DNA of 64,000 bases from NCBI GenBank assembly GCA_963783375.1, contig CAWANH010000029.1, positions 1,216,001 through 1,280,000 on the forward strand, in the 5' to 3' direction. This document shows positions 1-64,000 of the stretch, piece after piece. The notes beneath the pieces were generated by a model, which made no database searches, had not been told where the DNA came from, and was given only the letters and a program-made list of their open reading frames with translations. Numbering within the stretch: position 1 is the first letter of the stretch; every line of letters starts with the position of its first letter. The stretch comes from Candidatus Eiseniibacteriota bacterium (lineage in GTDB: Bacteria; Eisenbacteria; RBG-16-71-46; JABDJR01). The translations under genes and the position numbers were made by a program.

Positions 1-243
1 GGGAGGACAGACGACGTACCGTTCCATGAGGCGCTTGTCCGCGGGGGTGATGTTGTAGTCGGAAACGTCGATGCCGACGTACCGGAGGTCCGAACGATAT
101 CCCTTGTACAACGAGGCGCTGTGGTTTCCACAACCCACGTCGAGGAGCCGTGCCCCAGGTGGCAGTGTCCGGACGAAGTTGAGTTTGCCCGCGCGGTCCA
201 GATGGGACCGCAGCGTGCGCTTGAGCCAGATAACCGCGTTCAT
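1..243 (-). CDS. Class I SAM-dependent methyltransferase (5' part; runs off the window start)
   Basis: Manual translation from ATG at 243: MNAVIWLKRTLRSHLDRAGKLNFVRTLPPGARLLDVGCGNH...YVGIDVSDY; SAM motif I LLDVGCG. Absent from the ORF track because it has no stop inside the window. Confidence 0.8.
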   Translation of the reverse strand, partial: MNAVIWLKRTLRSHLDRAGKLNFVRTLPPGARLLDVGCGNHSASLYKGYRSDLRYVGIDVSDYNITPADKRLMERYVVCPP

Positions 244-429
244 TCTCGTCCTGTACTGACCGCCCGCCGGTTCTACCCGCGGCGCCTCCCACCGGACGGG
301 CGCGGCGTGGCCGGTCACCCACGAACAGCACGTCCCCGGCCTTCACATTCTCGGGCGTTTAGGACGTAACATAGTGGATCCGCCGGGCGACGTCGCGCCC
401 GGCACCAATCGAAAGCCCCGAAAGGGCAC

Positions 430-458
430 TTGACGCAATCCATGATTAGACGTAGTCT
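430..458 (+). promoter_or_regulatory. Sigma70-type promoter of the fur/perR gene (probably leaderless mRNA)
   Basis: TTGACG (430-435), 17-nt spacer, TAGTCT (453-458); ATG at 467 lies 8 nt after the -10 and has no SD. Confidence 0.7.
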
Positions 459-460
459 AA
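446..460. promoter_or_regulatory. Per/Fur-box-like operator 1 (TTAGACGTAGTCTAA)
   Basis: 15-bp inverted repeat TTAGAC-GTA-GTCTAA overlapping the -10 of the regulator gene; near-identical copy at 921-935. Confidence 0.75.
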
Positions 461-466
461 ACATCG

Positions 467-886
467 ATGCCGACACAGCACGACAAGATCCGGCTCCTCC
501 GGGACCATGGAATCAACCCCTCCGCCCAGCGGGTGGCGGTGGCGGACTACGTGCTTCACACCCAGGACCATCCCTCGGCGGACGAGGTCTGGACCCGGGT
601 GCGGAGCCGCTTCCCCCACATCTCGCGGGCCACGGTCTACAACACCCTCAACCTGTTCGTCGAGAAGGGGCTTCTCCGGCAATTCGTCCTCACCGAGGGG
701 AGGATCGTCTTCGACCCGAACGTCGGGGACCACCACCACTTCATCGACGAGGACTCTGGGCAGATCTTCGACATCCCATGGGACGCGGTGAAGGTCTCGG
801 ACGTCGGGCGGCTCCCCGGCTTCGACGTTCGCGAGTACCAGGTCGTGATGCGGGGAAGGCGGGACCGGACACGGGACCGCGATTGA
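467..886 (+). CDS. perR: Fur-family transcriptional regulator, likely peroxide-sensing (PerR-like)
   Basis: Fur motifs HPSADEV, ISRATVYNTLNLF, HHHF; directly upstream of catalase; lacks the structural CxxC Zn sites. Confidence 0.85.
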   Translation: MPTQHDKIRLLRDHGINPSAQRVAVADYVLHTQDHPSADEVWTRVRSRFPHISRATVYNTLNLFVEKGLLRQFVLTEGRIVFDPNVGDHHHFIDEDSGQIFDIPWDAVKVSDVGRLPGFDVREYQVVMRGRRDRTRDRD

Positions 887-920
887 GCGGGATGGCCGGC
901 GCATTCTTCTTGGCCTTGAT

Positions 921-935
921 TTAGACGACATCTAA
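921..935. promoter_or_regulatory. Per/Fur-box-like operator 2 (TTAGACGACATCTAA)
   Basis: TTAGA-N5-TCTAA, 30 nt upstream of the catalase ATG; shares TTAGACG and TCTAA with operator 1. Confidence 0.75.
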
Positions 936-965
936 CAGCGGACAGTGTCCAGAAAGGAAGACATC

Positions 966-2423
966 ATGGCGAAGCCAGAGAAGCTCACCACCTCCGGGGG
1001 AATCCCGGTGCCCGACAACCAGAACAGCCTCACCGCCGGCGAGCGGGGACCGCTCCTGGTGCAGGACTGGCAGCTCTTCGAGAAGCACGCCCACTTCAAC
1101 CGGGAGCGCATCCCCGAGCGCGTGGTCCATGCCAAGGGCTCGGCCGCCTTCGGAACCCTGACCGTCACCCACGACATCACCCCCTACACCAGGGCGAAAC
1201 TCTTCTCCGAGGTGGGGAAGCAGACCGAGTGCCTCCTCCGCTTCTCGACCGTGGCCGGAGAACGCGGCGCCGCCGACGCGGAGCGTGACGTCCGGGGCTT
1301 CGCGCTCAAGTTCTACACCGAGGAAGGCAACTGGGACCTGGTGGGCAACAACACCCCCGTCTTCTTCGTCCGCGATCCCTACAAGTTCCCGGACTTCATC
1401 CACACCCAGAAGCGCGATCCACGGACGAACCTCCGGAACCCCACCGCGATGTGGGACTTCTGGTCGCTTTCGCCGGAGAGCCTCCACCAGGTCACGATCC
1501 TTTTCTCCGACCGCGGGCTTCCCAAGAGCTACCGGCACATGAACGGCTACGGTTCCCACACCTACAGCCTGATCAACGCCGAGAACCGGCGGGTCTGGGT
1601 CAAGTTCCACTTCAAGACCGTGCAGGGGATCGAATGCCTCACCGACCAGGCGGCGGCGGGCCTGGTCGGCGGAGACCGGGAGAGCCACCAACGGGATCTC
1701 TATGACTCCATCGAACGCGGCGATTTCCCCAAATGGAAGGTGTACATCCAGGTCATGACCGAGGCGGATGCGGAGCGCGCCCCGTTCAACCCCTTCGACC
1801 TCACCAAGGTCTGGCCCCACGGCGAGTACCCGCTGATCGAGGTGGGGAACCTGGAGCTGAACCGGAACCCGGAGAACTACTTCGCCGAGGTGGAGCAGGC
1901 GAGTTTCTCCCCCGCCAACCTGGTGCCGGGGATCTCGCACAGTCCGGACAAGATGCTTCAGTTCCGCATCATCTCCTACGCGGACGCGCACCGGTATCGG
2001 CTGGGGGTGAACTACGAGTCCCTGCCGGTGAACCGGCCCCGGTGCCCGGTCCACACCTACCACCGGGACGGGTCCATGCGATTCGACGGGAACGGAGGCG
2101 GCGACGTGAACTACGAGCCGAACTCGATGGGCGGACCGGTCGAATCCCCCGAGGCCAAGGAGCCGTCGCTGGCGATTCACGGCGCCGCCGACCGCTACGA
2201 CCACCGGAAGGGAAACGACGACTACACCCAGGCCGGCGACCTGTTCCGCCTCATGAGCCAGGCCGAGCGGGGGCGTCTCATCCAGAACCTGGTCGCCGCC
2301 ATGAAGCCGGTTCCCCGGGAGATCCAGGAGCGCCAGATCGGCCACTTCATGAAGGCCGACCCGGAGTACGGGAAGGGGGTTGCCGAGGGCCTTGGTTTGC
2401 CCTCCCCCACCATCGGGGACTAG
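966..2423 (+). CDS. katA: Monofunctional heme catalase (small subunit)
   Basis: [15 protein letters not shown] active-site signature, [39 protein letters not shown] proximal Tyr; purine-rich AAGGAAG before ATG 966. Confidence 0.97.
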
Positions 2424-2710
2424 CTCGATCCATCCATGAACCGGGCGCCGCGACGGGGGATTCGAGCCGGTGGGGACTTCGGGAGCGACTCGGCCCGGCG
2501 GGCGGCAGCCGGGGCGACGGGGAGCCGGTAGCGCCACCCGGCACCCAGGGTCGTCCCGTTCCAGGATTCAGCGTTCAGGGTGGCGCCCGGCATCAGGGCC
2601 CTCCGCCCGCAGCCCAGGCCTCGCTGTAGCGCCCGATGCTGATCGGTCCTCCAAGATCGGTGGTCCGGTACATGCCGGGAGGCTGGAGCCCGCGGACAAG
2701 GACCGGTCGG

Positions 2711-3223
2711 CTATTTCGACCCGCCGGCGGTCTCTTTCCCCGGCGGTGTCCCACCGCCTTCGCGGATCATCTTTTCCAGCGTCGGACGCTCGGGGTTCTC
2801 CGGATAGAGCACGAGGGCACGCTCGAGGTAGGGTGCGGCCTCGGACTTGCTGCCGACGTAATAGAGCGACGCTCCGAGATTGATGTAGGCGGGGTAGAAG
2901 GTGGAGTCGGCGGCCACCGCCTTCCGGAAGGCGTCGATCTCCTTGTCCTTCCACATCGAAGCCCTCACCACGTTGTACTTCCAGCGGTAGGCCATGCCCA
3001 GAAGGTTGTAGCCCACCGCCGAGGTCGGCTCGAGCCGGATCCCCTGCAGATAGGCCGCGATGGCCTGATCGTAGTCCTTGTCCTGGAACCGTTCCGCGCC
3101 CTGATCGAAGTACTTCTGCGCGGTCTTGGCCGACCCCCCGTGGCAGCCCGCAAGGAGGATCCCCAGCAGGACCGCGAAACCGATGGGGAAGGCGAGCCGT
3201 CGATCGGCGGATATCCACCTCAT
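2711..3223 (-). CDS. TPR-repeat lipoprotein
   Basis: Lipobox LLAGC; TPR helices (DQAIAAYLQGIRLEP, YINLGASLY, ERALVLYPEN). Confidence 0.8.
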   Translation of the reverse strand: MRWISADRRLAFPIGFAVLLGILLAGCHGGSAKTAQKYFDQGAERFQDKDYDQAIAAYLQGIRLEPTSAVGYNLLGMAYRWKYNVVRASMWKDKEIDAFRKAVAADSTFYPAYINLGASLYYVGSKSEAAPYLERALVLYPENPERPTLEKMIREGGGTPPGKETAGGSK

Positions 3224-3304
3224 GCGTGTCCCTCCATTTTCAAGCGGCGGTCAGGCCACGATGACCGGGGTGTAGGCGGTTCACGACCCGTTCCGCGCCG
3301 GGTC

Positions 3305-4231
3305 CTAGGGCAATCCGGTTTCCTGGGACCTGAAGCTCAACCGCCTCCCCAGGAGCGCCGCCACCGCCCCGAAGAGGACCGTCACCACCAGCGAAGCCTC
3401 GGGCCCGAATTTTCCGCCGGCCAGAGCCGGCGAGAGATCCCCGAAGGAGACCCGCAAGAGCGACGGCAATGAAAACCCGCTCAACTGGGCGCCCAGGATC
3501 ATCCCCACGGTGAGGTTCCATCCCGCGTGCAGGCCGAAGGGGACCTGGAGTCCCCCGGAGATTTCCCGGAGCTGGCCGATGACGATCCCCACCAGCACCA
3601 GGTTGACCCAGGGGAGGAAGCCCGCCCCGGGATTGCTGGAATGGAAGAACGCGAAGACCAGGGCGGTGAGCAGGATGGCGCGCCCCGCGGTCAGCTCCTC
3701 CCGGAGGTTCACCCACAGGTATCCCCGGAAGAGCCACTCCTCCGCGAAGGACACCAGCACCACGACCGTCGCCGACACCGCCGCCCAGATCCAACCCGAA
3801 TCTCCGAAGAGCTCCGGCTTCAGGTGCCGGCTCCCCGCCGCGCTGATGAAGAGCACGGTGACCGCGGCCAGCACCACCCCCAGCATGAATCCCCAGCCCA
3901 CGCTTCCCGTGCGGTGGCCCGACCGTTCCCCGATCCCCAGGGATCCGAGGGGACGCCGGTCGATTCCCACCGTCATCACCACCACGGTCAGAAGGGTCAT
4001 CAGCGCCTGCCCGGCCAGATAGCCGGCCCGCACCCGCGGCTCGCCCAGGATGCGGCTGATCTCCGCCGCCGCGGCGTCGGGGGCGCCCCGCCCGTTCGCC
4101 GCCGCGTCCAGGGCGCCGGTGGCTCCCAGGTAGATCACCGCAAAGACCATGGTGAGCCCGGTGAAGAGGACGAATGACAGCACCATCCTCCCCCACAACG
4201 CCCGGATCCGGGGCCCGTCGCCCGCGGTCAC
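3305..4231 (-). CDS. CPBP/Abi (CAAX) family intramembrane metalloprotease
   Basis: EEWLFRGYL, FAFFH and LHAGWN motifs; multiple TM segments. Confidence 0.9.
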   Translation of the reverse strand: MTAGDGPRIRALWGRMVLSFVLFTGLTMVFAVIYLGATGALDAAANGRGAPDAAAAEISRILGEPRVRAGYLAGQALMTLLTVVVMTVGIDRRPLGSLGIGERSGHRTGSVGWGFMLGVVLAAVTVLFISAAGSRHLKPELFGDSGWIWAAVSATVVVLVSFAEEWLFRGYLWVNLREELTAGRAILLTALVFAFFHSSNPGAGFLPWVNLVLVGIVIGQLREISGGLQVPFGLHAGWNLTVGMILGAQLSGFSLPSLLRVSFGDLSPALAGGKFGPEASLVVTVLFGAVAALLGRRLSFRSQETGLP

Positions 4232-4246
4232 GCCCCCCCCATGGGA

Positions 4247-6901
4247 TCAGGCCCCCACCTCTTCCTCGACGGAAAGGGAATCGCCCGCAGGCCGGAGCAC
4301 CGCCAGGGCCATCCGCTCCGGGTCCACGTAGGCCGCGGCGGCGTCCCGGGCCATTTCCCCGGTGACCTGCCGCACCTCGTCCACGTAGCGGAGCGCCTCC
4401 TCGTATCCCAGTCCCAGGATCTCATCGTGGGCGTAGGTGGATGCCCAGGACATCCGGGACTGCATGTCGATGAGATAGGACCCGGCCAGGTTGTTCCTGG
4501 CCCGCCGGAGTTCCTCGTCGCTGGGAATGGTCTTGACCGCCCGGTCGATCTCTTCCAGGAGCGCCTGGGTCGCCTCCTCGACCTGCTCCGGTCCCGTCCC
4601 CACGTAGGCCCCGATGGTCCCGCCGCGCGAGAGCGGCGCCACGAAGGCCCCGGTGAAGTAGCACAGGTGCCGCTCATCCCGGAGCCGCGTGAACAGCCGG
4701 TTTCCCATCCCGCTCATCACGCCGTTCCAGACGTCCAGGGCGTAGCGGTCGGGGGAATCCACCGAGGGCCCGGCGTAGCCCAGGACCACCACCGCCTGGG
4801 AGACGTCCTTGTGGAGATCCGCCCGCACGCTCCGCTCCGGCGGGGTCACGGGGAGGATGGGAAGCGGCGGCTCCTCGCTCCGGGGAAGGGCGGCCATCGT
4901 CTGCTCGAGCATCCGGAGCATGGCGTCCCGCTCGAAGTCCCCCACCACGCTCACCACCGCCCGGGCGGGGTCGTAGATCCCTCGGTGCCGCCGCCGGAGG
5001 TCGTCGGCCTTCATCCGGCCCACCGCCTCCTCGGTGCCCATGACCGGCCGCCCGTACGCGTGGCCGGGGAAGATGAGCCGGAAGAACTCGGACAGGGTGA
5101 ACTGCATGGTGTCGTCACGGAGCGACGCGATCTGGGACAGGGTGCGGTGGCGCTCCCGGTCGATCGCTTCCTCCGGAAAGTCGGGGGAACCCAGGACGGT
5201 GCGAAACAATTCCATGGCCTGGGGCATGTCGTCCCGGACCGCGCTCAGGCTGAACCCGCTCACGTCCCGGCTGGCGAAGGGACGGAGCCTGACCCCCATC
5301 CGCTCCACCGCCTCGGAGATCTCCGCCGCCGTCCGCCCCCCCGCGCCCTTCATCATGCAGGTCTGGGTGAGCTGGGTGATCCCCGCCTCCTGGGAACTCT
5401 CTCCCCCGCTCCCCACCGGAAGATACGCGGCGAGGGCGGTCAGGGGGAGCCGGCCGTCCTTCTGAAGGAACACCCGGGTGCCGGTATCGAGGGTGATCGC
5501 CTCCACCGTCTCCCGCGGCGCTCCCGACGCCTGGGGAACCTTGCTCTCGGCGGTCACCCCGTTCGCCTTCTGGGCGGGGAGCCGGAGCGACGGGGCCACC
5601 GCCTCCCGCAGCCGGTCGTAGATCGCCCGGGGAGCCGCCGGGTTCCGGTGCTGCTCCGCCGGCGCGTGAACGTAGATCGTGGCCTGCTCCAGGTTCAGGT
5701 AACGACGGGCCGCTTCCTGGACCCGCGCCGGGGTCACCCGGCTCATGCGTTCCAGATAGGTTCCGGCCAGCCGGTAGTCGCCGAGAAGGGCGTAATGGCC
5801 GAGCATGGCCGCCTGACCCTCCATGGTCTCGAGGGTATAGAGGGTGTCGCTTCGCACCGCGCTCATGGTGCGCTCCAGTTCCGCCGCGGTGGCGGTTTCC
5901 ACCTGGAAGCGAACGATCTGGGTCATCACCGCCTCCAGGGCGGCGTCGGTCTTTTCCGGCTCGGCGGTGAACTCCACCGCCAGGTATCCCGGCTCCCGCC
6001 CCGAGCTCTCGAGGAGGTGCGAGTTCAGGATCAGGTCCTGCTCCTCGCGCACCCGGTTGTAGAGGCGGCTGGACCGCCCGGCGGCCAGGATGTTGGCCAG
6101 CACCATGAGGGAGTCGGTGTCGGGGTGGAGCTGGGGCGGGATATGGAAGCCGATCTTGACGTAGGACTTCTCCACGTCCCCCGAGGTCTCGCGATACCGA
6201 AACGATCCCTGGGGCGGCTCGGGCGGAGAGACATCGAAGTCCACTTCGCGTAGCGGCCACCCTCCCAGCTTCTCCTCCACCGCGTCGAAAACGTCGTCCG
6301 CCTTCACGTCCCCCACCACCACGTAGGTGATGTTGTTCGGAACGTAGTACCTCTCCTTGTGGGCCAGGATCTGATCCCGTCCCACCCGCAGGAGATTCTC
6401 GTCGGGGCCGCCGATCGGCCGCTTGTACCGGTGGGCGGTGAACGCCTCGTCCAGGAGGTGCTCCCAGGTGAACCCGTACCCGTTGGGCCGGTCCCGGTAC
6501 ATCTCGTTCTCCTTGATGAGAACCTGGCGCTCCTTCTCCAGCTCGAACTCGTCGAAGGTGCTTCGCTGGAGCACGTCGGCGTGGATGTCGAGGGCCACCG
6601 GGAAGTTCTCGGTGGGGAGCGTGATGTAATAGTTCGTGCTCTCGTAGCCGGTCCCGGCGTTGGTCTCGCCGCCGGCATTGGTGATCTCCCGCGCGATGTC
6701 CCCGGGACCCCGCCGTTCCGTTCCCTTGAACAGCATGTGCTCGATGCCGTGAGACCACCCCGCGATGGCCTCGTCCTCGTTCAACGACCCCACCCGCACG
6801 AAGAAGTTGAGGGCCACCACCGGAGCGCTGTGGTCCTCCCTCACCAGGATCTCCAGACCGTTGTCCAATACCTTGCGTTTGACGTCTTCGAACAGAACCA
6901 T
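4247..6901 (-). CDS. M16 family zinc peptidase (two fused M16 modules)
   Basis: HGIEHMLFKGT (HxxEH) in the first module; the second module lacks the motif; SRLYNRVRE and NRLFTRLRD. Confidence 0.93.
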   Translation of the reverse strand: MVLFEDVKRKVLDNGLEILVREDHSAPVVALNFFVRVGSLNEDEAIAGWSHGIEHMLFKGTERRGPGDIAREITNAGGETNAGTGYESTNYYITLPTENFPVALDIHADVLQRSTFDEFELEKERQVLIKENEMYRDRPNGYGFTWEHLLDEAFTAHRYKRPIGGPDENLLRVGRDQILAHKERYYVPNNITYVVVGDVKADDVFDAVEEKLGGWPLREVDFDVSPPEPPQGSFRYRETSGDVEKSYVKIGFHIPPQLHPDTDSLMVLANILAAGRSSRLYNRVREEQDLILNSHLLESSGREPGYLAVEFTAEPEKTDAALEAVMTQIVRFQVETATAAELERTMSAVRSDTLYTLETMEGQAAMLGHYALLGDYRLAGTYLERMSRVTPARVQEAARRYLNLEQATIYVHAPAEQHRNPAAPRAIYDRLREAVAPSLRLPAQKANGVTAESKVPQASGAPRETVEAITLDTGTRVFLQKDGRLPLTALAAYLPVGSGGESSQEAGITQLTQTCMMKGAGGRTAAEISEAVERMGVRLRPFASRDVSGFSLSAVRDDMPQAMELFRTVLGSPDFPEEAIDRERHRTLSQIASLRDDTMQFTLSEFFRLIFPGHAYGRPVMGTEEAVGRMKADDLRRRHRGIYDPARAVVSVVGDFERDAMLRMLEQTMAALPRSEEPPLPILPVTPPERSVRADLHKDVSQAVVVLGYAGPSVDSPDRYALDVWNGVMSGMGNRLFTRLRDERHLCYFTGAFVAPLSRGGTIGAYVGTGPEQVEEATQALLEEIDRAVKTIPSDEELRRARNNLAGSYLIDMQSRMSWASTYAHDEILGLGYEEALRYVDEVRQVTGEMARDAAAAYVDPERMALAVLRPAGDSLSVEEEVGA

Positions 6902-7016
6902 TCCGAGTCCTTTCTTTCAAGTCATACCGAGAATTTGAATCTGTCGAATGGGCCGGATTCGAGGCGCCGCCCGATGCCCGGCGCGACTGCGGCTCGGGCG
7001 GCCCCGAAGCACGGCT

Positions 7017-7535
7017 TCAAACCAACGGATAGGCGGCCATGAGCGTGAGAAACCCGATGACCGCGCCGATGACCAGCTTGACCGCGGTCGCCACCGCCCG
7101 TCCCAGGAACGCCCCCGTCCCCGCCCGCGCGCTCTCCCGGGCCTTCCGCCCCCCCAGAACCTCCCCCGCGAAAGCCCCCACGAAGGCGCCGGCGAAGGCC
7201 CCCACCAACGAACCCAAGACGGGAATCCATGCCGTGCCTACCGCCGCGCCCACCAACCCGCCCACGAAGGTCCCGATCATACCCCATCGGGTGGCTCCGA
7301 AGCCTCGGGCCACGAACACCCCCAGCACCGCCTCCACCACCTCGCCCAGGACCGCCAATCCCAACAGGATGAACCAGGTGAGGAGTCCCAGGTGCTGGAA
7401 GTGGCCGATCCAGGCCACGATCAGCGCGAGCCCCAGGAGAATGAAGTTCCCGGAGAGCCCGAGGACCACCGCGGCCATCCCTCCCACCACCGCCAGGTGG
7501 AGGAGAATCACCAGGAGGACCCGGAGGACGATCAT
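7017..7535 (-). CDS. DUF456-like membrane protein
   Basis: Gly-rich hydrophobic helices with GATRWGMIGTFVGGLVG and GAFVGAFAGE...ARAGTGAFLG patterns. Confidence 0.75.
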   Translation of the reverse strand: MIVLRVLLVILLHLAVVGGMAAVVLGLSGNFILLGLALIVAWIGHFQHLGLLTWFILLGLAVLGEVVEAVLGVFVARGFGATRWGMIGTFVGGLVGAAVGTAWIPVLGSLVGAFAGAFVGAFAGEVLGGRKARESARAGTGAFLGRAVATAVKLVIGAVIGFLTLMAAYPLV

Positions 7536-9814
7536 CGCCCCCCGTCCGCGCCGAGGTGGCCCCTCATGGCCCCGATCAGCCGACGGGCGAGAAGTCCCAT
7601 CTCCGACGTGCTGTCCATCGCGGCGTAACGGCCGATGGTGGCCATGGCCTTGGCGGTGTCGCCCGCGGTCAGGTACATGCGTCCCAGGTTGAAGTAGGGC
7701 TCGGGCCGCCGGGGCGCCACATCGATGGCCTGCCGGAAGGCTGCCTCGGCGGCGGCATGGCTTCCCAACTGGTTCTGGGTCGTCCCGAGGTTGATCCAGG
7801 CTTCGGCATCCCGGGGCCTTTGCTTCACCACCTTGTCCAGGTAGCCCAGGGCCTCCTCCGGGCGATCGAGCTGCATGAGCAGAACGCCCAGGTTGTAGGC
7901 TGAGTTCAGGTCGTCGGGATTCAGTTCCATTGCTTCCCGGTAGGCGTCCACCGCCGACAGGTAGTCCTTTCGGGCCACCTGGAGCTGGCCGATGTTGGCC
8001 CGGACGTCGGCGTTCCCGGGGAAGAGCCGCATGGCCTCGGCCAGGGTGGTATCGGCGCCGCCGAAGTTCCCTCGGTCGCGGTCCATGGCGGCCAGGGTCA
8101 GGTACGCCTCGAGATAACCGGGGTTGAGCGCGATGGCTCGGCGGTACTCCACCGCCGCCGAGTCCGCCTTCCCGAGCGCCCGGCGGACGTTGGCCAGACG
8201 AAAGTGCAGAACCTCGTCGTCGTCGTTTCGGGCCACCGCTTCGGCCAGCACCGTCTCCGCGTCACCGGGGTGGCCGGAGTTCACCAGGATGGTGGCCAGG
8301 TTTCCCGCCGCCCGCGTATTGCCGGGATCGGCGTCTACCGCCACGCGATAGGCGGTCACCGCATTGTCGCGATCTCCGCGCCCGGTGAACCACAGGGCGA
8401 TCTGCTCGAACGCGTAGGACCGGGCGAAGGGCGTGGCCGGGCTGGCCGGACCGTAAAGGGAAGCGAAGTGGAGCATGGCCCGGTCCGGGGCCGCGTCGAC
8501 GGCGATCCAGGGGAGGGTATGGAAGAAGCTCGCGCCAAGCAGAAGCCCGGCCATGGCGCCCGCCAGTCGAGGTCTCGCCACCGCCCACTCCACCCGGGCC
8601 ACCATGACACCCGCCGCCATCACGAAGGGAACGGTGGCCACCGCGAAGAGGTCCCAGCTCCTGGCCGCCCCGATCTCCCGGCCCAGGAAGAACGAGAACA
8701 CCCACCAGGGGAAGCCGGCCCAGAGGAGGAAACGCCCCTCGCGGCCCAGACGGCCTCGGACGCCGAACAGAAGCAGCAGGATCACGAAGAGGGCACCGAA
8801 GGGGCCGAGGAGCATCTGCTCCTGGAACCAGTCGCTCCAGTGCCGGAGGCTCAGGAGCGTGTAGGGCAGATGGCCCCCCGCTTCCCCGGTGAACGGGAGG
8901 AGGCCGGAGAAGTATCGGCCGAAGACATCCTGGAGCGCGCCGGGGATGGTCCCCAGGAACACCACCCCGGCGGCGATCACCAGGATCGGCGGGACCAGGC
9001 CGAGCATCCGCCGCCCCCGGCCTCCCGCGGGGTTCGTGCCCTCCACCGGCTTCGGCCCCCTCCAGAGCGCGTAGGCCAAGGCGGGGAGAAGGAGTACGGC
9101 GGTCACGCTCACCAGGGGAGCCGCCGCGGCCAGGAGCACCGGTCCCCACATCCCGCCCCGCCCCATGAGATACGCCACGGTGAGGGCCAGGAACCACACC
9201 GTCACCAGGGCCAGGACCGGGTAGGTTTCGACGTAGCCGTAGAAGAGCCGGGTCAGGCCGGCCAATGCGAGCAGGCCCACGATGAGTACCCGGCCCCAGG
9301 TCGAAGCGGCCACCCGGCGAGCGAACACGAAGGCCCCGAGGAGATACCCCACCCCGCAGGCCACGCTCACCCCGGCGAAGGTGAGCGCCGGACTGGGGGA
9401 TCCCAGGAGACGGTTCACCGCGACGTTGGCGAATACCGCCGCGGGCTCGGCGTGCCAGGGGTAGCGTCCCATCGCCACTCCCCGAATCCAGAACTCGCCG
9501 TCCCCCAGGAAGTAGGCCCGTTCCCGGCCGACCCAGAAGAGCACCGCTCCCACCACGGCCAGGAGCGCGGCGGCCACGGGAGCGGAGAGCTTCACCGCGC
9601 GGAGCCCGGCGCCCCGGAACCAGCCGAGGAGGAAGATGAGCAACGCCCCCAGTCCCCCCGCGGTCAGCCATCCCGAGGCGAGATACCCGTAGTGGTGGAC
9701 CCCCCACGTTCCCGGGGTCGGGTGCTTCGCTCCCGCAATCTGAAGGGCGACGGTCAGGGCCGAGGCGAGAAGAACCAGGATGAATGCGCGCACCGGTGGG
9801 GGCTCCTTTCCCAT
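7532..9814 (-). CDS. Multi-pass membrane protein with C-terminal TPR array (GT-C/TMTC-like architecture)
   Basis: Likely start MGKEPPPVRAFIL at 9814 (the ORF extension to 10711 overlaps the neighbouring gene); about 11-12 TMs with YFLGDG, FYGYVETY and RSWDLF loops, then about 8 TPRs. Confidence 0.7.
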   Translation of the reverse strand: MGKEPPPVRAFILVLLASALTVALQIAGAKHPTPGTWGVHHYGYLASGWLTAGGLGALLIFLLGWFRGAGLRAVKLSAPVAAALLAVVGAVLFWVGRERAYFLGDGEFWIRGVAMGRYPWHAEPAAVFANVAVNRLLGSPSPALTFAGVSVACGVGYLLGAFVFARRVAASTWGRVLIVGLLALAGLTRLFYGYVETYPVLALVTVWFLALTVAYLMGRGGMWGPVLLAAAAPLVSVTAVLLLPALAYALWRGPKPVEGTNPAGGRGRRMLGLVPPILVIAAGVVFLGTIPGALQDVFGRYFSGLLPFTGEAGGHLPYTLLSLRHWSDWFQEQMLLGPFGALFVILLLLFGVRGRLGREGRFLLWAGFPWWVFSFFLGREIGAARSWDLFAVATVPFVMAAGVMVARVEWAVARPRLAGAMAGLLLGASFFHTLPWIAVDAAPDRAMLHFASLYGPASPATPFARSYAFEQIALWFTGRGDRDNAVTAYRVAVDADPGNTRAAGNLATILVNSGHPGDAETVLAEAVARNDDDEVLHFRLANVRRALGKADSAAVEYRRAIALNPGYLEAYLTLAAMDRDRGNFGGADTTLAEAMRLFPGNADVRANIGQLQVARKDYLSAVDAYREAMELNPDDLNSAYNLGVLLMQLDRPEEALGYLDKVVKQRPRDAEAWINLGTTQNQLGSHAAAEAAFRQAIDVAPRRPEPYFNLGRMYLTAGDTAKAMATIGRYAAMDSTSEMGLLARRLIGAMRGHLGADGGR

Positions 9815-9882
9815 GGAAAAGCCCGTAGATGGTACCGGTCGGAGGAGGCCCGCCTCAAGCCCGGGCGGCAACCGCTCCCCCG

Positions 9883-11247
9883 CTAGGCACCGGACGCCTT
9901 TGGACTCCGGCGGGCCGCCCGAGCCCGGAGCAACCGGCGGAGAAGGACCAGGGTGGTGAGCTCGGCGGCGAAGGCCGCCCCCAGGAGAATCCCTCCCAGG
10001 AGCCCGCCCCGGATACCGAGGGCCAGGCCCAGGGCCCCCAGGCCGAGGATCGCCACGGTGCGGCTCGTCGAACCCAGGCCCACCGCCTTGGTGCGGGCGA
10101 ACCGGGTGAGCACCCCCTGGTTGTAGGCGATGAACCCCGCCACCAGCGGCTGCAGGGAGAGAAGCGCCAGGGGCAGGCGGGCCCGCGCCGCGAGCTCGGG
10201 GCCGAGCCCGATCACCCGGCGGAGCAGGAGGTCCGATGCCGGGGTCAGGGTGACCAGGAGCACCAGGGCGCACACCCCCCCGACGTAGATCCAGAGGAAG
10301 GACTTGAGCCGGGCGAGACCGGCCCGGTCGGTCCCGAGGGCGATGGTCACCGTCGAATACCGGAGCACCGAGCTGGCCATGAACCAGATCAAGGACGCCA
10401 CCACCGTGTAGACCGCGAGCCCGATCTTGGGATCGTCGGTGCGGGCGATGAACGCGTTGATCAGGGGGTTGGTGAGGGTGCCCAAAGCCATGGTCAGGGC
10501 CAGGGGGGCGAGGAAGGTGATCTTCCCACCAAGGCTCCGTCCCACCGCCTGAGCCGGGGAGAACCCCGTCTCCCGCTCGGGGGTCCGTCCGGTGACGATG
10601 GCCACGTAGACCATCTCCACCGCCACCGCCACCGCCAGGGCGGCCATGCCCGCCGCCGGTCCCGACCATCCCAGGTGCGGCGTCACCCCGAAGATCAGCC
10701 CGGCCAGGCACGCCAGGCGAAGGGCGGTCCCCCAGGCGATCGGCCCCGCGCTCCGCCGGCCAATGAGGACGGCCTGGTAGGCGTTTCGTACCGCCACCAG
10801 GGGCGGAAACACGACGGCCGCCTGGAGGGCGAGAACCGCGGGGTGGGTGAGCTCGTGGTCCGCCCCCATCAGCCGCTGGAGGATGAACGGGGCGGCCGGG
10901 GTGAAGACGACGAGCGCCTCGAAGGCCATCACGATCAATCCCAGGCCGAGGGCGAAGCTCAGGTAGGGACGGATCCGCCCGGTCCCTCCGTACCAGGCCA
11001 CCACCGCCTGCTGGAGGGCGAAGACCGGGCTCTCCAGGAGAATGCTCAGGGCGAAGGCCAGCCCGAAGGCGGCCAGGTTGGTCTCGGGATGCGGAAGCCG
11101 GGCCAGGCCCGCGTTGATGATCGGGGTGGAGACCGACATCATGGTGCTGGTGGCGGCCAGGGGCAGGAAGAGGACCAGAATGCCGCGATAGGTGAGGGTC
11201 GAGTGCGCGGGGACCGAGGCTCCGCCGGCCGGGGATGGATCGGACAT
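9883..11247 (-). CDS. MATE-fold / ANKH-like membrane transporter
   Basis: About 12 TMs in two similar halves (LFLPLAATSTMMSVSTPIINAGLAR and FLAPLALTMALGTLTNPLINAFIAR). Confidence 0.65.
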   Translation of the reverse strand: MSDPSPAGGASVPAHSTLTYRGILVLFLPLAATSTMMSVSTPIINAGLARLPHPETNLAAFGLAFALSILLESPVFALQQAVVAWYGGTGRIRPYLSFALGLGLIVMAFEALVVFTPAAPFILQRLMGADHELTHPAVLALQAAVVFPPLVAVRNAYQAVLIGRRSAGPIAWGTALRLACLAGLIFGVTPHLGWSGPAAGMAALAVAVAVEMVYVAIVTGRTPERETGFSPAQAVGRSLGGKITFLAPLALTMALGTLTNPLINAFIARTDDPKIGLAVYTVVASLIWFMASSVLRYSTVTIALGTDRAGLARLKSFLWIYVGGVCALVLLVTLTPASDLLLRRVIGLGPELAARARLPLALLSLQPLVAGFIAYNQGVLTRFARTKAVGLGSTSRTVAILGLGALGLALGIRGGLLGGILLGAAFAAELTTLVLLRRLLRARAARRSPKASGA

Positions 11248-11318
11248 AGGGGAGGGAGTCTAGCAGCCCGCGGGCAAGCCGGCCCGGCGCGCCTTTCGGC
11301 CCCGGCCCGGCCGCGGGG

Positions 11319-12704
11319 TCAACGCAGGGCCACCCCGGTTGCGTGAAGAAGGAACGTGGCGAATCCGAAATAGATGAAGAGGCCCACCACGTCGTTGGAC
11401 ATGGAGACGAAGGGGCCGGTGGCGATGGCCGGGTCCACCTTGATGCGGTGGAAGAAGAGCGGCACCAGGGCGCCCATGGTGGCGGCCACCAGGACCGCGC
11501 AGCTCATGGCCACCCCCACCACCACCCCGTAGAACCACTGGCCCCGCCAGAAATAGGCCACCGACCCCACGATCACCCCGCACATGAGCCCAAGGAGAAG
11601 ACCCACCCGCGCCTCGCGCAACACCACGGTCACCACGTCCCGGGAACGGAGCCGCCGGATGGCCAGGCGCCGCACCATGGTGACCGCGGCCTGGCTGCCC
11701 GCGTTTCCGCCCATGGCGGTGATCACCGGCACGAAGACCACCAGGGCGATCACGACCTCCTGGAGTAGACCGGCGAAGTGGCGGAGCACCGCCCCGGCCA
11801 GGAGCCCCCCGAAAAGGCTGGTGACGAGCCAGGGGAGCCGGAGCACCGCGATCCGCTTGACCGAGGACTCGTCGAACTCCTCCCCCGCGGTCCCGGCCAT
11901 GCGGGCGATATCCTCTTCCGCCTCCTCCCGCATCACGTCCACCACGTCGTCCACGGTGATCCGTCCCAGGAGCGTGCCGTCCGCGTCCACCACCGGCGCC
12001 GAGAAGAGGTCGTAACGCCGGAAGATGTTGGCCACCTCCTCCTGGTCCATCTCCGGGTGGAGGCGGATCGGATCGGGGTCCATGGCCTCCACGACCGGGG
12101 TCGAGGAGTGGCGGAGCACCATCTCCCGCAGGGAGAGGCTGCCCCTGAGCTTTCCCTGGCCGTCCACCACGAACACGAAGAAGAACGCATCCAGTTCCTC
12201 GCTCGCCGCGCGCACCGCCTCCCGGGCGTTTCCCACCGTGCCCTCCACGTTCACGGTGACCACCTCGGTGGCCATGATGCCGCCGGCGGTGTCCTCGTCG
12301 TAGACCAGGAGCGACCGCATGGCGGCCAGCTCTTCGGGCTCGATCCCCATCAGCACCTTGCTGGCCAGTTCTTCGGGGAGGCCCTGGACCAGGTCGGCGG
12401 CGTCGTCCGAGTCCATCTCCTCCACGAGATCGGCCAGCTCGTGGTGGGGAAGGTCGGCGATCACGCGCTCCAGGATCGGCGGGGGGAGTTCGGTGAGAAC
12501 GTCCGAGGCGACCTCGGGGTCGCTGATCAGGCTGAAGAGGTAGCGCTGGTCCTCCTCGTCGTCCAGCGACGAGATGAGGACGGCGATGTCCGCGGGGTGG
12601 ATGTTCAGGAGAACGGTCTTGATCGCCGCATCGCGACGCTCCTCCACCAGCGGGAGGAGGTCGTCCTTCACACCCTCGATGAGCGGGCGGGCGACGCGAT
12701 CCAT
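11319..12704 (-). CDS. mgtE: Magnesium transporter MgtE
   Basis: HPADIA, MDSDDAAD, YDEDTAGGIM, CBS pair, RLPWL, MGGNAGSQ, DPAIATGPFVS. Confidence 0.96.
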   Translation of the reverse strand: MDRVARPLIEGVKDDLLPLVEERRDAAIKTVLLNIHPADIAVLISSLDDEEDQRYLFSLISDPEVASDVLTELPPPILERVIADLPHHELADLVEEMDSDDAADLVQGLPEELASKVLMGIEPEELAAMRSLLVYDEDTAGGIMATEVVTVNVEGTVGNAREAVRAASEELDAFFFVFVVDGQGKLRGSLSLREMVLRHSSTPVVEAMDPDPIRLHPEMDQEEVANIFRRYDLFSAPVVDADGTLLGRITVDDVVDVMREEAEEDIARMAGTAGEEFDESSVKRIAVLRLPWLVTSLFGGLLAGAVLRHFAGLLQEVVIALVVFVPVITAMGGNAGSQAAVTMVRRLAIRRLRSRDVVTVVLREARVGLLLGLMCGVIVGSVAYFWRGQWFYGVVVGVAMSCAVLVAATMGALVPLFFHRIKVDPAIATGPFVSMSNDVVGLFIYFGFATFLLHATGVALR

Positions 12705-12764
12705 GACGCGTCCTTTCTCCTCGCGCCCTCTCCCCGATAGGGACGGGCAGCGTGCTTGAGCGGG

Positions 12765-13898
12765 CTAGGAAAGCGCCTGCTTCACGTCCTCGATCAGATC
12801 CTCCGCGTCCTCGCATCCCACCGAGAACCGGATGAGGCCGTCGGTCAGCCCCACCTTGCGGCGCTCGGATTCGGGAACCGACGCGTGGGTCATGGAGGCG
12901 GGATGGGAAACCAGGCTCTCCACCCCGCCCAGGCTCTCGGCCAGGGAGAATATCCTGAACCGGGGGAGCACCCGGCGGGCCTCGTCGAAGCTCTCCAGGT
13001 CCACCGAGACCATCCCCCCGAAACCGCGCATCTGGCGCCGGGCCAGATCGTACTGGGGATGGGACTCGAGACCGGGATAGATCACCCGCCTCACCGAGGA
13101 GTGGTTCTCCAGGAACCGCGCCACCTGCATGGCGTTCAGGGCGTGCCGCTCCATCCGGAGGGCCAAGGTCTTGATCCCCCGAAGGGCCAGCCAGGCGTCG
13201 AAGGGGCCGGGCACCGCCCCGGCCGCGTTCTGCAGGAATCGCAGGCGCTCGGCCACCCCCGCGTCCCGGGTGACCGCGATCCCCCCCACCATGTCGCTGT
13301 GGCCGTTCAGGTACTTGGTGCTGGAGTGGACCACCACATCCGCCCCCAGCTCGAGGGGGGTCTGAAAGAACGGGCTCATGAAGGTGTTGTCCACCACCAG
13401 ACGCACCCCCCGCTGGCGGCAGATCGCGCTCACCGCGGGGATGTCGGTGAGGATCATGACCGGGTTGGAAGGGGTCTCGATCAGGAGCATGCGGGTCCCG
13501 GGGGTGATCGCCTCCGCCACCGCGGCCGGGTCGCGGGTGGAGACGGTCCGGAAGGCCATCCCGAGGGGGTTCATGACCTGGTCGAGGAGCCGGTAGGTGC
13601 CGCCGTAGAGGTTGTCCCCCAGGAGCACCTCGTCCCCGGCGGCCAGGGTCTGGACCACGGCGTGGATCGCGGCCATGCCGCTGGCGAAGGCGATCCCGTG
13701 GTCGGCCTTCTCCAGGGCGGCCACGTTTCGCTCCAGAGCCTCCCGGGTGGGGTTCTGGGTGCGCGCGTACTCGTACCCCTTGTGCTTTCCCACCCCCTCC
13801 TGGACGTAGGTCGAGGTCTGGTAGATGGGAACCATGACCGCCCCGGTGGTGGGGTCAGGATGCTGTCCGGCGTGGATGGCGTCGGTGGAGAAACCCAT
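12765..13898 (-). CDS. Cystathionine gamma-lyase/gamma-synthase (PLP trans-sulfuration enzyme)
   Basis: PIYQTSTY, YARTQNPT, FASGMAA, IETPSNP, VVDNTF, HSSTKYLNGHSD (PLP Lys), AESLGGVESL. Confidence 0.93.
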   Translation of the reverse strand: MGFSTDAIHAGQHPDPTTGAVMVPIYQTSTYVQEGVGKHKGYEYARTQNPTREALERNVAALEKADHGIAFASGMAAIHAVVQTLAAGDEVLLGDNLYGGTYRLLDQVMNPLGMAFRTVSTRDPAAVAEAITPGTRMLLIETPSNPVMILTDIPAVSAICRQRGVRLVVDNTFMSPFFQTPLELGADVVVHSSTKYLNGHSDMVGGIAVTRDAGVAERLRFLQNAAGAVPGPFDAWLALRGIKTLALRMERHALNAMQVARFLENHSSVRRVIYPGLESHPQYDLARRQMRGFGGMVSVDLESFDEARRVLPRFRIFSLAESLGGVESLVSHPASMTHASVPESERRKVGLTDGLIRFSVGCEDAEDLIEDVKQALS

Positions 13899-14009
13899 TG
13901 TGCCTCCTCGTGGGCGATGCGGAGCCCGGCCGCGCGGATGCGCGAGGCGAAGCGGCTCGAGCGTCCGGGCCGGGCGGAGCCGACCGCGCCCACGCGCGGC
14001 GGCCGGGTA

Positions 14010-14038
14010 ACGTTACGGGGGACCCGGAGGCTGGTCAA
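14010..14038 (-). promoter_or_regulatory. Sigma70 promoter of the trans-sulfuration gene, with palindrome GTAACGTTAC over the -10
   Basis: Minus strand TTGACC (14038-14033), 17 nt, TAACGT (14015-14010); perfect palindrome at 14007-14016. Confidence 0.55.
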
Positions 14039-14187
14039 GCGATCCGGCCGGATCGCCGGTACGGGCCCGCCCGTTCCCTCCGGACGGGGAAAGGAGCGCC
14101 CCCCCGGCGGTGGGCCGGAGGGGCGTGTCGGGAGCCTCGGGAATCCGGGGCCGGGAGCCCGGCCGGATCCGATCCTCTGAGCGGGGG

Positions 14188-15579
14188 TCAGTGCACCTTG
14201 GTGACGGCCTCCGCGTAGTTGAAGTTCTTGTCGAAATCCCCGGTGTGGCAGTTCCGGCAGGTGTCCTCGGTGGGAACCTTCACCATGGCCGCGGTGCCGT
14301 GAAAGGTCCCCATCCCGTGACAGCTCTCGCACTGAACGTTACGCATGGCTGGAGTGTCCACGGCGTTGGCGGTCTGCTTGGATGCGTCCGCGTTCACGGT
14401 CAACTCGTAGCCGGTGGGCTGGCCGTAGCCGGTGACGTGGCACTGGACGCACTCCGTGGAGTTCTCCTTGTGGTCCTTGGCCAGGGTGGCGAAGGCATGG
14501 GCATGGGGGGACTCGGCCCACTTGGTGTAGATCTCGCTGTGGCAACGGGCGCAGGTCTCGGCCCCGACGTATTTCTCCGTCCCCTGCATCACCGCCGCCT
14601 TGGCCGCGTTCTTCCTCTTCTCCTCCGACTTCTTGGCGTTCCAGTCGTTCTCCCACTTGGTCACCACGGCATCCATGTCGCCGTCCTTGGCGACCTTCTC
14701 GTCCAGGGGTTTCCCCTCGCCGTTGTAGTCGGCGATCTGCTTGTCGTCCCCCAGGGTGAGGTCGAGGACCGAGAGGTACTGACCCCGGGTGCCGGGACGA
14801 AGGATCAGGGTTTGACCGGTGCGGTCGGGGTTGAACATGTAGCCCGGGTTGTGACCCACCATCACCACGTCCATGCCCGGAACGTCGGTGGCCAGCTGCT
14901 TGGCGTCCCGGGGGTCCTCGTGCACCAGCGCCACCACGATGTCCGCTTTGCTCCGAAGCTCGGGGATCACCCGCTGAAGGGCGGTCTTGGGGTCCTCGAA
15001 GGTGAAGTCGTCCGCCTTCTGGATCCCCCGGGTGAGGTTGAAGTTGTAGTAGGAACCGGCGGTGACTCCGGTGATCCCCACCTTGACCCCATCCCGGTCC
15101 ACGATGACGTACTCCGGCCAGACCTCTTTCCCCGCTTTGTCCTTGATGTTGGCCGAGACCACCTTCACCTCGGGGTGGTTCTCGTACATCTTCTTCAGCG
15201 GTTCCAGGCCCGGGATCATCTCCCGCTCGCCGGGAGTGACCGCGTCATAGCCCAGCTTGGCCATCATGTCGAACTCGAAGGAGGTCTTTCCCCAGGGGTC
15301 GTAGTCGTTGTCGGCCGCGAAGTCGCCCGCGTCGACGAGGACGATGGGGTTTCCCTGTGCCCGCTCGCTCTTGATCAAGGTCGCCCTCCGGGCGAACCCG
15401 CCTAATTGCCTCTTGTGTCACCCACAGGGCGAGGTCTCGCCGTTGATCGACGAGGACCCCAGGATGGTGATGGTATTGTTCGACTTGCTCTCGCCTTGGG
15501 ATGCCGGCAAGAGCAGGAGGAACACCAGGGATAGGCCCGCCAACGAGCCCAACCACATGAGCTTACGCCTGAATTTCAT
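14188..15579 (-). CDS. Secreted UshA-like selenoprotein (CGU) fused to a tetraheme c-type cytochrome domain; Sec at codon 54 (TGA 15418-15420)
   Basis: SD AGGAGAGG, ATG 15579, signal peptide, then ...ETSPCG-TGA-HKRQLGGFARRATLIK...VLVDAGDF in frame with ORF 14188..15378; the neighbouring paralog has TSCGCAKRDLGGFPRR at the same position; 4 CxxCH (CARCH, CVQCH, CESCH, CRNCH); 463 aa if read through. Confidence 0.88.
15376..15417 (-). promoter_or_regulatory. Candidate bacterial SECIS element
   Basis: 3' of the UGA: CACAAGAGGCAATTAGGCGGGTTCGCCCGGAGGGCGACCTTG. Folds either as GGCG-GGTT-CGCC (loop begins with G at +20) or as GG(U bulge)TCGCCC-GGA-GGGCGACC (loop G at +29), with CAAG/CTTG as a lower stem. 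Confidence 0.6.
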
Positions 15580-15655
15580 CGTCCTCTCCTCGGGAACGGA
15601 ATCGATCTTGGCAGCCAACGACCGAAAGCATGGGGGCGCACAGTCGTAAGCGACG

Positions 15656-15664
15656 AGTATAGCA
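15656..15664 (-). promoter_or_regulatory. Extended -10 promoter (TGcTATACT) for the selenoprotein gene
   Basis: Minus-strand TGCTATACT about 80 nt upstream of ATG 15579, in the gap between the two paralogs; TTGCAG lies 19 nt upstream of the hexamer. Confidence 0.55.
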
Positions 15665-15748
15665 TGGGAACCGCGCCGTCCTGCAACCTCCAGAGCTACC
15701 TCGAGTTGGCGGGGTGGATTCCCTTCCGGCCCCGGCCCGGGCAACCCC

Positions 15749-16741
15749 TTACTCGGTCCCTTCGTCCTTTTCCTTGTCCTGGGCCTTCTCCCGGGCCTTC
15801 CAGGCGGTCTCCCACCGCGTCACCACCGGACCGATGGCCGGATCCTTGGGGTAGGAATCGCTCACCGGCGTCCCCTCACCCTCGAAGTCGGCGACGGTGT
15901 TGTCCGGTCCCAGGGTGAGGTGCAGCACCGAGAGATACTGACCGCGGGTTCCGGGACTGAGCACCACCGTCTTCCCGGACTGTTCGGGGGCGAAGACGTA
16001 TTTCGGGTTGTGGCCCACCACCACGACGTCCACCCCCGGCGCGTCGGTCGCGAGTTTCTTGGCCTCGTCGGGGGACTGGTGAACGAGCGCCACCACGATG
16101 TCGACCTTGCCCTGGAGTTCCCCCTCCACGCGCCGGAGCGCCTGGGCGGGATCCTCGAAGGTGAAGTCGTCCGACGTCTGTACCTTCCGAGCCACGTTGA
16201 ACTTGTAGAAGGCGTCGCCGGTGACCCCGGTCACCCCGATCTTGATCCCGCCCTTCTCCACGATCACGTACTCCGGCCAGATCCGGTTGCCGGAGGCGTC
16301 CATCACGTTGGCCGACACCACCTTCACCTCGGGATGGGCGGCACACACCTCTTTCAGGGACGCGAGCCCGTCGACCATCTCCCGCTCGCCGGGGGTGACC
16401 GCGTCGTATCCCAGCCGGGCCATCATCTCGAAGATGAAGGCGGTCTTCTTGTGGCGCTCGAAACCCCGGTCCGCCCCGAAATCCCCCGCGTCCACCAGGA
16501 GAACCGGGTTCCCGGCGTCCCGCACCTCTTTGATCACGCTGGCCCTGCGGGGGAAGCCCCCCAGGTCCCGCTTCGCGCAGCCGCAGGAGGTGATCTCCCC
16601 CTCGATGGAGGCGGATCCGATAACCGTGAGGGTGGAGCCCGGGACCGCCTCGCCCCGCGCCGCGGGAAGGACCAGCAGCAGGGCCACGGCCAGCCCGGCG
16701 GGGAGGCTCAGTCGGCCCAAGGTGCGCGTACTAATCATCAT
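15749..16741 (-). CDS. Secreted UshA/5'-nucleotidase-fold protein, Cys (CGC) paralog without a heme domain
   Basis: Signal peptide; SIEGEITSCGCAKRDLGG, LLVDAGDF, YDAVTPGERE, VVSANV, IGVTGVT, VVVGHNP; colinear with the first ~330 aa of the downstream gene. Confidence 0.88.
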   Translation of the reverse strand: MMISTRTLGRLSLPAGLAVALLLVLPAARGEAVPGSTLTVIGSASIEGEITSCGCAKRDLGGFPRRASVIKEVRDAGNPVLLVDAGDFGADRGFERHKKTAFIFEMMARLGYDAVTPGEREMVDGLASLKEVCAAHPEVKVVSANVMDASGNRIWPEYVIVEKGGIKIGVTGVTGDAFYKFNVARKVQTSDDFTFEDPAQALRRVEGELQGKVDIVVALVHQSPDEAKKLATDAPGVDVVVVGHNPKYVFAPEQSGKTVVLSPGTRGQYLSVLHLTLGPDNTVADFEGEGTPVSDSYPKDPAIGPVVTRWETAWKAREKAQDKEKDEGTE

Positions 16742-16865
16742 TCTCTCCTCGATCTCGAGAAACCGTCCCCACCGGCCCGGCCGGCCGCAGGAGCCGGTAA
16801 TCGTCGTCGGGGGGAGCCTCCCCCGTCAAACCCCAAAGTCTACCCTGGGTTGGCGGCGGTGATTC

Positions 16866-16897
16866 CCCCAAAAAAGCCTCCCGCCCCCCCGACGGGC
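16866..16897 (-). terminator. Possible intrinsic terminator after lptD
   Basis: Minus strand CCCGTC-GGGG-GGCGGG stem followed by AGGC-TTTTTT. Confidence 0.4.
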
Positions 16898-19800
16898 TCA
16901 CGGCAGCATCCGGGTGATGCCGGAGAGCCCGCTGCCGGCGTTTCGGCCCTGCTCGTACTTCACGTCCGGCATGGCCTTGGCGTTGATCCGGAAGTAGAAC
17001 GAGGTGTCGGTTCCCAGCTGGTTCCGGCTGAACTGGGCCTCCCAGCAGTGGAGGTCCCGGCGGAGGCCGATCGACTCGCCCGACACCTTGTGGGCGGTAA
17101 GGTCCCAGGTGCTTGAATAGGTGACCGACCAGTTCTTGGTGATCTGGACCGAGGCGTTGGTGTTCAGGGTGGTGGTGGTCTTGATCCGGTCGCCGACCCG
17201 GGATCCGCTGTAGGAGAGGCTGAAGTTGCTGTTCCAGCGGAGGGCCTCGTCGGAAGCGGGGCTCGACCCCACCTGGTCCAGGGCCGAGCGCCCCAGGTTG
17301 GCCCCCAGCCGCTCCCAGGTCCCCGTGTCGCGGAACGGGTCCTCGGGGCCGGCGGTGGCCTCCCCCGCCTCCGCCCCGGGGAGGAGCCCCCCCAGCCCGA
17401 AGTTGGCCCGGAACCCGTAGTTCAGGAACCGGAACTGATGGTAGGGGTCGTGGTTCGAGTTGAAGCTCATGTTCACCCCGTACACGGTGGGGATGTCCAA
17501 GTTGGAGGACACGTTGCTCCATCCCCGGGTCCCCCGCTTCTTGGCCAGGAAATCGTATCCCGAACCCAGGGACCACTCGAGCAGGTTGATCCGTTTGATG
17601 CTCTCCCCGGAGCGGACCTTGGCCTGGAGCCCGTTCCGGAGTCCCAGGCTCACCGATTTCTGCTCGAACCCGCCGATCCCCGGGAACCGGTTGTGCCGGT
17701 TTCCGTCGGCATCCACGTAGGTGAGGCCGTTGAAGCTCGGCTGGTACCTGAACGTCGCGTTGGGCTGGAAGGTGTGGCGAAGGGCGGTGACCGGTCCGAT
17801 CCCCCCGAAGGTCCCGTAGATCGCGGTCCCCGTACCCACCGAGAGGTTCCAGACCGCGGCCCGGCGGAAGCCCTTCACGGTGTCGGTGGCCGAGTACTCG
17901 CGATCCGCCCAGTTCTCGGTGAGGTTCAGGGATGGCTGGAAGTTGAACACGTTCCAGAACCGCCGCGAGTCATTGAGGCTGATGGTGTGCCGGGCGGAGG
18001 ACGAGCGTTCCTTGTCGACGGCGTAGAGGGTGTCCGCGGCCGCACCCACGGTGGTGTCCGCGGGCACAAGGGTGGTCCGTTCCTTCTCGGTGTAGATGGA
18101 GGAGCCGCTGGAACTCAAGGTGAGGCTGGTGCTGGAAAGCCAGGGCCTCACCCCGCCCTTTCCCTCCGCGTCCGCCGGACGTCCAAGGGTGATCCGGTTC
18201 ATGGAGAACCGGTACTGGGGGAAGCTCTCGGTCAAGATCGTCTCGTCCCTCCCGTCACCGGGCACCACGGCCAGATTCTTGGTGCGGCTGGCGGTCAGGA
18301 ACAACGATGCCCTGGAAAACGACCGGCTCAGGGAGAGATCGGACTTGAGTATCCGATCCACCCGGTCGGCAAAGTCGTTGCCCAGGGGAAGCTGCTGGTT
18401 GTATTGCGCGTCCCGGAATGAGGCCCGGCCGGTGAGCCGCCAGTCCCCCAGGGTCATGTCGTGGGCCCCCTGAAGGTTCGAAAGCTTCTGTCCCGAGCCG
18501 AGGGTGCGCCCGAACTGCAGGTTGCCGTTCATGACGTACCGCTTGGCATACCGCCCCTCGACCTGTCCGATGAATTGCGAGGGCTGTTCGGTGTAGCTGG
18601 CGCTGGTGGTGAGATCCCAGTACTGGCTGGCCGCCCAGTAGTAGCCGAGGTTGGAGAAGGATCGCCCCTGGGTGCTTCCCAGCCCGAAGTCGATGTTGGG
18701 GGTGAGGAACCCGGAGTGGCGTCCCTTGCGGATCGAGAACACGTAGAACGGCAGGGCGAAGACCGGGATGTCCCGGATGTAGAGGGTCACCGGCTTCGCC
18801 ACCACCTTGTCCTTGAGGTAGATCCGCATCCGCTTGCTGGTGAAGTGGTAGTGGGGCGACTTGTCGTGATCGATGAGATCACAGGTGGTGTAGCTTCCCT
18901 CCCGGGCCAGGAACTGGTCTTCGCCGATCTTTCGGAGCGCGTCCGAATAGATGAATCCGTCCTGGGCTTCGGTCTTCCCGGCCCGGATCATCCCCTCACG
19001 GGTATTGAGGTTGTAGTTCATCCGGGTGCCGACGATCTGCTGGGCCGCCGTCCCCTCCCCGTGCTCCACCAGCACGGGCTTGTCCTCCGCCTCCATGTAG
19101 CGCCGGTCGGTGTAGAAACGCACCTTGCCCGCGGTGAGGGTGAGGCTTCCGTAGTCCGCCTTGGCCTCGCCCAGAAGATCCACCACGCGGTCGGAAACCG
19201 TGTAGTCCACGGTGGCGGCCTCGTAGACCACCTTCTCCGGCGCGGTTCCCGCCGCGGTGTCGGCGTGGGCGGGAACCGGCGCGGCCCCCGCCGCGGTGCC
19301 GGGGTGGGCCGGGCTCCCGGCCACGGTGTCGGGGGCCGCCCCCGGCGGGGTGGGGTTCCCCGGAGGTGGGGCCGCCGAATCGGGGGCGGCCGGCGTCCTC
19401 CCCGGCCCGGACGGAGCGCCGCCGGTGGTGTCCGGAGGCCCTCCGAGGATCCGGCCCAGACCCGCCGCGGCTTCGGCGGCCCGCTCCTCGGGGCTCATGG
19501 CGGTCGAGACATCCTTCCCCCCGAAGGTGTAGACCCCCTTGGCGTGTCCGGAGATCCGCACCCGGTGGATCTTCCCCTCCTCGATGAAGATGGTGATGGT
19601 GTCGCCCTGGGCGGCGTTGGTTCCCGCCCCGGCCTCCGCATCGGCCGGCGAGGGAATGTAGGCGCTGGTGGCGTGGTCGAACACCACCACCCGGTCCGCG
19701 GCGTCCTCCACGAAGTACATGGTGAGGGAGTCGCCGCGGACGATGCTCATCTCCCCCACGTGCAGGCTGTCCGTGGGGGCGTAGGTGACCTGCGCCCGGC

Positions 19801-21163
19801 CGTGAACGTCGGCCTGCTGGAGCACCCGGTCCTCGTCGAAGCGGAGAATGAGGGTGTCTCCGGTGAGCGTCCCGTCCGCCTCCTCCACCCGGGGGCTCCC
19901 GTAGAGGAAGGCGTTGTGGGTGTCGGCGAAGAACGAGGCGGAGTCGGCATAGGCGCGGACGCCGCCTCGGAGCACGCGCACCGCGCCCGAGGCGGAGGCG
20001 TTCCCCCCCGGATCCAGCCACACCCGCTCCCCCCCGATCCGGATCGGTCCCCCGCTCCCTCCGGTCAGGATCAGCATCGGGCGCTGGTCCACCCGGGCGC
20101 GGTCGGTGTCCAGGTCGTAGATCAGCCGCTCGCCGGTCAGGTTGGTGTTGTTTCCCGGCTCGCTGACCCGGACCTCCCCGAGCAGGATGATCTGGCGTCG
20201 TTCCCGGTACCAGTCCGCCTCCCGGGCCATGAACCGGCGTTCCCCGCGATGCCCCCGAGCGTTGCCGATCATGCGCATCACCCCGGTCTCCCGGTCGAAG
20301 CGCCCCTCGTCCCCCTCCAGCACCAGGGAGTCCGCGGGGACCCTCACCTCCACCTCGCCGTCGGCCACCAGGAGCCCGGTGTCGCGATGGTAGACCGCGG
20401 TCCGGCTTCTCCCGTGGGTTCCGGGATCGGTGAACACGACCCCGCCGCTCAGGTGCGCTTCGCCGGAGTCCACCAGATAGGTGCCGGTGGGCGCGGCGAT
20501 GGTGAGGTCCTTGTGGGTGATGAAGGGGTTGGTCACGTGGAGCACCTGGCCTTCGGGCCCGGTGGTGGCGATCAACGGCTCCCCGGTCAGCGTCCACTCG
20601 TCGGGACCGGTGATCGCCTCGGGGGCGGGGACGACCGAGGTTTCCGGCGGCGCGGCGGCGGTCTTCGGAACCGCCCCCGCGACGACCGAGGTTTCGGGGA
20701 CGGCGACGGCGGTCGGCGGGACGCCCGGAGCGGCGGTGGTCCCGGGCGCGGCCCCGGCGCCCGGCGGCCGAGCCCCGGCCACCACCGTGGTCCCCGGCGC
20801 CGCCGCGGCGCCCGCGAACGGGGTCCGGCCCGTGCTCTCCGGCGCGGCCTCGGCGATTCCCGGGGCCGGCCCCGCCCCGACGACGATGGCCCCGGTGGAA
20901 TCGACGCTCCATCCGCCGGTGAGCGCCCCGGTGGAATCCAGGCCCGATCCGGCGGTGGGCGCCCCGGTGGAGTCGCCCGTCCCCCCGGGTTGAACCGCCT
21001 GGGAGCCGGGAGAGCGGGACGCGGCGGTCGGGGAGGTGCCCAGGGGTTCGCGGAACCACGCGCACCCCCCCAGGACCGCGAGCAGCAGCACGATCCCCAC
21101 CCGGCCGGGAACCGGCCCGAGCCTGAAACGGCCGGCCATCGACGGCCCCGTGGTCGTGATCAT
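16898..21163 (-). CDS. lptD: Very large LPS-assembly protein LptD with extended OstA/LptA-like beta-jellyroll region
   Basis: C-terminal LptD hallmarks (GSYTTCD...PHYHF, RHSGFLTP, LGYYWAASQYWD, RRDLHCWE, FYFRINA); N-terminal OstA-like strands; lipobox-like VLGGC; about 1420 aa; start (21163 or 21139) uncertain. Confidence 0.85.
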   Translation of the reverse strand: MITTTGPSMAGRFRLGPVPGRVGIVLLLAVLGGCAWFREPLGTSPTAASRSPGSQAVQPGGTGDSTGAPTAGSGLDSTGALTGGWSVDSTGAIVVGAGPAPGIAEAAPESTGRTPFAGAAAAPGTTVVAGARPPGAGAAPGTTAAPGVPPTAVAVPETSVVAGAVPKTAAAPPETSVVPAPEAITGPDEWTLTGEPLIATTGPEGQVLHVTNPFITHKDLTIAAPTGTYLVDSGEAHLSGGVVFTDPGTHGRSRTAVYHRDTGLLVADGEVEVRVPADSLVLEGDEGRFDRETGVMRMIGNARGHRGERRFMAREADWYRERRQIILLGEVRVSEPGNNTNLTGERLIYDLDTDRARVDQRPMLILTGGSGGPIRIGGERVWLDPGGNASASGAVRVLRGGVRAYADSASFFADTHNAFLYGSPRVEEADGTLTGDTLILRFDEDRVLQQADVHGRAQVTYAPTDSLHVGEMSIVRGDSLTMYFVEDAADRVVVFDHATSAYIPSPADAEAGAGTNAAQGDTITIFIEEGKIHRVRISGHAKGVYTFGGKDVSTAMSPEERAAEAAAGLGRILGGPPDTTGGAPSGPGRTPAAPDSAAPPPGNPTPPGAAPDTVAGSPAHPGTAAGAAPVPAHADTAAGTAPEKVVYEAATVDYTVSDRVVDLLGEAKADYGSLTLTAGKVRFYTDRRYMEAEDKPVLVEHGEGTAAQQIVGTRMNYNLNTREGMIRAGKTEAQDGFIYSDALRKIGEDQFLAREGSYTTCDLIDHDKSPHYHFTSKRMRIYLKDKVVAKPVTLYIRDIPVFALPFYVFSIRKGRHSGFLTPNIDFGLGSTQGRSFSNLGYYWAASQYWDLTTSASYTEQPSQFIGQVEGRYAKRYVMNGNLQFGRTLGSGQKLSNLQGAHDMTLGDWRLTGRASFRDAQYNQQLPLGNDFADRVDRILKSDLSLSRSFSRASLFLTASRTKNLAVVPGDGRDETILTESFPQYRFSMNRITLGRPADAEGKGGVRPWLSSTSLTLSSSGSSIYTEKERTTLVPADTTVGAAADTLYAVDKERSSSARHTISLNDSRRFWNVFNFQPSLNLTENWADREYSATDTVKGFRRAAVWNLSVGTGTAIYGTFGGIGPVTALRHTFQPNATFRYQPSFNGLTYVDADGNRHNRFPGIGGFEQKSVSLGLRNGLQAKVRSGESIKRINLLEWSLGSGYDFLAKKRGTRGWSNVSSNLDIPTVYGVNMSFNSNHDPYHQFRFLNYGFRANFGLGGLLPGAEAGEATAGPEDPFRDTGTWERLGANLGRSALDQVGSSPASDEALRWNSNFSLSYSGSRVGDRIKTTTTLNTNASVQITKNWSVTYSSTWDLTAHKVSGESIGLRRDLHCWEAQFSRNQLGTDTSFYFRINAKAMPDVKYEQGRNAGSGLSGITRMLP

Positions 21164-21164
21164 G

Positions 21165-22130
21165 TCATCGCGCGGTCGTGGTGGAGTCCTCCAGGAGGAG
21201 CGCCGCCGACCCCAGAAGCCCTGCATCGGTTCCGAGTCCCGCGGGGAGAATCTCCGGGGGCGACTGCCGGGCCACCAGAGATCGCCGCATCAGGTGCTCG
21301 CGGGCGGGATCGAAGAGGAGCGCTCCCGCCTGGGCCACCCCGCCGCCGATCACCACCCGCCGGGGGTTGAATATGTTGACCAGGGTCACCAGGAGGCCGC
21401 CCAGGGCATGTCCCACGTTCTCCATCACCTCCCGGGCCACCCGGCTTCCCTGATGGGCGGCCTCGGTCAGGACCTCCGGGGTGAGGGGATCCGCCCCGGA
21501 GAGGAGCGCGTCCCGGGCGAAGCCCGGATGGCGCTTCGCCGCCTTCACGATGTCCTTGTTCCCTACATACCGCTCCGCGCAGCCCCGGTTCCCGCAGGTA
21601 CACTCGATGCCGTCCAGGACCAGGGTGGCATGGCCGGGCTCGCCGGCGAAACCGTCGGCCCCGCGCACCAGTTCCCCGTTCACGATGAATGCCCCGCCGA
21701 TGCCCGTCCCCAGGGTGAGGAACACCATGTGGGGAAGCCGCTCCCCCGCCCCCCATCGCCACTCGGCCAGGGAGAAGGTGTTGACGTCGTTGTCCACCCG
21801 GGCGGGGAGCCCGAGACGATCGCTCAGGGCCTTTCCGAGGGCGAAGTTCTCCCATTTGGGAAGGTTGGGGGAGAACTGCACAAGCCCCTGGTCGCAGTTC
21901 ACCAGCCCCGCGCACCCTGCTCCCACCCCTTCCGCCTTCTCCCATCCCGCCCGGCCGAGGAGCCCACGGAGCTTCTCCGCCACCTCGTCCAGAACCTCTT
22001 CGCGATCGCGGTCGGCGTGGTTGTGGATCGCGTCGGAGGCGGCCAGGCGGGCGGTCTCGTCGATCTCCACCGCCCCCAGCTTGATCCCCGTCCCGCCAAC
22101 GTCCACGCCGAAGATACGACGTGCGGCCAC
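21165..22130 (-). CDS. ROK family sugar kinase (glucokinase-like)
   Basis: GVDVGGT, VDNDVN, TLGTGIGGA, GFAGEPGH, CTCGNRGCAE. Confidence 0.93.
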   Translation of the reverse strand: MAARRIFGVDVGGTGIKLGAVEIDETARLAASDAIHNHADRDREEVLDEVAEKLRGLLGRAGWEKAEGVGAGCAGLVNCDQGLVQFSPNLPKWENFALGKALSDRLGLPARVDNDVNTFSLAEWRWGAGERLPHMVFLTLGTGIGGAFIVNGELVRGADGFAGEPGHATLVLDGIECTCGNRGCAERYVGNKDIVKAAKRHPGFARDALLSGADPLTPEVLTEAAHQGSRVAREVMENVGHALGGLLVTLVNIFNPRRVVIGGGVAQAGALLFDPAREHLMRRSLVARQSPPEILPAGLGTDAGLLGSAALLLEDSTTTAR

Positions 22131-22132
22131 GC

Positions 22133-23248
22133 TCAGGCCTCCGCCGCGACGGGGTCGTGGTGGAGCAGGCTGGCCCCGCTCTCCGGATCGAACAGGTGGG
22201 CGCGGCCCGAGTCGAGCTTCAGCCGGTAGCGGATCCCGATCTTCGGGAGGAGCTGCGGACCGATCCGGGCCAGGAGGTAACCTCCCTCGAAATCGCTGTG
22301 GAGGAAGATCTCGTTACCCATCGGCTCCACCACCCGGGCGGACACGACCACCGTGCCCGGTCCCCCGTCGCTCCCGTCGGCTTCGCCGACCAGCTCCAGG
22401 TCCTCGGGACGGATGCCCAGGACCGCGGGGCCGGTGCGGGATCGGGCCGGGGCCAGCCGCTCGACCAGGGGGGCGGTGAAGCCCGGGCCCACGAACGCGC
22501 CGTCCTCGAGCTTCCCTTCCACGAAATTCATGGCCGGGGAACCGATGAACGAGGCCACGAAGCGGTTCACCGGGTCGTTGTAGAGGGTGAGCGGCGGGGC
22601 CACCTGCTGGAGTACCCCCTCCTTCACCACCGCGATCCGGTCGGCCATGGTCATGGCCTCCACCTGGTCGTGGGTGACGTAGATCATGGTGGCGTCGAGA
22701 TCGTGGTGGAGCTTGGAGATCTCGGTCCGCATCTGGACCCGGAGCGCCGCGTCCAGGTTCGAGAGCGGCTCGTCGAAGAGGAACACCGCGGGCTGGCGCA
22801 CGATGGCCCGGCCCAGGGCCACGCGCTGGCGCTGGCCGCCGGAGAGCGCCTTGGGCTTCCGGTCCAGGTAGGCGGTGAGCCCCAGCAGCTCCGCCGCCTG
22901 ATCCACCCGGCGGGCTATCTCGTCCTTCTTGAACTTGCGGAGCTTCAGGCCGAAACCCATGTTGTCCCGCACCGTCATGTGGGGATACAGGGCGTAGGAC
23001 TGGAAGACCATGGCGATGTCGCGGTCCTTGGGGGCGACGTCGTTCACCACCCGGTCGGCGATCAGGAGTTTCCCCGAGGTGACCTCCTCGAGTCCCGCCA
23101 CCATCCGGAGCAGCGTGGACTTGCCGCACCCCGAGGGACCCACCAGCACCATCAGCTCCTTGTCCTGGACGTCCAGGCTGGCGTCCTTCACCGCCGTCAC
23201 CCCGCCGGGGTAGACCTTGGTCACGTTCTCGAAACGCACCCCTGCCAC
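22133..23248 (-). CDS. Carbohydrate ABC transporter ATP-binding protein (UgpC/MalK/MsmX family)
   Basis: GGAGG SD, GTG 23248; [52 protein letters not shown]; no permease nearby. Confidence 0.93.
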
Positions 23249-23256
23249 GTTGCCTC

Positions 23257-24267
23257 CTAGGAATCTCGGGAATGGGTATCGACTTCGGCCTCCGCGGCGT
23301 TCCGCCCGCCGTCGGGGGCCTCCGGGTCCGGACCCGGGGGAAGCCCGTTGCCGCCCCCCGGTCTCCGGCGCTCGACCGGAACCGGCGCCGACGGCTCGGC
23401 CAACGCGAACCCCGGCTTCGAGCGGAGCCCGTCGCCGAACGTCCTGAGAATCAGGGCGGTGGTGGCGCGAAGCTCGGAGCGCGGGGTGATCCGGTCCACG
23501 AACCCGTGCTGGAGCAGGAACTCCGACCGTTGGAATCCGGGGGGAAGCTCCTGGGCCACCGTCTCCCGGATGACCCGGGGACCGGCGAAACCGATCAACG
23601 CCCCGGGCTCGGCCAGGATCACGTCGCCGAGCTGGGCGAAGCTCGCGGTGACCCCGCCGGTGGTGGGGTCGGTGAGGATCGAGATGTAGGGGATCCGCTG
23701 GTCGAGCATGCGGGCCAGTAGAACGCTGGTCTTGGCCATCTGCATGAGGGAGAGAATCCCTTCCATCATGCGCGCGCCGCCCGAGGCCGAGACGATGATG
23801 AGGGGGGTCCTCTGCTCGAGGCACCGCCGGGCGGCCCGGGCGATCTTCTCCCCCACCGCGCTGGCCATGCTCCCCCCGATGAAGCTGAAGTCCATGGCTC
23901 CCAGCACCACCGGCAGCCCCTCCAGGGTTCCGGTCCCGGTGAGGATGGCCTCGCCCAGGCCGGTCTTCCGGCGGGCGTCGGCCAGGCGATCGGTGTAGCG
24001 CTTGGAGTCCTTGAACCCCAGGGGATCCACGGAAACCACCCCGGCGTCGATCTCCTGGAAACTTCCCTCGTCGAGGAGGATCTCGGTGTAGCGGCGGGCC
24101 CCGATCCGGAAATGGAACCCACACTTCGGACAGACGTGGAGGTTTCGCTCCAGCTCCTTGAAGTAGAGGATCTCCCCGCAGCCCTCGCACTTCACCCACA
24201 AGCCGTCGGGAACCTCGCGGGAGCCTCCGCCCTGGGGGCGCGTGTTCTCGCGTTTCAGCCAGGACAT
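23257..24267 (-). CDS. accD: Acetyl-CoA carboxylase carboxyltransferase beta subunit
   Basis: GLWVKCEGC...VCPKC zinc finger, [37 protein letters not shown]; TGATG overlap with rimI. Confidence 0.96.
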
Positions 24268-24767
24268 CAGTCGCGCTTCCCTTTCCAGGGCGGGATCCAT
24301 CCCCGCTCCTCCAGCGGCCTCACCATGACCAGGGCGTCCTCGCGGTTGTCCCGGTAATAGCCTTTTCGCACGTCAAAGGTGTAGAAACCGTTCTTGAGAT
24401 AGAGCGCCTGGGCCGCCCGGTTCGATCGTCGCACTTCCAGGAGGATCCGCACCGAGTCCCGCCGGAGCGCCTCGTCCACCAGCTCCTTGAGCATACGCTC
24501 GGCCAATCCCCGCCGACGTCCCCACGGCGCCACGGCCACGTTGGCCAGGTGGGCCTCGTCGGCCACGAACCACGCCACCATGTAGGCCATCACCTCGCCG
24601 TCGGGGCCCTCCACCGCCACCCGGGGCCAGCTCGCGCTCCCCCCTTCCACTTCGTGGCGGAAGGACGCCTCGGACCAGGGGTCGGGAAAGATCGTCCGCT
24701 CCAGGCGGGCCACCGCCTCCAGGTCCGAAAACCGCATCCGCCGGGTCAGGAGTTCGGTCGTGCTCAC
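24267..24767 (-). CDS. rimI: Ribosomal protein alanine N-acetyltransferase
   Basis: [33 protein letters not shown]...EDALVM; GTGA overlap with tsaB. Confidence 0.92.
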
Positions 24768-25435
24768 GTGCGTCGTGGCCGGGCGTCCGCGGCACGCGCG
24801 TACCGCGGGACCGGCGCCTCCCGGGTCCCGGCGGCCAGCGCCCGTTCGCCGAGCCTCGCCGCGGCGATCGCCCGGGCCGCGCCCCCGGGAACGCAGCGAG
24901 CCGGTCCGTCCTCCGGCCACAACCGCTCTCCGCCGTCTCCGGCGAGGAGGCTCCCCGGCGGCGGCGGCGGACCCGGCTCCGAAACCCGAACCAGATGTTC
25001 CGCCTCCTCGGGGACCGGGCCTTCCGGCCCCACCTGGTACCGCGCGAGGACGACCTCCCCGCGCCGCACGTCGGCGGCGGAAACGATGTAAGCCCCTATG
25101 GGGGGTGACGTTGCATCGTAGCAGGCACGGGCGAGGATGTCGAGACACCCCACACCCGCGGCCGGGATCCCCGAGGCGCTGGAAAGTCCCAGGGCGGCGG
25201 CCACCCCCACCCGGATCCCGGTGAACGACCCCGGACCCACGTTCACCGCCACCAGGTCCAGTTCGTCGACCCCGCGCTCCGCTTCCTGGAGCAACGCGAG
25301 CACGGCCGGAACCACCGCCTCGGCGTGCCGCCCCCGTTCGCCCAGATCGCGCGTCCGAGGCTCCGTCCCCGCCCCCAACAGCGCCACCCCCCCGTGGCCC
25401 GACGCGGTATCGACCCCCAGGATCAGGCGGCTCAC
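24764..25435 (-). CDS. tsaB: tRNA threonylcarbamoyladenosine biosynthesis protein TsaB
   Basis: ILGVDTA, HAE, GPGSFTGIRVG, DVRRGEV; GTGA overlap with tsaE. Confidence 0.93.
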   Translation of the reverse strand: MSRLILGVDTASGHGGVALLGAGTEPRTRDLGERGRHAEAVVPAVLALLQEAERGVDELDLVAVNVGPGSFTGIRVGVAAALGLSSASGIPAAGVGCLDILARACYDATSPPIGAYIVSAADVRRGEVVLARYQVGPEGPVPEEAEHLVRVSEPGPPPPPGSLLAGDGGERLWPEDGPARCVPGGAARAIAAARLGERALAAGTREAPVPRYARAADARPRRT

Positions 25436-25896
25436 CGCGCCTCCTCCGGGGTCGCGCCCACCGCGCCGGCCAGACGTCCGAGCAGCCCGCCCGAGCCGCG
25501 GATCACCAGCCGCCGATGCTCGGGGGCCGGCTCCTCGAACCGGACGGTCACTGCAGCCTCGGGGGCCAGGGGGCCCGCCCGCTCGCCCCATTCCACCACC
25601 GTGACCCCGGGGCCGTCGAAGAGGTCGTCCACCCCCAGCTCCTCCACGTCCCGGAGCTCGCCGACCCGGTAGAGGTCGAGATGGTGGAGGAGGAGCCGGC
25701 CGGGATAGGTGAGGAGGAGGGCGAAGGTCGGGCTCTTGACCCCGTGCTCCACTCCCAGGCCCCGGGCCAACCCCCGGACCAGGGTGGTCTTTCCCGCCCC
25801 CAGATCGCCCTGGAGGAGGAGCACGTCGCCGGACGCCAGGACCCGGCCCCAGGCCTCGCCGATAGCCTCGGTGCGGTCGGGGCCGTCGCTGGTCAC
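25432..25896 (-). CDS. tsaE: t6A biosynthesis ATPase TsaE
   Basis: GDLGAGKTT, VKSPTF, HLDLYR, VVEWGE. Confidence 0.95.
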   Translation of the reverse strand: MTSDGPDRTEAIGEAWGRVLASGDVLLLQGDLGAGKTTLVRGLARGLGVEHGVKSPTFALLLTYPGRLLLHHLDLYRVGELRDVEELGVDDLFDGPGVTVVEWGERAGPLAPEAAVTVRFEEPAPEHRRLVIRGSGGLLGRLAGAVGATPEEAR

Positions 25897-25913
25897 CGCG
25901 AACGACCGTCCGC

Positions 25914-27476
25914 CTAGCGCGGTCTCAGGATCACGCAGGGGAGAATCACCTCCTCCATGGTCACGCCGCCGTGCTGGAAGGAGTTCTTGTACAGGCGCTC
26001 GTACTCATGGAAGTTGGTCGGGTAGACGAAGTAGTAGTCCTCCCGGGCCAGGATGTAGTTCTTGTTGAGGAAGTCGTCGGGAAGCCCCCACTCCTCGGGC
26101 TTCCTGATCAGGATCGCTTCCTTGTCCTCGCCGCGGAGGTTCACCCCGTGCTTGTGGCGGAGGTTGGTGCTGGTCTCCCGGTTCCCGTACACCAGGGTGG
26201 AGCGGCGGGCCTGGACCGCGCCGTGATCGCTGGTGAGGATCACGGTGGCGTTCTGTCCGGACACGTGCTTCAGCACGTCGGCCAGCACCGAGTGGCTGTA
26301 CCACGACTCGAGGAGGGAGCGGAACGCGGCCTCGTCGGGGGCCAGCTCGCGGAGCACCCGGCTCTCCGAGCGGCCGTGGGTGAGCTGGTCCAGGAAGTTG
26401 AACACGAAGGTGACGAAGGGAATCCCCGAATAGGTGGAGATCTGGCGGCGAAGCGCCTGCTCTTCCTGCTCGGTGAACACCCGGTGGTACTTGAAGTTCA
26501 GCCCGCCGTGACCCAGCCGGGCCAGGTGCTCGGCCAGGAACTCCTCCTCGAAGCGGTTCCGTCCCTTCCCCGGGCCCGGGCGCTCCTCCCACCGGTCCGG
26601 GTGGCGGCGGGCCAGCTCGGCGGGAAACATTCCCGAGAACATCGCGTTCCGGGAGTAGGGCGTGGCGGAGGGGAGCACCGAGTAGTAGAGGTGCTGCTCG
26701 GCGCGGAAGAGCGGCTCCACGTGGGGCTTGAGCGCCAGCCACTGATCGAGCCGCATGCAGTCCAGGACGATCAGGTAGACCGATCGTCCGTCGGCCAGCT
26801 CCGGGGCCACGAAGCGGGGAAAGATGTTGCAGGAGAGCGCGGGGCGCTGGTCGGGCTTGGCCTCCACCCACCCCGGATAGTGGTTCTCGATGAATCGGGC
26901 GAACTCGCGATCCATCTCCCGCTTCATGTCGAGGTGGGCCTGGCGAAGCCCCACGTCCTCGATCGAAAACAGCTCCAGCTCCAGCTCGCACACCTTCCGA
27001 TAGATCTCCAGCCAATCGTCCCGGTCGAGGGGTTCCATCCGGCGCTGCTGGAGGCGGTTGAACTCGCCCACGTAGTCCCGGGTGAACCGGCCTTCCTGGA
27101 TCTTGGTCCCTTCGGTCACCCGCTTGATGGTGAGGAGTACCTGGCTCGGGTGGACCGGCTTCACCAGGTAGTCCCGGATGCGAAGCCCGATGGCCTCCTC
27201 CATCAGGGTCTCCTCCTCGCTCTTGGTGACCAGAACCACCGGAACCGCGGCGTCCACGTCCTGGATCGCCTCCAGGGTGGCCAGCCCACCCATTCCCGGC
27301 ATCATCTCGTCCAGGAGCACCACGTCGAAGGACTCCTCCTTCACCCGGGCCAGGGCGTCCTCGCCGTTGCTGACCGCAACCACCTCGTACCCCTTCCCTT
27401 CCAGGAAACGGATGTGCGGCTTCAGGAGATCGATCTCGTCGTCGGCCCAGAGAACGCGGCGTTTGGTCTCGGACAT
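25914..27476 (-). CDS. porX: PorX-like response regulator (REC + PglZ/alkaline phosphatase domain)
   Basis: LWADDEIDLLKPH, LLDEMMPG, TKSEEE, LPSATPYSRNA, SDHG, YKNSFQHGGVTMEE; upstream of tsaE as in Bacteroidota. Confidence 0.92.
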   Translation of the reverse strand: MSETKRRVLWADDEIDLLKPHIRFLEGKGYEVVAVSNGEDALARVKEESFDVVLLDEMMPGMGGLATLEAIQDVDAAVPVVLVTKSEEETLMEEAIGLRIRDYLVKPVHPSQVLLTIKRVTEGTKIQEGRFTRDYVGEFNRLQQRRMEPLDRDDWLEIYRKVCELELELFSIEDVGLRQAHLDMKREMDREFARFIENHYPGWVEAKPDQRPALSCNIFPRFVAPELADGRSVYLIVLDCMRLDQWLALKPHVEPLFRAEQHLYYSVLPSATPYSRNAMFSGMFPAELARRHPDRWEERPGPGKGRNRFEEEFLAEHLARLGHGGLNFKYHRVFTEQEEQALRRQISTYSGIPFVTFVFNFLDQLTHGRSESRVLRELAPDEAAFRSLLESWYSHSVLADVLKHVSGQNATVILTSDHGAVQARRSTLVYGNRETSTNLRHKHGVNLRGEDKEAILIRKPEEWGLPDDFLNKNYILAREDYYFVYPTNFHEYERLYKNSFQHGGVTMEEVILPCVILRPR

Positions 27477-27669
27477 CGGGTCACCACCTGACGGGTTGCG
27501 GGGAAAATGCGATGCCTGGTTCTGATCGTGCCGGACGGGGTGTATCAAGATTTCATAGGTGGAGTTCAATGATACGCGTTCGCGGGGCGCCCGGTCCACC
27601 GTGGAGGGGGCGCCGGCTCCCGCCGGCGGCCGAGCCGCGAAGATCCCTCGCGGGACCGCGCGGCGGCGG

Positions 27670-28965
27670 TCAGGCCCCGGCCGGCGCGGCGGGGAGGATC
27701 ATCGTGAACTCCGCCCCCGCCCCCGGCTCGGACCAGGTGAGATCGAGGCGGCCCCGGTGGTACTCCTCCACGATCCGGCGGGAGAGGGGAAGGCCGAGCC
27801 CCCAGCCCCGCTGGCGGGTGCTCACCCCGGGCCGGAAGATCTGGCGCTCCAGGCCGGCGCTCACCCCCCGGCCGTTGTCCCGGACGCTCAACGCGATCCC
27901 CTGGGCGCCGGGAAGCGGGTGCACCCGGACCTCGACCATCCCCGCCTCCTTGTCCGCCGCGTTCAGGGCGTTCTTGAGGAGGTTCTCCAGGACCCAGCCG
28001 ATCAGCTCGTGGTTGAGGGCGGCCTCGGGAAGGCCGGGCTCGATCTCCAGCCGAAGCTCCACCTGCCGGGGGAACCGGCGACGGAAATAGTCCACCGTGC
28101 TCTGAACCACCGGTTCGATCGAACCCCGCTCGAGCCGGGGGTGGGACCCGATCTGGCTGAAACGGGCGGCCACCCGGTTCAGCCGCTCTGCGTCGCGACC
28201 GATCTCCTTCACGATCTCCTCGTAGAGATCGCGGGGCACGATCGCCTCGGTCTCCTCCACCCGGGTCTCGTCCTTCAGCACCTCCATCCACCCCATGAGC
28301 GAGGACAGCGGCGTCCCCATCTGGTGGGCGGTCTCCTTGGCCATCCCCGCCCAGATGAACCCCTGCTCCGCCCGCTTCAGGCTCCGGAGCATGAGGAGCC
28401 CCACGATCCCGAACAGCGCGGCCACCAGGATGGTCACGATGGGGATCAGCCGGAGTTCCTCCACCAGGGGCGTCGGGCCGTAGTGGAGGTAGAGGAGCGG
28501 GATCTGGCTGCCCGGGGTGAACATGGGGACCGGGGCGTGGCGCCGATCCATGTTCCGGGTCTCGGCCAGGACGTGGGCCAGGGGCGGGCTCGGATGCTCG
28601 GGATCCTCGGTCAGGATCTGATCGATGCTCAAGGTCTCGGCCCCCACCCGTTTGTTCCAGGCCAGGGGAAGCCCGTTCACGTCGGTCACCACCACCGGAA
28701 AGTTGAGGGAGCGGATGACCGCCTGGAACTGGTCCTGGGCCAGGGAGTCGGGGGACTCCTTGACCGCCAACGTGGTGAAGGCGATGACGTGGGTGACCAG
28801 GTCGCTCATCGCCTCGGTCTGGTCCTCGACGCGCAACGCGAGGCTATGGAAGTAGAGGAGCAGGGCGACGGCGAGGACCACCGCCCCCACCAGGAGGTAC
28901 ACCCTGAGGAAGACCGGCGGGGACAGGCGGGCGGCGCCGAGGCGCTTCGGCGCGCGGGAACTCAT
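27670..28965 (-). CDS. Membrane sensor histidine kinase
   Basis: Two TMs; H-box WAGMAKETAHQMGTPLSSL; ENLLKNA, DNGRG, GWGLGL; ATGA overlap with the serS stop. Confidence 0.92.
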   Translation of the reverse strand: MSSRAPKRLGAARLSPPVFLRVYLLVGAVVLAVALLLYFHSLALRVEDQTEAMSDLVTHVIAFTTLAVKESPDSLAQDQFQAVIRSLNFPVVVTDVNGLPLAWNKRVGAETLSIDQILTEDPEHPSPPLAHVLAETRNMDRRHAPVPMFTPGSQIPLLYLHYGPTPLVEELRLIPIVTILVAALFGIVGLLMLRSLKRAEQGFIWAGMAKETAHQMGTPLSSLMGWMEVLKDETRVEETEAIVPRDLYEEIVKEIGRDAERLNRVAARFSQIGSHPRLERGSIEPVVQSTVDYFRRRFPRQVELRLEIEPGLPEAALNHELIGWVLENLLKNALNAADKEAGMVEVRVHPLPGAQGIALSVRDNGRGVSAGLERQIFRPGVSTRQRGWGLGLPLSRRIVEEYHRGRLDLTWSEPGAGAEFTMILPAAPAGA

Positions 28966-30233
28966 CCCAGTTCCGCGAGGCCCCCCAGGTAGGGCCGCAG
29001 GGGCTCGGGGACGGCGACCGTGCCCCGTTCGGTCTGGTGGGTTTCGAGAAGCGCGATCATCGTGCGCGGGAGCGCCAGCCCCGACCCGTTCAGGGTGTGG
29101 GGATAGACCGCCTTCCCTCCGCCGGCCGGCTTCATCCGGATCCCCGCCCGGCGGGCCTGGAAGTCCTCGAAGTTGGAGCAGGAAGAGACCTCGAGCCAAC
29201 GGCCGGCCCCGGGGGCCCAGACCTCCAGATCGCAGCACTTGGCCGCGGCGAAGGAGAGGTCGCCGCTGGCCAGAACCACCACCCGGTAGGCCAGGCCCAG
29301 GCGGCGGAGCACCTCCTCGGCGTTCGCGATCAGGATCTCCAGCTCGTCGTAGGAGCGGTCGGGAGAGACGAACCTCACCATCTCGACCTTGTCGAACTGG
29401 TGGATCCGGGTGAGGCCTTTGGTGTCCTTGCCGTAGGAGCCGGCCTCGCGCCGGAAGCAGGGCGAGTAGCCCACGTGGCGGATCGGGAGGTCCTCCTCGC
29501 GAAGGGTGTCCCCGGCGTAGAGGTTGGTGATGCTTACCTCGGCGGTGGGAATCAGGTAGAGCCCGTCCACGTCGGTCCGGTACATGTCCTCGGCCAGCTT
29601 GGGAAGCTGGCCGGTGCCCCGCGCGCTCTCCGGCTTCACCAGGTAGGGCGTCGAGACCTCGGTGTAGCCGTGCTCCGCGGCGTGGAGATCGAGCATGAAC
29701 TGGATGAGCGCCCGCTCCAGCCGGGCCCCCATGCCGGTGAACACCGCGAACCCCGAGCCGCTCATGCGGGTGGCCTTCTCGAAGTCGAAGAGGCCGAGGG
29801 ACGCGCCCAGAACGTCGTGGGGCCGCGCGGGAAAGGGGTGCTCGACCGGCTCGCCCCAGGTGCGAAGGACCTGATTGTGACTCTCGTCCCCCCGGGGCAC
29901 GCTCTCGTGGGGGAGGTTCGGGAACCACTGGGCCAGGTCGGCCATCGCCTCGTCGGTCTCCCGGATCCGGTCGTCGAGGCGGCGGATCTCCTCCCCCATC
30001 TCCCGCACCCGCTCCTGCTGGGCCGAGGCGTTTCCCCCCGCCTTCATGAGCGCCCCGATTTCCTTGCTCGCGGTGTTCCGCGCCGCCTTCAGCTCCTCGA
30101 CCAGGGTTACCCGCTCCCGGCGCTCGGCATCCAGGGCGAGCCAGCGGTCGACGTCGGCGTTCGACTGGTTCTTGGCCCGGGCCGCTTCCTTCACCCGGTC
30201 GGGTTCGTTGCGGATGAGCTTGGGATCGAGCAT
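28962..30233 (-). CDS. serS: Serine--tRNA ligase
   Basis: MLDPKLIR, YLIPTAEV, CFRREAGSYGKD, RIHQFDKVE, EVSSCSNFEDFQARR, HTLNGSGLA. Confidence 0.97.
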   Translation of the reverse strand: MLDPKLIRNEPDRVKEAARAKNQSNADVDRWLALDAERRERVTLVEELKAARNTASKEIGALMKAGGNASAQQERVREMGEEIRRLDDRIRETDEAMADLAQWFPNLPHESVPRGDESHNQVLRTWGEPVEHPFPARPHDVLGASLGLFDFEKATRMSGSGFAVFTGMGARLERALIQFMLDLHAAEHGYTEVSTPYLVKPESARGTGQLPKLAEDMYRTDVDGLYLIPTAEVSITNLYAGDTLREEDLPIRHVGYSPCFRREAGSYGKDTKGLTRIHQFDKVEMVRFVSPDRSYDELEILIANAEEVLRRLGLAYRVVVLASGDLSFAAAKCCDLEVWAPGAGRWLEVSSCSNFEDFQARRAGIRMKPAGGGKAVYPHTLNGSGLALPRTMIALLETHQTERGTVAVPEPLRPYLGGLAELG

Positions 30234-30301
30234 CGGTTCCTCGAAGTGGGTCGGCGTCGTCGGATCCGGATCACCCCCGGGCCCGGTCACGGTGGCCGGC
30301 C

Positions 30302-30330
30302 ACGGTATCACAGGGCCTCCGGAGGGTCAA
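30302..30330 (-). promoter_or_regulatory. Putative serS promoter
   Basis: Minus strand TTGACC (30330-30325), 17 nt, TACCGT preceded by TG. Confidence 0.45.
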
Positions 30331-30354
30331 TTTTGGGCGAGTTCCCGGGGTATG

Positions 30355-30388
30355 AAAAGGCGGGAGGGCCCGTGGGGGCCCCCCCGCC
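30355..30388 (-). terminator. Intrinsic terminator after the lipoprotein gene
   Basis: Long GC stem (GGCGGGG..GCCC / GGGCCCTCCCGCC) with a CCAC loop followed by TTTT. Confidence 0.7.
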
Positions 30389-30489
30389 GCTTGTCGATCT
30401 CCGACCGATCCGGTCCGGCCTTTTCCCGGACCCGCGGCGGCGGCGGGCATCTGCTCCTCCTCGCCGCGCGGTCTCATGATTTGCTCGGG

Positions 30490-31455
30490 CTAGAGTTCCG
30501 GATTCGGGACCGGCTTGAACCGGCCGAAGTCGTCGATGAGCTGGAACGCATAGGTGAACTTGATCCGGTTGAGCGGCACGGTGCCGCCTCCGGTCTTGGC
30601 CACGCTCACGTTCTTGGTGAACTCGGTCACCCGGATCTTCACCCAGTGCCCGTCGAATAGATGGAGGGCGTAGCTGTGGTCGTAGATGACGTCCACGGTC
30701 TGGGCCATGCTTGCGGTGTCGGGCGCCACCGCGGTGTTCCACGCCGTCTCCCCCGCGCCCAGGTCCTTGAACAGGGTCCGGTGCTCCACCGGCCAGGTGA
30801 TCTGGGCAAGCTGGGCCGGGCTCACGAACTGGCTTCCGTTGTCCGTGGAGTTGGGCTTCTCGGCCATGAAGAAGTCGACCTGGTTCTGGTTCGATTGGCT
30901 GGTGGTGTAGTCCAGCCCGGTCCCGTTCGACCGGTCCCAACCGAAGGCGCTGGGGGTGACGGTGAGCAGCGAGAAGTCGAACATGAGGTGGGCGGTGACC
31001 GATCCGTTGTCGCCCTCCGGGCGGGGCGAGGTCAGGAGTTCGTTGGACGCGATGCTCACCCGGTCGTCCTCGCGAACGGTGCGGACGTGGATGTAGTACT
31101 TCCGCCCCTGCGCCAGGGACGCGCCGCTGTGGAGGCGATCCACGGTGAAGCTGCGTCCGGTGACGATGCTGGAGTTGGCCTGGCGCGCCAGGAGGAACCC
31201 GCTGGTGGTGGTGTCGGTCACGCCGGCGATGGACACCGTGTCCACGTAGACGTTGTAGCCCTTGAACCGGCCCGAGGACTCGAAGGGGCTGGCGTTCCAG
31301 GTCAGCATCACCGAGGTGGCGCCGTTCACCATGGTCAGGTTGGTCGGCGGCGCCAGCTCGTCCGAAGGACGGATGGGGTTGTCCTCGCAGCCCAAGGCTG
31401 CGACGGTCATGGCGCCCACGGTGAGTATCAGAAGAAGAGGTTTCAAACCTCGCAT
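30490..31455 (-). CDS. Lipoprotein with a fibronectin type III-like N-terminal domain
   Basis: Lipobox AALGC; APPTNL...VMLTWNAS...GYNVY...YYIHVRTV...SNE FN3 pattern. Confidence 0.75.
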   Translation of the reverse strand: MRGLKPLLLILTVGAMTVAALGCEDNPIRPSDELAPPTNLTMVNGATSVMLTWNASPFESSGRFKGYNVYVDTVSIAGVTDTTTSGFLLARQANSSIVTGRSFTVDRLHSGASLAQGRKYYIHVRTVREDDRVSIASNELLTSPRPEGDNGSVTAHLMFDFSLLTVTPSAFGWDRSNGTGLDYTTSQSNQNQVDFFMAEKPNSTDNGSQFVSPAQLAQITWPVEHRTLFKDLGAGETAWNTAVAPDTASMAQTVDVIYDHSYALHLFDGHWVKIRVTEFTKNVSVAKTGGGTVPLNRIKFTYAFQLIDDFGRFKPVPNPEL

Positions 31456-31710
31456 CGGGGGGACTCCTTTCAGACAGATGATCGATTCGAATCAGAGCAC
31501 TAATGCGATTACGGCTTCGCACTCCCCCGGATGATCAGGGGGTGAATGCGGACTCGGCCCTCCGCAATTGCTGGGTCAACAGGGTCAAGGCTACCAACGG
31601 GTTGGCAAAGGGGCAAGGGGGGCGCCGAGGCCCCGGCGCGGGGGGCACGGCGGCGGGGTCTCCCGGGCGCCCTTCTCCCCCGGACGGGCGGCGGGAGGGT
31701 GGGCCCGGAA

Positions 31711-32812
31711 TCAGGCCACGTCGCGCTCGGTCAGGGGCTCGCTCTTCAGGAACACGGTGAGGAACTTCCGGGAGCGGACCGGAACCCGGGCCAGCATGAC
31801 CCCGAGGCTCGCGTAGAGGCAGACCGCCACCGCCACCAGGGTCCAGGCCACGGGGGGGGCGGAGCCCAGCGCCACCAGCCCGGCCACCCCGCAGAGGGCG
31901 TTCAGCCCGTAGACCGTCCACAGAGCGCGCTTTCCCTGGCCGAACAGCACGTGGAGCCGGTGGGTGCTGTGATCGATCCCCCCCACGTGGATGGGACGGT
32001 GCTCGAGGAACCGGGTCACGGTGACGAAGGTGACGTCGAAGATGGGGTAGGAAAGGATCAGCACCACCGCGGCGGCGCTGGAGCCGAGGCTCAGGAACTC
32101 CGAACCGCCGAGCTGCCAGCCCACCCCGGCCAGGAGCGTCCCGATGAAGAACGCCCCGGCGTCGCCCAGGAAGATGGTGGCGGGGGGAAAGTTGAAGCAG
32201 AGAAAACCCAGGGACGCCCCGCCGCCGGCCAGGGCCAGGGCGGCCAGATCGGGGCGGCCGAGCTTCAGGGCCGCCGCCCCCATGAAGAGCCCCATGATGC
32301 TTCCCACCCCACCCAGGACGCCGTCCATGTTGTCCAGGAGATTGAACGCGTTCAGGAGCCCCACCATCCACAGGATCCCCACCGGCCACAGGAGGAGTCC
32401 TGATCGTGGGGCTGTAGGGCATGACCGGAATCAGGAAGGCGATGGAGATGGCGAGCTGGCCGGCCAGCTTCTGGCTGGGGGAAAGCTCGAACCGGTCGTC
32501 GATCAGCCCCAGCACCAGGGCGGCGGAGGCGAAGAAGAGGGTCATCGGGACCGCGGCCCGGGGAAGGAGCCCCTGCCCCCAGAGGTCCGAAAGGAGCGGA
32601 ACGTGCGGGGTGATGATGACGAAGGCGAGGCCGGCCGAGAGCGCCACCGCGAGGCCCCCCAGGAACGGGGTGGGACGGCGATGGACGCGGTCCTGCCGCG
32701 GATAGTCGATGAACCCGGCGCTCAGGGCCAGGAAACGGCTCAGCGGGGTGAGGATGAGGGCCAGAAGAAATCCGGCGACCAGGGTCGAGCCGTATGTCAG
32801 GGAGAGTTCCAC
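31711..32812 (-). pseudogene. wecA: MraY/WecA-family undecaprenyl-phosphate HexNAc-1-P transferase, split by a frameshift near 32396-32420
   Basis: 5' frame: DYPRQDRVHRRPTPFLGG...LGLIDDRFELSPSQKLAGQ. 3' frame: NAFNLLDNMDG...FNFPPATIFLGDAG...PIFDVTFV...DHSTHRL. The frames differ by 1 nt; true pseudogene or assembly error. Confidence 0.8.
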
Positions 32813-32830
32813 CGCGCCTCCACGGCGATC

Positions 32831-33022
32831 AACGCCACGCTGAAAGCTTGAGAAAGTGTGTTCGTGCCCCCCGAGGGGCCTTGGGACCGATTGCCGCCTT
32901 CCGGTTTTCCGCGGCGGCCTGAATCTCGAGGCCGGGCCTCGTCGTCTATCAGGTACCCAGGTTCAGTTCACACGCTCTCTTTTCTGGCTTTGGGCTGGCG
33001 TTCACCTAGGAGACGAGTCTCC
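32831..33022 (-). ncRNA. Structured ~190-nt 5' leader or ncRNA upstream of the wecA-like gene (family unassigned)
   Basis: Long-range pairings AACGCCA/TGGCGTT, AAAGC/GCTTT, GAGAGcGTGTG/CACACtTTCTC, CCTGGGTACCTGAT/ATCGGTCCCAAGG, plus local hairpins, downstream of a strong promoter. Confidence 0.45.
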
Positions 33023-33034
33023 AAGAATGAGGCG

Positions 33035-33064
33035 ACTATAGGGAGGGGGTGGAAACCCTGTCAA
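33035..33064 (-). promoter_or_regulatory. Strong sigma70 promoter for the leader and wecA
   Basis: Minus strand TTGACA (33064-33059), 18 nt, TATAGT (33040-33035). Confidence 0.75.
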
Positions 33065-33379
33065 GAACGACGGGTTCCGGCCGCCTCCCCGTACCCCTCG
33101 CTTTGAATCATCGGTCAGCGGGAGATTGGGCTTTAGCCCGCACCCGGGGCGCGGCTCCAAACGGATGCGGCACGAGTCGGATCATCCCTCCAGAGGGCTT
33201 GGACGGGCGGCCGGGACGGAAGTTACCCGCCATCGACGAAGCAGCGCTATCTTCAAGGGGAAATTCCGATTGCGGGCCTCTCTCCCCCTTGTTAGCGTTC
33301 CTGTTCGCCGTCGCAGCGTGCGGCGCCCCCGGTCCCGAACCGGCCGGCCCAGCGCCGGTCCTCCACGGAATTCGCGGTC

Positions 33380-34888
33380 ATGAGCCTCGGCCGGAACATC
33401 CTCTGGAACCTCTTCGCGTTCTTCACGGTATCCGTTCTCGTCATCTTCGTGACCCCATTCATGGTGCACCGGATGGGGCTCGACGCCTTCGGGATCTGGA
33501 GCGTCCTCACCGCGGTCACCACCTCGCTCTTCGCGATGGACCTGGGTCTGGCCAACGCCATGATCCGCTACCTGGCCACCGAGCACGAGCGGGGGAACCG
33601 GCAGGCGGTGGAGGGGGTGCTGCGGTCCGGCATCGCCATGCTCTCCGGGATCGGGCTACTCGTCGCGCTGGCGTTCTTCTTCCTGGCCCCCCTCGTGGTC
33701 CGCATCTGGCTGAAGGTCCCCACCGCCCTGACCGCGGAGGCCACCGCGTCCTTCCGGATTACCGCGATCACCGCCTTCCTGATCTTCCCGATCGCCGGCT
33801 TCGCCGCGGTTCCGGTGGCGGTTCGACGATTCGATCTGGTGGCGGCGCGGAACTTGATTCTTTACGGGGTCTTCTACGCGTTGGCGGTGGCTGTTCTGTG
33901 GAGCGGCGGCGGCCTGTTCCAGGTGGCCGAAGCCTACATGGTCGGCACGCTGGCCATGCTGGTGTTCCTCCTGATCATCACGCCGAGGCTTGTTCCCGGC
34001 GTGAGTCTCCTGCCCGGCTGGCACGGAGAGTCGGTTCGGGAACTGGTACGTTTTGGACGCTACCGATTCCCCACCCAGGTCTCCACCAGCCTTCTTCAGC
34101 AGTTCGACCGATTCGCCATCGCCGCAATCCTTCCGGTTGCCCAGGTGTCCTTCTACGCCGTTCCGGCCCGTATCTCCCAGCGCGTGAGCCTGGTGGTGGA
34201 GCAGATCGCCGCCCCCTTCTACCCCGCGGTCACCTCCCACCTCGCCGGGGACCGGGACGCGCAACTCGCGGACCAGTACCGGCACGGCCTCCGGCTCATC
34301 GCCGCGGTGGCGGGGGGCGCGATGGTCGTCCTCGGGGGGTTGGCCCATCCCATCCTCTCGGTCTGGATGGGCCCCGAATTCGGCGCGCTGGGGACCTGGC
34401 CGTTCCGCATTCTCCTGGCCGCCTATGCGGCCGGCGCGCTCTTCCTTCTCCCGTCCATCGCCGCCGAGGCCGCCGGCCGGCCCGCAATCCCCGCCGCCTT
34501 CCTGGTCGCCGGGTGCCTGCTGCACATCCCTCTCGTGCTCGTCCTCACCCCCCGCTTCGGCTTGATCGGGACCGCGACCGGGGTGCTGGCGGGATACCTC
34601 GTTCCCCTGACGCTGGGGGTACGTGAGATCCACCGGCGCATCGGCCGGTTGCCGGGGCTCATCCCGCTGCTTCGGGAGGTGCGCGGGGTGGCGATCGCGA
34701 CGGTGGCGGCGGGAACCGCCACGCTGTTTCTCGCGCGGACCGCCTTTCCGGGCTCGGGAATCCCGCCGCTCCTCGTCTCCATGGCCGCCGCCGGATTCGC
34801 CTATCTCGCCCTTCTCTTCACCTTTCGCGGAATCCGGCCCAGGGACCTCCGCATCCTCGCGGGTCTGGTCACCCGGACCTCCCCCTGA
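33380..34888 (+). CDS. wzx: Polysaccharide flippase (Wzx family)
   Basis: RNILWN, TPFMVHRMGLDAFGIW, DLGLANAMIRY, FDRFAIA...VSFYAVP; about 12-14 TMs. Confidence 0.9.
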   Translation: MSLGRNILWNLFAFFTVSVLVIFVTPFMVHRMGLDAFGIWSVLTAVTTSLFAMDLGLANAMIRYLATEHERGNRQAVEGVLRSGIAMLSGIGLLVALAFFFLAPLVVRIWLKVPTALTAEATASFRITAITAFLIFPIAGFAAVPVAVRRFDLVAARNLILYGVFYALAVAVLWSGGGLFQVAEAYMVGTLAMLVFLLIITPRLVPGVSLLPGWHGESVRELVRFGRYRFPTQVSTSLLQQFDRFAIAAILPVAQVSFYAVPARISQRVSLVVEQIAAPFYPAVTSHLAGDRDAQLADQYRHGLRLIAAVAGGAMVVLGGLAHPILSVWMGPEFGALGTWPFRILLAAYAAGALFLLPSIAAEAAGRPAIPAAFLVAGCLLHIPLVLVLTPRFGLIGTATGVLAGYLVPLTLGVREIHRRIGRLPGLIPLLREVRGVAIATVAAGTATLFLARTAFPGSGIPPLLVSMAAAGFAYLALLFTFRGIRPRDLRILAGLVTRTSP

Positions 34889-34927
34889 GAACCGCGCCGC
34901 CCGGCGCGGAGTCCACCCCCCGGCGCG

Positions 34928-34956
34928 TTGACTTCTCACTCTTCAACTTCTACCCT
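34928..34956 (+). promoter_or_regulatory. Putative sigma70 promoter
   Basis: TTGACT (34928-34933), 17 nt, TACCCT (34951-34956), in an AT-richer patch. Confidence 0.5.
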
Positions 34957-35081
34957 CTGCCGGCCATGGAGATGATAGGGCTCTCCCCCTCCGCGCATGA
35001 ACCGACTCCCCCACCGATCACGGAGTGCCGCGGAGCCGGTCCGGCGGGTCCGCGTCCGGGCTGCGGGGAGGCACGGGCATC

Positions 35082-36242
35082 ATGAGGGACCCGGGCACGG
35101 CGGACGGACCCCTCCGCGTAATTCACGTCGTGCACGGCCTCACCCTCGGTGGCGCCGAGGTGGACCTCTCCCGCAAGATCCGATGGGCGATCCGGCACCG
35201 GGACCATCGTCCGACCGTGGTCTGTCTGATGCGCCGGGGCGTGATGGCTCCCGACTTCGAGGAGGCCGGGGTGCCGGTTCTGGGACCCCTGATGCGCGGG
35301 CGATACGATGTTTCCGCCGCCCGTTCCCTGCTCGGAATTCTCCGGGACGGCCGGTGGGACCTCGTTCACACGCACTTGTTCGAGGCGAGTCTCGTCCTGT
35401 GGCTGGCTACGCTCCCCGCCCACCGCGCGCTCCGGGCCCCCTGGATCGCTTCGGAACACTCGATGGCGGAGGCCTGGGGGGCGGCCGCCCTGCGCCTGGA
35501 TGGACGCTTTCTCCGGACCGCCCGGTGTCTTACCGTGCCCACGGAGGCGGCGCGGGAGAGCTTTGCCGGGCGCGGGCTCCCGCGCGCCGCACTCCGCATC
35601 CTCCCCAATGCGGTGGACGTGGACCGCCTCGAGGCGCTGGACCGGGACACGCTCCGAAAGCAGGTGAGGGCGGAACTCGGCGTGGCAGACAACGACTTCC
35701 TCGTGGGAACGATCTGCCGCCTTCACCCGGTGAAGGCCCTGGACACGCTGATCGCGGCCGCCTCCGATCTCCCCGTCCGCCTGGTCATAGCCGGGGAAGG
35801 TCGGGAACGGGAGCGCCTGGCGGCGCAGATCGATGCCCGGGGCGCCCGGAAGCGCATGTGCCTGCTCGGCCCCCGGTCGGACGCCGAACGGCTCCTGGCC
35901 GGGTTCGACATCTTCTGCCTCCCCTCCCGCTCCGAGTCCTTCGGGCTGGCGGCGGCTGAAGCCATGCTCATGGGGACGCCGGTCGTCGCTTCCCGGACCG
36001 GGGGCATTCCCGAGCTGGCCGGCGACGGCCGATATGCCGTGCTCGTTCCCCCCCACGACCCCCAGGCGCTACGCGACGCGCTGGTCTGGGCGATGGAGAA
36101 CCGGGGGGAACACCGGTCGATGACGCTGGCGGGCCGGGAGTACGTGCGGGCGAGGTGGTCGGTTCCGGTGGCCGCCGAGGCGATGGACCGGCTCTACCGG
36201 GAGTTCATCCGCCCGGGGACCGGCCCTGCGCCCGGCCGCTGA
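35082..36242 (+). CDS. GT4 (GT-B) glycosyltransferase
   Basis: GGAE, LVHTHL, PNAVD, PSRSESFGLAAAEAM (EX7E), GGIPE. Confidence 0.9.
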   Translation: MRDPGTADGPLRVIHVVHGLTLGGAEVDLSRKIRWAIRHRDHRPTVVCLMRRGVMAPDFEEAGVPVLGPLMRGRYDVSAARSLLGILRDGRWDLVHTHLFEASLVLWLATLPAHRALRAPWIASEHSMAEAWGAAALRLDGRFLRTARCLTVPTEAARESFAGRGLPRAALRILPNAVDVDRLEALDRDTLRKQVRAELGVADNDFLVGTICRLHPVKALDTLIAAASDLPVRLVIAGEGRERERLAAQIDARGARKRMCLLGPRSDAERLLAGFDIFCLPSRSESFGLAAAEAMLMGTPVVASRTGGIPELAGDGRYAVLVPPHDPQALRDALVWAMENRGEHRSMTLAGREYVRARWSVPVAAEAMDRLYREFIRPGTGPAPGR

Positions 36243-36255
36243 TTCCCGCCGGAAT

Positions 36256-37434
36256 TCACCCGCCGCGCCGAGTCCCCTTCGAGGCCAGGAGCTCTTCGTA
36301 CAATTTCTCGGTCCGGGTCACCATTCCCTCAAGTCCGAATCGCTCCGTGGCGATCCGCCGGGCCGCCGTTCCCAGGACGCGGCGCCGCTCCGGACTCTCG
36401 ATGAGAGCGGCCGCGGCCTCGGCCAACGCGCTCCAATCCCCGGGCGGAACCAGTCGACCGGTGACCTCGTCCCGCACCACCTCGACCACCCCGTCCGCCG
36501 GTGTGCTCACCACGGGCTTTCCGAGCGCCATGGCTTCCACGACCACCCGGGGCAGCCCCTCGTAGCGTGAGGAGAGGAGGAAGACGTCCATCGCGGCAAC
36601 GACCCGGGGGACGTCCTGCCTCAGCCCCACCAGGTGCAGATGGGGGTGCCGCATGAACGGCCCGAATCGGTCTTCCATGTCGCCGCGCAGGGGGCCGTCG
36701 CCGACGTAGATGAAATGACTGTTCGGGAGCCTCTCCAGAAGGGCGCGCGCGGCCGCCAGCATGACCTCGGGAGCCTTCTGATAGGCGAAGCGCCCGACGG
36801 TGCCTGCGACCGGCGCGCCGGCGGGAATGCCGAGTTCGTCCTTCACGCCGTCTCCCCGTACCCGGTCGGGGTCGAACTCGTCCAGGGGGATTGCGCTCTC
36901 GATGAGCGCGTACTGCTCGGGACGCCCCACTCCCGCGGCCAGGCCCTTCTCGCGGTCCTTCTCCGCCACCACCACGATCCGGTCCGTGAATCGCGCCGCC
37001 CACCGTTCCGAACCGATGATGAAGCGATTCATGACCCCTCCGCGGGCGGAGGTCCACTGCCAACCATGGGCCGTGTGGATGATGACCGGGACCCCGGCCT
37101 CACGGGCGGCGTGGCGGACGAGGATTCCCGCTTTGGAGACGTTGGTGTGGACGATATCGTACGGCTCACGCCGCAAGTGGTCCCGGAGGGCCAGGTAGGC
37201 CCTGAAGTCGTTCCAGGGCCGGATCTCCCGGCGAAGGGAACCGATGACCGTGGTGGGGACCCCGGCCCGCCGGGCCGCGGAGAGCAAATCGCCCTCGGGG
37301 CCGAGTTCGGGGCCGGTGAGGAGTTGGACGTCGTACCGCTCCCGATCCAGGAGCCGACAAAGGTAGAGGACGTGAACCTGGGCCCCGCCAAGGATCATGC
37401 GGGTGATGGCCTGAAGGACGCGAATACGACTCAT
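36256..37434 (-). CDS. GT4 glycosyltransferase
   Basis: ITRMILGGAQ, IVHTNVSKAG, HTAHGW, SRYEGLPRVVVEAMA. Confidence 0.92.
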   Translation of the reverse strand: MSRIRVLQAITRMILGGAQVHVLYLCRLLDRERYDVQLLTGPELGPEGDLLSAARRAGVPTTVIGSLRREIRPWNDFRAYLALRDHLRREPYDIVHTNVSKAGILVRHAAREAGVPVIIHTAHGWQWTSARGGVMNRFIIGSERWAARFTDRIVVVAEKDREKGLAAGVGRPEQYALIESAIPLDEFDPDRVRGDGVKDELGIPAGAPVAGTVGRFAYQKAPEVMLAAARALLERLPNSHFIYVGDGPLRGDMEDRFGPFMRHPHLHLVGLRQDVPRVVAAMDVFLLSSRYEGLPRVVVEAMALGKPVVSTPADGVVEVVRDEVTGRLVPPGDWSALAEAAAALIESPERRRVLGTAARRIATERFGLEGMVTRTEKLYEELLASKGTRRGG

Positions 37435-37708
37435 ACCCGGCCACAGGTGATCGGGCCGGGCGCCGGGCGCGGCGTCCCGACGGCTCGGTGCCCGTTCCCC
37501 GGCGCGCGACGGCTCTGGATCTGATTCGAGGTCGGAGGCATGTGCCGGTTGTACTCCCTGGTGTCGGCGCTATTCTAGCCGGGCGCCGGGAGCCTGGATA
37601 GTCTGCCGGCCCTCGACCGGATGCCCTGCCCGTGACGGCCTCACCGACACCTCGATACCGGTGCTTTCACCTTGCCTCCACCTCCGGGGCCGGACAAAAT
37701 CAACCCCG

Positions 37709-40222
37709 ATGAACCCCTGGTCGCGGACCTATCTCCTCATCCTGGCCGGACTGGCCGCCCTCTGGGTAGGGGCGGCCGCGTACCTCGGTGGCGCGGCGGC
37801 GGGCGCGCTCACTCTGGGGATCCCCTTCGTCGCCCTCGCCTTGCACCGTCCGAATTGGGGAATGTGGGGGGTTGTGCTCGCTCTTCCGCTCGGTGTCGCC
37901 TTCGGCGGAGTCGCCTTCCGTGAGGTGAGCTTCGTCATCCCCGCGGTCGTGCTGGGGGGCTGGCTGCTTCACCGGCTGCGCCAGCACCGGGACATTCCCC
38001 CCCTCCCCGGCGGGCTCATGCCGTGGTTCGTCGGCTTCCTGGTCTGGGTATCGTTCACTTCGTTCCTCTCCGTGTATCCGATCCGGGGAATCGGGGTGGC
38101 CCTCCGCTACCTCTTCCTCCTGACCACCCTGCTGGCGATCAACGATCTGTGGACCTACCGGGATCTCCGGCGGGTTCTTCTGATCTACGCGCTTCTCCTC
38201 GTACCGGTCGGCTTCTATGCGTTGTGGCAGGTATACGTCCTCGGTCCGGGACACGTGCTCTACTCCCAGGTCGCAACGCCTCAGCGCCTGACGTCCATTT
38301 ACGAAAACCCCAACGCCCTGGGCGTGACCATGGGACACGGTCTGGCCATTCTCGTTCCGTTCGCCCTGGTCTATGCCGCCCGGCCCCTCAACCTGCGACG
38401 CTGGCTGATCCTGGCCGTCCTCGCCTTGGGAATCCTGTTCCTGGCTGCCGGCCTGGTCGTATCGTTCTCCAGATCCTCCTATCTGTACTTCGCGGTGGTG
38501 CTGATCACGTTGTCCCTCTGTCATCGTCGACTCCGCAACGCGGTGGCGTCCGTCGGGGTGGCGGCGCTCCTGGCCCTGGCGCTTCTCCCCGTGCCGCCGT
38601 GGGCGGCCTCCGCCCTTCGACTCAGCTCCGGGACCTCGTTCCGGGGCTCGCTGTGGCATGCCGGCTTCAGGATCCTCCACGACCATCCCTGGACCGGGAT
38701 CGGCGCCGGCTACCAGGTATTCGAGGCGTACCGGGCCCCCTACCTGGGGACCGAAGCGGAACGCAGTCTTCTGACCACGACGAGCGGGGGCGCTCACAAC
38801 GTGTTTCTGACCAATGCCGCGCAGTTGGGTTGGATCGGGTTGATTCTGACCCTGGCCCTCTTCGCCATCTTCTGGTGGCGGGTGCCTGGAGCCCTCCGGG
38901 AGTATCGCCGCGGCGATTGGAGCCGAGGCGCCGCCGCCGCCGCGATCGTCGGTCTGACCGTGCGCGGCATGTTCGAGAGCGGCACCACCCTGGGCTCCGG
39001 CCATCTCCCCGATGTGCTCAACTTCTTCCTGTTCGGGCTCGTGCTTGTTCTCCCACCGGCGGGAGCGCGGGGACCGCGTCTCCTGGTGCCGGCGGAACAG
39101 CTTCGGGAAGGCCGGACCGGAGGCCAGATCCTCTGGGCGGCCCTGGTGGACCGCTGGAAGAGCCGCGGCTTCCCCGTGATCTGCGAAGACGAGATGCCGG
39201 TGCATCCCCGGCTCCGGAACCGCCCCCTGCTCATGGCCTTCCGCCAGATCGTGGTGCACGGCGGCTTCGACCGAGGGGTGGTGGTAGCCGACCAATCCGA
39301 CGGGGGGAGGCTAGGACTGCTGCTTCGGCGCCTGCGCCTGCGCTCCGGTGTCCGGATCGTGGTCGTGGTGCACCACCTCAGAAACGAGTTTCGGCTGGCC
39401 TTTCCACCCTACGTGAAGCTGATGCGATGGAATGAAACCGCCGTGCTCCGGCTTGCTCACCGAATCGTCGTCCACACCCACCGCGAAGAGGAAGCGGTTC
39501 GGGGCCGCGGAATTCCCGGGGACCGGATCACCCGGATCCCGGTCGGCATACCTCGTTCTGAGATTCGCAATCAGGTCCGCGCACTCGAACCGGACGAGCC
39601 GCTTCGTCTCCTCTGGATCGGGGGGGATTTCATCCGGAAGGACCTACCCACCCTGCTCCGGGCGCTGAGTTCGCTGCCCTCGCCCCGGCCCAGATTGGAC
39701 GTAGTCGGCACCCCCCATGAAGCGGGCATCGCCGATCGCATGCGGGCTCTTGCCGTCGAGCTCGGAGTGGACGACGCGGTCACGTTCCTGGGACCGGTCC
39801 CCGATGAACTCATGGAGGAACTGTGGTTGGGTCACGACGTGTTTGTCCTCCCCAGCCGTCACGAGGGACATGGAACCGCACTGGACGAGGCTCTCATCCG
39901 GGGAATGCCGGCGGTGGTCAGTGGGCTTCCCGTCTTCCGGGAGCGTCTGTCGCCCCGGGAGGTCCGATTCGTTCCGGTGGGCGACGCCGAGGCGCTGGCT
40001 TCGGTGCTTGCGGCGCTCCGGGATCCCGAGGTCCGTTCCGGATTGGCCGAGGCCGGCCGTCGGCGGGCTCAGGAATTCCCCACCTGGGAGAGCACGCTCG
40101 ACGCCTACGAGGAGGTGGTCCGAGGCGAGCTCGCCCTGGTGGCATCCTGGAGCGAGCCGGGCTCGGCCCCGGCCCCCGCGGCGATGGCAACCGGCCGGGG
40201 ACCCGTCCGCGCGAAAGGATGA
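37709..40222 (+). CDS. O-antigen ligase/Wzy-like membrane domain fused to a GT4 glycosyltransferase
   Basis: N-terminal: YENPNALG, SFSRSS, R..LWHAG...HPWTGIGAG, AHNVFLTNAAQLGWIG. C-terminal: RKDL, PSRHEGHGTALDEAL, SGLPVFRE. One continuous frame. Confidence 0.8.
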   Translation: MNPWSRTYLLILAGLAALWVGAAAYLGGAAAGALTLGIPFVALALHRPNWGMWGVVLALPLGVAFGGVAFREVSFVIPAVVLGGWLLHRLRQHRDIPPLPGGLMPWFVGFLVWVSFTSFLSVYPIRGIGVALRYLFLLTTLLAINDLWTYRDLRRVLLIYALLLVPVGFYALWQVYVLGPGHVLYSQVATPQRLTSIYENPNALGVTMGHGLAILVPFALVYAARPLNLRRWLILAVLALGILFLAAGLVVSFSRSSYLYFAVVLITLSLCHRRLRNAVASVGVAALLALALLPVPPWAASALRLSSGTSFRGSLWHAGFRILHDHPWTGIGAGYQVFEAYRAPYLGTEAERSLLTTTSGGAHNVFLTNAAQLGWIGLILTLALFAIFWWRVPGALREYRRGDWSRGAAAAAIVGLTVRGMFESGTTLGSGHLPDVLNFFLFGLVLVLPPAGARGPRLLVPAEQLREGRTGGQILWAALVDRWKSRGFPVICEDEMPVHPRLRNRPLLMAFRQIVVHGGFDRGVVVADQSDGGRLGLLLRRLRLRSGVRIVVVVHHLRNEFRLAFPPYVKLMRWNETAVLRLAHRIVVHTHREEEAVRGRGIPGDRITRIPVGIPRSEIRNQVRALEPDEPLRLLWIGGDFIRKDLPTLLRALSSLPSPRPRLDVVGTPHEAGIADRMRALAVELGVDDAVTFLGPVPDELMEELWLGHDVFVLPSRHEGHGTALDEALIRGMPAVVSGLPVFRERLSPREVRFVPVGDAEALASVLAALRDPEVRSGLAEAGRRRAQEFPTWESTLDAYEEVVRGELALVASWSEPGSAPAPAAMATGRGPVRAKG

Positions 40223-40232
40223 CGTTTCCCGG

Positions 40233-41339
40233 TCAGGTCCGGGGGTCCCAGTAGACGGCCCAGGCCATGGCCGCAAACATGCCCGCGATCGCCCCGGCTA
40301 TCGCCATGAGCCCCTTGCGGGGCCGAGCCTGGCGGTCCGGCGGCACCGCCAGGTCGAGCACTTCCACCTCCGGCGTATCCCGCGCCTCCTCGATACGGGC
40401 CGCCTCCAGATCCTGGGAAAGCGCCTCGTACAGGGTCTCCTGGATTCGCACCTCCCGTAGGCGGCGGGCCACCACCATCCCCAGGCCGGGAAGCTGTGCG
40501 GCCTCGGACTCAACCGCCCGAAGCTCCAGCTCCAACTCCCGACGGGCCGGCGCGTCCCCCACCCCCATGGCGTCCAACATGTCCAACCGGACCGCCAGGG
40601 CGAGCCTCCGACCGATCAGGTCCCCGGCGGACAGGGCCGCCTGGGTCAGGTCCCGGGACAGCACGGGAAACCGGGCGCTGCCCTCGGCGCCGGCGAGCCG
40701 CGCTTCGGCCGAGTCCAGATCGGCCCGGACCCGCGCCACACGCGCCTGCAGAAACTCCCCCTGCCGGCGACCGGCGGTGGACCGGGTCGCGCGGTACACC
40801 GAGTCCAGCTCGGCGACGTAGGCATTGGCCAGCCGGGCGGCCAGCTCCGGGTCCTTGTCCTCGACCCGGATCTCCACGATCCGGTGCTTGCCGGGGGCGA
40901 TCACGGTATGGCCGCGGAGCGCGGCCATGGCGCGAACCCGGCGTTCCTCGTGATAGTGCTCTCGCAGGTCGAATCGGTCGACAAGGCTACGGGCCACGGT
41001 ATCGCTCTGCAGGATGGCCAGGTAGATGTCGTAGGTGGTGACTCCGGCAGCATAGGGGAAGAGGCTCTGGATCTGTAGGGCGGCGATGAGCTGTTGCTGC
41101 GCCATCAGGTGCGGTTGGGTTTCGCGGGGAGGGAGGACGGTCGATCGGGCCTCGTACCACCTGGGAAGGAGGAACCCCGCGGCCAACGCGAGCACCCCGG
41201 AGAGGAGCGAAACCAGGGCGAGAAATCGCCAGCGCCGCAGGGCCAGCCGCACGAAGTAGACCAGACCGGGCTCCTGCCGTTCCCGCGCCTCCAAGGCGGG
41301 GTCAGGCACTTCGGGCCTCGCGCACCCTGCGGCCGGCAT
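40233..41339 (-). CDS. Wzz/GNVR-type polysaccharide co-polymerase (chain-length determinant)
   Basis: N-terminal TM then YEARSTVLPP, DPELAARLAN, coiled coil, VLDLAVPP...RPRK then TM; start may be GTG 41309. Confidence 0.85.
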   Translation of the reverse strand: MPAAGCARPEVPDPALEARERQEPGLVYFVRLALRRWRFLALVSLLSGVLALAAGFLLPRWYEARSTVLPPRETQPHLMAQQQLIAALQIQSLFPYAAGVTTYDIYLAILQSDTVARSLVDRFDLREHYHEERRVRAMAALRGHTVIAPGKHRIVEIRVEDKDPELAARLANAYVAELDSVYRATRSTAGRRQGEFLQARVARVRADLDSAEARLAGAEGSARFPVLSRDLTQAALSAGDLIGRRLALAVRLDMLDAMGVGDAPARRELELELRAVESEAAQLPGLGMVVARRLREVRIQETLYEALSQDLEAARIEEARDTPEVEVLDLAVPPDRQARPRKGLMAIAGAIAGMFAAMAWAVYWDPRT

Positions 41340-42411
41340 CCAGGAGCAGGCCGGTCAGGAGGGCGATCAGGCCGGAGACGAAGAACACGATGAGCACGGT
41401 GATGGTTCGCTGGGGGCGGCTCTTCTCGGTCGGGGGAACCGGTGGGTCCAGGATCTGGACCCGGGGAACGTCACGCGCCTCCTTGAGACGCGCGTCCTCG
41501 AGTTGGGCGCTGAGGTACCCATAGGTCCGCTCCAGAACCTTGAGGTCACGGGTCATTCGGGCGAGTTCCGATCCGAGGGCGGGAAGCTCGTCGAGCTGGC
41601 GGTCCAGCGCCGCGATTTCGAGTTCCTTGGCTCGGAGGGCGGGGGCGTCGGATCCCAGGGTCCGGCGGAGGATTTCGGTGTCCGTCTCCATCCTCACGCG
41701 TTGGGTCAGGAGGTCCGCTCCCGCCTCTACGGCGCCCACGGTTCCGGAGGATAGCGCTGCGCCCCCGTGCTCGGTCTGGTACGCGGCAAGGGAATCCTCC
41801 ATTGCGCTCAACCGATCGCGCGTCTTGGCCACCCGGCGTTCCAGGAACTCACGTGAGCGTTTCCCCGCAGTAGACCGGATCTCGGCGCTGATCCGCTCCA
41901 TTTCCTCGATCACCCCGCTCACCACCTGGGAGGCGAATTCGGGGTCCCGATCGCGATAGGTGACGGTCAAGAGCCCCTGAGGATTCTTCTTCGTGCCCAG
42001 GCGCGCATACCACTGGCGGAGCCGGGAGTGCCTGCGGCTGGTCTTGTAGCGCTCACTCAGGTGGAACCGGTCGTTCATCGCGTCGGCCAGGCGCTCGCTC
42101 CGGATGATCGGCACTTCCACGTCCGTTTCACCGCCCAGGCCGCCGAGGCTACTCAGGGGAAGATTGGAGATGCTTCCCCCCAGGAGGGACATGGCGGTGG
42201 AAATGAGGCTGGACTCCTGGCGGTCCTGGGGCAACACCACCGCACGCGCGGTGTACTCGACCGGAGCCACCAGCACCGCCACCACCGCGATCAAGGTGGC
42301 GATTCCGGTGATCCCCACGATCGGGAACCGGTGGCGCCAGAGAAAGTCGAGAAATGAGGCCAGGCTCCCGGGTTCCAGTCCGGACGGGGAGGGCGCGGGG
42401 CCTTCCGTCAC
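41302..42411 (-). CDS. Second Wzz/GNVR-type polysaccharide co-polymerase
   Basis: YTARAVVLP, DPEFASQVV, ILDPPVPPTEKSRPQR then TM. Confidence 0.85.
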   Translation of the reverse strand: MTEGPAPSPSGLEPGSLASFLDFLWRHRFPIVGITGIATLIAVVAVLVAPVEYTARAVVLPQDRQESSLISTAMSLLGGSISNLPLSSLGGLGGETDVEVPIIRSERLADAMNDRFHLSERYKTSRRHSRLRQWYARLGTKKNPQGLLTVTYRDRDPEFASQVVSGVIEEMERISAEIRSTAGKRSREFLERRVAKTRDRLSAMEDSLAAYQTEHGGAALSSGTVGAVEAGADLLTQRVRMETDTEILRRTLGSDAPALRAKELEIAALDRQLDELPALGSELARMTRDLKVLERTYGYLSAQLEDARLKEARDVPRVQILDPPVPPTEKSRPQRTITVLIVFFVSGLIALLTGLLLDAGRRVREARSA

Positions 42412-44105
42412 CGGGTCACCTCGCGAATGAGAAGGAACAGCGTCGCCACCGTGCTGATGAGTCCGGTCACGTCGCGGACGGTTTGCCAGAAGCTCCCCGG
42501 CGGTTTCTCCGGGACCCAGACCACATCCCCGGGGGCCAGCGTCTCCATGTCCGAGGCGAAGACCACCTCCCCCGCGACGCCCCGGGTGACCCGGGTCTGG
42601 CTCTTCTGGGCCTGGCGGCCGAAGCCGCCGGCGGCATCGACGTAGTCGGAAACGCTCCAGTCGTCATGGTAGTCGTAGAGGCCCGGCCGCTTGACCTGTC
42701 CGGTCAGCTCGACCCATCCGACCCACCGGGGCACGTCGATCCGGTCCCCCGGCTCGACCAGTGGACCGTCATCCCCGCTGATGTCCACCACCGTCTCGTG
42801 CTGCAGGCGACGGGCGAGGGCGAGGGCATAGTTTCGCGCCTCCAGGGGGCTTCTCACGCCGGTGGTATCCGGCGTCACGGTGCGCGCCAGGACGATTCGC
42901 CGGGCGACCGCTCCCGCGGCAAGCCCTCCCGCCGCTCGAACTGCGTCGCCGACCCGTGTGCGTCCGCGAACCACCGGGACCGGGCCCGGCGACTCGACCG
43001 CACCGGTGACCGAAACGGAGGCATCGGGGCGCCATTCCCCCAGCGCCCTCACCAGCACCCGGTCGCCGGGGCGGAGCGGAACTCGCACCTGCCCCGACAG
43101 CACCGGCGGTAGGGAAACCCCGAGAGTGTCATAGGTGCGATCGTCGTCGGTACGCTGGATCACCACCCGGCCAGGATCGGCATCGGGGCGGAGGCCCACC
43201 AACTCCAGCAGGTCCCCCAGATCGTCGCCGAGCACGAAGTCGTAGGATCCGGGATGAAGCACCGCCCCCTGGAACGTCACCAGGTCGCCGCGGACCGGAA
43301 CCACCACCACGTCCCCGTCCCGCAGAGTGAGGTTTCCATCCAGACTGCCGGCGAAGAGGAATCCCAGGAGATCCGCCTCATCCGAAGTGCCGTCGGTGTG
43401 GCGGACCCGGATCCGGCGGACGCTGGTCGAGTCGATCGGTCCCCCGGCCGCCTCGAGCGCCTCGCTCACCCGGGTGTACGCGCTGGCCGCTACCGCCCCC
43501 GGGTGCGGCACCCTCCCAACCACCTGTATCTTGAACGCCCGCGCCGTTTCGAGCACCAGGGTGATCTCACCGCTGGAGAAGAGCTCGCGCGCCCGCTCCT
43601 TGACGTCCGCCCGGGCTGCGATCAGGGTGGACCCGCCCACCGAGAGCGTGCCGATCTGGGGAAAGGTGACCGACCCGTCCGCGTCAACCCGGGCGGGCGC
43701 GGAGAGCGAGAGCGCACCGCGCACTTCCAGTCGCAGGAGGTCCCCGGGCCCGATGACATAGGTATCCGGGTCCACCGGACCGGCGCCGAGCAGGGTAAGG
43801 TTCTGGTCCTGGAGCTGGCGGGCCCGGGTGAGCGCCTCGGCACGGGCGGCGCCGGGAATGGCGAGATCCGAACCGCCGGCGCCGGTCCAACCGGTTGGAA
43901 GGGAGGTCGTCTGCCCGAGGGCCACGGGCGAGGCGGCGAGAAGCAGGACGAGGGCGATCAGAAGGTTACGAATCGTGGCACGATCTCGGCGGTTCCCCCG
44001 TCTATCCAAACTGGTTCCTCCCGGTTGCGGGCGGCCCACGCCCCGTTCCTTGCGACCCGGTCCCGAACGAGGCCGGTCCCATGGATGCCGCTCATCGAGG
44101 GCCAT
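42408..44105 (-). CDS. SLBB-domain polysaccharide export protein (Wza/KpsD-like)
   Basis: YVIGPGDLL, ADGSVTFPQIG, repeated SLBB units (VVGRVPHPG, QGAVLHPG, TGAVESPG, TGQVKRPG), PGDVVWVPEK; true start uncertain. Confidence 0.85.
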   Translation of the reverse strand: MALDERHPWDRPRSGPGRKERGVGRPQPGGTSLDRRGNRRDRATIRNLLIALVLLLAASPVALGQTTSLPTGWTGAGGSDLAIPGAARAEALTRARQLQDQNLTLLGAGPVDPDTYVIGPGDLLRLEVRGALSLSAPARVDADGSVTFPQIGTLSVGGSTLIAARADVKERARELFSSGEITLVLETARAFKIQVVGRVPHPGAVAASAYTRVSEALEAAGGPIDSTSVRRIRVRHTDGTSDEADLLGFLFAGSLDGNLTLRDGDVVVVPVRGDLVTFQGAVLHPGSYDFVLGDDLGDLLELVGLRPDADPGRVVIQRTDDDRTYDTLGVSLPPVLSGQVRVPLRPGDRVLVRALGEWRPDASVSVTGAVESPGPVPVVRGRTRVGDAVRAAGGLAAGAVARRIVLARTVTPDTTGVRSPLEARNYALALARRLQHETVVDISGDDGPLVEPGDRIDVPRWVGWVELTGQVKRPGLYDYHDDWSVSDYVDAAGGFGRQAQKSQTRVTRGVAGEVVFASDMETLAPGDVVWVPEKPPGSFWQTVRDVTGLISTVATLFLLIREVTR

Positions 44106-44287
44106 CGCGCGACCCTCTGAAGCGGCCCGGGAATCTTCCCCCTCCCGCCGCTTCGGCGCAAGGCCGAAGGAGACCCCGGGGACGACGAGAATCCGGGGAC
44201 AACGGGAACCTGGCTTGACCGAATCCCCGGTTCAGGGTTCAATTCACCCTCGGCCCGGGTCACCTCAGATCCCTAACACCCCACTCC

Positions 44288-45112
44288 ATGAAGCATCGAG
44301 CCAACACCAAATCGTTCTGGGACGAGATCGATTACCGGCGGTGGGAGGATGCCGTATCGCGCAGCGAAACGGAGGCATCCTCATGGTCTACCCGCGCCTT
44401 CCTGCATCCGCTCCTACCCCGGTTGCGCGGAAAGAGCGTCCTGGACCTGGGCTGCGGGCCGGGGTCCCTGACCCCCTATCTGGCTTCCGCCGCGAAAAGC
44501 GTACTCGGCATGGATTTTTCGGCGGCTGCGCTATCCGTGGCCAGGAAGCGATGTGCGGGACTCGAAAATGTCGCGTTCGTCGAAGGAGACATCCTCGAGC
44601 TGGATCTTGGCCGCAGATTCGACGTGGTCACCGGCAGGATGTTTCTGCACGAGATCCTGCACGAGGATACACCGCGTCTGGTGACCCGCCTGGATTCTCT
44701 GCTCACCCAGGGGGGGTTCATCTACTTCCAGGAGAACTCCTATTTCAATCCGGCCGCCCGATTCTTCCGGGAGCACCTGGTCGGTCGCTTCGGAATCCCG
44801 AAATACGGCTCCGACAACGAACTTCCCTTCGACCGGACCCGGTTCGAGATGTACCGCCGCGCCTTTGTCCACTGCGAGCGCTACGTGGACGGCGTCGACC
44901 TTTTCCAGAAGGTGAACCAGTATCTCGTTCCGGCGGGAAGGGACCGCCTGGCCGGACTGTGGGCGGGCATGGACCGCGCGTTGACCGCCCTCCAGCACCG
45001 CACCGGCTGGCTCGACAACTGGAGCTACACCCAGACCATCTATGCCTCGCAAACCGTGCCGCGATGCGAAGCTCTCGGTGGAATGCATCTCCCGCAAAAC
45101 GAAGGGCGGTAA
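44288..45112 (+). CDS. Class I SAM-dependent methyltransferase
   Basis: VLDLGCGPG, GMDFS, FDVV...LHEI. Confidence 0.85.
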   Translation: MKHRANTKSFWDEIDYRRWEDAVSRSETEASSWSTRAFLHPLLPRLRGKSVLDLGCGPGSLTPYLASAAKSVLGMDFSAAALSVARKRCAGLENVAFVEGDILELDLGRRFDVVTGRMFLHEILHEDTPRLVTRLDSLLTQGGFIYFQENSYFNPAARFFREHLVGRFGIPKYGSDNELPFDRTRFEMYRRAFVHCERYVDGVDLFQKVNQYLVPAGRDRLAGLWAGMDRALTALQHRTGWLDNWSYTQTIYASQTVPRCEALGGMHLPQNEGR

Positions 45113-45116
45113 GCCG

Positions 45117-46634
45117 TTGAAGGTCGTCTTCCTGGTTCTGGCTATCGTCCTTGCGGCCTCTTCCGCCGCCGCCGCCGCCCCCGGCTCCCGCTACCTCCCC
45201 CTGGACGACCCGGCCTACGAGGGCATCCGCGTTCTCCAGGAAGCGGGCTACCTCGAGGGGTTGAACCCCCTGGTTCAGCCCTACCACCGCGCCGACGTCG
45301 CGGACGCGGTCGCGGCGCTCGACCCCGACGCCATGCCGGCCGGCCCCGCCCACTGGGCGCGGCTCCTCCGGGCCGAGTTCGCGCCTTCAGGCCCGCCGGC
45401 GGCCGGAGCCACCGAAGATCGGGTCCGATGGGGAAGCTGGGTCGAGGGCGGGGCCCGCGGCTCCACCAGCCGACGATTCGATCCCCTCCGCCCCCTCGGC
45501 GACGCGAACAAGGGCTGGCCCTACGGGCGCGCGGAAATCGGGTTCAGCGAGGGCCCCCTGGCCGCCGACCTGGTGCTCCTGGCTGACCGTTACCTCAAGG
45601 ACGACCCCGACGGCGTCGATCCCCAGCGGCGGATCGGCCGCTCGGAGACCGCCTACCTCTCCTTCGCCTTCCCCCACGGCGAGATCTCCGTCGGCCGCCT
45701 GGCCCGGAACTGGGGCATGCTCGGCGCCCCCGGGCTCATGGTGGGCTCGAGCCCCACCCCCTATCCCCAGATCGCGCTGGCCGTCGAGGCCGGCCGCTTC
45801 CGCCTCAACTCCTTCCTGGGCGAGCTCGACACCCTCGACACCGCCAAGCGCTACCTGGCCGCCCATCGGATGGACCTGGCCTGGCCGAACCTGATCCTCT
45901 CCTTCGGCGAGAGCATTCTCTTCGCCGGCGACCAGCCCGGGTTCCCGATCCGCCACCTGCTTCCGATCGAGGTCTTCTACTTCGACAGCGACGCCCCGCC
46001 CCATGACGTGACCCAGAACCTCATGCTGGACTGGAGCGCGTGGTGGCGGCGGGGGCCGGTCCAGGCCTACCTGGAGTTCCTCCTGGACGACGTGGACCTC
46101 ACCCCGCCCAAGGGTGCCGACCGCGAGCCCACGAGTTATGCGGTGACCCTGGGCGGGCGCTGGACCCCCGGCCGGAACCCGGTGACCCTGGGCCTGGAGT
46201 ACACCCGGGTCTCGGCCTGGGCGTATCGGACGCCGAACCTGATCGACCGCTACAGCTACCTGAACCGAGGCCTCGGGGCGAACTTCTCGGACTTCGACCG
46301 GGTGCGCGTGTTCGCGGACTGGCTTCCACCGGTGGCGGGCCTGCGTCTCACCCCGGAGGTGCAGGTGCTCCGCCGAGGGGAAGGGAGTTTCCGCCTGCCC
46401 GACCCGGACCCGGTCACCTATCACGCCAGCCCCAACGTCTTCCTGGGTACGATCGAGACCACGGTTCGGGGCGCGCTGGCCGGGCGCTACCAACCGTCGC
46501 GGCACGGCTGGGTCGGCTGGGACCTGGGGGTGAACCGCACCACCGACTTCGAGCATGTCCCCGGGAGCGACAAGACCGCCTTCGAGGGCACGGCGGAGGT
46601 GGGAGTGCGGTTCGATCTGGTCGAGCAGCGGTAG
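45117..46634 (+). CDS. wzi: Capsule assembly Wzi-family outer-membrane protein
   Basis: Signal peptide, LPLDDPAYE..RVL..AG...PYHRADV, GRLARNWG, AAHRMD, FGESILF, YLEFLLDD, LEYTRV. Confidence 0.7.
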   Translation: MKVVFLVLAIVLAASSAAAAAPGSRYLPLDDPAYEGIRVLQEAGYLEGLNPLVQPYHRADVADAVAALDPDAMPAGPAHWARLLRAEFAPSGPPAAGATEDRVRWGSWVEGGARGSTSRRFDPLRPLGDANKGWPYGRAEIGFSEGPLAADLVLLADRYLKDDPDGVDPQRRIGRSETAYLSFAFPHGEISVGRLARNWGMLGAPGLMVGSSPTPYPQIALAVEAGRFRLNSFLGELDTLDTAKRYLAAHRMDLAWPNLILSFGESILFAGDQPGFPIRHLLPIEVFYFDSDAPPHDVTQNLMLDWSAWWRRGPVQAYLEFLLDDVDLTPPKGADREPTSYAVTLGGRWTPGRNPVTLGLEYTRVSAWAYRTPNLIDRYSYLNRGLGANFSDFDRVRVFADWLPPVAGLRLTPEVQVLRRGEGSFRLPDPDPVTYHASPNVFLGTIETTVRGALAGRYQPSRHGWVGWDLGVNRTTDFEHVPGSDKTAFEGTAEVGVRFDLVEQR

Positions 46635-46732
46635 GGGTCCGGCCGGCGGTCCACCCTTCGGGGGAGTCCGCGGGTAGGTCGCGGGTGCCGTTTCGTGGTC
46701 CCGGGCACATCCTCCGCACGAGGAAACCGAAA

Positions 46733-47791
46733 TCACGACGTGGGGGCTACCGTTCCCCCTTCGGTCAGACTCGATCCGGCGCGAGCGGGACGGCGAACCA
46801 GCGCATACCGGGCCAGCACCAGCCCGTCCACGATCAACACGAAGTAGAAGATCGCGAACCGCCAGACCGCGGTCACCGGGCCGAGGAGCGCGGCGGGTAC
46901 GAACGGCTGGTAGACCAGGGCGAACGCGGTCTCGACGGCCGCGGCGCCGCCGGGGGTGGGAACCACCGTCCCCGCGGTGAAGACCACCCACTGCAGGAGC
47001 ACGTGGGGAAGCGGCGCGGTCCGGATCCCGAAGGCGGCCAGGACCGCGGCCACCACGGTGTAGCGGGCGATCCACTGGATCGCGGTGAGGGTCAGGCACC
47101 CCAGGGCTCGGAGCTTCCCGCGACGGAGGACCAGGGCGAAGGCGCCTCGGACCTCGCGCACCCAGGCGCGGGCGCGCGGGAAGAACCCGGGGCGGGACCG
47201 CCACCGTCCCGACACCCGCTTCACGACGAAGCCCAGCACCACGCCGAGAGCGAGCCCCCCGGCCAGGACCCACGCCGCCCGCGTTCCGGTCCGGGCCAGA
47301 ACCTCGCCCACCACCCCGTCGGGCCCGCCACCCAGGAAGTACGCCAGCGGGAGGAACACCGCGAAGAAGATCGCGTCCTCCACCGCCATCAGCGCCACCA
47401 GGGCCGAGGCGCGGGGGGTGGAAAGGCCGTGGCCGGTGAGCATCGCCAGCCGGACCGCTCCCGCTCCCGCCGCGGTGGGGGTGAGCGCCGCCCCCAGGTC
47501 CGAGGCCACCGCGATCCGGAACGCGTCGCCGGTCCCCGGCATCCCGCCCATGAACCGCGCCCAGATCCGCAACCGGAGCGCGTTCATGGCCAGCGGCACC
47601 AGGGCCAATCCCGCGGCCAGGGCCAGAAATCCCGGCGCGGTCACCAGCCGCGTCCCCCATCCCCCCCGGTGGGCGGTGAGAAACGCGAACACCAGGTTCA
47701 ACACCAGGGCGGCCCCGAGCGCCGCGGCGGCGAGGCGCACCCAGCGCCGGCTTCGGATCCTCGTCCACGCCTCAGGCAGATCGAAGGGCAC
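46733..47791 (-). CDS. Lysylphosphatidylglycerol synthase TM-region / flippase-like membrane protein
   Basis: LRLRIW, ALTPTAAGAG, PTPGGAAAVE, VWRFAIFYF. Confidence 0.8.
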   Translation of the reverse strand: MPFDLPEAWTRIRSRRWVRLAAAALGAALVLNLVFAFLTAHRGGWGTRLVTAPGFLALAAGLALVPLAMNALRLRIWARFMGGMPGTGDAFRIAVASDLGAALTPTAAGAGAVRLAMLTGHGLSTPRASALVALMAVEDAIFFAVFLPLAYFLGGGPDGVVGEVLARTGTRAAWVLAGGLALGVVLGFVVKRVSGRWRSRPGFFPRARAWVREVRGAFALVLRRGKLRALGCLTLTAIQWIARYTVVAAVLAAFGIRTAPLPHVLLQWVVFTAGTVVPTPGGAAAVETAFALVYQPFVPAALLGPVTAVWRFAIFYFVLIVDGLVLARYALVRRPARAGSSLTEGGTVAPTS

Positions 47792-48959
47792 GTCCCCTCC
47801 GATCGGCGGCGCGAAGGCCGGTTTCGTAGAGCGCGAAGAGCCTCTCGAACGTTCGCTCCCAGGTGAGCCCGCCCTCCACCCGGCGGCGCGCGTTTCGCCC
47901 CAGGGTCCCGCGCCGCTCCGGGTCGGCGAGACCCGTCACCGCCTGGGCCAGGGCCTCGGGGTCGAGGCCCGGCAGCAGGATGCCGCACGACGCATCCACG
48001 CGGTCCGTCATCGCCCCCGCCCGCTGGCCGACCACCGGAAGCCCGGAGGCCTGGGCCTCCACCACCGCGAGCCCGAAGGTCTCGAACCGAGCCGCCGACA
48101 CGTACACATCGGCCGAGGCCAGGGCCCGTGCGACGCGGTCGCGGTCGCGCTCGAAGGGAAGGACGACGAGCCGCGGATCCGCCACTGCCGCCCGCTCCCA
48201 GCGAGATTGCTCGGGCCCCTGACCGAGGAGCACCAATCGGGCGTCGATCTTCGAAGGAAGCCGCTTCACCGCTTCCACCAGCACGTCGATCCGCTTTTCC
48301 CGGTCCAGGCGCCCGGCGTGGATGAGCACCAGGTCCCGCTCCCCCGCCCCGATCTCCCGGCGCCACCCGGGATCGCGGCGGCCGGGATGGAAGGTGCGGA
48401 CATCCGCGCCCAGGGACAGTTGCTCCACGTTCTCCACCCCACCCGCGGTCAACGCGCGCGCCCGGTCCGGCGAGGACACCAGGGTCAGATCCAGCCGCGC
48501 GTGGACCCACCGGGCGTAGCGGTCCGCGACCGCGGCGGCCCGGCGCGCCGCCGGCCGCCCGATCACGCGGCCGAGCGGGGTCTCCACGTAGGCCCGCGGA
48601 AAATCGGTGTGGTAGAAGCCGGCCAGAAGCCAGGAGCGCCCGCCGAACCCGCGCGCGGCCCGGGGCTGGAAGTAGGGGTTTCCGATCTCGATCACGTCGG
48701 GGCGGACCGCCTCCACCACCGCGGCGAGCTTTCCGTGGCGGAGCATCGCCCGGTAGGGCGCGCACCCGGGGATGACCGGCGAGGCGATCCCGAAGACTCG
48801 CGTCCGGCCCCGCTCCTCCACCCGGTCGCGCGCCGCGGGAACCACCAGAACGTGCTCGAAGTCGGTGGACTCTCGGATGAAGCGGATCTTCTGGTCGAGG
48901 TAGGTACGGATACCGCCGCTCGTCGGGTGGTAGGCGTCGGTGAGATCCAGGATCCTCAC
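47772..48959 (-). CDS. GT4 glycosyltransferase
   Basis: YHPTSGGIRTY, FYHTDF, GRLDREK, ETFGLAVVEAQASGLP. Confidence 0.9.
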   Translation of the reverse strand: MRILDLTDAYHPTSGGIRTYLDQKIRFIRESTDFEHVLVVPAARDRVEERGRTRVFGIASPVIPGCAPYRAMLRHGKLAAVVEAVRPDVIEIGNPYFQPRAARGFGGRSWLLAGFYHTDFPRAYVETPLGRVIGRPAARRAAAVADRYARWVHARLDLTLVSSPDRARALTAGGVENVEQLSLGADVRTFHPGRRDPGWRREIGAGERDLVLIHAGRLDREKRIDVLVEAVKRLPSKIDARLVLLGQGPEQSRWERAAVADPRLVVLPFERDRDRVARALASADVYVSAARFETFGLAVVEAQASGLPVVGQRAGAMTDRVDASCGILLPGLDPEALAQAVTGLADPERRGTLGRNARRRVEGGLTWERTFERLFALYETGLRAADRRGRALRSA

Positions 48960-49068
48960 GGGTCGCTCCCCGGGCGGGCGGTTCCCGGGCCCGCCGCCGG
49001 CGCGCCCCGGCGCCCGGGCCGGGCGCGTGCCGGGGCGCCGGCGTCGCAGCGAACCCAGGGCGCCGCGC

Positions 49069-50232
49069 TCACCCCGCCGCCAGTTCCATGGCCGCTTCCC
49101 GGACCGGGCTCCGGTGCTCCCGGATCACCCGATGGTAATCGGTGATGAGGCGGCGGTTGATCGTTCCCCAGTCGTAGCGGTCGACGGTGCGGAGCGCGCC
49201 CTCGCGCATGGCGTGGTGGGCCGAGGGGTCGGAAAGCACGGCCCGGACCTTCTCCGCGAAGTCCCCCGGGTTCCTCGGCCGGGCGAGAAGCCCGTTTTGC
49301 CCGGGGACGATCAGGTCCCGGGAGCCGCTGGCCCGGACCCCGACCACCGGAAGCCCCGAAGCGAAGGCCTCCAGGATCACGTTTCCGAAGGTCTCGGTGG
49401 TGGAGGGGAACACGAACAGGTCGGCGGAAGCGTACCAGCGGGCGAGGTCGATCCCGGTCAGATAGCCGGTGAAGTGGGCCTCGGGAAGGCGGGCGCGGAG
49501 ATCCGGACCGAAGGGACCGTCCCCGACCAGAACCAGCTTGAACCGCGTTCCGCGCCCGCGCAGAATGCGCGCCGCCTCGACCAGGTCGGACAGGTCCTTC
49601 TCCCGCACCAGCCGCCCCACGTAGAGCAGCACCGGCTCATCCCCGGCGCCGATGGAGCGGCGGAGTCCCTCGCTCCGGTACCCGGGAGCGAAGCGGTCCC
49701 GCCTCACCCCGCGCTGCCAGAGATCCAGCCGGGGAATGCCCCTGGAGCGGAGGGTCTCCAGGGTGGAGGGCGAGGGAACGTAGGTGGCCCGGCAGCGGGA
49801 ATGGAACCAACGGAGCAGCCGCCAGCCCAACCCCTGGAGCTTTCCCAGGCCGTAGTAGGGGAAGTACGAGACGTAGTTCGTATGGTAGCTGGTCACCACC
49901 GGCAGGTTCCGCCGCCGCCCGTAGGACAGCGCGTAGAGCCCGAGCAGGGTGGGGTTGGCGGCGTGAATGATCTCCGGGCGGAACCGATCCAGGGCCCGGT
50001 CCAGCCGGGGGCTCACCGGGAGGGCGATCCGGTAGTAGCCGTAGCCCGGAAACGGGACCGAAGGCACCTTGTGGACCACGCGGCGGGAGGCCAGGTCGGG
50101 GGCGGGGTCGATGCCGGAGACGATCCGGTAACCGATCCCCTCCCGGTCCATGGATTCGGTCAGGTGGGTGAGGGCGTGGCACACCCCGTCCCGGATGGGG
50201 GGAACCGCCTCCGAGAACAGGGCCACCTGCAT
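49069..50232 (-). CDS. GT4 glycosyltransferase (MgtA/glycolipid synthase-like)
   Basis: PIRDGV, SYHTNYVSY, WQRGV, YVGRLVREK, PSTTETFGNVILEAFASGLP. Confidence 0.9.
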   Translation of the reverse strand: MQVALFSEAVPPIRDGVCHALTHLTESMDREGIGYRIVSGIDPAPDLASRRVVHKVPSVPFPGYGYYRIALPVSPRLDRALDRFRPEIIHAANPTLLGLYALSYGRRRNLPVVTSYHTNYVSYFPYYGLGKLQGLGWRLLRWFHSRCRATYVPSPSTLETLRSRGIPRLDLWQRGVRRDRFAPGYRSEGLRRSIGAGDEPVLLYVGRLVREKDLSDLVEAARILRGRGTRFKLVLVGDGPFGPDLRARLPEAHFTGYLTGIDLARWYASADLFVFPSTTETFGNVILEAFASGLPVVGVRASGSRDLIVPGQNGLLARPRNPGDFAEKVRAVLSDPSAHHAMREGALRTVDRYDWGTINRRLITDYHRVIREHRSPVREAAMELAAG

Positions 50233-50236
50233 CGGC

Positions 50237-51337
50237 TCAGCTTCCTCCGGTCATCCCGTCCAGCACCGCGGCGATCCGCTCCCCCGCCCTGCCGTCCCAG
50301 AGTTCGGGAACCTTCCCCGCCTTCCCCCCCTCCCGGAGCACCTGTTCCCCCGCGGTCACGATCCGCTCCGGGTCGATTCCCACCAGCTCGTTGGTCCCCT
50401 CGGTCACCGTGACCGGACGCTCGGTGTTGAGCCGGACGGTGAGGCAGGGCACCCCCATGAAGGTGGTCTCCTCCTGGATGCCGCCGGAGTCGGTGACCAC
50501 CAGGGCCGCGTTGTCCTCCAGCTTCAGGAAGTCCAGGTAGCCCAGGGGATCGGCCAGGCGAAGCCCGGGGCGGGCGGTGAGGATCTCCTCGAACCCGAAC
50601 TCCCGGATTCGGTTCCGGGTCCGGGGATGCACCGGGAAGAGCACCGGAAGGTGTCTGGAGAGATGCCCCAGGGCCTCGAGGATCCCCCGGAACACCGCGG
50701 GCTCGTCCACGTTCGAGGGCCGGTGCAAGGTGACCAGGATGTACCCGCGCGGCCCCACCCCCAGGTCCGTGAGCGCCGCGCTTTGCGCCGCGCGCTCCCG
50801 GTGGTGAACCAGGGAATCGATCATCACGTTCCCCACGAAGTGGATCCGCTCCGCCGCCACCCCCTCCCGGAGGAGGTTCGGCGCGGCGTCGGCGCAGGAG
50901 GTGAAGAGATCGTCGGCCAGCGTATCGGTGACCAGGCGGTTGATCTCCTCCGGCATGTCCCGGTCGAAGGAGCGAAGCCCCGACTCCACGTGCCCCAGCC
51001 GGATCCGGAGCTTGGACGCCACCAGGGAGCAGGCCAGGGTGGAGTTCACGTCCCCCACCACCAGCACGTAGTCCGGCGCGTGCTCCAGGCAGAGGTCCTC
51101 GAAGGCGTTCATCACCTTCGCGGTCTGCTTGGTGTGGGAGTCGGATCCGACCCCGAGGTGGACGTCGGGCCGGGGGAGCCCCAGGTCCTCGAAGAACACC
51201 TTGCTCATGGCGTCGTCGTAGTGCTGGCCGGTGTGGACCAGGAGCGGGGTGAGGGACGGGAACTTCGCCGCCGCCTCGATGACCGGGCCGATCTTCATGA
51301 AGTTGGGGCGCGCCCCCACCACGCAGGCGATCTTCAT
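50237..51337 (-). CDS. wecB: UDP-N-acetylglucosamine 2-epimerase (non-hydrolysing)
   Basis: VGARPNFMK, HTGQHYD, GDVNST, HVESGLRS, MPEEINR, TDSGGIQEE, TERP; ATGA overlap with rfbB. Confidence 0.95.
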   Translation of the reverse strand: MKIACVVGARPNFMKIGPVIEAAAKFPSLTPLLVHTGQHYDDAMSKVFFEDLGLPRPDVHLGVGSDSHTKQTAKVMNAFEDLCLEHAPDYVLVVGDVNSTLACSLVASKLRIRLGHVESGLRSFDRDMPEEINRLVTDTLADDLFTSCADAAPNLLREGVAAERIHFVGNVMIDSLVHHRERAAQSAALTDLGVGPRGYILVTLHRPSNVDEPAVFRGILEALGHLSRHLPVLFPVHPRTRNRIREFGFEEILTARPGLRLADPLGYLDFLKLEDNAALVVTDSGGIQEETTFMGVPCLTVRLNTERPVTVTEGTNELVGIDPERIVTAGEQVLREGGKAGKVPELWDGRAGERIAAVLDGMTGGS

Positions 51338-52368
51338 CGGTCGCCGTACATCTTCTCGTAGTAGTCGCGGAAGGCGCCGCTCTTGATCCGCTCCCACCAC
51401 GTGCGGTGGTCCACGTACCAGCGGATGGTCTCGGGAAGGCCGGTCCCGAAGCCGATCTCCGGCTCGAATCCCGTCCGCTCGGTGATCTTGGACCCGTCCA
51501 GGGCGTAGCGGCGGTCGTGGCCGAGGCGGTCGGTGACGTGCTGGAGGAGGCTCGGGGGCTTTCCCAGGGTCTCGAGGATCACCGCCGCGATCTCGAGGAC
51601 GTCCCGCTCGTTCCCCCCCGCGATGTTGAAGATCTCCCCCACCACGCCCTCCGCGTCGGCGGCCAGCAGGGTCTCCAGGGCCCGACAATGGTCGGCCACG
51701 TGGATCCAGTCCCGCCGGTTCCGCCCGCTGCCGTACACCGGGAGCGGCCGGTCCTCCATGGCGTTGGTGGTGAAGAGGGGGATCATCTTCTCCGGGTACT
51801 GGTAGGGGCCGTAGTTGTTGCTGCAGCGGGTGATCACCACCGGGAGGCCGAAGGTGGCCGAGAAGGCCTGGGCCATGGCGTCGCCGCCGGCCTTGGTGGC
51901 GCTGTAGGGGTTCCGGGGCTTCAAGGGCGCCTCCTCGGTCACCGGATCCCCCATGACCTCCCCGTAGACCTCGTCGGTTCCCACCTGGATGAAGCGGCGG
52001 ACCGGGTGCTTCCGGGCCGCGTTCAGGAGGGTCAGCGGACCCTCGATGTTGGCGCGGATGAGCGGCGCCTGGTTCTCGATCGCCCGGTCCACGTGGGTCT
52101 CGGCGGCGAAGTTCACCACGTAGTCGGCGCGCTCCACCAACGGCTCCACCGCCGCGGGATCGGCCACGTCGCCCCGGACGAAGGTGAAGCGGGGATCCTC
52201 CTCGAAGGCTCGGTGGTTCTCCAGGTTCCCGGCGTAGGTGAGGAGATCGAGCACGATCACCTCGACCCGGCGCCCCGGCGACAGCAGGCGGTGCACGAAG
52301 TTGGTGCCGATGAACCCGGCCCCGCCCGCCACCAGGACCGTGCCCTCGGAGAGCCCAGGGTCGGCCAC
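51334..52368 (-). CDS. rfbB: dTDP-glucose 4,6-dehydratase
   Basis: GGAGFIG, LTYAGN, FAAETHVDR, TDEVYG, YSATK, CSNNYGPYQYPEK, GHDRRYA. Confidence 0.95.
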   Translation of the reverse strand: MADPGLSEGTVLVAGGAGFIGTNFVHRLLSPGRRVEVIVLDLLTYAGNLENHRAFEEDPRFTFVRGDVADPAAVEPLVERADYVVNFAAETHVDRAIENQAPLIRANIEGPLTLLNAARKHPVRRFIQVGTDEVYGEVMGDPVTEEAPLKPRNPYSATKAGGDAMAQAFSATFGLPVVITRCSNNYGPYQYPEKMIPLFTTNAMEDRPLPVYGSGRNRRDWIHVADHCRALETLLAADAEGVVGEIFNIAGGNERDVLEIAAVILETLGKPPSLLQHVTDRLGHDRRYALDGSKITERTGFEPEIGFGTGLPETIRWYVDHRTWWERIKSGAFRDYYEKMYGDR

Positions 52369-52371
52369 CGG

Positions 52372-53700
52372 CTACACGCCCTCGGGCATGGACGGGATCC
52401 CGCGTCCCACTCCCCGGTGCACGAAGCCCAGGCTCCGCATCCGCTCCGGCTCGTAGATGTTCTTGAGGTCCACCACCAGGTTGCCCTTCAGGAGCTCGCG
52501 GATCCGCTTCAGATCCATGGTGCGGAACTCGTTCCATTCGGTGGCGATCACCACCGCGTCGGCGCCCTCGACCGCGGCCCAGAGATCGGCGGCGTACTCG
52601 ACGTCGGGGACCTCCTGCTTGGCGTTCTCCATGGCGATGGGATCGAAGGCGCGCACCGTCGCCCCCTTGTCGCGCAGGAACCGGCAGAAGTCCACCCCCA
52701 CCGAATAGCGGATGTCGTCGGTCTGGGGCTTGAAGGCCAGGCCGAGCACCGCCACCGTCTTTCCCTTGAGGCCGCCGAGGGCGGTCTCGGTCCGGGCCAT
52801 GAGCCGCCGCCGCTGTTCGTTGTTCACCTCGATGGTGGACTGCACGACCTTGAGCGGATAGCCGAGGCTCCGCGCCAGATGGTCCAGGGCCTCGGTGTCC
52901 TTGGGGAAGCAGGAACCGCCGTACCCGGCGCCGGCGTGAAGGAACTTGGAGCCGATCCGCCGGTCCAGCCCGATCCCCCGCTCCAGCACCTTCACGTCCG
53001 CCCCCACCAGCTCGCACAGGTTGGCCATCTCGTTGATGAAGGAGATCTTGGTGGCCAGGAAAGCGTTGGCCGCGTACTTGATCAGCTCGGCGGTCTCCAC
53101 CGTGGTCTTCACCATCGGGGTCTCGTTCAGGTAGAGCGGCTTGTAGACGTCCACCAGAACCTCTTCCGCCTGCTTGCTCCAGGTCCCGATCACTACCCGG
53201 TCGGGGCGCATGAAGTCCTCGACCGCGCTCCCCTCGCGGAGGAACTCGGGGTTCGAGGCCACGTCGAAGTCGTGGTCCCCGTTCCGCTGGGCGTGGATGA
53301 GATCGCGGATCCGGGCTCCGGTCCCCACCGGCACCGTGCTCTTCTGCACGATCACCTTGTAGCCGTTGATGTGCTTGGCGATCTCCCGGGCCACCTGGAA
53401 GACGTACTGGAGGTCGGCCTCCCCGTCCGATCCGCGCGGGGTCCCCACGCAGATGAAGATGACGTCGTTCTCGCGGATGGCGGTGGGGAGATCGGTCGAG
53501 AAGGTGAGCCGCCGCTCCCGCACGTTCCGCTCCACCAGTTCCTCGAGCCCGAACTCGTAGAAGGGGACCTTGCCCTTGCGGAGGCTCTCGACCTTGGACA
53601 CGTCGGCGTCCACCGCGGTGACCTCGTTGCCGTAATCGGCGAGGCAGGCGCCCGACACGAGACCCACGTACCCGGTCCCGACCATACAGATGCGATGCAT
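52372..53700 (-). CDS. ugd: UDP-glucose/GDP-mannose family dehydrogenase
   Basis: GTGYVGL, KSTVPVGT, SNPEFLREG, IKYAANAFLA, GYGGSCFPKD, GLAFKP.TDD.R. Confidence 0.95.
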   Translation of the reverse strand: MHRICMVGTGYVGLVSGACLADYGNEVTAVDADVSKVESLRKGKVPFYEFGLEELVERNVRERRLTFSTDLPTAIRENDVIFICVGTPRGSDGEADLQYVFQVAREIAKHINGYKVIVQKSTVPVGTGARIRDLIHAQRNGDHDFDVASNPEFLREGSAVEDFMRPDRVVIGTWSKQAEEVLVDVYKPLYLNETPMVKTTVETAELIKYAANAFLATKISFINEMANLCELVGADVKVLERGIGLDRRIGSKFLHAGAGYGGSCFPKDTEALDHLARSLGYPLKVVQSTIEVNNEQRRRLMARTETALGGLKGKTVAVLGLAFKPQTDDIRYSVGVDFCRFLRDKGATVRAFDPIAMENAKQEVPDVEYAADLWAAVEGADAVVIATEWNEFRTMDLKRIRELLKGNLVVDLKNIYEPERMRSLGFVHRGVGRGIPSMPEGV

Positions 53701-53742
53701 GTGTTCACTCCCGGACAAGCATAGGGGTTAAAGCGAGGCAAG

Positions 53743-53772
53743 AGTATAAGCGTCAAAGGGTTGCCGGAGCAA
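53743..53772 (-). promoter_or_regulatory. Putative promoter of the ugd-rfbB-wecB-GT operon
   Basis: Minus strand TTGCTC, 18 nt, TATACT in an AT-rich patch. Confidence 0.5.
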
Positions 53773-53861
53773 GACGGATGGCCTCTGCGGGCGAGGAAAG
53801 GTGGCGGGCGGGCGGCGCCCTCGATCTCCCCGAGCGCCTCCCGGGCCGGGCGGGGCCGCCC

Positions 53862-54569
53862 TCAGCCGACGGCCTCCATCTCCCGGAGCACCTCCCGGGC
53901 GGCGGCCGGAGGATCCTCCGCGGCGGTAATCGCGCGCCCCACCACGAGGTGGGTGGCCCCGGCCCGAAGCGCCGCCGCGGGGGTGGCGGTCCGGGCCTGG
54001 TCCCCCGCCCCGGTTCCGGCGGGGCGGATGCCGGGGATGACCTTGAGGAACTCTCCGGGGAGGGCGGCGGCCAGCGCCCCGAGTTCGAGCGCCGAGGCCA
54101 CCACGCCGTCCAACCCGGCTTCCCGCGCGGCCCGGGCGAAGGCCTCCACCCGCGGCCGGGCGTCGGCGCTCCGGTAGACCTCGGGGTACTCGCTACCGTC
54201 CAGGCTGGTGAGCACGGTGACCCCGAGTAGCTTGAGGGCGGTCTTCGGGGCCTCGTTCCGGGCGGACACCGCGGCCCGGAGCATGGCCGGACCTCCCTCG
54301 GCGTGCACGGTCAGGAAGTCGGCCCCCAGACCGGAGACGCTCCGGACCGCGCCGGCCACGGTGTTGGGAATGTCGTGAAGCTTCAAGTCCAGGAATACCC
54401 GATTGCCGCGCCCGGTGAGGGCGCGCACCACGTCGGGGCCCTCGGCGGTGAAGAGCTCGAGCCCCACCTTGTACCAGAGAACGGCGTCCCCCAACCGGTC
54501 GGCCAGGGCCAGGGCCGCCGCCGCGGTGGGAACGTCCAGGGCCACGATCATCCGATCCCGAGCTTCCAT
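53862..54569 (-). CDS. pyrF: Orotidine-5'-phosphate decarboxylase
   Basis: IVALD, KVGLELF, FLDLKLHDIPNTV, VTVLTS, PGIR, DQAR, VVGRAI. Confidence 0.97.
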   Translation of the reverse strand: MEARDRMIVALDVPTAAAALALADRLGDAVLWYKVGLELFTAEGPDVVRALTGRGNRVFLDLKLHDIPNTVAGAVRSVSGLGADFLTVHAEGGPAMLRAAVSARNEAPKTALKLLGVTVLTSLDGSEYPEVYRSADARPRVEAFARAAREAGLDGVVASALELGALAAALPGEFLKVIPGIRPAGTGAGDQARTATPAAALRAGATHLVVGRAITAAEDPPAAAREVLREMEAVG

Positions 54570-54705
54570 GCCGCTCCTCTCCGGTCGGGGGCCCCCGATG
54601 ATCCTCGACCGGGGGCGCACCCCGCCGCTTGGTGGCCGCGCGATTCGCCCATGTTCCCCGGGGAGACCAGCGCCCCGCGATTCCCAGGGCGTGGCGCCCG
54701 CCCCG

Positions 54706-55677
54706 CTATTCGGTGGCCGCGGTCCCCGAGGCCTCGGTCCCCTCCTTCCAACGACGGTAGGCGGCGAGGTCGTCCGACACCCACTTGAGGGCCAGGCTGA
54801 TCACCGCCGCATCGTCCACGTAGCCGATCAGGGGAACGAAGTCGGGGATCACGTCGATCGGGCTCACGAAGTAGACGATGGCCCCGGTCATGGCCGCGAT
54901 GGACTTCCAGGGGATCTCGCGGTAGGTCCCGCTCCAGTAGTCCCTGACACAGGTGACCATGGCCTTGAGATCGGCCCAGAGTTCCTTCAGGGGTTGGGGA
55001 ATGTCCCGGGCCAGGTTGGCCAACTTCTTCGGTCCCTTCTTGGCCGCGTATTCAACGTCGGCGTCGTCCACGTTTCGAACTCCCTCCTCGAACTCGGCCA
55101 ACGCGAGGTTCAGTTCCTGGGCGTCGTCGGTCATGAGTTCGTGCTCGGGGATCGGCCGTGGCCCGGTGGGCCACCGGGGGGCCATGCGCGCGGAACGGGG
55201 CTCCACCGGCCCGCGGGTCGCGGCGCGGCGGGCCGGCTTCTTCGACGCGCTTCCCGCCCCCGCCTTCTTCTTCGATGTCTTTCGCTTTCCGGCCCGTTTC
55301 GCCGAGGGCTTCCTCTTGACCGGACTCCCACCGGCGGAGGTCTTGGGGGCCTTCTTCCTAGGAGCCGCATTCCCAGCCCGCTTGCCGGCGGACGCCTTCG
55401 TTGAAGTCTTCGGGGTCGTGGGTTTCCTTCCGGTCTTCTTCTTCGCCCCGGCCTTCTTCGCCCCGGCTTTCTTCGTCGCGGCTTTCTTTCCCCCGGCGCG
55501 CTTTTTGCCCGTGGCGGGCTTCCCGCTCCCGGCGGCCTTCCTGCCCGTGGCTGGCTTCCCGCCCCCGGCGGCCTTCCTGCCCGAGGCGGGCTTTCCGCTG
55601 CCGGCGGACTTCTTCCCGCGATTCGAACCCGGCCGGGATGATTGTTTCGAGGCGCGCGGGGCGGCTTTGCGGGCCAT
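54706..55677 (-). CDS. Histone H1-like Lys/Ala-rich N-terminus fused to a YkvA/DUF1232 domain
   Basis: About 150 aa of K/A/G/R-rich repeats (GKPATGRKAA, KKAGA), then YFVSPIDVIPDFVPLIGYVDD. Confidence 0.85.
   Translation of the reverse strand: MARKAAPRASKQSSRPGSNRGKKSAGSGKPASGRKAAGGGKPATGRKAAGSGKPATGKKRAGGKKAATKKAGAKKAGAKKKTGRKPTTPKTSTKASAGKRAGNAAPRKKAPKTSAGGSPVKRKPSAKRAGKRKTSKKKAGAGSASKKPARRAATRGPVEPRSARMAPRWPTGPRPIPEHELMTDDAQELNLALAEFEEGVRNVDDADVEYAAKKGPKKLANLARDIPQPLKELWADLKAMVTCVRDYWSGTYREIPWKSIAAMTGAIVYFVSPIDVIPDFVPLIGYVDDAAVISLALKWVSDDLAAYRRWKEGTEASGTAATE
55504..55611. repeat. Three 36-bp tandem coding repeats (12 aa, GSGKPA[S/T]GRKAA)
   Basis: tgcccg..gc.ggcttccc..gc..ccggcgg units seen directly in the H1-like gene. 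Confidence 0.75.
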
Positions 55678-55813
55678 GAATCTTCCTCCTCTCGATTTCA
55701 GCGATTTCGCCTGAGGGCCGATCCGCCTTCAGTTTGACATCGCCCGCCCGGGGACACAATGATTCCTCCTCCCGGCGCGGCGCCCGGCCCCGCGGCGGAA
55801 CGGGAGGCCCTCT

Positions 55814-56833
55814 GTGAAGGTTACGTTCGAGGTGGAGGTGGACGAGGCGATCTGGTCGCGGCTCGTGGACGCCGACCCCGCCGCCACCCCGTTTCACACC
55901 GTGGAATGGCTCCGGACGTGGTCCCGGGCCTTCCCGACGCTCCGCCCGGGCCGGCTTGTGGCGCGGGACGGTGGCGGCACGGTCCTCGGCGGCCTCCCGG
56001 TCTTCCGGTCGGTGCGCACCGGGCTCACCCAGCTTCTCTCCCTCCCCTACGGCGCGTACGGCGGGCCGGTGGCCGCGGCCTCCGAGGAGCCGGAACGGGC
56101 TCCGGTGCGGGACGCCCTCATCCGAGCCTGGATCGCCGAGGCGCGAAAGCCCGGGGTGGTGCGCGCGCACCTCGCGCTGTTCGGGTGGGCGCCCTCCGGG
56201 GCCTCGGAGGGATACGCACTGCCCGCGGAGGTTCCGGCGGCGTGGCTCCACACCCACCGGACCCGCGTCCTGGATCTCACCCCCGGATTCGAGCGGCTCT
56301 GGACCGACGTCTTCCGCGGGCGGGTCCGCACCGCCTGGCGTCGCGCGGAGAAGCTGGGGGTGACGGTGGCGCGGGAGGACGGCGAGGCGGCGGCCCGGGA
56401 AGCGGAGCGGCTCTACCGCCCCCAGGCCAGAATCTGGAGTCGCTACACCCCCTTTCCCCCCTCGCTCTTCTTCCGGCTCGCGGAGGCCGGGCCGGAACGG
56501 GTGGCGTTCTGGATCGCGCGCCACGAGGGACGGGCGGTCTCGATCCAGATCGTCCTCGAGCACGGACTTCAAGCCGCATCCTGGCTGATTGTGAACGCCC
56601 CCGAGGCCCGCGCCCTGAGCGCAGGGGTCCCGATCACCGGCGTTCCGATCGAGGCTGCGTGCCGCCGTGGATGCCACATCTTCAACTTCGGGAGCAGTAG
56701 CGGCATGCCCTCCCTCGACCACTACAAGGCGTCGTTCGGGGGAGGCGATCGCGTCTATCCCTCGCTCGACTACGAGGCGGCGTGGTTCCGTCCTCTCCGC
56801 CACCTCTACTACCGGGTTCGCGGGGTGGGCTGA
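55814..56833 (+). CDS. GNAT/FemAB-like acyltransferase (CelD/BcsL type)
   Basis: ATPFHTVEW, SLPYGAYGG, RTAWRRAEKLGV, FNFGSS...LDHYKASFGG. Confidence 0.85.
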   Translation: MKVTFEVEVDEAIWSRLVDADPAATPFHTVEWLRTWSRAFPTLRPGRLVARDGGGTVLGGLPVFRSVRTGLTQLLSLPYGAYGGPVAAASEEPERAPVRDALIRAWIAEARKPGVVRAHLALFGWAPSGASEGYALPAEVPAAWLHTHRTRVLDLTPGFERLWTDVFRGRVRTAWRRAEKLGVTVAREDGEAAAREAERLYRPQARIWSRYTPFPPSLFFRLAEAGPERVAFWIARHEGRAVSIQIVLEHGLQAASWLIVNAPEARALSAGVPITGVPIEAACRRGCHIFNFGSSSGMPSLDHYKASFGGGDRVYPSLDYEAAWFRPLRHLYYRVRGVG

Positions 56834-56952
56834 GGGAGCGGGCGCGGCGGGCGGAGACCGGGATGGCATGGACGGTCGGGACGTTGTTGGGAGCGGCCCG
56901 GCCCCGGAAGCGCACGGCCGGAGCTTTCTTGCGGAGAGAGCGCGCACGGGGC

Positions 56953-57539
56953 TTCATTGCGAACATTGCTTCCCCGGGGGCGCACGGCGCGGGATTTATC
57001 GCGAACCATGCTTCCCCGGGGACGCACGGCGAGGACTTTATTGCGAACCTTGCTTCCCCGGGGGCGCACGGCGAGGGCTTTATTGCGAACCTTGCTTCCC
57101 CGGGGGAGCACGGTTGGCGCGATCCCGGCGCGGCCGCATGGGCCGGCCCTGCCCTTGAGCGAGGCGCGAATCGGATACCGCGGCGGGCGGCTCCGGTGAG
57201 CCACGGGCGAGCCGGAGACGGGGCCCCGTCGCGGGGGCCGAGCGAGCGAGGAAACGTCCGGTGGACGTTTCGAGCGAGCGCTGAGCGCCGAGACGAAGGG
57301 GCACCGGCCCAAAGGCCGGGCTGGGGACGAGCCGGGCCGGGGAGGCGCTGAACCCGGCCGCGCCCGACTCGACCGAACCGAGTCGGCAACGGCCCGAAGG
57401 CCGGGCTGGGCGGCCGGCGCTCTATCGCGAACCTTGCTTCCCCGGGGGAGCACGGCGAGGGCTTTATTGCGAACCTTGCTTCCCCGGGGACGCACCGCTG
57501 GCGCCTAATCGCGAACCTTGCTTCCCCGGGGACGCACGG
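56953..57539. repeat. Split array of 42-bp palindrome-containing repeats (4 + 3 copies)
   Basis: 32-bp core AT(T/C)GCGAACCTTGCTTCCCCGGGG(GC/AC/GA)GCACGG starting at 56956, 56998, 57040, 57082, 57424, 57466 and 57508; internal dyad TGCTTCCCC/GGGGGAGCA; lies between convergent genes. Confidence 0.95.
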
Positions 57540-57541
57540 GT

Positions 57542-58522
57542 TCAGCCGCGGTCGTTGCCGGGGGCGCCCCGGCCGGGCCCAACCAGCCACTCCTCGTCCG
57601 GGACCACCGATCCGATCACCGCGTCGAGGTTCTGGAGACCCCGCTCGGCCAGATATCCTCGGAGACCGGATGCGATCAGCGCGGGACAATTCGGGTCGGC
57701 GTACACCGCGGTCCCCACCTGAACCGCCTTGCACCCGGCGATCAGGAACTCCAGGGCGTCCTCGGTTTCGGCGATCCCCCCGATCCCGATCACGTCGCAG
57801 CGGAGCGCCTGGATCAGCTCCCAGCACTTGGCCAGGGCCACCGGGCGGATGGCCGGGCCGCTCAAGCCGCCCACCCCGCGGCGAAGCGCGGTGCGACGGG
57901 TCCGCACGTCGATTCTCATGCCCAGGAGCGTGTTGATGGCGGAGAGGCCGTCGGCGCCCGCGTCGAGGCAGGCCCGGCCCACCTCGCTGATGCGGGTGAC
58001 GTTGGGCGTGAGCTTGGTCCACACCGGCTTCCGGGTGGCCTTCCGCACCGCGGCCACCACCTCGGCGGCCAGCCGGGGATGGGTGCTCATATCGAGACCG
58101 CCTTCGCGGACGTTGGGGCAGGAGATGTTGAGCTCGAGGGCATCGCACCGCTCCACCGAGTCCAGCCGCTCGGCCAGCCGGGCGAAATCATCGGGTCCGT
58201 AGCCCCCGATCGAGACCACGACCCGGGTCTCGATGCCGTCGAGGCGGGGGAGCTTCTCGGTCAGGAACCGGTCGATCCCCACCCCTTCGAGCCCGATCGA
58301 GTTGAGCATCCCCGCCGGCGTCTCGGAGATCCGCGGCGGCGGGTTCCCCGGCCGCGCCTCGGCGAAGATCGTCTTGGTGACCACCCCGCCGATGGCTTCC
58401 AGGTCGAGGAGACCCAGGAGTTCGGCGCCGTACCCCCCGGTTCCCGAGGCCACCAGGATCGGGTTGCGGAGCGGGAGCCCGCCCGCGGTGATCGAGAGAT
58501 CCGGCACGATGGGCTCAGTCAT
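57542..58522 (-). CDS. pyrD: Dihydroorotate dehydrogenase, family 1B catalytic subunit
   Basis: ASGTGGYG, GNPPPRISET..GMLNSIGL, ELNISCPN, KLTPN, INT, GGLSGPAIRP, GIGGI. Confidence 0.96.
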   Translation of the reverse strand: MTEPIVPDLSITAGGLPLRNPILVASGTGGYGAELLGLLDLEAIGGVVTKTIFAEARPGNPPPRISETPAGMLNSIGLEGVGIDRFLTEKLPRLDGIETRVVVSIGGYGPDDFARLAERLDSVERCDALELNISCPNVREGGLDMSTHPRLAAEVVAAVRKATRKPVWTKLTPNVTRISEVGRACLDAGADGLSAINTLLGMRIDVRTRRTALRRGVGGLSGPAIRPVALAKCWELIQALRCDVIGIGGIAETEDALEFLIAGCKAVQVGTAVYADPNCPALIASGLRGYLAERGLQNLDAVIGSVVPDEEWLVGPGRGAPGNDRG

Positions 58523-59366
58523 GGCGGACCCGTTCCCAGTCGATCCGCGCCGCGTCCACCACCGGACCCTCGACACACTGCATGAGGTAGCGCGCCTCGT
58601 CCTTGAGCGGCACCGCGCACCCGCGGCAGAGCCCGAGCCCGCAGCCGTAGACCCCTTCGAAGCTCACCTGGCAGGCCAGGTCGTGGCGCCGGGCCAAGGC
58701 CGCGGCCTCGGCCAGGAGCACCTCGGGCCCGCAGACGTAGAGCGCCCCGCCGTCGGCCAGCCATTCGGGTCGGCCGGTCTCCAGGGCCTCGATCACCGTC
58801 CCCCGAAACCCCGCGCTACCGTCGTCGGTGGCCACCCGGAGACGATCCGGATCCAGGCGGTCCAACCCGAAGAGGAGCGCCTGGGTGCGAGCGCCAAACG
58901 CAAATCTTATATCGGGTTGCCCGCGTTCTCTTAGGATTCGGTAGAGGTAAAGGAGCGGTGCCGCGCCGCGTCCGCCGGCCACCAGGATCGCCGGGCGGGA
59001 GGGGTCCGGGGCGTAGGCCGTCCCCAGGGGGCCCAGGCAGTCGACCCGGTCGCCTTCGCGCCACCGGGCCATGGCCGCGGTCCCGCCTCCCACGACCGCG
59101 TAGTAGAGCTCGATCACCACCGCCCCGGGCTCCCGCCGGAACTCCACCACTCCGAAAGGACGCCGGAACAGGCGCTCCAGTTTGCCCCCACAGCGGAGGC
59201 TCAGGTACTGGCCGGGGAGGACGTCCGGGTAGTCGGCGGGAAGCTCGAGGGTGAGCCAAAAGAATCCGGGGTGCGTCTCACGTTGGGAGCGTACCCGCGC
59301 CGGATCCAACCGTGGCGTTGCCGGGTTCGGCGCCGGGGCGTTTCGGGTCTCGGTGGTCGGGGTCAA
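58515..59366 (-). CDS. pyrK: Dihydroorotate dehydrogenase electron-transfer subunit
   Basis: PGQY, RRPF, GPLG, AGGRGAAPL, TDDGS, CGP, CGLGLCRGC...CVEGPV [2Fe-2S] motif. Confidence 0.93.
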   Translation of the reverse strand: MTPTTETRNAPAPNPATPRLDPARVRSQRETHPGFFWLTLELPADYPDVLPGQYLSLRCGGKLERLFRRPFGVVEFRREPGAVVIELYYAVVGGGTAAMARWREGDRVDCLGPLGTAYAPDPSRPAILVAGGRGAAPLLYLYRILRERGQPDIRFAFGARTQALLFGLDRLDPDRLRVATDDGSAGFRGTVIEALETGRPEWLADGGALYVCGPEVLLAEAAALARRHDLACQVSFEGVYGCGLGLCRGCAVPLKDEARYLMQCVEGPVVDAARIDWERVRHD

Positions 59367-59482
59367 GGTCCGCCCTCTGGGTCCGGTGGTGCGCTTTTCT
59401 GCCTTCGGGACCGGCGGGTTGCCGGGAGAGTCCTTCTTCCCGAAGGCTCCGGGGCCTTGCCCTTGCCTGGTTCGACCCCCGC

Positions 59483-62400
59483 CTACTTTCCCCCCGCCTT
59501 CTTCCCGTCGTCCCCGGCATTCGTATCGGGGGGCGGGGCCTTCCCGGCATCGCCGGCGGTGGTGTCGGCGGGGGCGGTCCCATTCTCACCCACCGCTTTC
59601 AGGCTGTCAGCCGCATTCTCCCTCCCACCCGTCTTCGAACTGTCGGGGGCCGTCTCCGCCGGCTCGATCTTCAGGCTGTCCGCGCCTCCGCCCGCCGGGG
59701 TGATCGCGCCGCCCTCCTGCGTCCCGCCCTTCAAGGAGTCCGCCGGGGCGCTGGCGCCGTCCCCCTGCGTCCCGCCCTTCAAGGAGTCCGCGGGGGTGCC
59801 CGCCCCGTCCCCCGACTCCGCGCTCCTCAACGAATCCCCGGAGCCGGGAGCCGGGAACCACCCGTCCGCCGCCGGGACCGCCATCGGGTCCAGCGGCGCT
59901 CCGCTCGGGCCTACGGGAAGCGGCTTCCGGCCCACGTCCTCGGGCGGCGGCTGCGGCGTGGGGGGGACGGTGTCCCTCGGGGCGGGCGCCACCGGCGGTG
60001 TCGTCCCGGCCGGAAGCGGCGACGCCGTCTTCGACGGCAAGCCCTCCGGGGGTCCCGCGGCAGTTCCACCGGCGGGGGCACCGCCCGGCGCCGCACCACC
60101 CGGCTCAGCGTCAACCTTCCCCCCCGTCGCATTCGCGGAACCACGGCCGGGATCGTCTCCGGCCTCCAGTGGTGACCCACCCGGCGGCCCCGGCCCAACC
60201 GATGGCGGCTTCCCCGTCGGCGGCGGCGTTCCCCCCGGTGCAAGCACCGGCGGTTCGGTCCGGGTGTCGTCCCGGCTCAGGATGGCGACCGCGCGGTTTC
60301 CCCCGGGGCCGCCCGGGGGAGGGAGTTGGGCACGGCTGGAATCGGCCGGAGCCTCACGACGCATGCGTTCGAGAAGCTGGCGCTGGCGCTCACCGACCGA
60401 GGTTCCGGCGCTGGTGTCGGCGGCGGAAGCGCCGGGGGCCGACAACGAATCCGCGGGAGGCGGGGCCTCCGCCGCGGCCAGTAGGCTGTCCCGCACGGTC
60501 ACCGATGCAATGTTCTCCGGAGTTGCGAGTTCGGCCAGGCTGGGGCCGTTGAACTCCTCCGGCGAGGGTTCGCGCTCGGGCCCCTTCAGGATGCGCGCGG
60601 CCCTCCGGCCGTACTCGGTGTCGGGAAACCGGCGCATCACGTCCGCGTACTTGGCCCGTCCCCGGGCGGTGTCGGCGAGGGCGTGCATGCGCACCCACGC
60701 TTCGGCGAGAGCGGCTTTGGCCTCGTGATCGGTGCCCGGGAAGTCCTTCTGGATCGCCAAATACTCGCTGAGCGCCTTGTCCGGCTTGTCCTGTTGGAAG
60801 AGGTAGAGCTCCGCCCTCATGAAATGGGCCTGCGCCGCGGCGGCGGTGGCGGTGCTGGCCGAGTCCGAGGACGCCTCGGCGAGCAGGCTCTTCACCGTGG
60901 CCAGGCTCTTCGCCCGACGCGCCGCGTCTTCGGCAAACGATGAGCGTCCCTGGCTGCCGACCGCCTGGTATGCCTTCTGAGCCTCATCGAAGTCTTCCAG
61001 ATCCACCTCGTAGGTGTAGCCGATCCGGTACTGCGCCTCCGCGGCGTAGGTCGTTCCGCGGTATTCGTCGATCACCTGCTCGAAGGCCTGGATGGCGTCC
61101 CACGGCCTTCCCAGCGCGGCCAGCACTTGCCCCTCCTTGATCAGCACCCGGCCGAGCTGTTCGTATCTCGGATCGGTCTTGAGGAGGGTCTGCCGCTGCT
61201 GCTTGTTCTGCTGGCCGGCCACGGCGGAACCCACGGTCATCCCGGTCTGGGAATTGACCGTGCCGGTGGCGGTGTTCGGGGGTGTGTAGTTGGGATCGTA
61301 GACCCCGGTGGCCGGGTTGATCCCGCCGCTCTGGGTGTTCGGGTTGTAGTTGGGATCGTACTGTCCCGTCGCCGGGTTGATCCCCCCGGTCTGGGTGTTC
61401 GGGTTGTAGTTGGGATCGTACTGCCCCGTCGCCGGGTTGACCCCCCCGGTCTCGGTGTTCGGGTTGTAGTTGGGATCGTACTGCCCCGTCGCCGGGTTGA
61501 CCCCCCCGGTCTGGGTGTTCGGGTTGTAGTTGGGATCGTACTGCCCGGTGGCCGGGTTGATCCCACCGGGCTGGGTGTTCGGGTTGTAGTTGGGATCGTA
61601 CTGCCCGGTGGCCGGGTTGATCCCCCCGGGCTTGGCGTTCGGATTGAGCTGCGCATTCAGTAGCGAGTCCTGACGCGCCTGTTCCAGGGCCTTCAGCTTC
61701 TCGTTCCGGATGGCCTCCCGCTCCTCCGCGCTGATCCGCCCGTTGAATACGTTGGGGTCGAGCCACACCTCGACGTCCTGGTACAGCTTCAACGCCTGCT
61801 CGTGCTCATCCTGGCTCTCTAGCACCTCACCCAGATCGAGCTTGGCCTCCAGGCGCGCTTCCTCCATCGGCGCCTTGGTGGCCACATGGGTGAACAGCTC
61901 GCTCGCCCGATCGTAGGACTTGTCATCGAGGAGGAGCCGCCCCAAGGCCAGCCGCGCCTGCACCGCCAAGTCGCCCTTGGGGTAGCGGGACAGGAAATCC
62001 TGATAGGCGGCCTTCGCCCGGTCGGGGAGCTCTTCCTCCCGAAGGGCCTCGGCCACATAGAACTCCACGCTCTCCCGATCATCGTACTTGGGATAGCGCT
62101 GGATCAGGTCGGCCCAGATCGCCTGAGCCCCCGGGTAGTCTTCCTGGGCGAAGGCGGTGAGGCCCCGCCAGTAGGCGGCCTCGGCGAGCTTGTTGCTCTT
62201 GGGAAACCGCTCCGCGAAATGATCCAGCTCGCTCCGGGCGCTGATGTAGTCGCCCTTCCCGTAGTACGCCTTGGCCATGAGAAGCCGGGCGTCGTCCTGC
62301 CACTTGCTTCCCGGATAGTCCTCGATCACCTTCTTGCACTTATCGATGCACTTCGAATAGAGGTCGGAGGACCGCCCGACCGACGCGTTCTTCCGCGTGG

Positions 62401-62719
62401 AATACCGGGGATCGGCGGGGTTGATCCCACCGAGGCCGTTCGCGCTACCCCCACCCTGGCCCCCGCCGGTTATCCCCTGGGCCTGCTTGATCTCGGTCTC
62501 GTGGGCACTCTCGGCGCTCTCGTAGAACTGCTTGGCGTGATAGAAGGTGTTGAAGTAGGCGCACCCGCCGGTGAGGGCGAAGACGGCGAGCAGGACGACC
62601 CCGAACCCGCCCCGGGTTCCGCGACCCCATCCGAGGCCTCCGCGCCTCACGCCGCCGGCCCTCCGGGCGCCGCGCGGCGACGCGGCGGGGGATGCGGTTT
62701 TCGGGAAGCGGTTCAACAC
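59483..62719 (-). CDS. Large TPR lipoprotein (SprE/PorW- or BamD-like) with tandem-repeat insert and Pro/Gly/Ala-rich tail
   Basis: Lipobox LTGGC followed by AYFNTFYHAK; YPGSKWQDDA, many TPRs; 20-aa repeat insert; low-complexity C-terminus. Confidence 0.8.
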   Translation of the reverse strand: MLNRFPKTASPAASPRGARRAGGVRRGGLGWGRGTRGGFGVVLLAVFALTGGCAYFNTFYHAKQFYESAESAHETEIKQAQGITGGGQGGGSANGLGGINPADPRYSTRKNASVGRSSDLYSKCIDKCKKVIEDYPGSKWQDDARLLMAKAYYGKGDYISARSELDHFAERFPKSNKLAEAAYWRGLTAFAQEDYPGAQAIWADLIQRYPKYDDRESVEFYVAEALREEELPDRAKAAYQDFLSRYPKGDLAVQARLALGRLLLDDKSYDRASELFTHVATKAPMEEARLEAKLDLGEVLESQDEHEQALKLYQDVEVWLDPNVFNGRISAEEREAIRNEKLKALEQARQDSLLNAQLNPNAKPGGINPATGQYDPNYNPNTQPGGINPATGQYDPNYNPNTQTGGVNPATGQYDPNYNPNTETGGVNPATGQYDPNYNPNTQTGGINPATGQYDPNYNPNTQSGGINPATGVYDPNYTPPNTATGTVNSQTGMTVGSAVAGQQNKQQRQTLLKTDPRYEQLGRVLIKEGQVLAALGRPWDAIQAFEQVIDEYRGTTYAAEAQYRIGYTYEVDLEDFDEAQKAYQAVGSQGRSSFAEDAARRAKSLATVKSLLAEASSDSASTATAAAAQAHFMRAELYLFQQDKPDKALSEYLAIQKDFPGTDHEAKAALAEAWVRMHALADTARGRAKYADVMRRFPDTEYGRRAARILKGPEREPSPEEFNGPSLAELATPENIASVTVRDSLLAAAEAPPPADSLSAPGASAADTSAGTSVGERQRQLLERMRREAPADSSRAQLPPPGGPGGNRAVAILSRDDTRTEPPVLAPGGTPPPTGKPPSVGPGPPGGSPLEAGDDPGRGSANATGGKVDAEPGGAAPGGAPAGGTAAGPPEGLPSKTASPLPAGTTPPVAPAPRDTVPPTPQPPPEDVGRKPLPVGPSGAPLDPMAVPAADGWFPAPGSGDSLRSAESGDGAGTPADSLKGGTQGDGASAPADSLKGGTQEGGAITPAGGGADSLKIEPAETAPDSSKTGGRENAADSLKAVGENGTAPADTTAGDAGKAPPPDTNAGDDGKKAGGK
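61286..61645. repeat. Six 60-bp tandem coding repeats (GG[I/V]NPATGQYDPNYNPNT[Q/E]x)
   Basis: Consecutive 60-nt lines 61321-61620 align almost identically (gggttgtagttgggatcgta...gccgggttga). Confidence 0.95.
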
Positions 62720-63067
62720 CAGGGGGGCCTCTCGGGTTGGGGACCTAGGACTCTACGATACCCGTCCGGGATCGCTCAAGGGAACGGCCGTAACTCCTTC
62801 GATCGGAACCGATTCCAATGCTCCATCCCGCGGAGGAGGGACCGATCCGCCGGCGCGCACTCCACCATGTCCTACTACCCCTTGCGGTGAAAGGAGTTCC
62901 TGCAGGGGGGGCGGGCCGGGAGCCTCTCACCCGGGCCCCGGCGCCGGGGCCGCGGAAGCCGATGCGGGACGCCGGGAGCCAACTTGGCCCGGCCCGGGAG
63001 ACCGGGTATCGTGCAGCGCGTGCACCCGAAACAACGCCTCTCCATCGATCCCGAACCCCGAACACCC

Positions 63068-64000
63068 ATGACCCACGCCCCACGCGAGCCCGCCTGTCAT
63101 CGCCGGACCGTCGCCCTCCCGGCCGCGGCGGCCCTGCCGCTCGTCCTCCTGGGCCTCCTCTTCGCCGGTCCCGCGCGCGCCGAGGACTCCGGAACCCGCG
63201 TGATCCAGGTCTTCCACGACAACGTCATCCACTTCACCCCCGTCGATCCGGGTCGATATGACGTTCCCGGGATCCGGAGCGCGGACAACGGGCGGGTGCT
63301 CATCCGGAGCCTCGATGTCCGTCCCCCCGAGGGCCCGTACCGGATCCTGGCCCGGGTGGAAACCCGCCCCATCCCCATCGACTCGATCGGGGTCACCGAC
63401 CGCTGGGACCGGGCCGGAGACGTTCGCCTGGCCGTGCCCGGCGCCCCCGAGGTGGAGATCGTGAAGTTCGTGACCGCCTACGGCGGGCCCACCGTCCACG
63501 AGGTGGACGTCACCGACCTCGCCCCGCTCCTTCGCGGCCGGTGCGCGTTCAAGGGGTTCATCGACACCTGGGCGTCGCCGGGGTGGCGGATGGACTTCAC
63601 GCTGCGCTTCGTTCCCGACCCCGGGGCGCGGACGCCGGCCTGGGTGGAGCCGGTCCTCTACGAGGAGTCGGTCACCGCCGGGAGCATGGCCGGGGGGCCG
63701 ATCTCCGTGCCGGTGGAGGTGCCCCCGGGCCTCGGCCGGGTCACCCTCCGCTACCTGGTCTCCGGCCACTGCACCGACGGCATCGACGCCGACGAGTTCG
63801 TGAGCAAGACCAACGCGATCTCGGTGGACGGCGCCGATGTCTACCGCTTCAACCCCTGGCGGGACGACTGCCGCCGCTTCCGCGGCGTGAACCCTTACAC
63901 CCGCCACTGGCCCGACGGCACCTGGTCCAGCGACTACTCGCGAAGCGGCTGGTGCCCGGGGGACGTGGTGTCTCCGGTGACCGTGGTCCTCGGCCGGCCC
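63068..64000 (+). CDS. Peptide-N-glycosidase F (PNGase F)-like secreted protein (runs off the window end)
   Basis: Manual translation from ATG 63068: signal peptide, DRWDRAG, EIVKFVTAYG, DVTDLAPLL, SGHC..G.DADEF, PWRDDC..FR..NP, SSDYSRSGWCPG. Absent from the ORF track because it has no stop inside the window. Confidence 0.85.
   Translation, partial: MTHAPREPACHRRTVALPAAAALPLVLLGLLFAGPARAEDSGTRVIQVFHDNVIHFTPVDPGRYDVPGIRSADNGRVLIRSLDVRPPEGPYRILARVETRPIPIDSIGVTDRWDRAGDVRLAVPGAPEVEIVKFVTAYGGPTVHEVDVTDLAPLLRGRCAFKGFIDTWASPGWRMDFTLRFVPDPGARTPAWVEPVLYEESVTAGSMAGGPISVPVEVPPGLGRVTLRYLVSGHCTDGIDADEFVSKTNAISVDGADVYRFNPWRDDCRRFRGVNPYTRHWPDGTWSSDYSRSGWCPGDVVSPVTVVLGRP

Follow-up and report, generated by a model that had tools for sequence, protein, structure and literature searches.

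A split tetraheme gene of Candidatus Eiseniibacteriota as a very likely selenoprotein of the catalogued UshA-like PCGU family, with a possible role in thiol-disulfide exchange

The dimetal ligands of 5'-nucleotidases and SoxB lie in the motifs DxH, GD, GNHE, H and GHxH, and UshA undergoes a hinge motion and has a mobile C-terminal domain. A family of UshA-like selenoproteins has been listed as 'UshA-like protein, CxU' (PMC13188914, PMC9312934) and as 'COG0737, UshA-like' (PMC2398784), and no function was given in the accessible parts of these papers. A literature search on the function of the family, incomplete in coverage and with supplements excluded, returned only catalogue listings or unrelated papers. 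For the multiheme selenoprotein MccSep, the available part of the description reports that heme 2 is His/Cys ligated and that the Sec reaches in from a separate domain (PMC13510729). As for disulfide formation in the envelope, a 2026 preprint reports, in the portion that was accessible, that MauE can substitute for DsbB via a CGC motif, that none of the three known disulfide-forming proteins is present in 4,169 of 20,704 species, and that further pathways are expected (10.64898/2026.03.05.709764).

The window analysed here is a stretch of 64,000 nucleotides from contig CAWANH010000029.1 of a Candidatus Eiseniibacteriota bacterium. The gene under study (14188..15579, minus strand) was assigned, by sequence and profile match, as a full selenoprotein gene of NF041198, UshA-like (seleno)protein. 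Its frame starts with an ATG at 15579, passes an in-frame TGA at 15420-15418 and ends at the stop at 14190-14188, giving 463 codons and a protein of 463 aa. The internal TGA is the single one in this frame and corresponds to residue 54, in the context ETSPCG-U-HKRQLGGFARRAT. Standard ORF calling cuts the gene at this TGA into a short upstream ORF and a 396-aa ORF. The initial annotation had proposed that the ORF track hid one gene encoding a signal peptide, a nucleotidase fold and a tetraheme domain; a single frame of 463 residues with four CxxCH motifs indeed runs across the TGA, and the architecture was supported by sequence, profiles and a structural model. The likely signal peptide (15493..15579, minus strand) has a basic start, a hydrophobic core and an ASQG end, with the cleavage site judged by eye, and an AlphaFold2 model predicts a helix at residues 2-22. 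It is followed by the C52-G53-U54 motif (15418..15426, minus strand; sequence and comparison), whose C52 and U54 are the sole Cys/Sec residues beyond the CxxCH motifs. A region with the 5'-nucleotidase N-terminal (metallophosphatase) fold and degenerate metal ligands (residues 33-320; 14620..15483, minus strand; model and alignment) and a c554-type tetraheme domain (C343, C377, C417 and C441; 14191..14562, minus strand; PF13435 and alignment) make up most of the protein. No sigma-70 promoter-like site was found, and terminator-like sites were at chance level. Contigs of RNA run X6 come from a relative and do not show transcription.

The UGA is almost certainly read as selenocysteine, judging from the genome and from comparison of homologs. 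The genome (G000, 97% complete) contains selA, selB and selD above cut-offs and a tRNA-Sec with anticodon TCA. The initial annotation, which had read the TGA as Sec, had named this machinery, the raw reads and the homologs as the places to look, and the machinery and the homologs bore it out. Forty relatives were searched together with this genome, and the family gene was matched in 40 of the 41. TGA occupied the CxU site in 30/30 related loci returned, of which 29 had four CxxCH motifs and 1 had three. In a wider set of 79 further loci from many phyla, the 82 profile hits comprised 59 with TGA, 18 with TGC/TGT and 5 without the motif, so that Sec and Cys codons alternate at this site. The tandem paralog upstream (16741-15749) reads SCGCAKRDLGGFPRR and has TGC at the codon equivalent to the TGA, as had been claimed. 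Furthermore, the TGA was covered without difference by contigs of two DNA runs of one study, although these contigs end near the TGA (15 letters away in one run and 3 in the other), and a TGC/TGT was not seen in them. The selD gene (G000:C1:187933-188862, minus strand) itself has one in-frame TGA and thus probably also encodes a selenoprotein.

A hairpin of SECIS type with a GGA loop at 15389-15387 (15377..15399, minus strand; folding and covariation) is located downstream of the UGA, its stem spanning 15399-15377 and its loop 29-31 nt past the UGA. A G-led loop in a hairpin just 3' of the UGA is the bacterial SECIS consensus. The hairpin with a G-led apical loop had been described in the initial annotation, and its presence was borne out; its stability in single-sequence folding, on the other hand, was no better than chance, with z-scores of -1.26 and -1.39 for two short fragments and +0.25 and +0.31 for two long ones. 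Mean hairpin energies were -15.2 kcal/mol for TGA forms and -9.6 kcal/mol for Cys forms, in a comparison not controlled for GC content. Single-sequence folding did not single the hairpin out, and hairpin energy is a weak discriminator; a hairpin of equal stability (-16.4 kcal/mol, loop CGC) forms in the same place in the Cys paralog. The support for the hairpin is comparative and comes from covariation rather than from this sequence alone. In the ten-pair stem aligned over 29 distinct sequences, 91.7% of cells were paired and 23 cells were changed on both sides, including synonymous C-G to U-A swaps. None of 500 shuffles matched the pairing and double-change values, and slid controls were 32-59% paired; 43/500 shuffles matched the count of pairs having a double change, and the stem sequences are kin, which can beat shuffles. 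The claimed rarity of the TTA codon before the hairpin is real: among the Leu codons of this genome, as called by us, TTA accounts for 0.06%, and 10/30 relatives have TTA or CTA at the site.

These data also bear on the reading of the TGA as a true stop or an error, which would leave a short peptide and a separate cytoplasmic protein. The hairpin is by itself not significant and the truncated 396-aa form is held in databases, as that reading would have it. It is nevertheless extremely improbable, because the TGA stands at the same site in all 30 relatives and in 59 of the 82 wider-set hits with Cys as its alternate, covariation is seen in the hairpin, the Sec machinery is present in full, and the signal peptide required by the heme motifs is encoded upstream.

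The gene is a member of the already catalogued UshA-like PCGU selenoprotein family, hemes included. The read-through protein (with C for U) scored 278.4 bits against NF041198 (UshA_like_PCGU), marginally above the cut-off of 275; in the genome search, which scored two stretches apart (140.0 and 124.8 bits), it was not flagged above that cut-off. The C-terminal 182 residues with the hemes matched positions 350-519 of NF041198 on their own (E 3e-37), so the curated model already takes in the tetraheme C-terminus and the fusion is no novelty. In addition to the tandem paralog without hemes (15749..16741, minus strand; SCGC motif, 142.8 bits, under the NF041198 cut-off), this genome has three more copies. 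Almost the entire contig C25 (G000:C25:1-9964) is a 99% identical copy of G000:C28:823572-833434; the copy could stem from duplication in the assembly or from strain variation. Each copy carries a second PCGU-tetraheme paralog with a hairpin, located tail to tail with a gene that by eye resembles MsrP, and the C28 copy is frameshifted. A third paralog (G000:C29:400748-401758, plus strand) has no hemes and a PCTU motif, and ORF calling splits it at the TGA too. In P0031, a close paralog from another genome, the domain is kept and the CxC motif is absent (ILPRTYDRGREGG). The family is near-universal in this class and also occurs in Nitrospinota and Gammaproteobacteria, in housekeeping contexts. 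The annotation given here repairs the split gene; standard pipelines truncate the family across a whole uncultured class.

The AlphaFold2 model (mean pLDDT 84.4, pTM 0.73) placed a long linker helix at residues 300-332 after the nucleotidase fold. Residues 33-320 matched the 5'-nucleotidase N-domain (2z1a, Z 35.2, rmsd 2.3 over 278 residues) and also SoxB (Z 32.1), in fold searches that barely probed the heme domain. The metallophosphatase N-fold is thus present, and the full set of dimetal ligands with the catalytic His is not. UshA ligand numbering was applied to the residues here as we presume it to run. The nucleotidase GNHE motif is GERE in this protein, and the His of the first motif was never His in 41 close sequences. 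In the same sequences D86 was kept in 30, E118 (for Asn) in 27, H220 in 36 and H243 in 32, and C52, U/C54, G60, G61, R64 and E120 were invariant; the His ligands were unconserved in 15 distant Cys forms. The substrate-binding C-terminal domain of the hydrolases is absent, with the PF13435 tetraheme domain in its place. It can be asked whether the protein is a metal-dependent phosphoesterase or a SoxB-like sulfur-ester hydrolase with the CxU as metal ligand or redox switch, given that the fold is clearly that of a 5'-nucleotidase N-domain, that D86, E118, H220 and H243 are all present in this protein, and that SoxB was the best non-family model (101.7 bits, cut-off 550). We consider such an activity quite improbable, because neither the first metal motif nor the catalytic His is kept, the other ligands vary across the family, hemes stand in for the substrate-binding domain, and SoxY was found in 0/41 genomes. 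Judged from these alignments, the protein does not appear to be a conserved hydrolase, as conserved metal ligands are lost.

The gene neighbourhoods contain several proteins of disulfide metabolism. A DsbA with CxxC is encoded directly downstream of the selenoprotein gene in 5 Nitrospinota/Nitrospirae loci, MauE directly upstream in 4 genomes, and DsbD upstream in one locus (L113). Two loci were checked for the gene ahead of MauE (L090 and L057), and both had a rhodanese-domain gene there. In this genome the same pair, a rhodanese-like gene and behind it a MauE that has a CGC motif, is located elsewhere (G000:C3:128025-129283, plus strand). The neighbour scan covered 55 of the 79 wider loci, near-duplicates being left out, and 72 of 85 neighbour ORFs, 13 mostly redundant ones being dropped; of the 72, thiol-disulfide proteins and CBS or cystathionine-lyase accounted for only 4 each, Pfam gave no hit for 26, and housekeeping genes made up most of the rest. 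An LptD-like gene, which is context only, lies upstream in the window (16898..21226, minus strand), is kept there in close relatives, and has two invariant Cys. It was found upstream in 21/22 relatives' loci and in 26/79 loci of the wider set, with the two Cys invariant in 21/21. LptD of E. coli needs a disulfide. The synteny, which takes in ROK kinase, FolC and HU as well, is seen only in related lineages and could therefore reflect inheritance of the gene order. The LptD-like protein of the window is unusually long (about 1,420-1,440 aa), with LptA-like and low-complexity N-terminal regions. Downstream in the window, again as context only, is a gene of the cystathionine gamma-synthase/lyase family (12765..13898, minus strand). 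Among 22 relatives' loci, cystathionine-lyase follows the gene in 11 and CBS in 6, which leaves room for a persulfide link.

The known disulfide-forming proteins were searched in the 41 genomes. DsbB was found in 0/41, and likewise in 0/5 genomes with the adjacent DsbA. VKOR was found in 7/41, and MauE in this genome and in 30 of the 41 searched (27 over the cut-off), as well as in 3/5 genomes with the adjacent DsbA. Nine of the 41 genomes had the gene and no match to DsbB, VKOR or MauE, 7 of these nine having a completeness of 90% or more. The search of this genome gave DsbD_TM and four TlpA-like proteins, but no DsbA-like protein.

Partners were also sought among natural fusions. A profile of 15 natural Cys forms gave 150 top representatives, 91 of which had the CxC motif: 44 short stand-alone forms, 22 of domain plus tetraheme (outside the scan) and 25 long or atypical forms, which were scanned. 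Pfam hits of the DsbA/GILT or TlpA type (thioredoxin fold) were found in 12/25 long forms, and local profiles, built from 11 of the 16 proteins that they scored, extended thioredoxin-fold domains to 16/25, with 5 of the 16 also carrying four heme motifs. The search profile had two DsbA-like fusions among its 15 sequences, so such hits are enriched. TlpA/AhpC-TSA fusions made up 4/25 and DUF1573 occurred in 2/25, while the Pfam scan detected SoxY, rhodanese, DsrE and the nucleotidase C-domain in none of the 25. P0132-P0134 combine a DsbA-like domain with two CxC domains, the second of them bearing four hemes, a layout that mirrors the gene pair of the window (the CGC paralog and the tetraheme selenoprotein). 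Many of the fused DsbA-like domains carry one Cys only (CPYG). P0124 has a fused CxxC domain and, by eye, a CcdA-like membrane part, with no Pfam hit. A word-indexed search for longer forms returned 8 proteins.

The tetraheme domain matched PF13435 with 50.3 bits (cut-off 20.8), and its heme motifs are collinear with those of cytochrome c554. Its four heme motifs face three conserved candidate distal His (H359, H427 and H463), and heme 2 is probably the one without a conserved distal His; the c554 ligation pattern, as we assume it to be, points to heme 2 as the open one here. Three CxxCH motifs instead of four occur in 12/90 heme-bearing homologs, and in the three that were read (P0032, P0035 and L030) the lost motif is that of heme 2, which speaks against a fixed role of this heme. 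These three represent a clade of close orthologs in which the second CxxCH is lost and the other three heme motifs are kept. The genome encodes 34 proteins with at least three CxxCH motifs. A large multiheme cluster at G000:C29:1456633-1475600 contains a 42-CxxCH protein and a stand-alone c554-like tetraheme protein related to the C-terminus of this gene, and another protein with 51 CxxCH is encoded on C28.

A heme 2 of this kind invites comparison with MccSep. By analogy, and close to what the initial annotation had in mind, the protein could reduce polysulfide, persulfide or selenite in the periplasm, with C52 as a ligand of heme 2 and U54 attacking an S-S bond. In MccSep, according to the available part of the source, heme 2 is His/Cys ligated with the Sec coming from a separate domain (PMC13510729), and here heme 2 probably lacks a conserved distal His, and R64 is kept in all aligned sequences. 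The N-terminal heme region is weakly similar to MccSep chains (E 0.22) and to NF040886, and the downstream cystathionine gamma-lyase-type and CBS genes (11/22 and 6/22) and the rhodanese-domain genes before MauE in the two loci checked fit with such chemistry. However, the NF040886 score of 21.1 bits is far under the MccSep/ExtKL cut-off of 250, heme 2 is absent in some orthologs, 44 of the 91 CxC hits are short forms without heme, the near-universal family has members in housekeeping contexts in Nitrospinota and Gammaproteobacteria, and no sulfur-carrier fusion was seen in the 25 long forms. We therefore regard an MccSep-like reductase as unlikely. A search for MccSep in the 41 genomes gave no match, yet control genomes gave no match either.

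The best explanation, which we hold tentatively and at a little under an even chance, is that the protein is an exported thiol-disulfide/heme relay, probably oxidising, in the direction of DsbB; an oxidase is modestly favoured over a reductase. Support comes from recurrent fusion and adjacency to thioredoxin-fold proteins, the lost metal ligands, the Sec machinery and the conserved TGA. After export and heme attachment, C52-U54 would alternate between a selenenylsulfide and a reduced pair, taking two electrons from a thioredoxin-fold partner or from a folding envelope protein such as LptD, possibly with the heme-less CGC paralog next door as intermediate. On the linker helix that carries a mobile C-terminal domain in 5'-nucleotidases, the heme domain would take that domain's place; it could swing onto the CxU loop, accept the electrons singly, with heme 2 as the most plausible entry point, and hand them to the periplasmic cytochrome pool. 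Against the relay, only 4/72 neighbours are thiol-disulfide proteins and a DsbA-like protein was not found in this genome. The initial annotation had suggested a redox enzyme coupling the CxU to a heme wire, for example in sulfur or selenium oxyanion chemistry. The redox role is the best reading here as well, whereas the oxyanion substrate has little in its favour: SoxY was found in none of the 41 genomes, dsrA was not found in this genome, SoxY, rhodanese and DsrE were in 0/25 fusions, and the fused partners are mostly thioredoxin-fold domains.

The same relay might serve the reducing branch only: with electrons from low-potential hemes or from DsbD/CcdA, it would reduce periplasmic disulfides or act as an antioxidant, for instance in the maturation of c-type cytochromes or in mending envelope proteins after oxidation. 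Partners of the DsbD and CcdA type speak for a reducing direction. In line with it are the TlpA/AhpC-TSA fusions (4/25), P0124 with its CxxC domain and, by eye, CcdA-like membrane part, the DsbD upstream in L113, and the DsbD_TM, four TlpA-like proteins and 34 multiheme proteins of this genome. Nevertheless, neighbours such as DsbA and MauE belong to the oxidising branch, and no DsbB was found in the 41 genomes or in the 5 with adjacent DsbA; an exclusively reducing function is thus unlikely. The argument that DsbB is missing and hence replaced by the selenoprotein was weakened by the finding of MauE in 30/41 genomes and in 3/5 DsbA-adjacent ones, since with this DsbB substitute in place a further oxidase is not required. 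It is a speculative and rather unlikely proposal that, through the UshA-like CxU/CxC-tetraheme family, bacteria have a fourth route of oxidative protein folding, with a soluble, selenium-using DsbB substitute passing electrons to c-type hemes and not to quinone. If true, the family would fill part of the gap among bacteria without DsbB, VKOR and MauE. This orphan selenoprotein family, which is widespread and combines thioredoxin fusions with a heme wire, is in any case a directly testable candidate for a disulfide pathway, and its natural Cys forms can be expressed without Sec machinery.

Compared with known systems, the protein is closest to NF041198 itself, with the same PCGU motif, nucleotidase-like domain and tetraheme C-terminus; the model has 519 positions versus 463 residues here, and nothing essential differs. 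With the 5'-nucleotidases UshA and CD73 and with SoxB it shares the N-terminal metallophosphatase fold and the long linker helix, whereas here the metal ligands are degenerate, Arg takes the place of the catalytic His, and a tetraheme domain that of the C-terminal substrate domain. Cytochrome c554 (1bvb) and hemes 1-4 of OcwA have collinear motifs 1-3 and a His after motif 1, as here; the present protein differs in its fused Sec domain, and its heme ligation is a prediction. MccSep/ExtKL (NF040886; PMC13510729), as far as the accessible part of the source describes them, are also periplasmic c-type multiheme proteins with one Sec from a separate domain and a weakly related N-terminal heme region. 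In them the hemes number five, the Sec sits in an Ig-like domain at the C-terminus, and a Cys inside the heme domain ligates a heme, in contrast to the four hemes, N-terminal nucleotidase-fold domain, CxU pair and Sec at residue 54 found here. With DsbB, VKOR and MauE the protein would share the role of re-oxidising thioredoxin-fold partners, and the CGC active site of MauE, as given in the available part of its description, resembles the CxU/CxC here (10.64898/2026.03.05.709764). Those three are quinone-linked four-helix membrane proteins; the selenoprotein gave no Pfam hit of that kind, is predicted to be soluble with another fold, and would use hemes.
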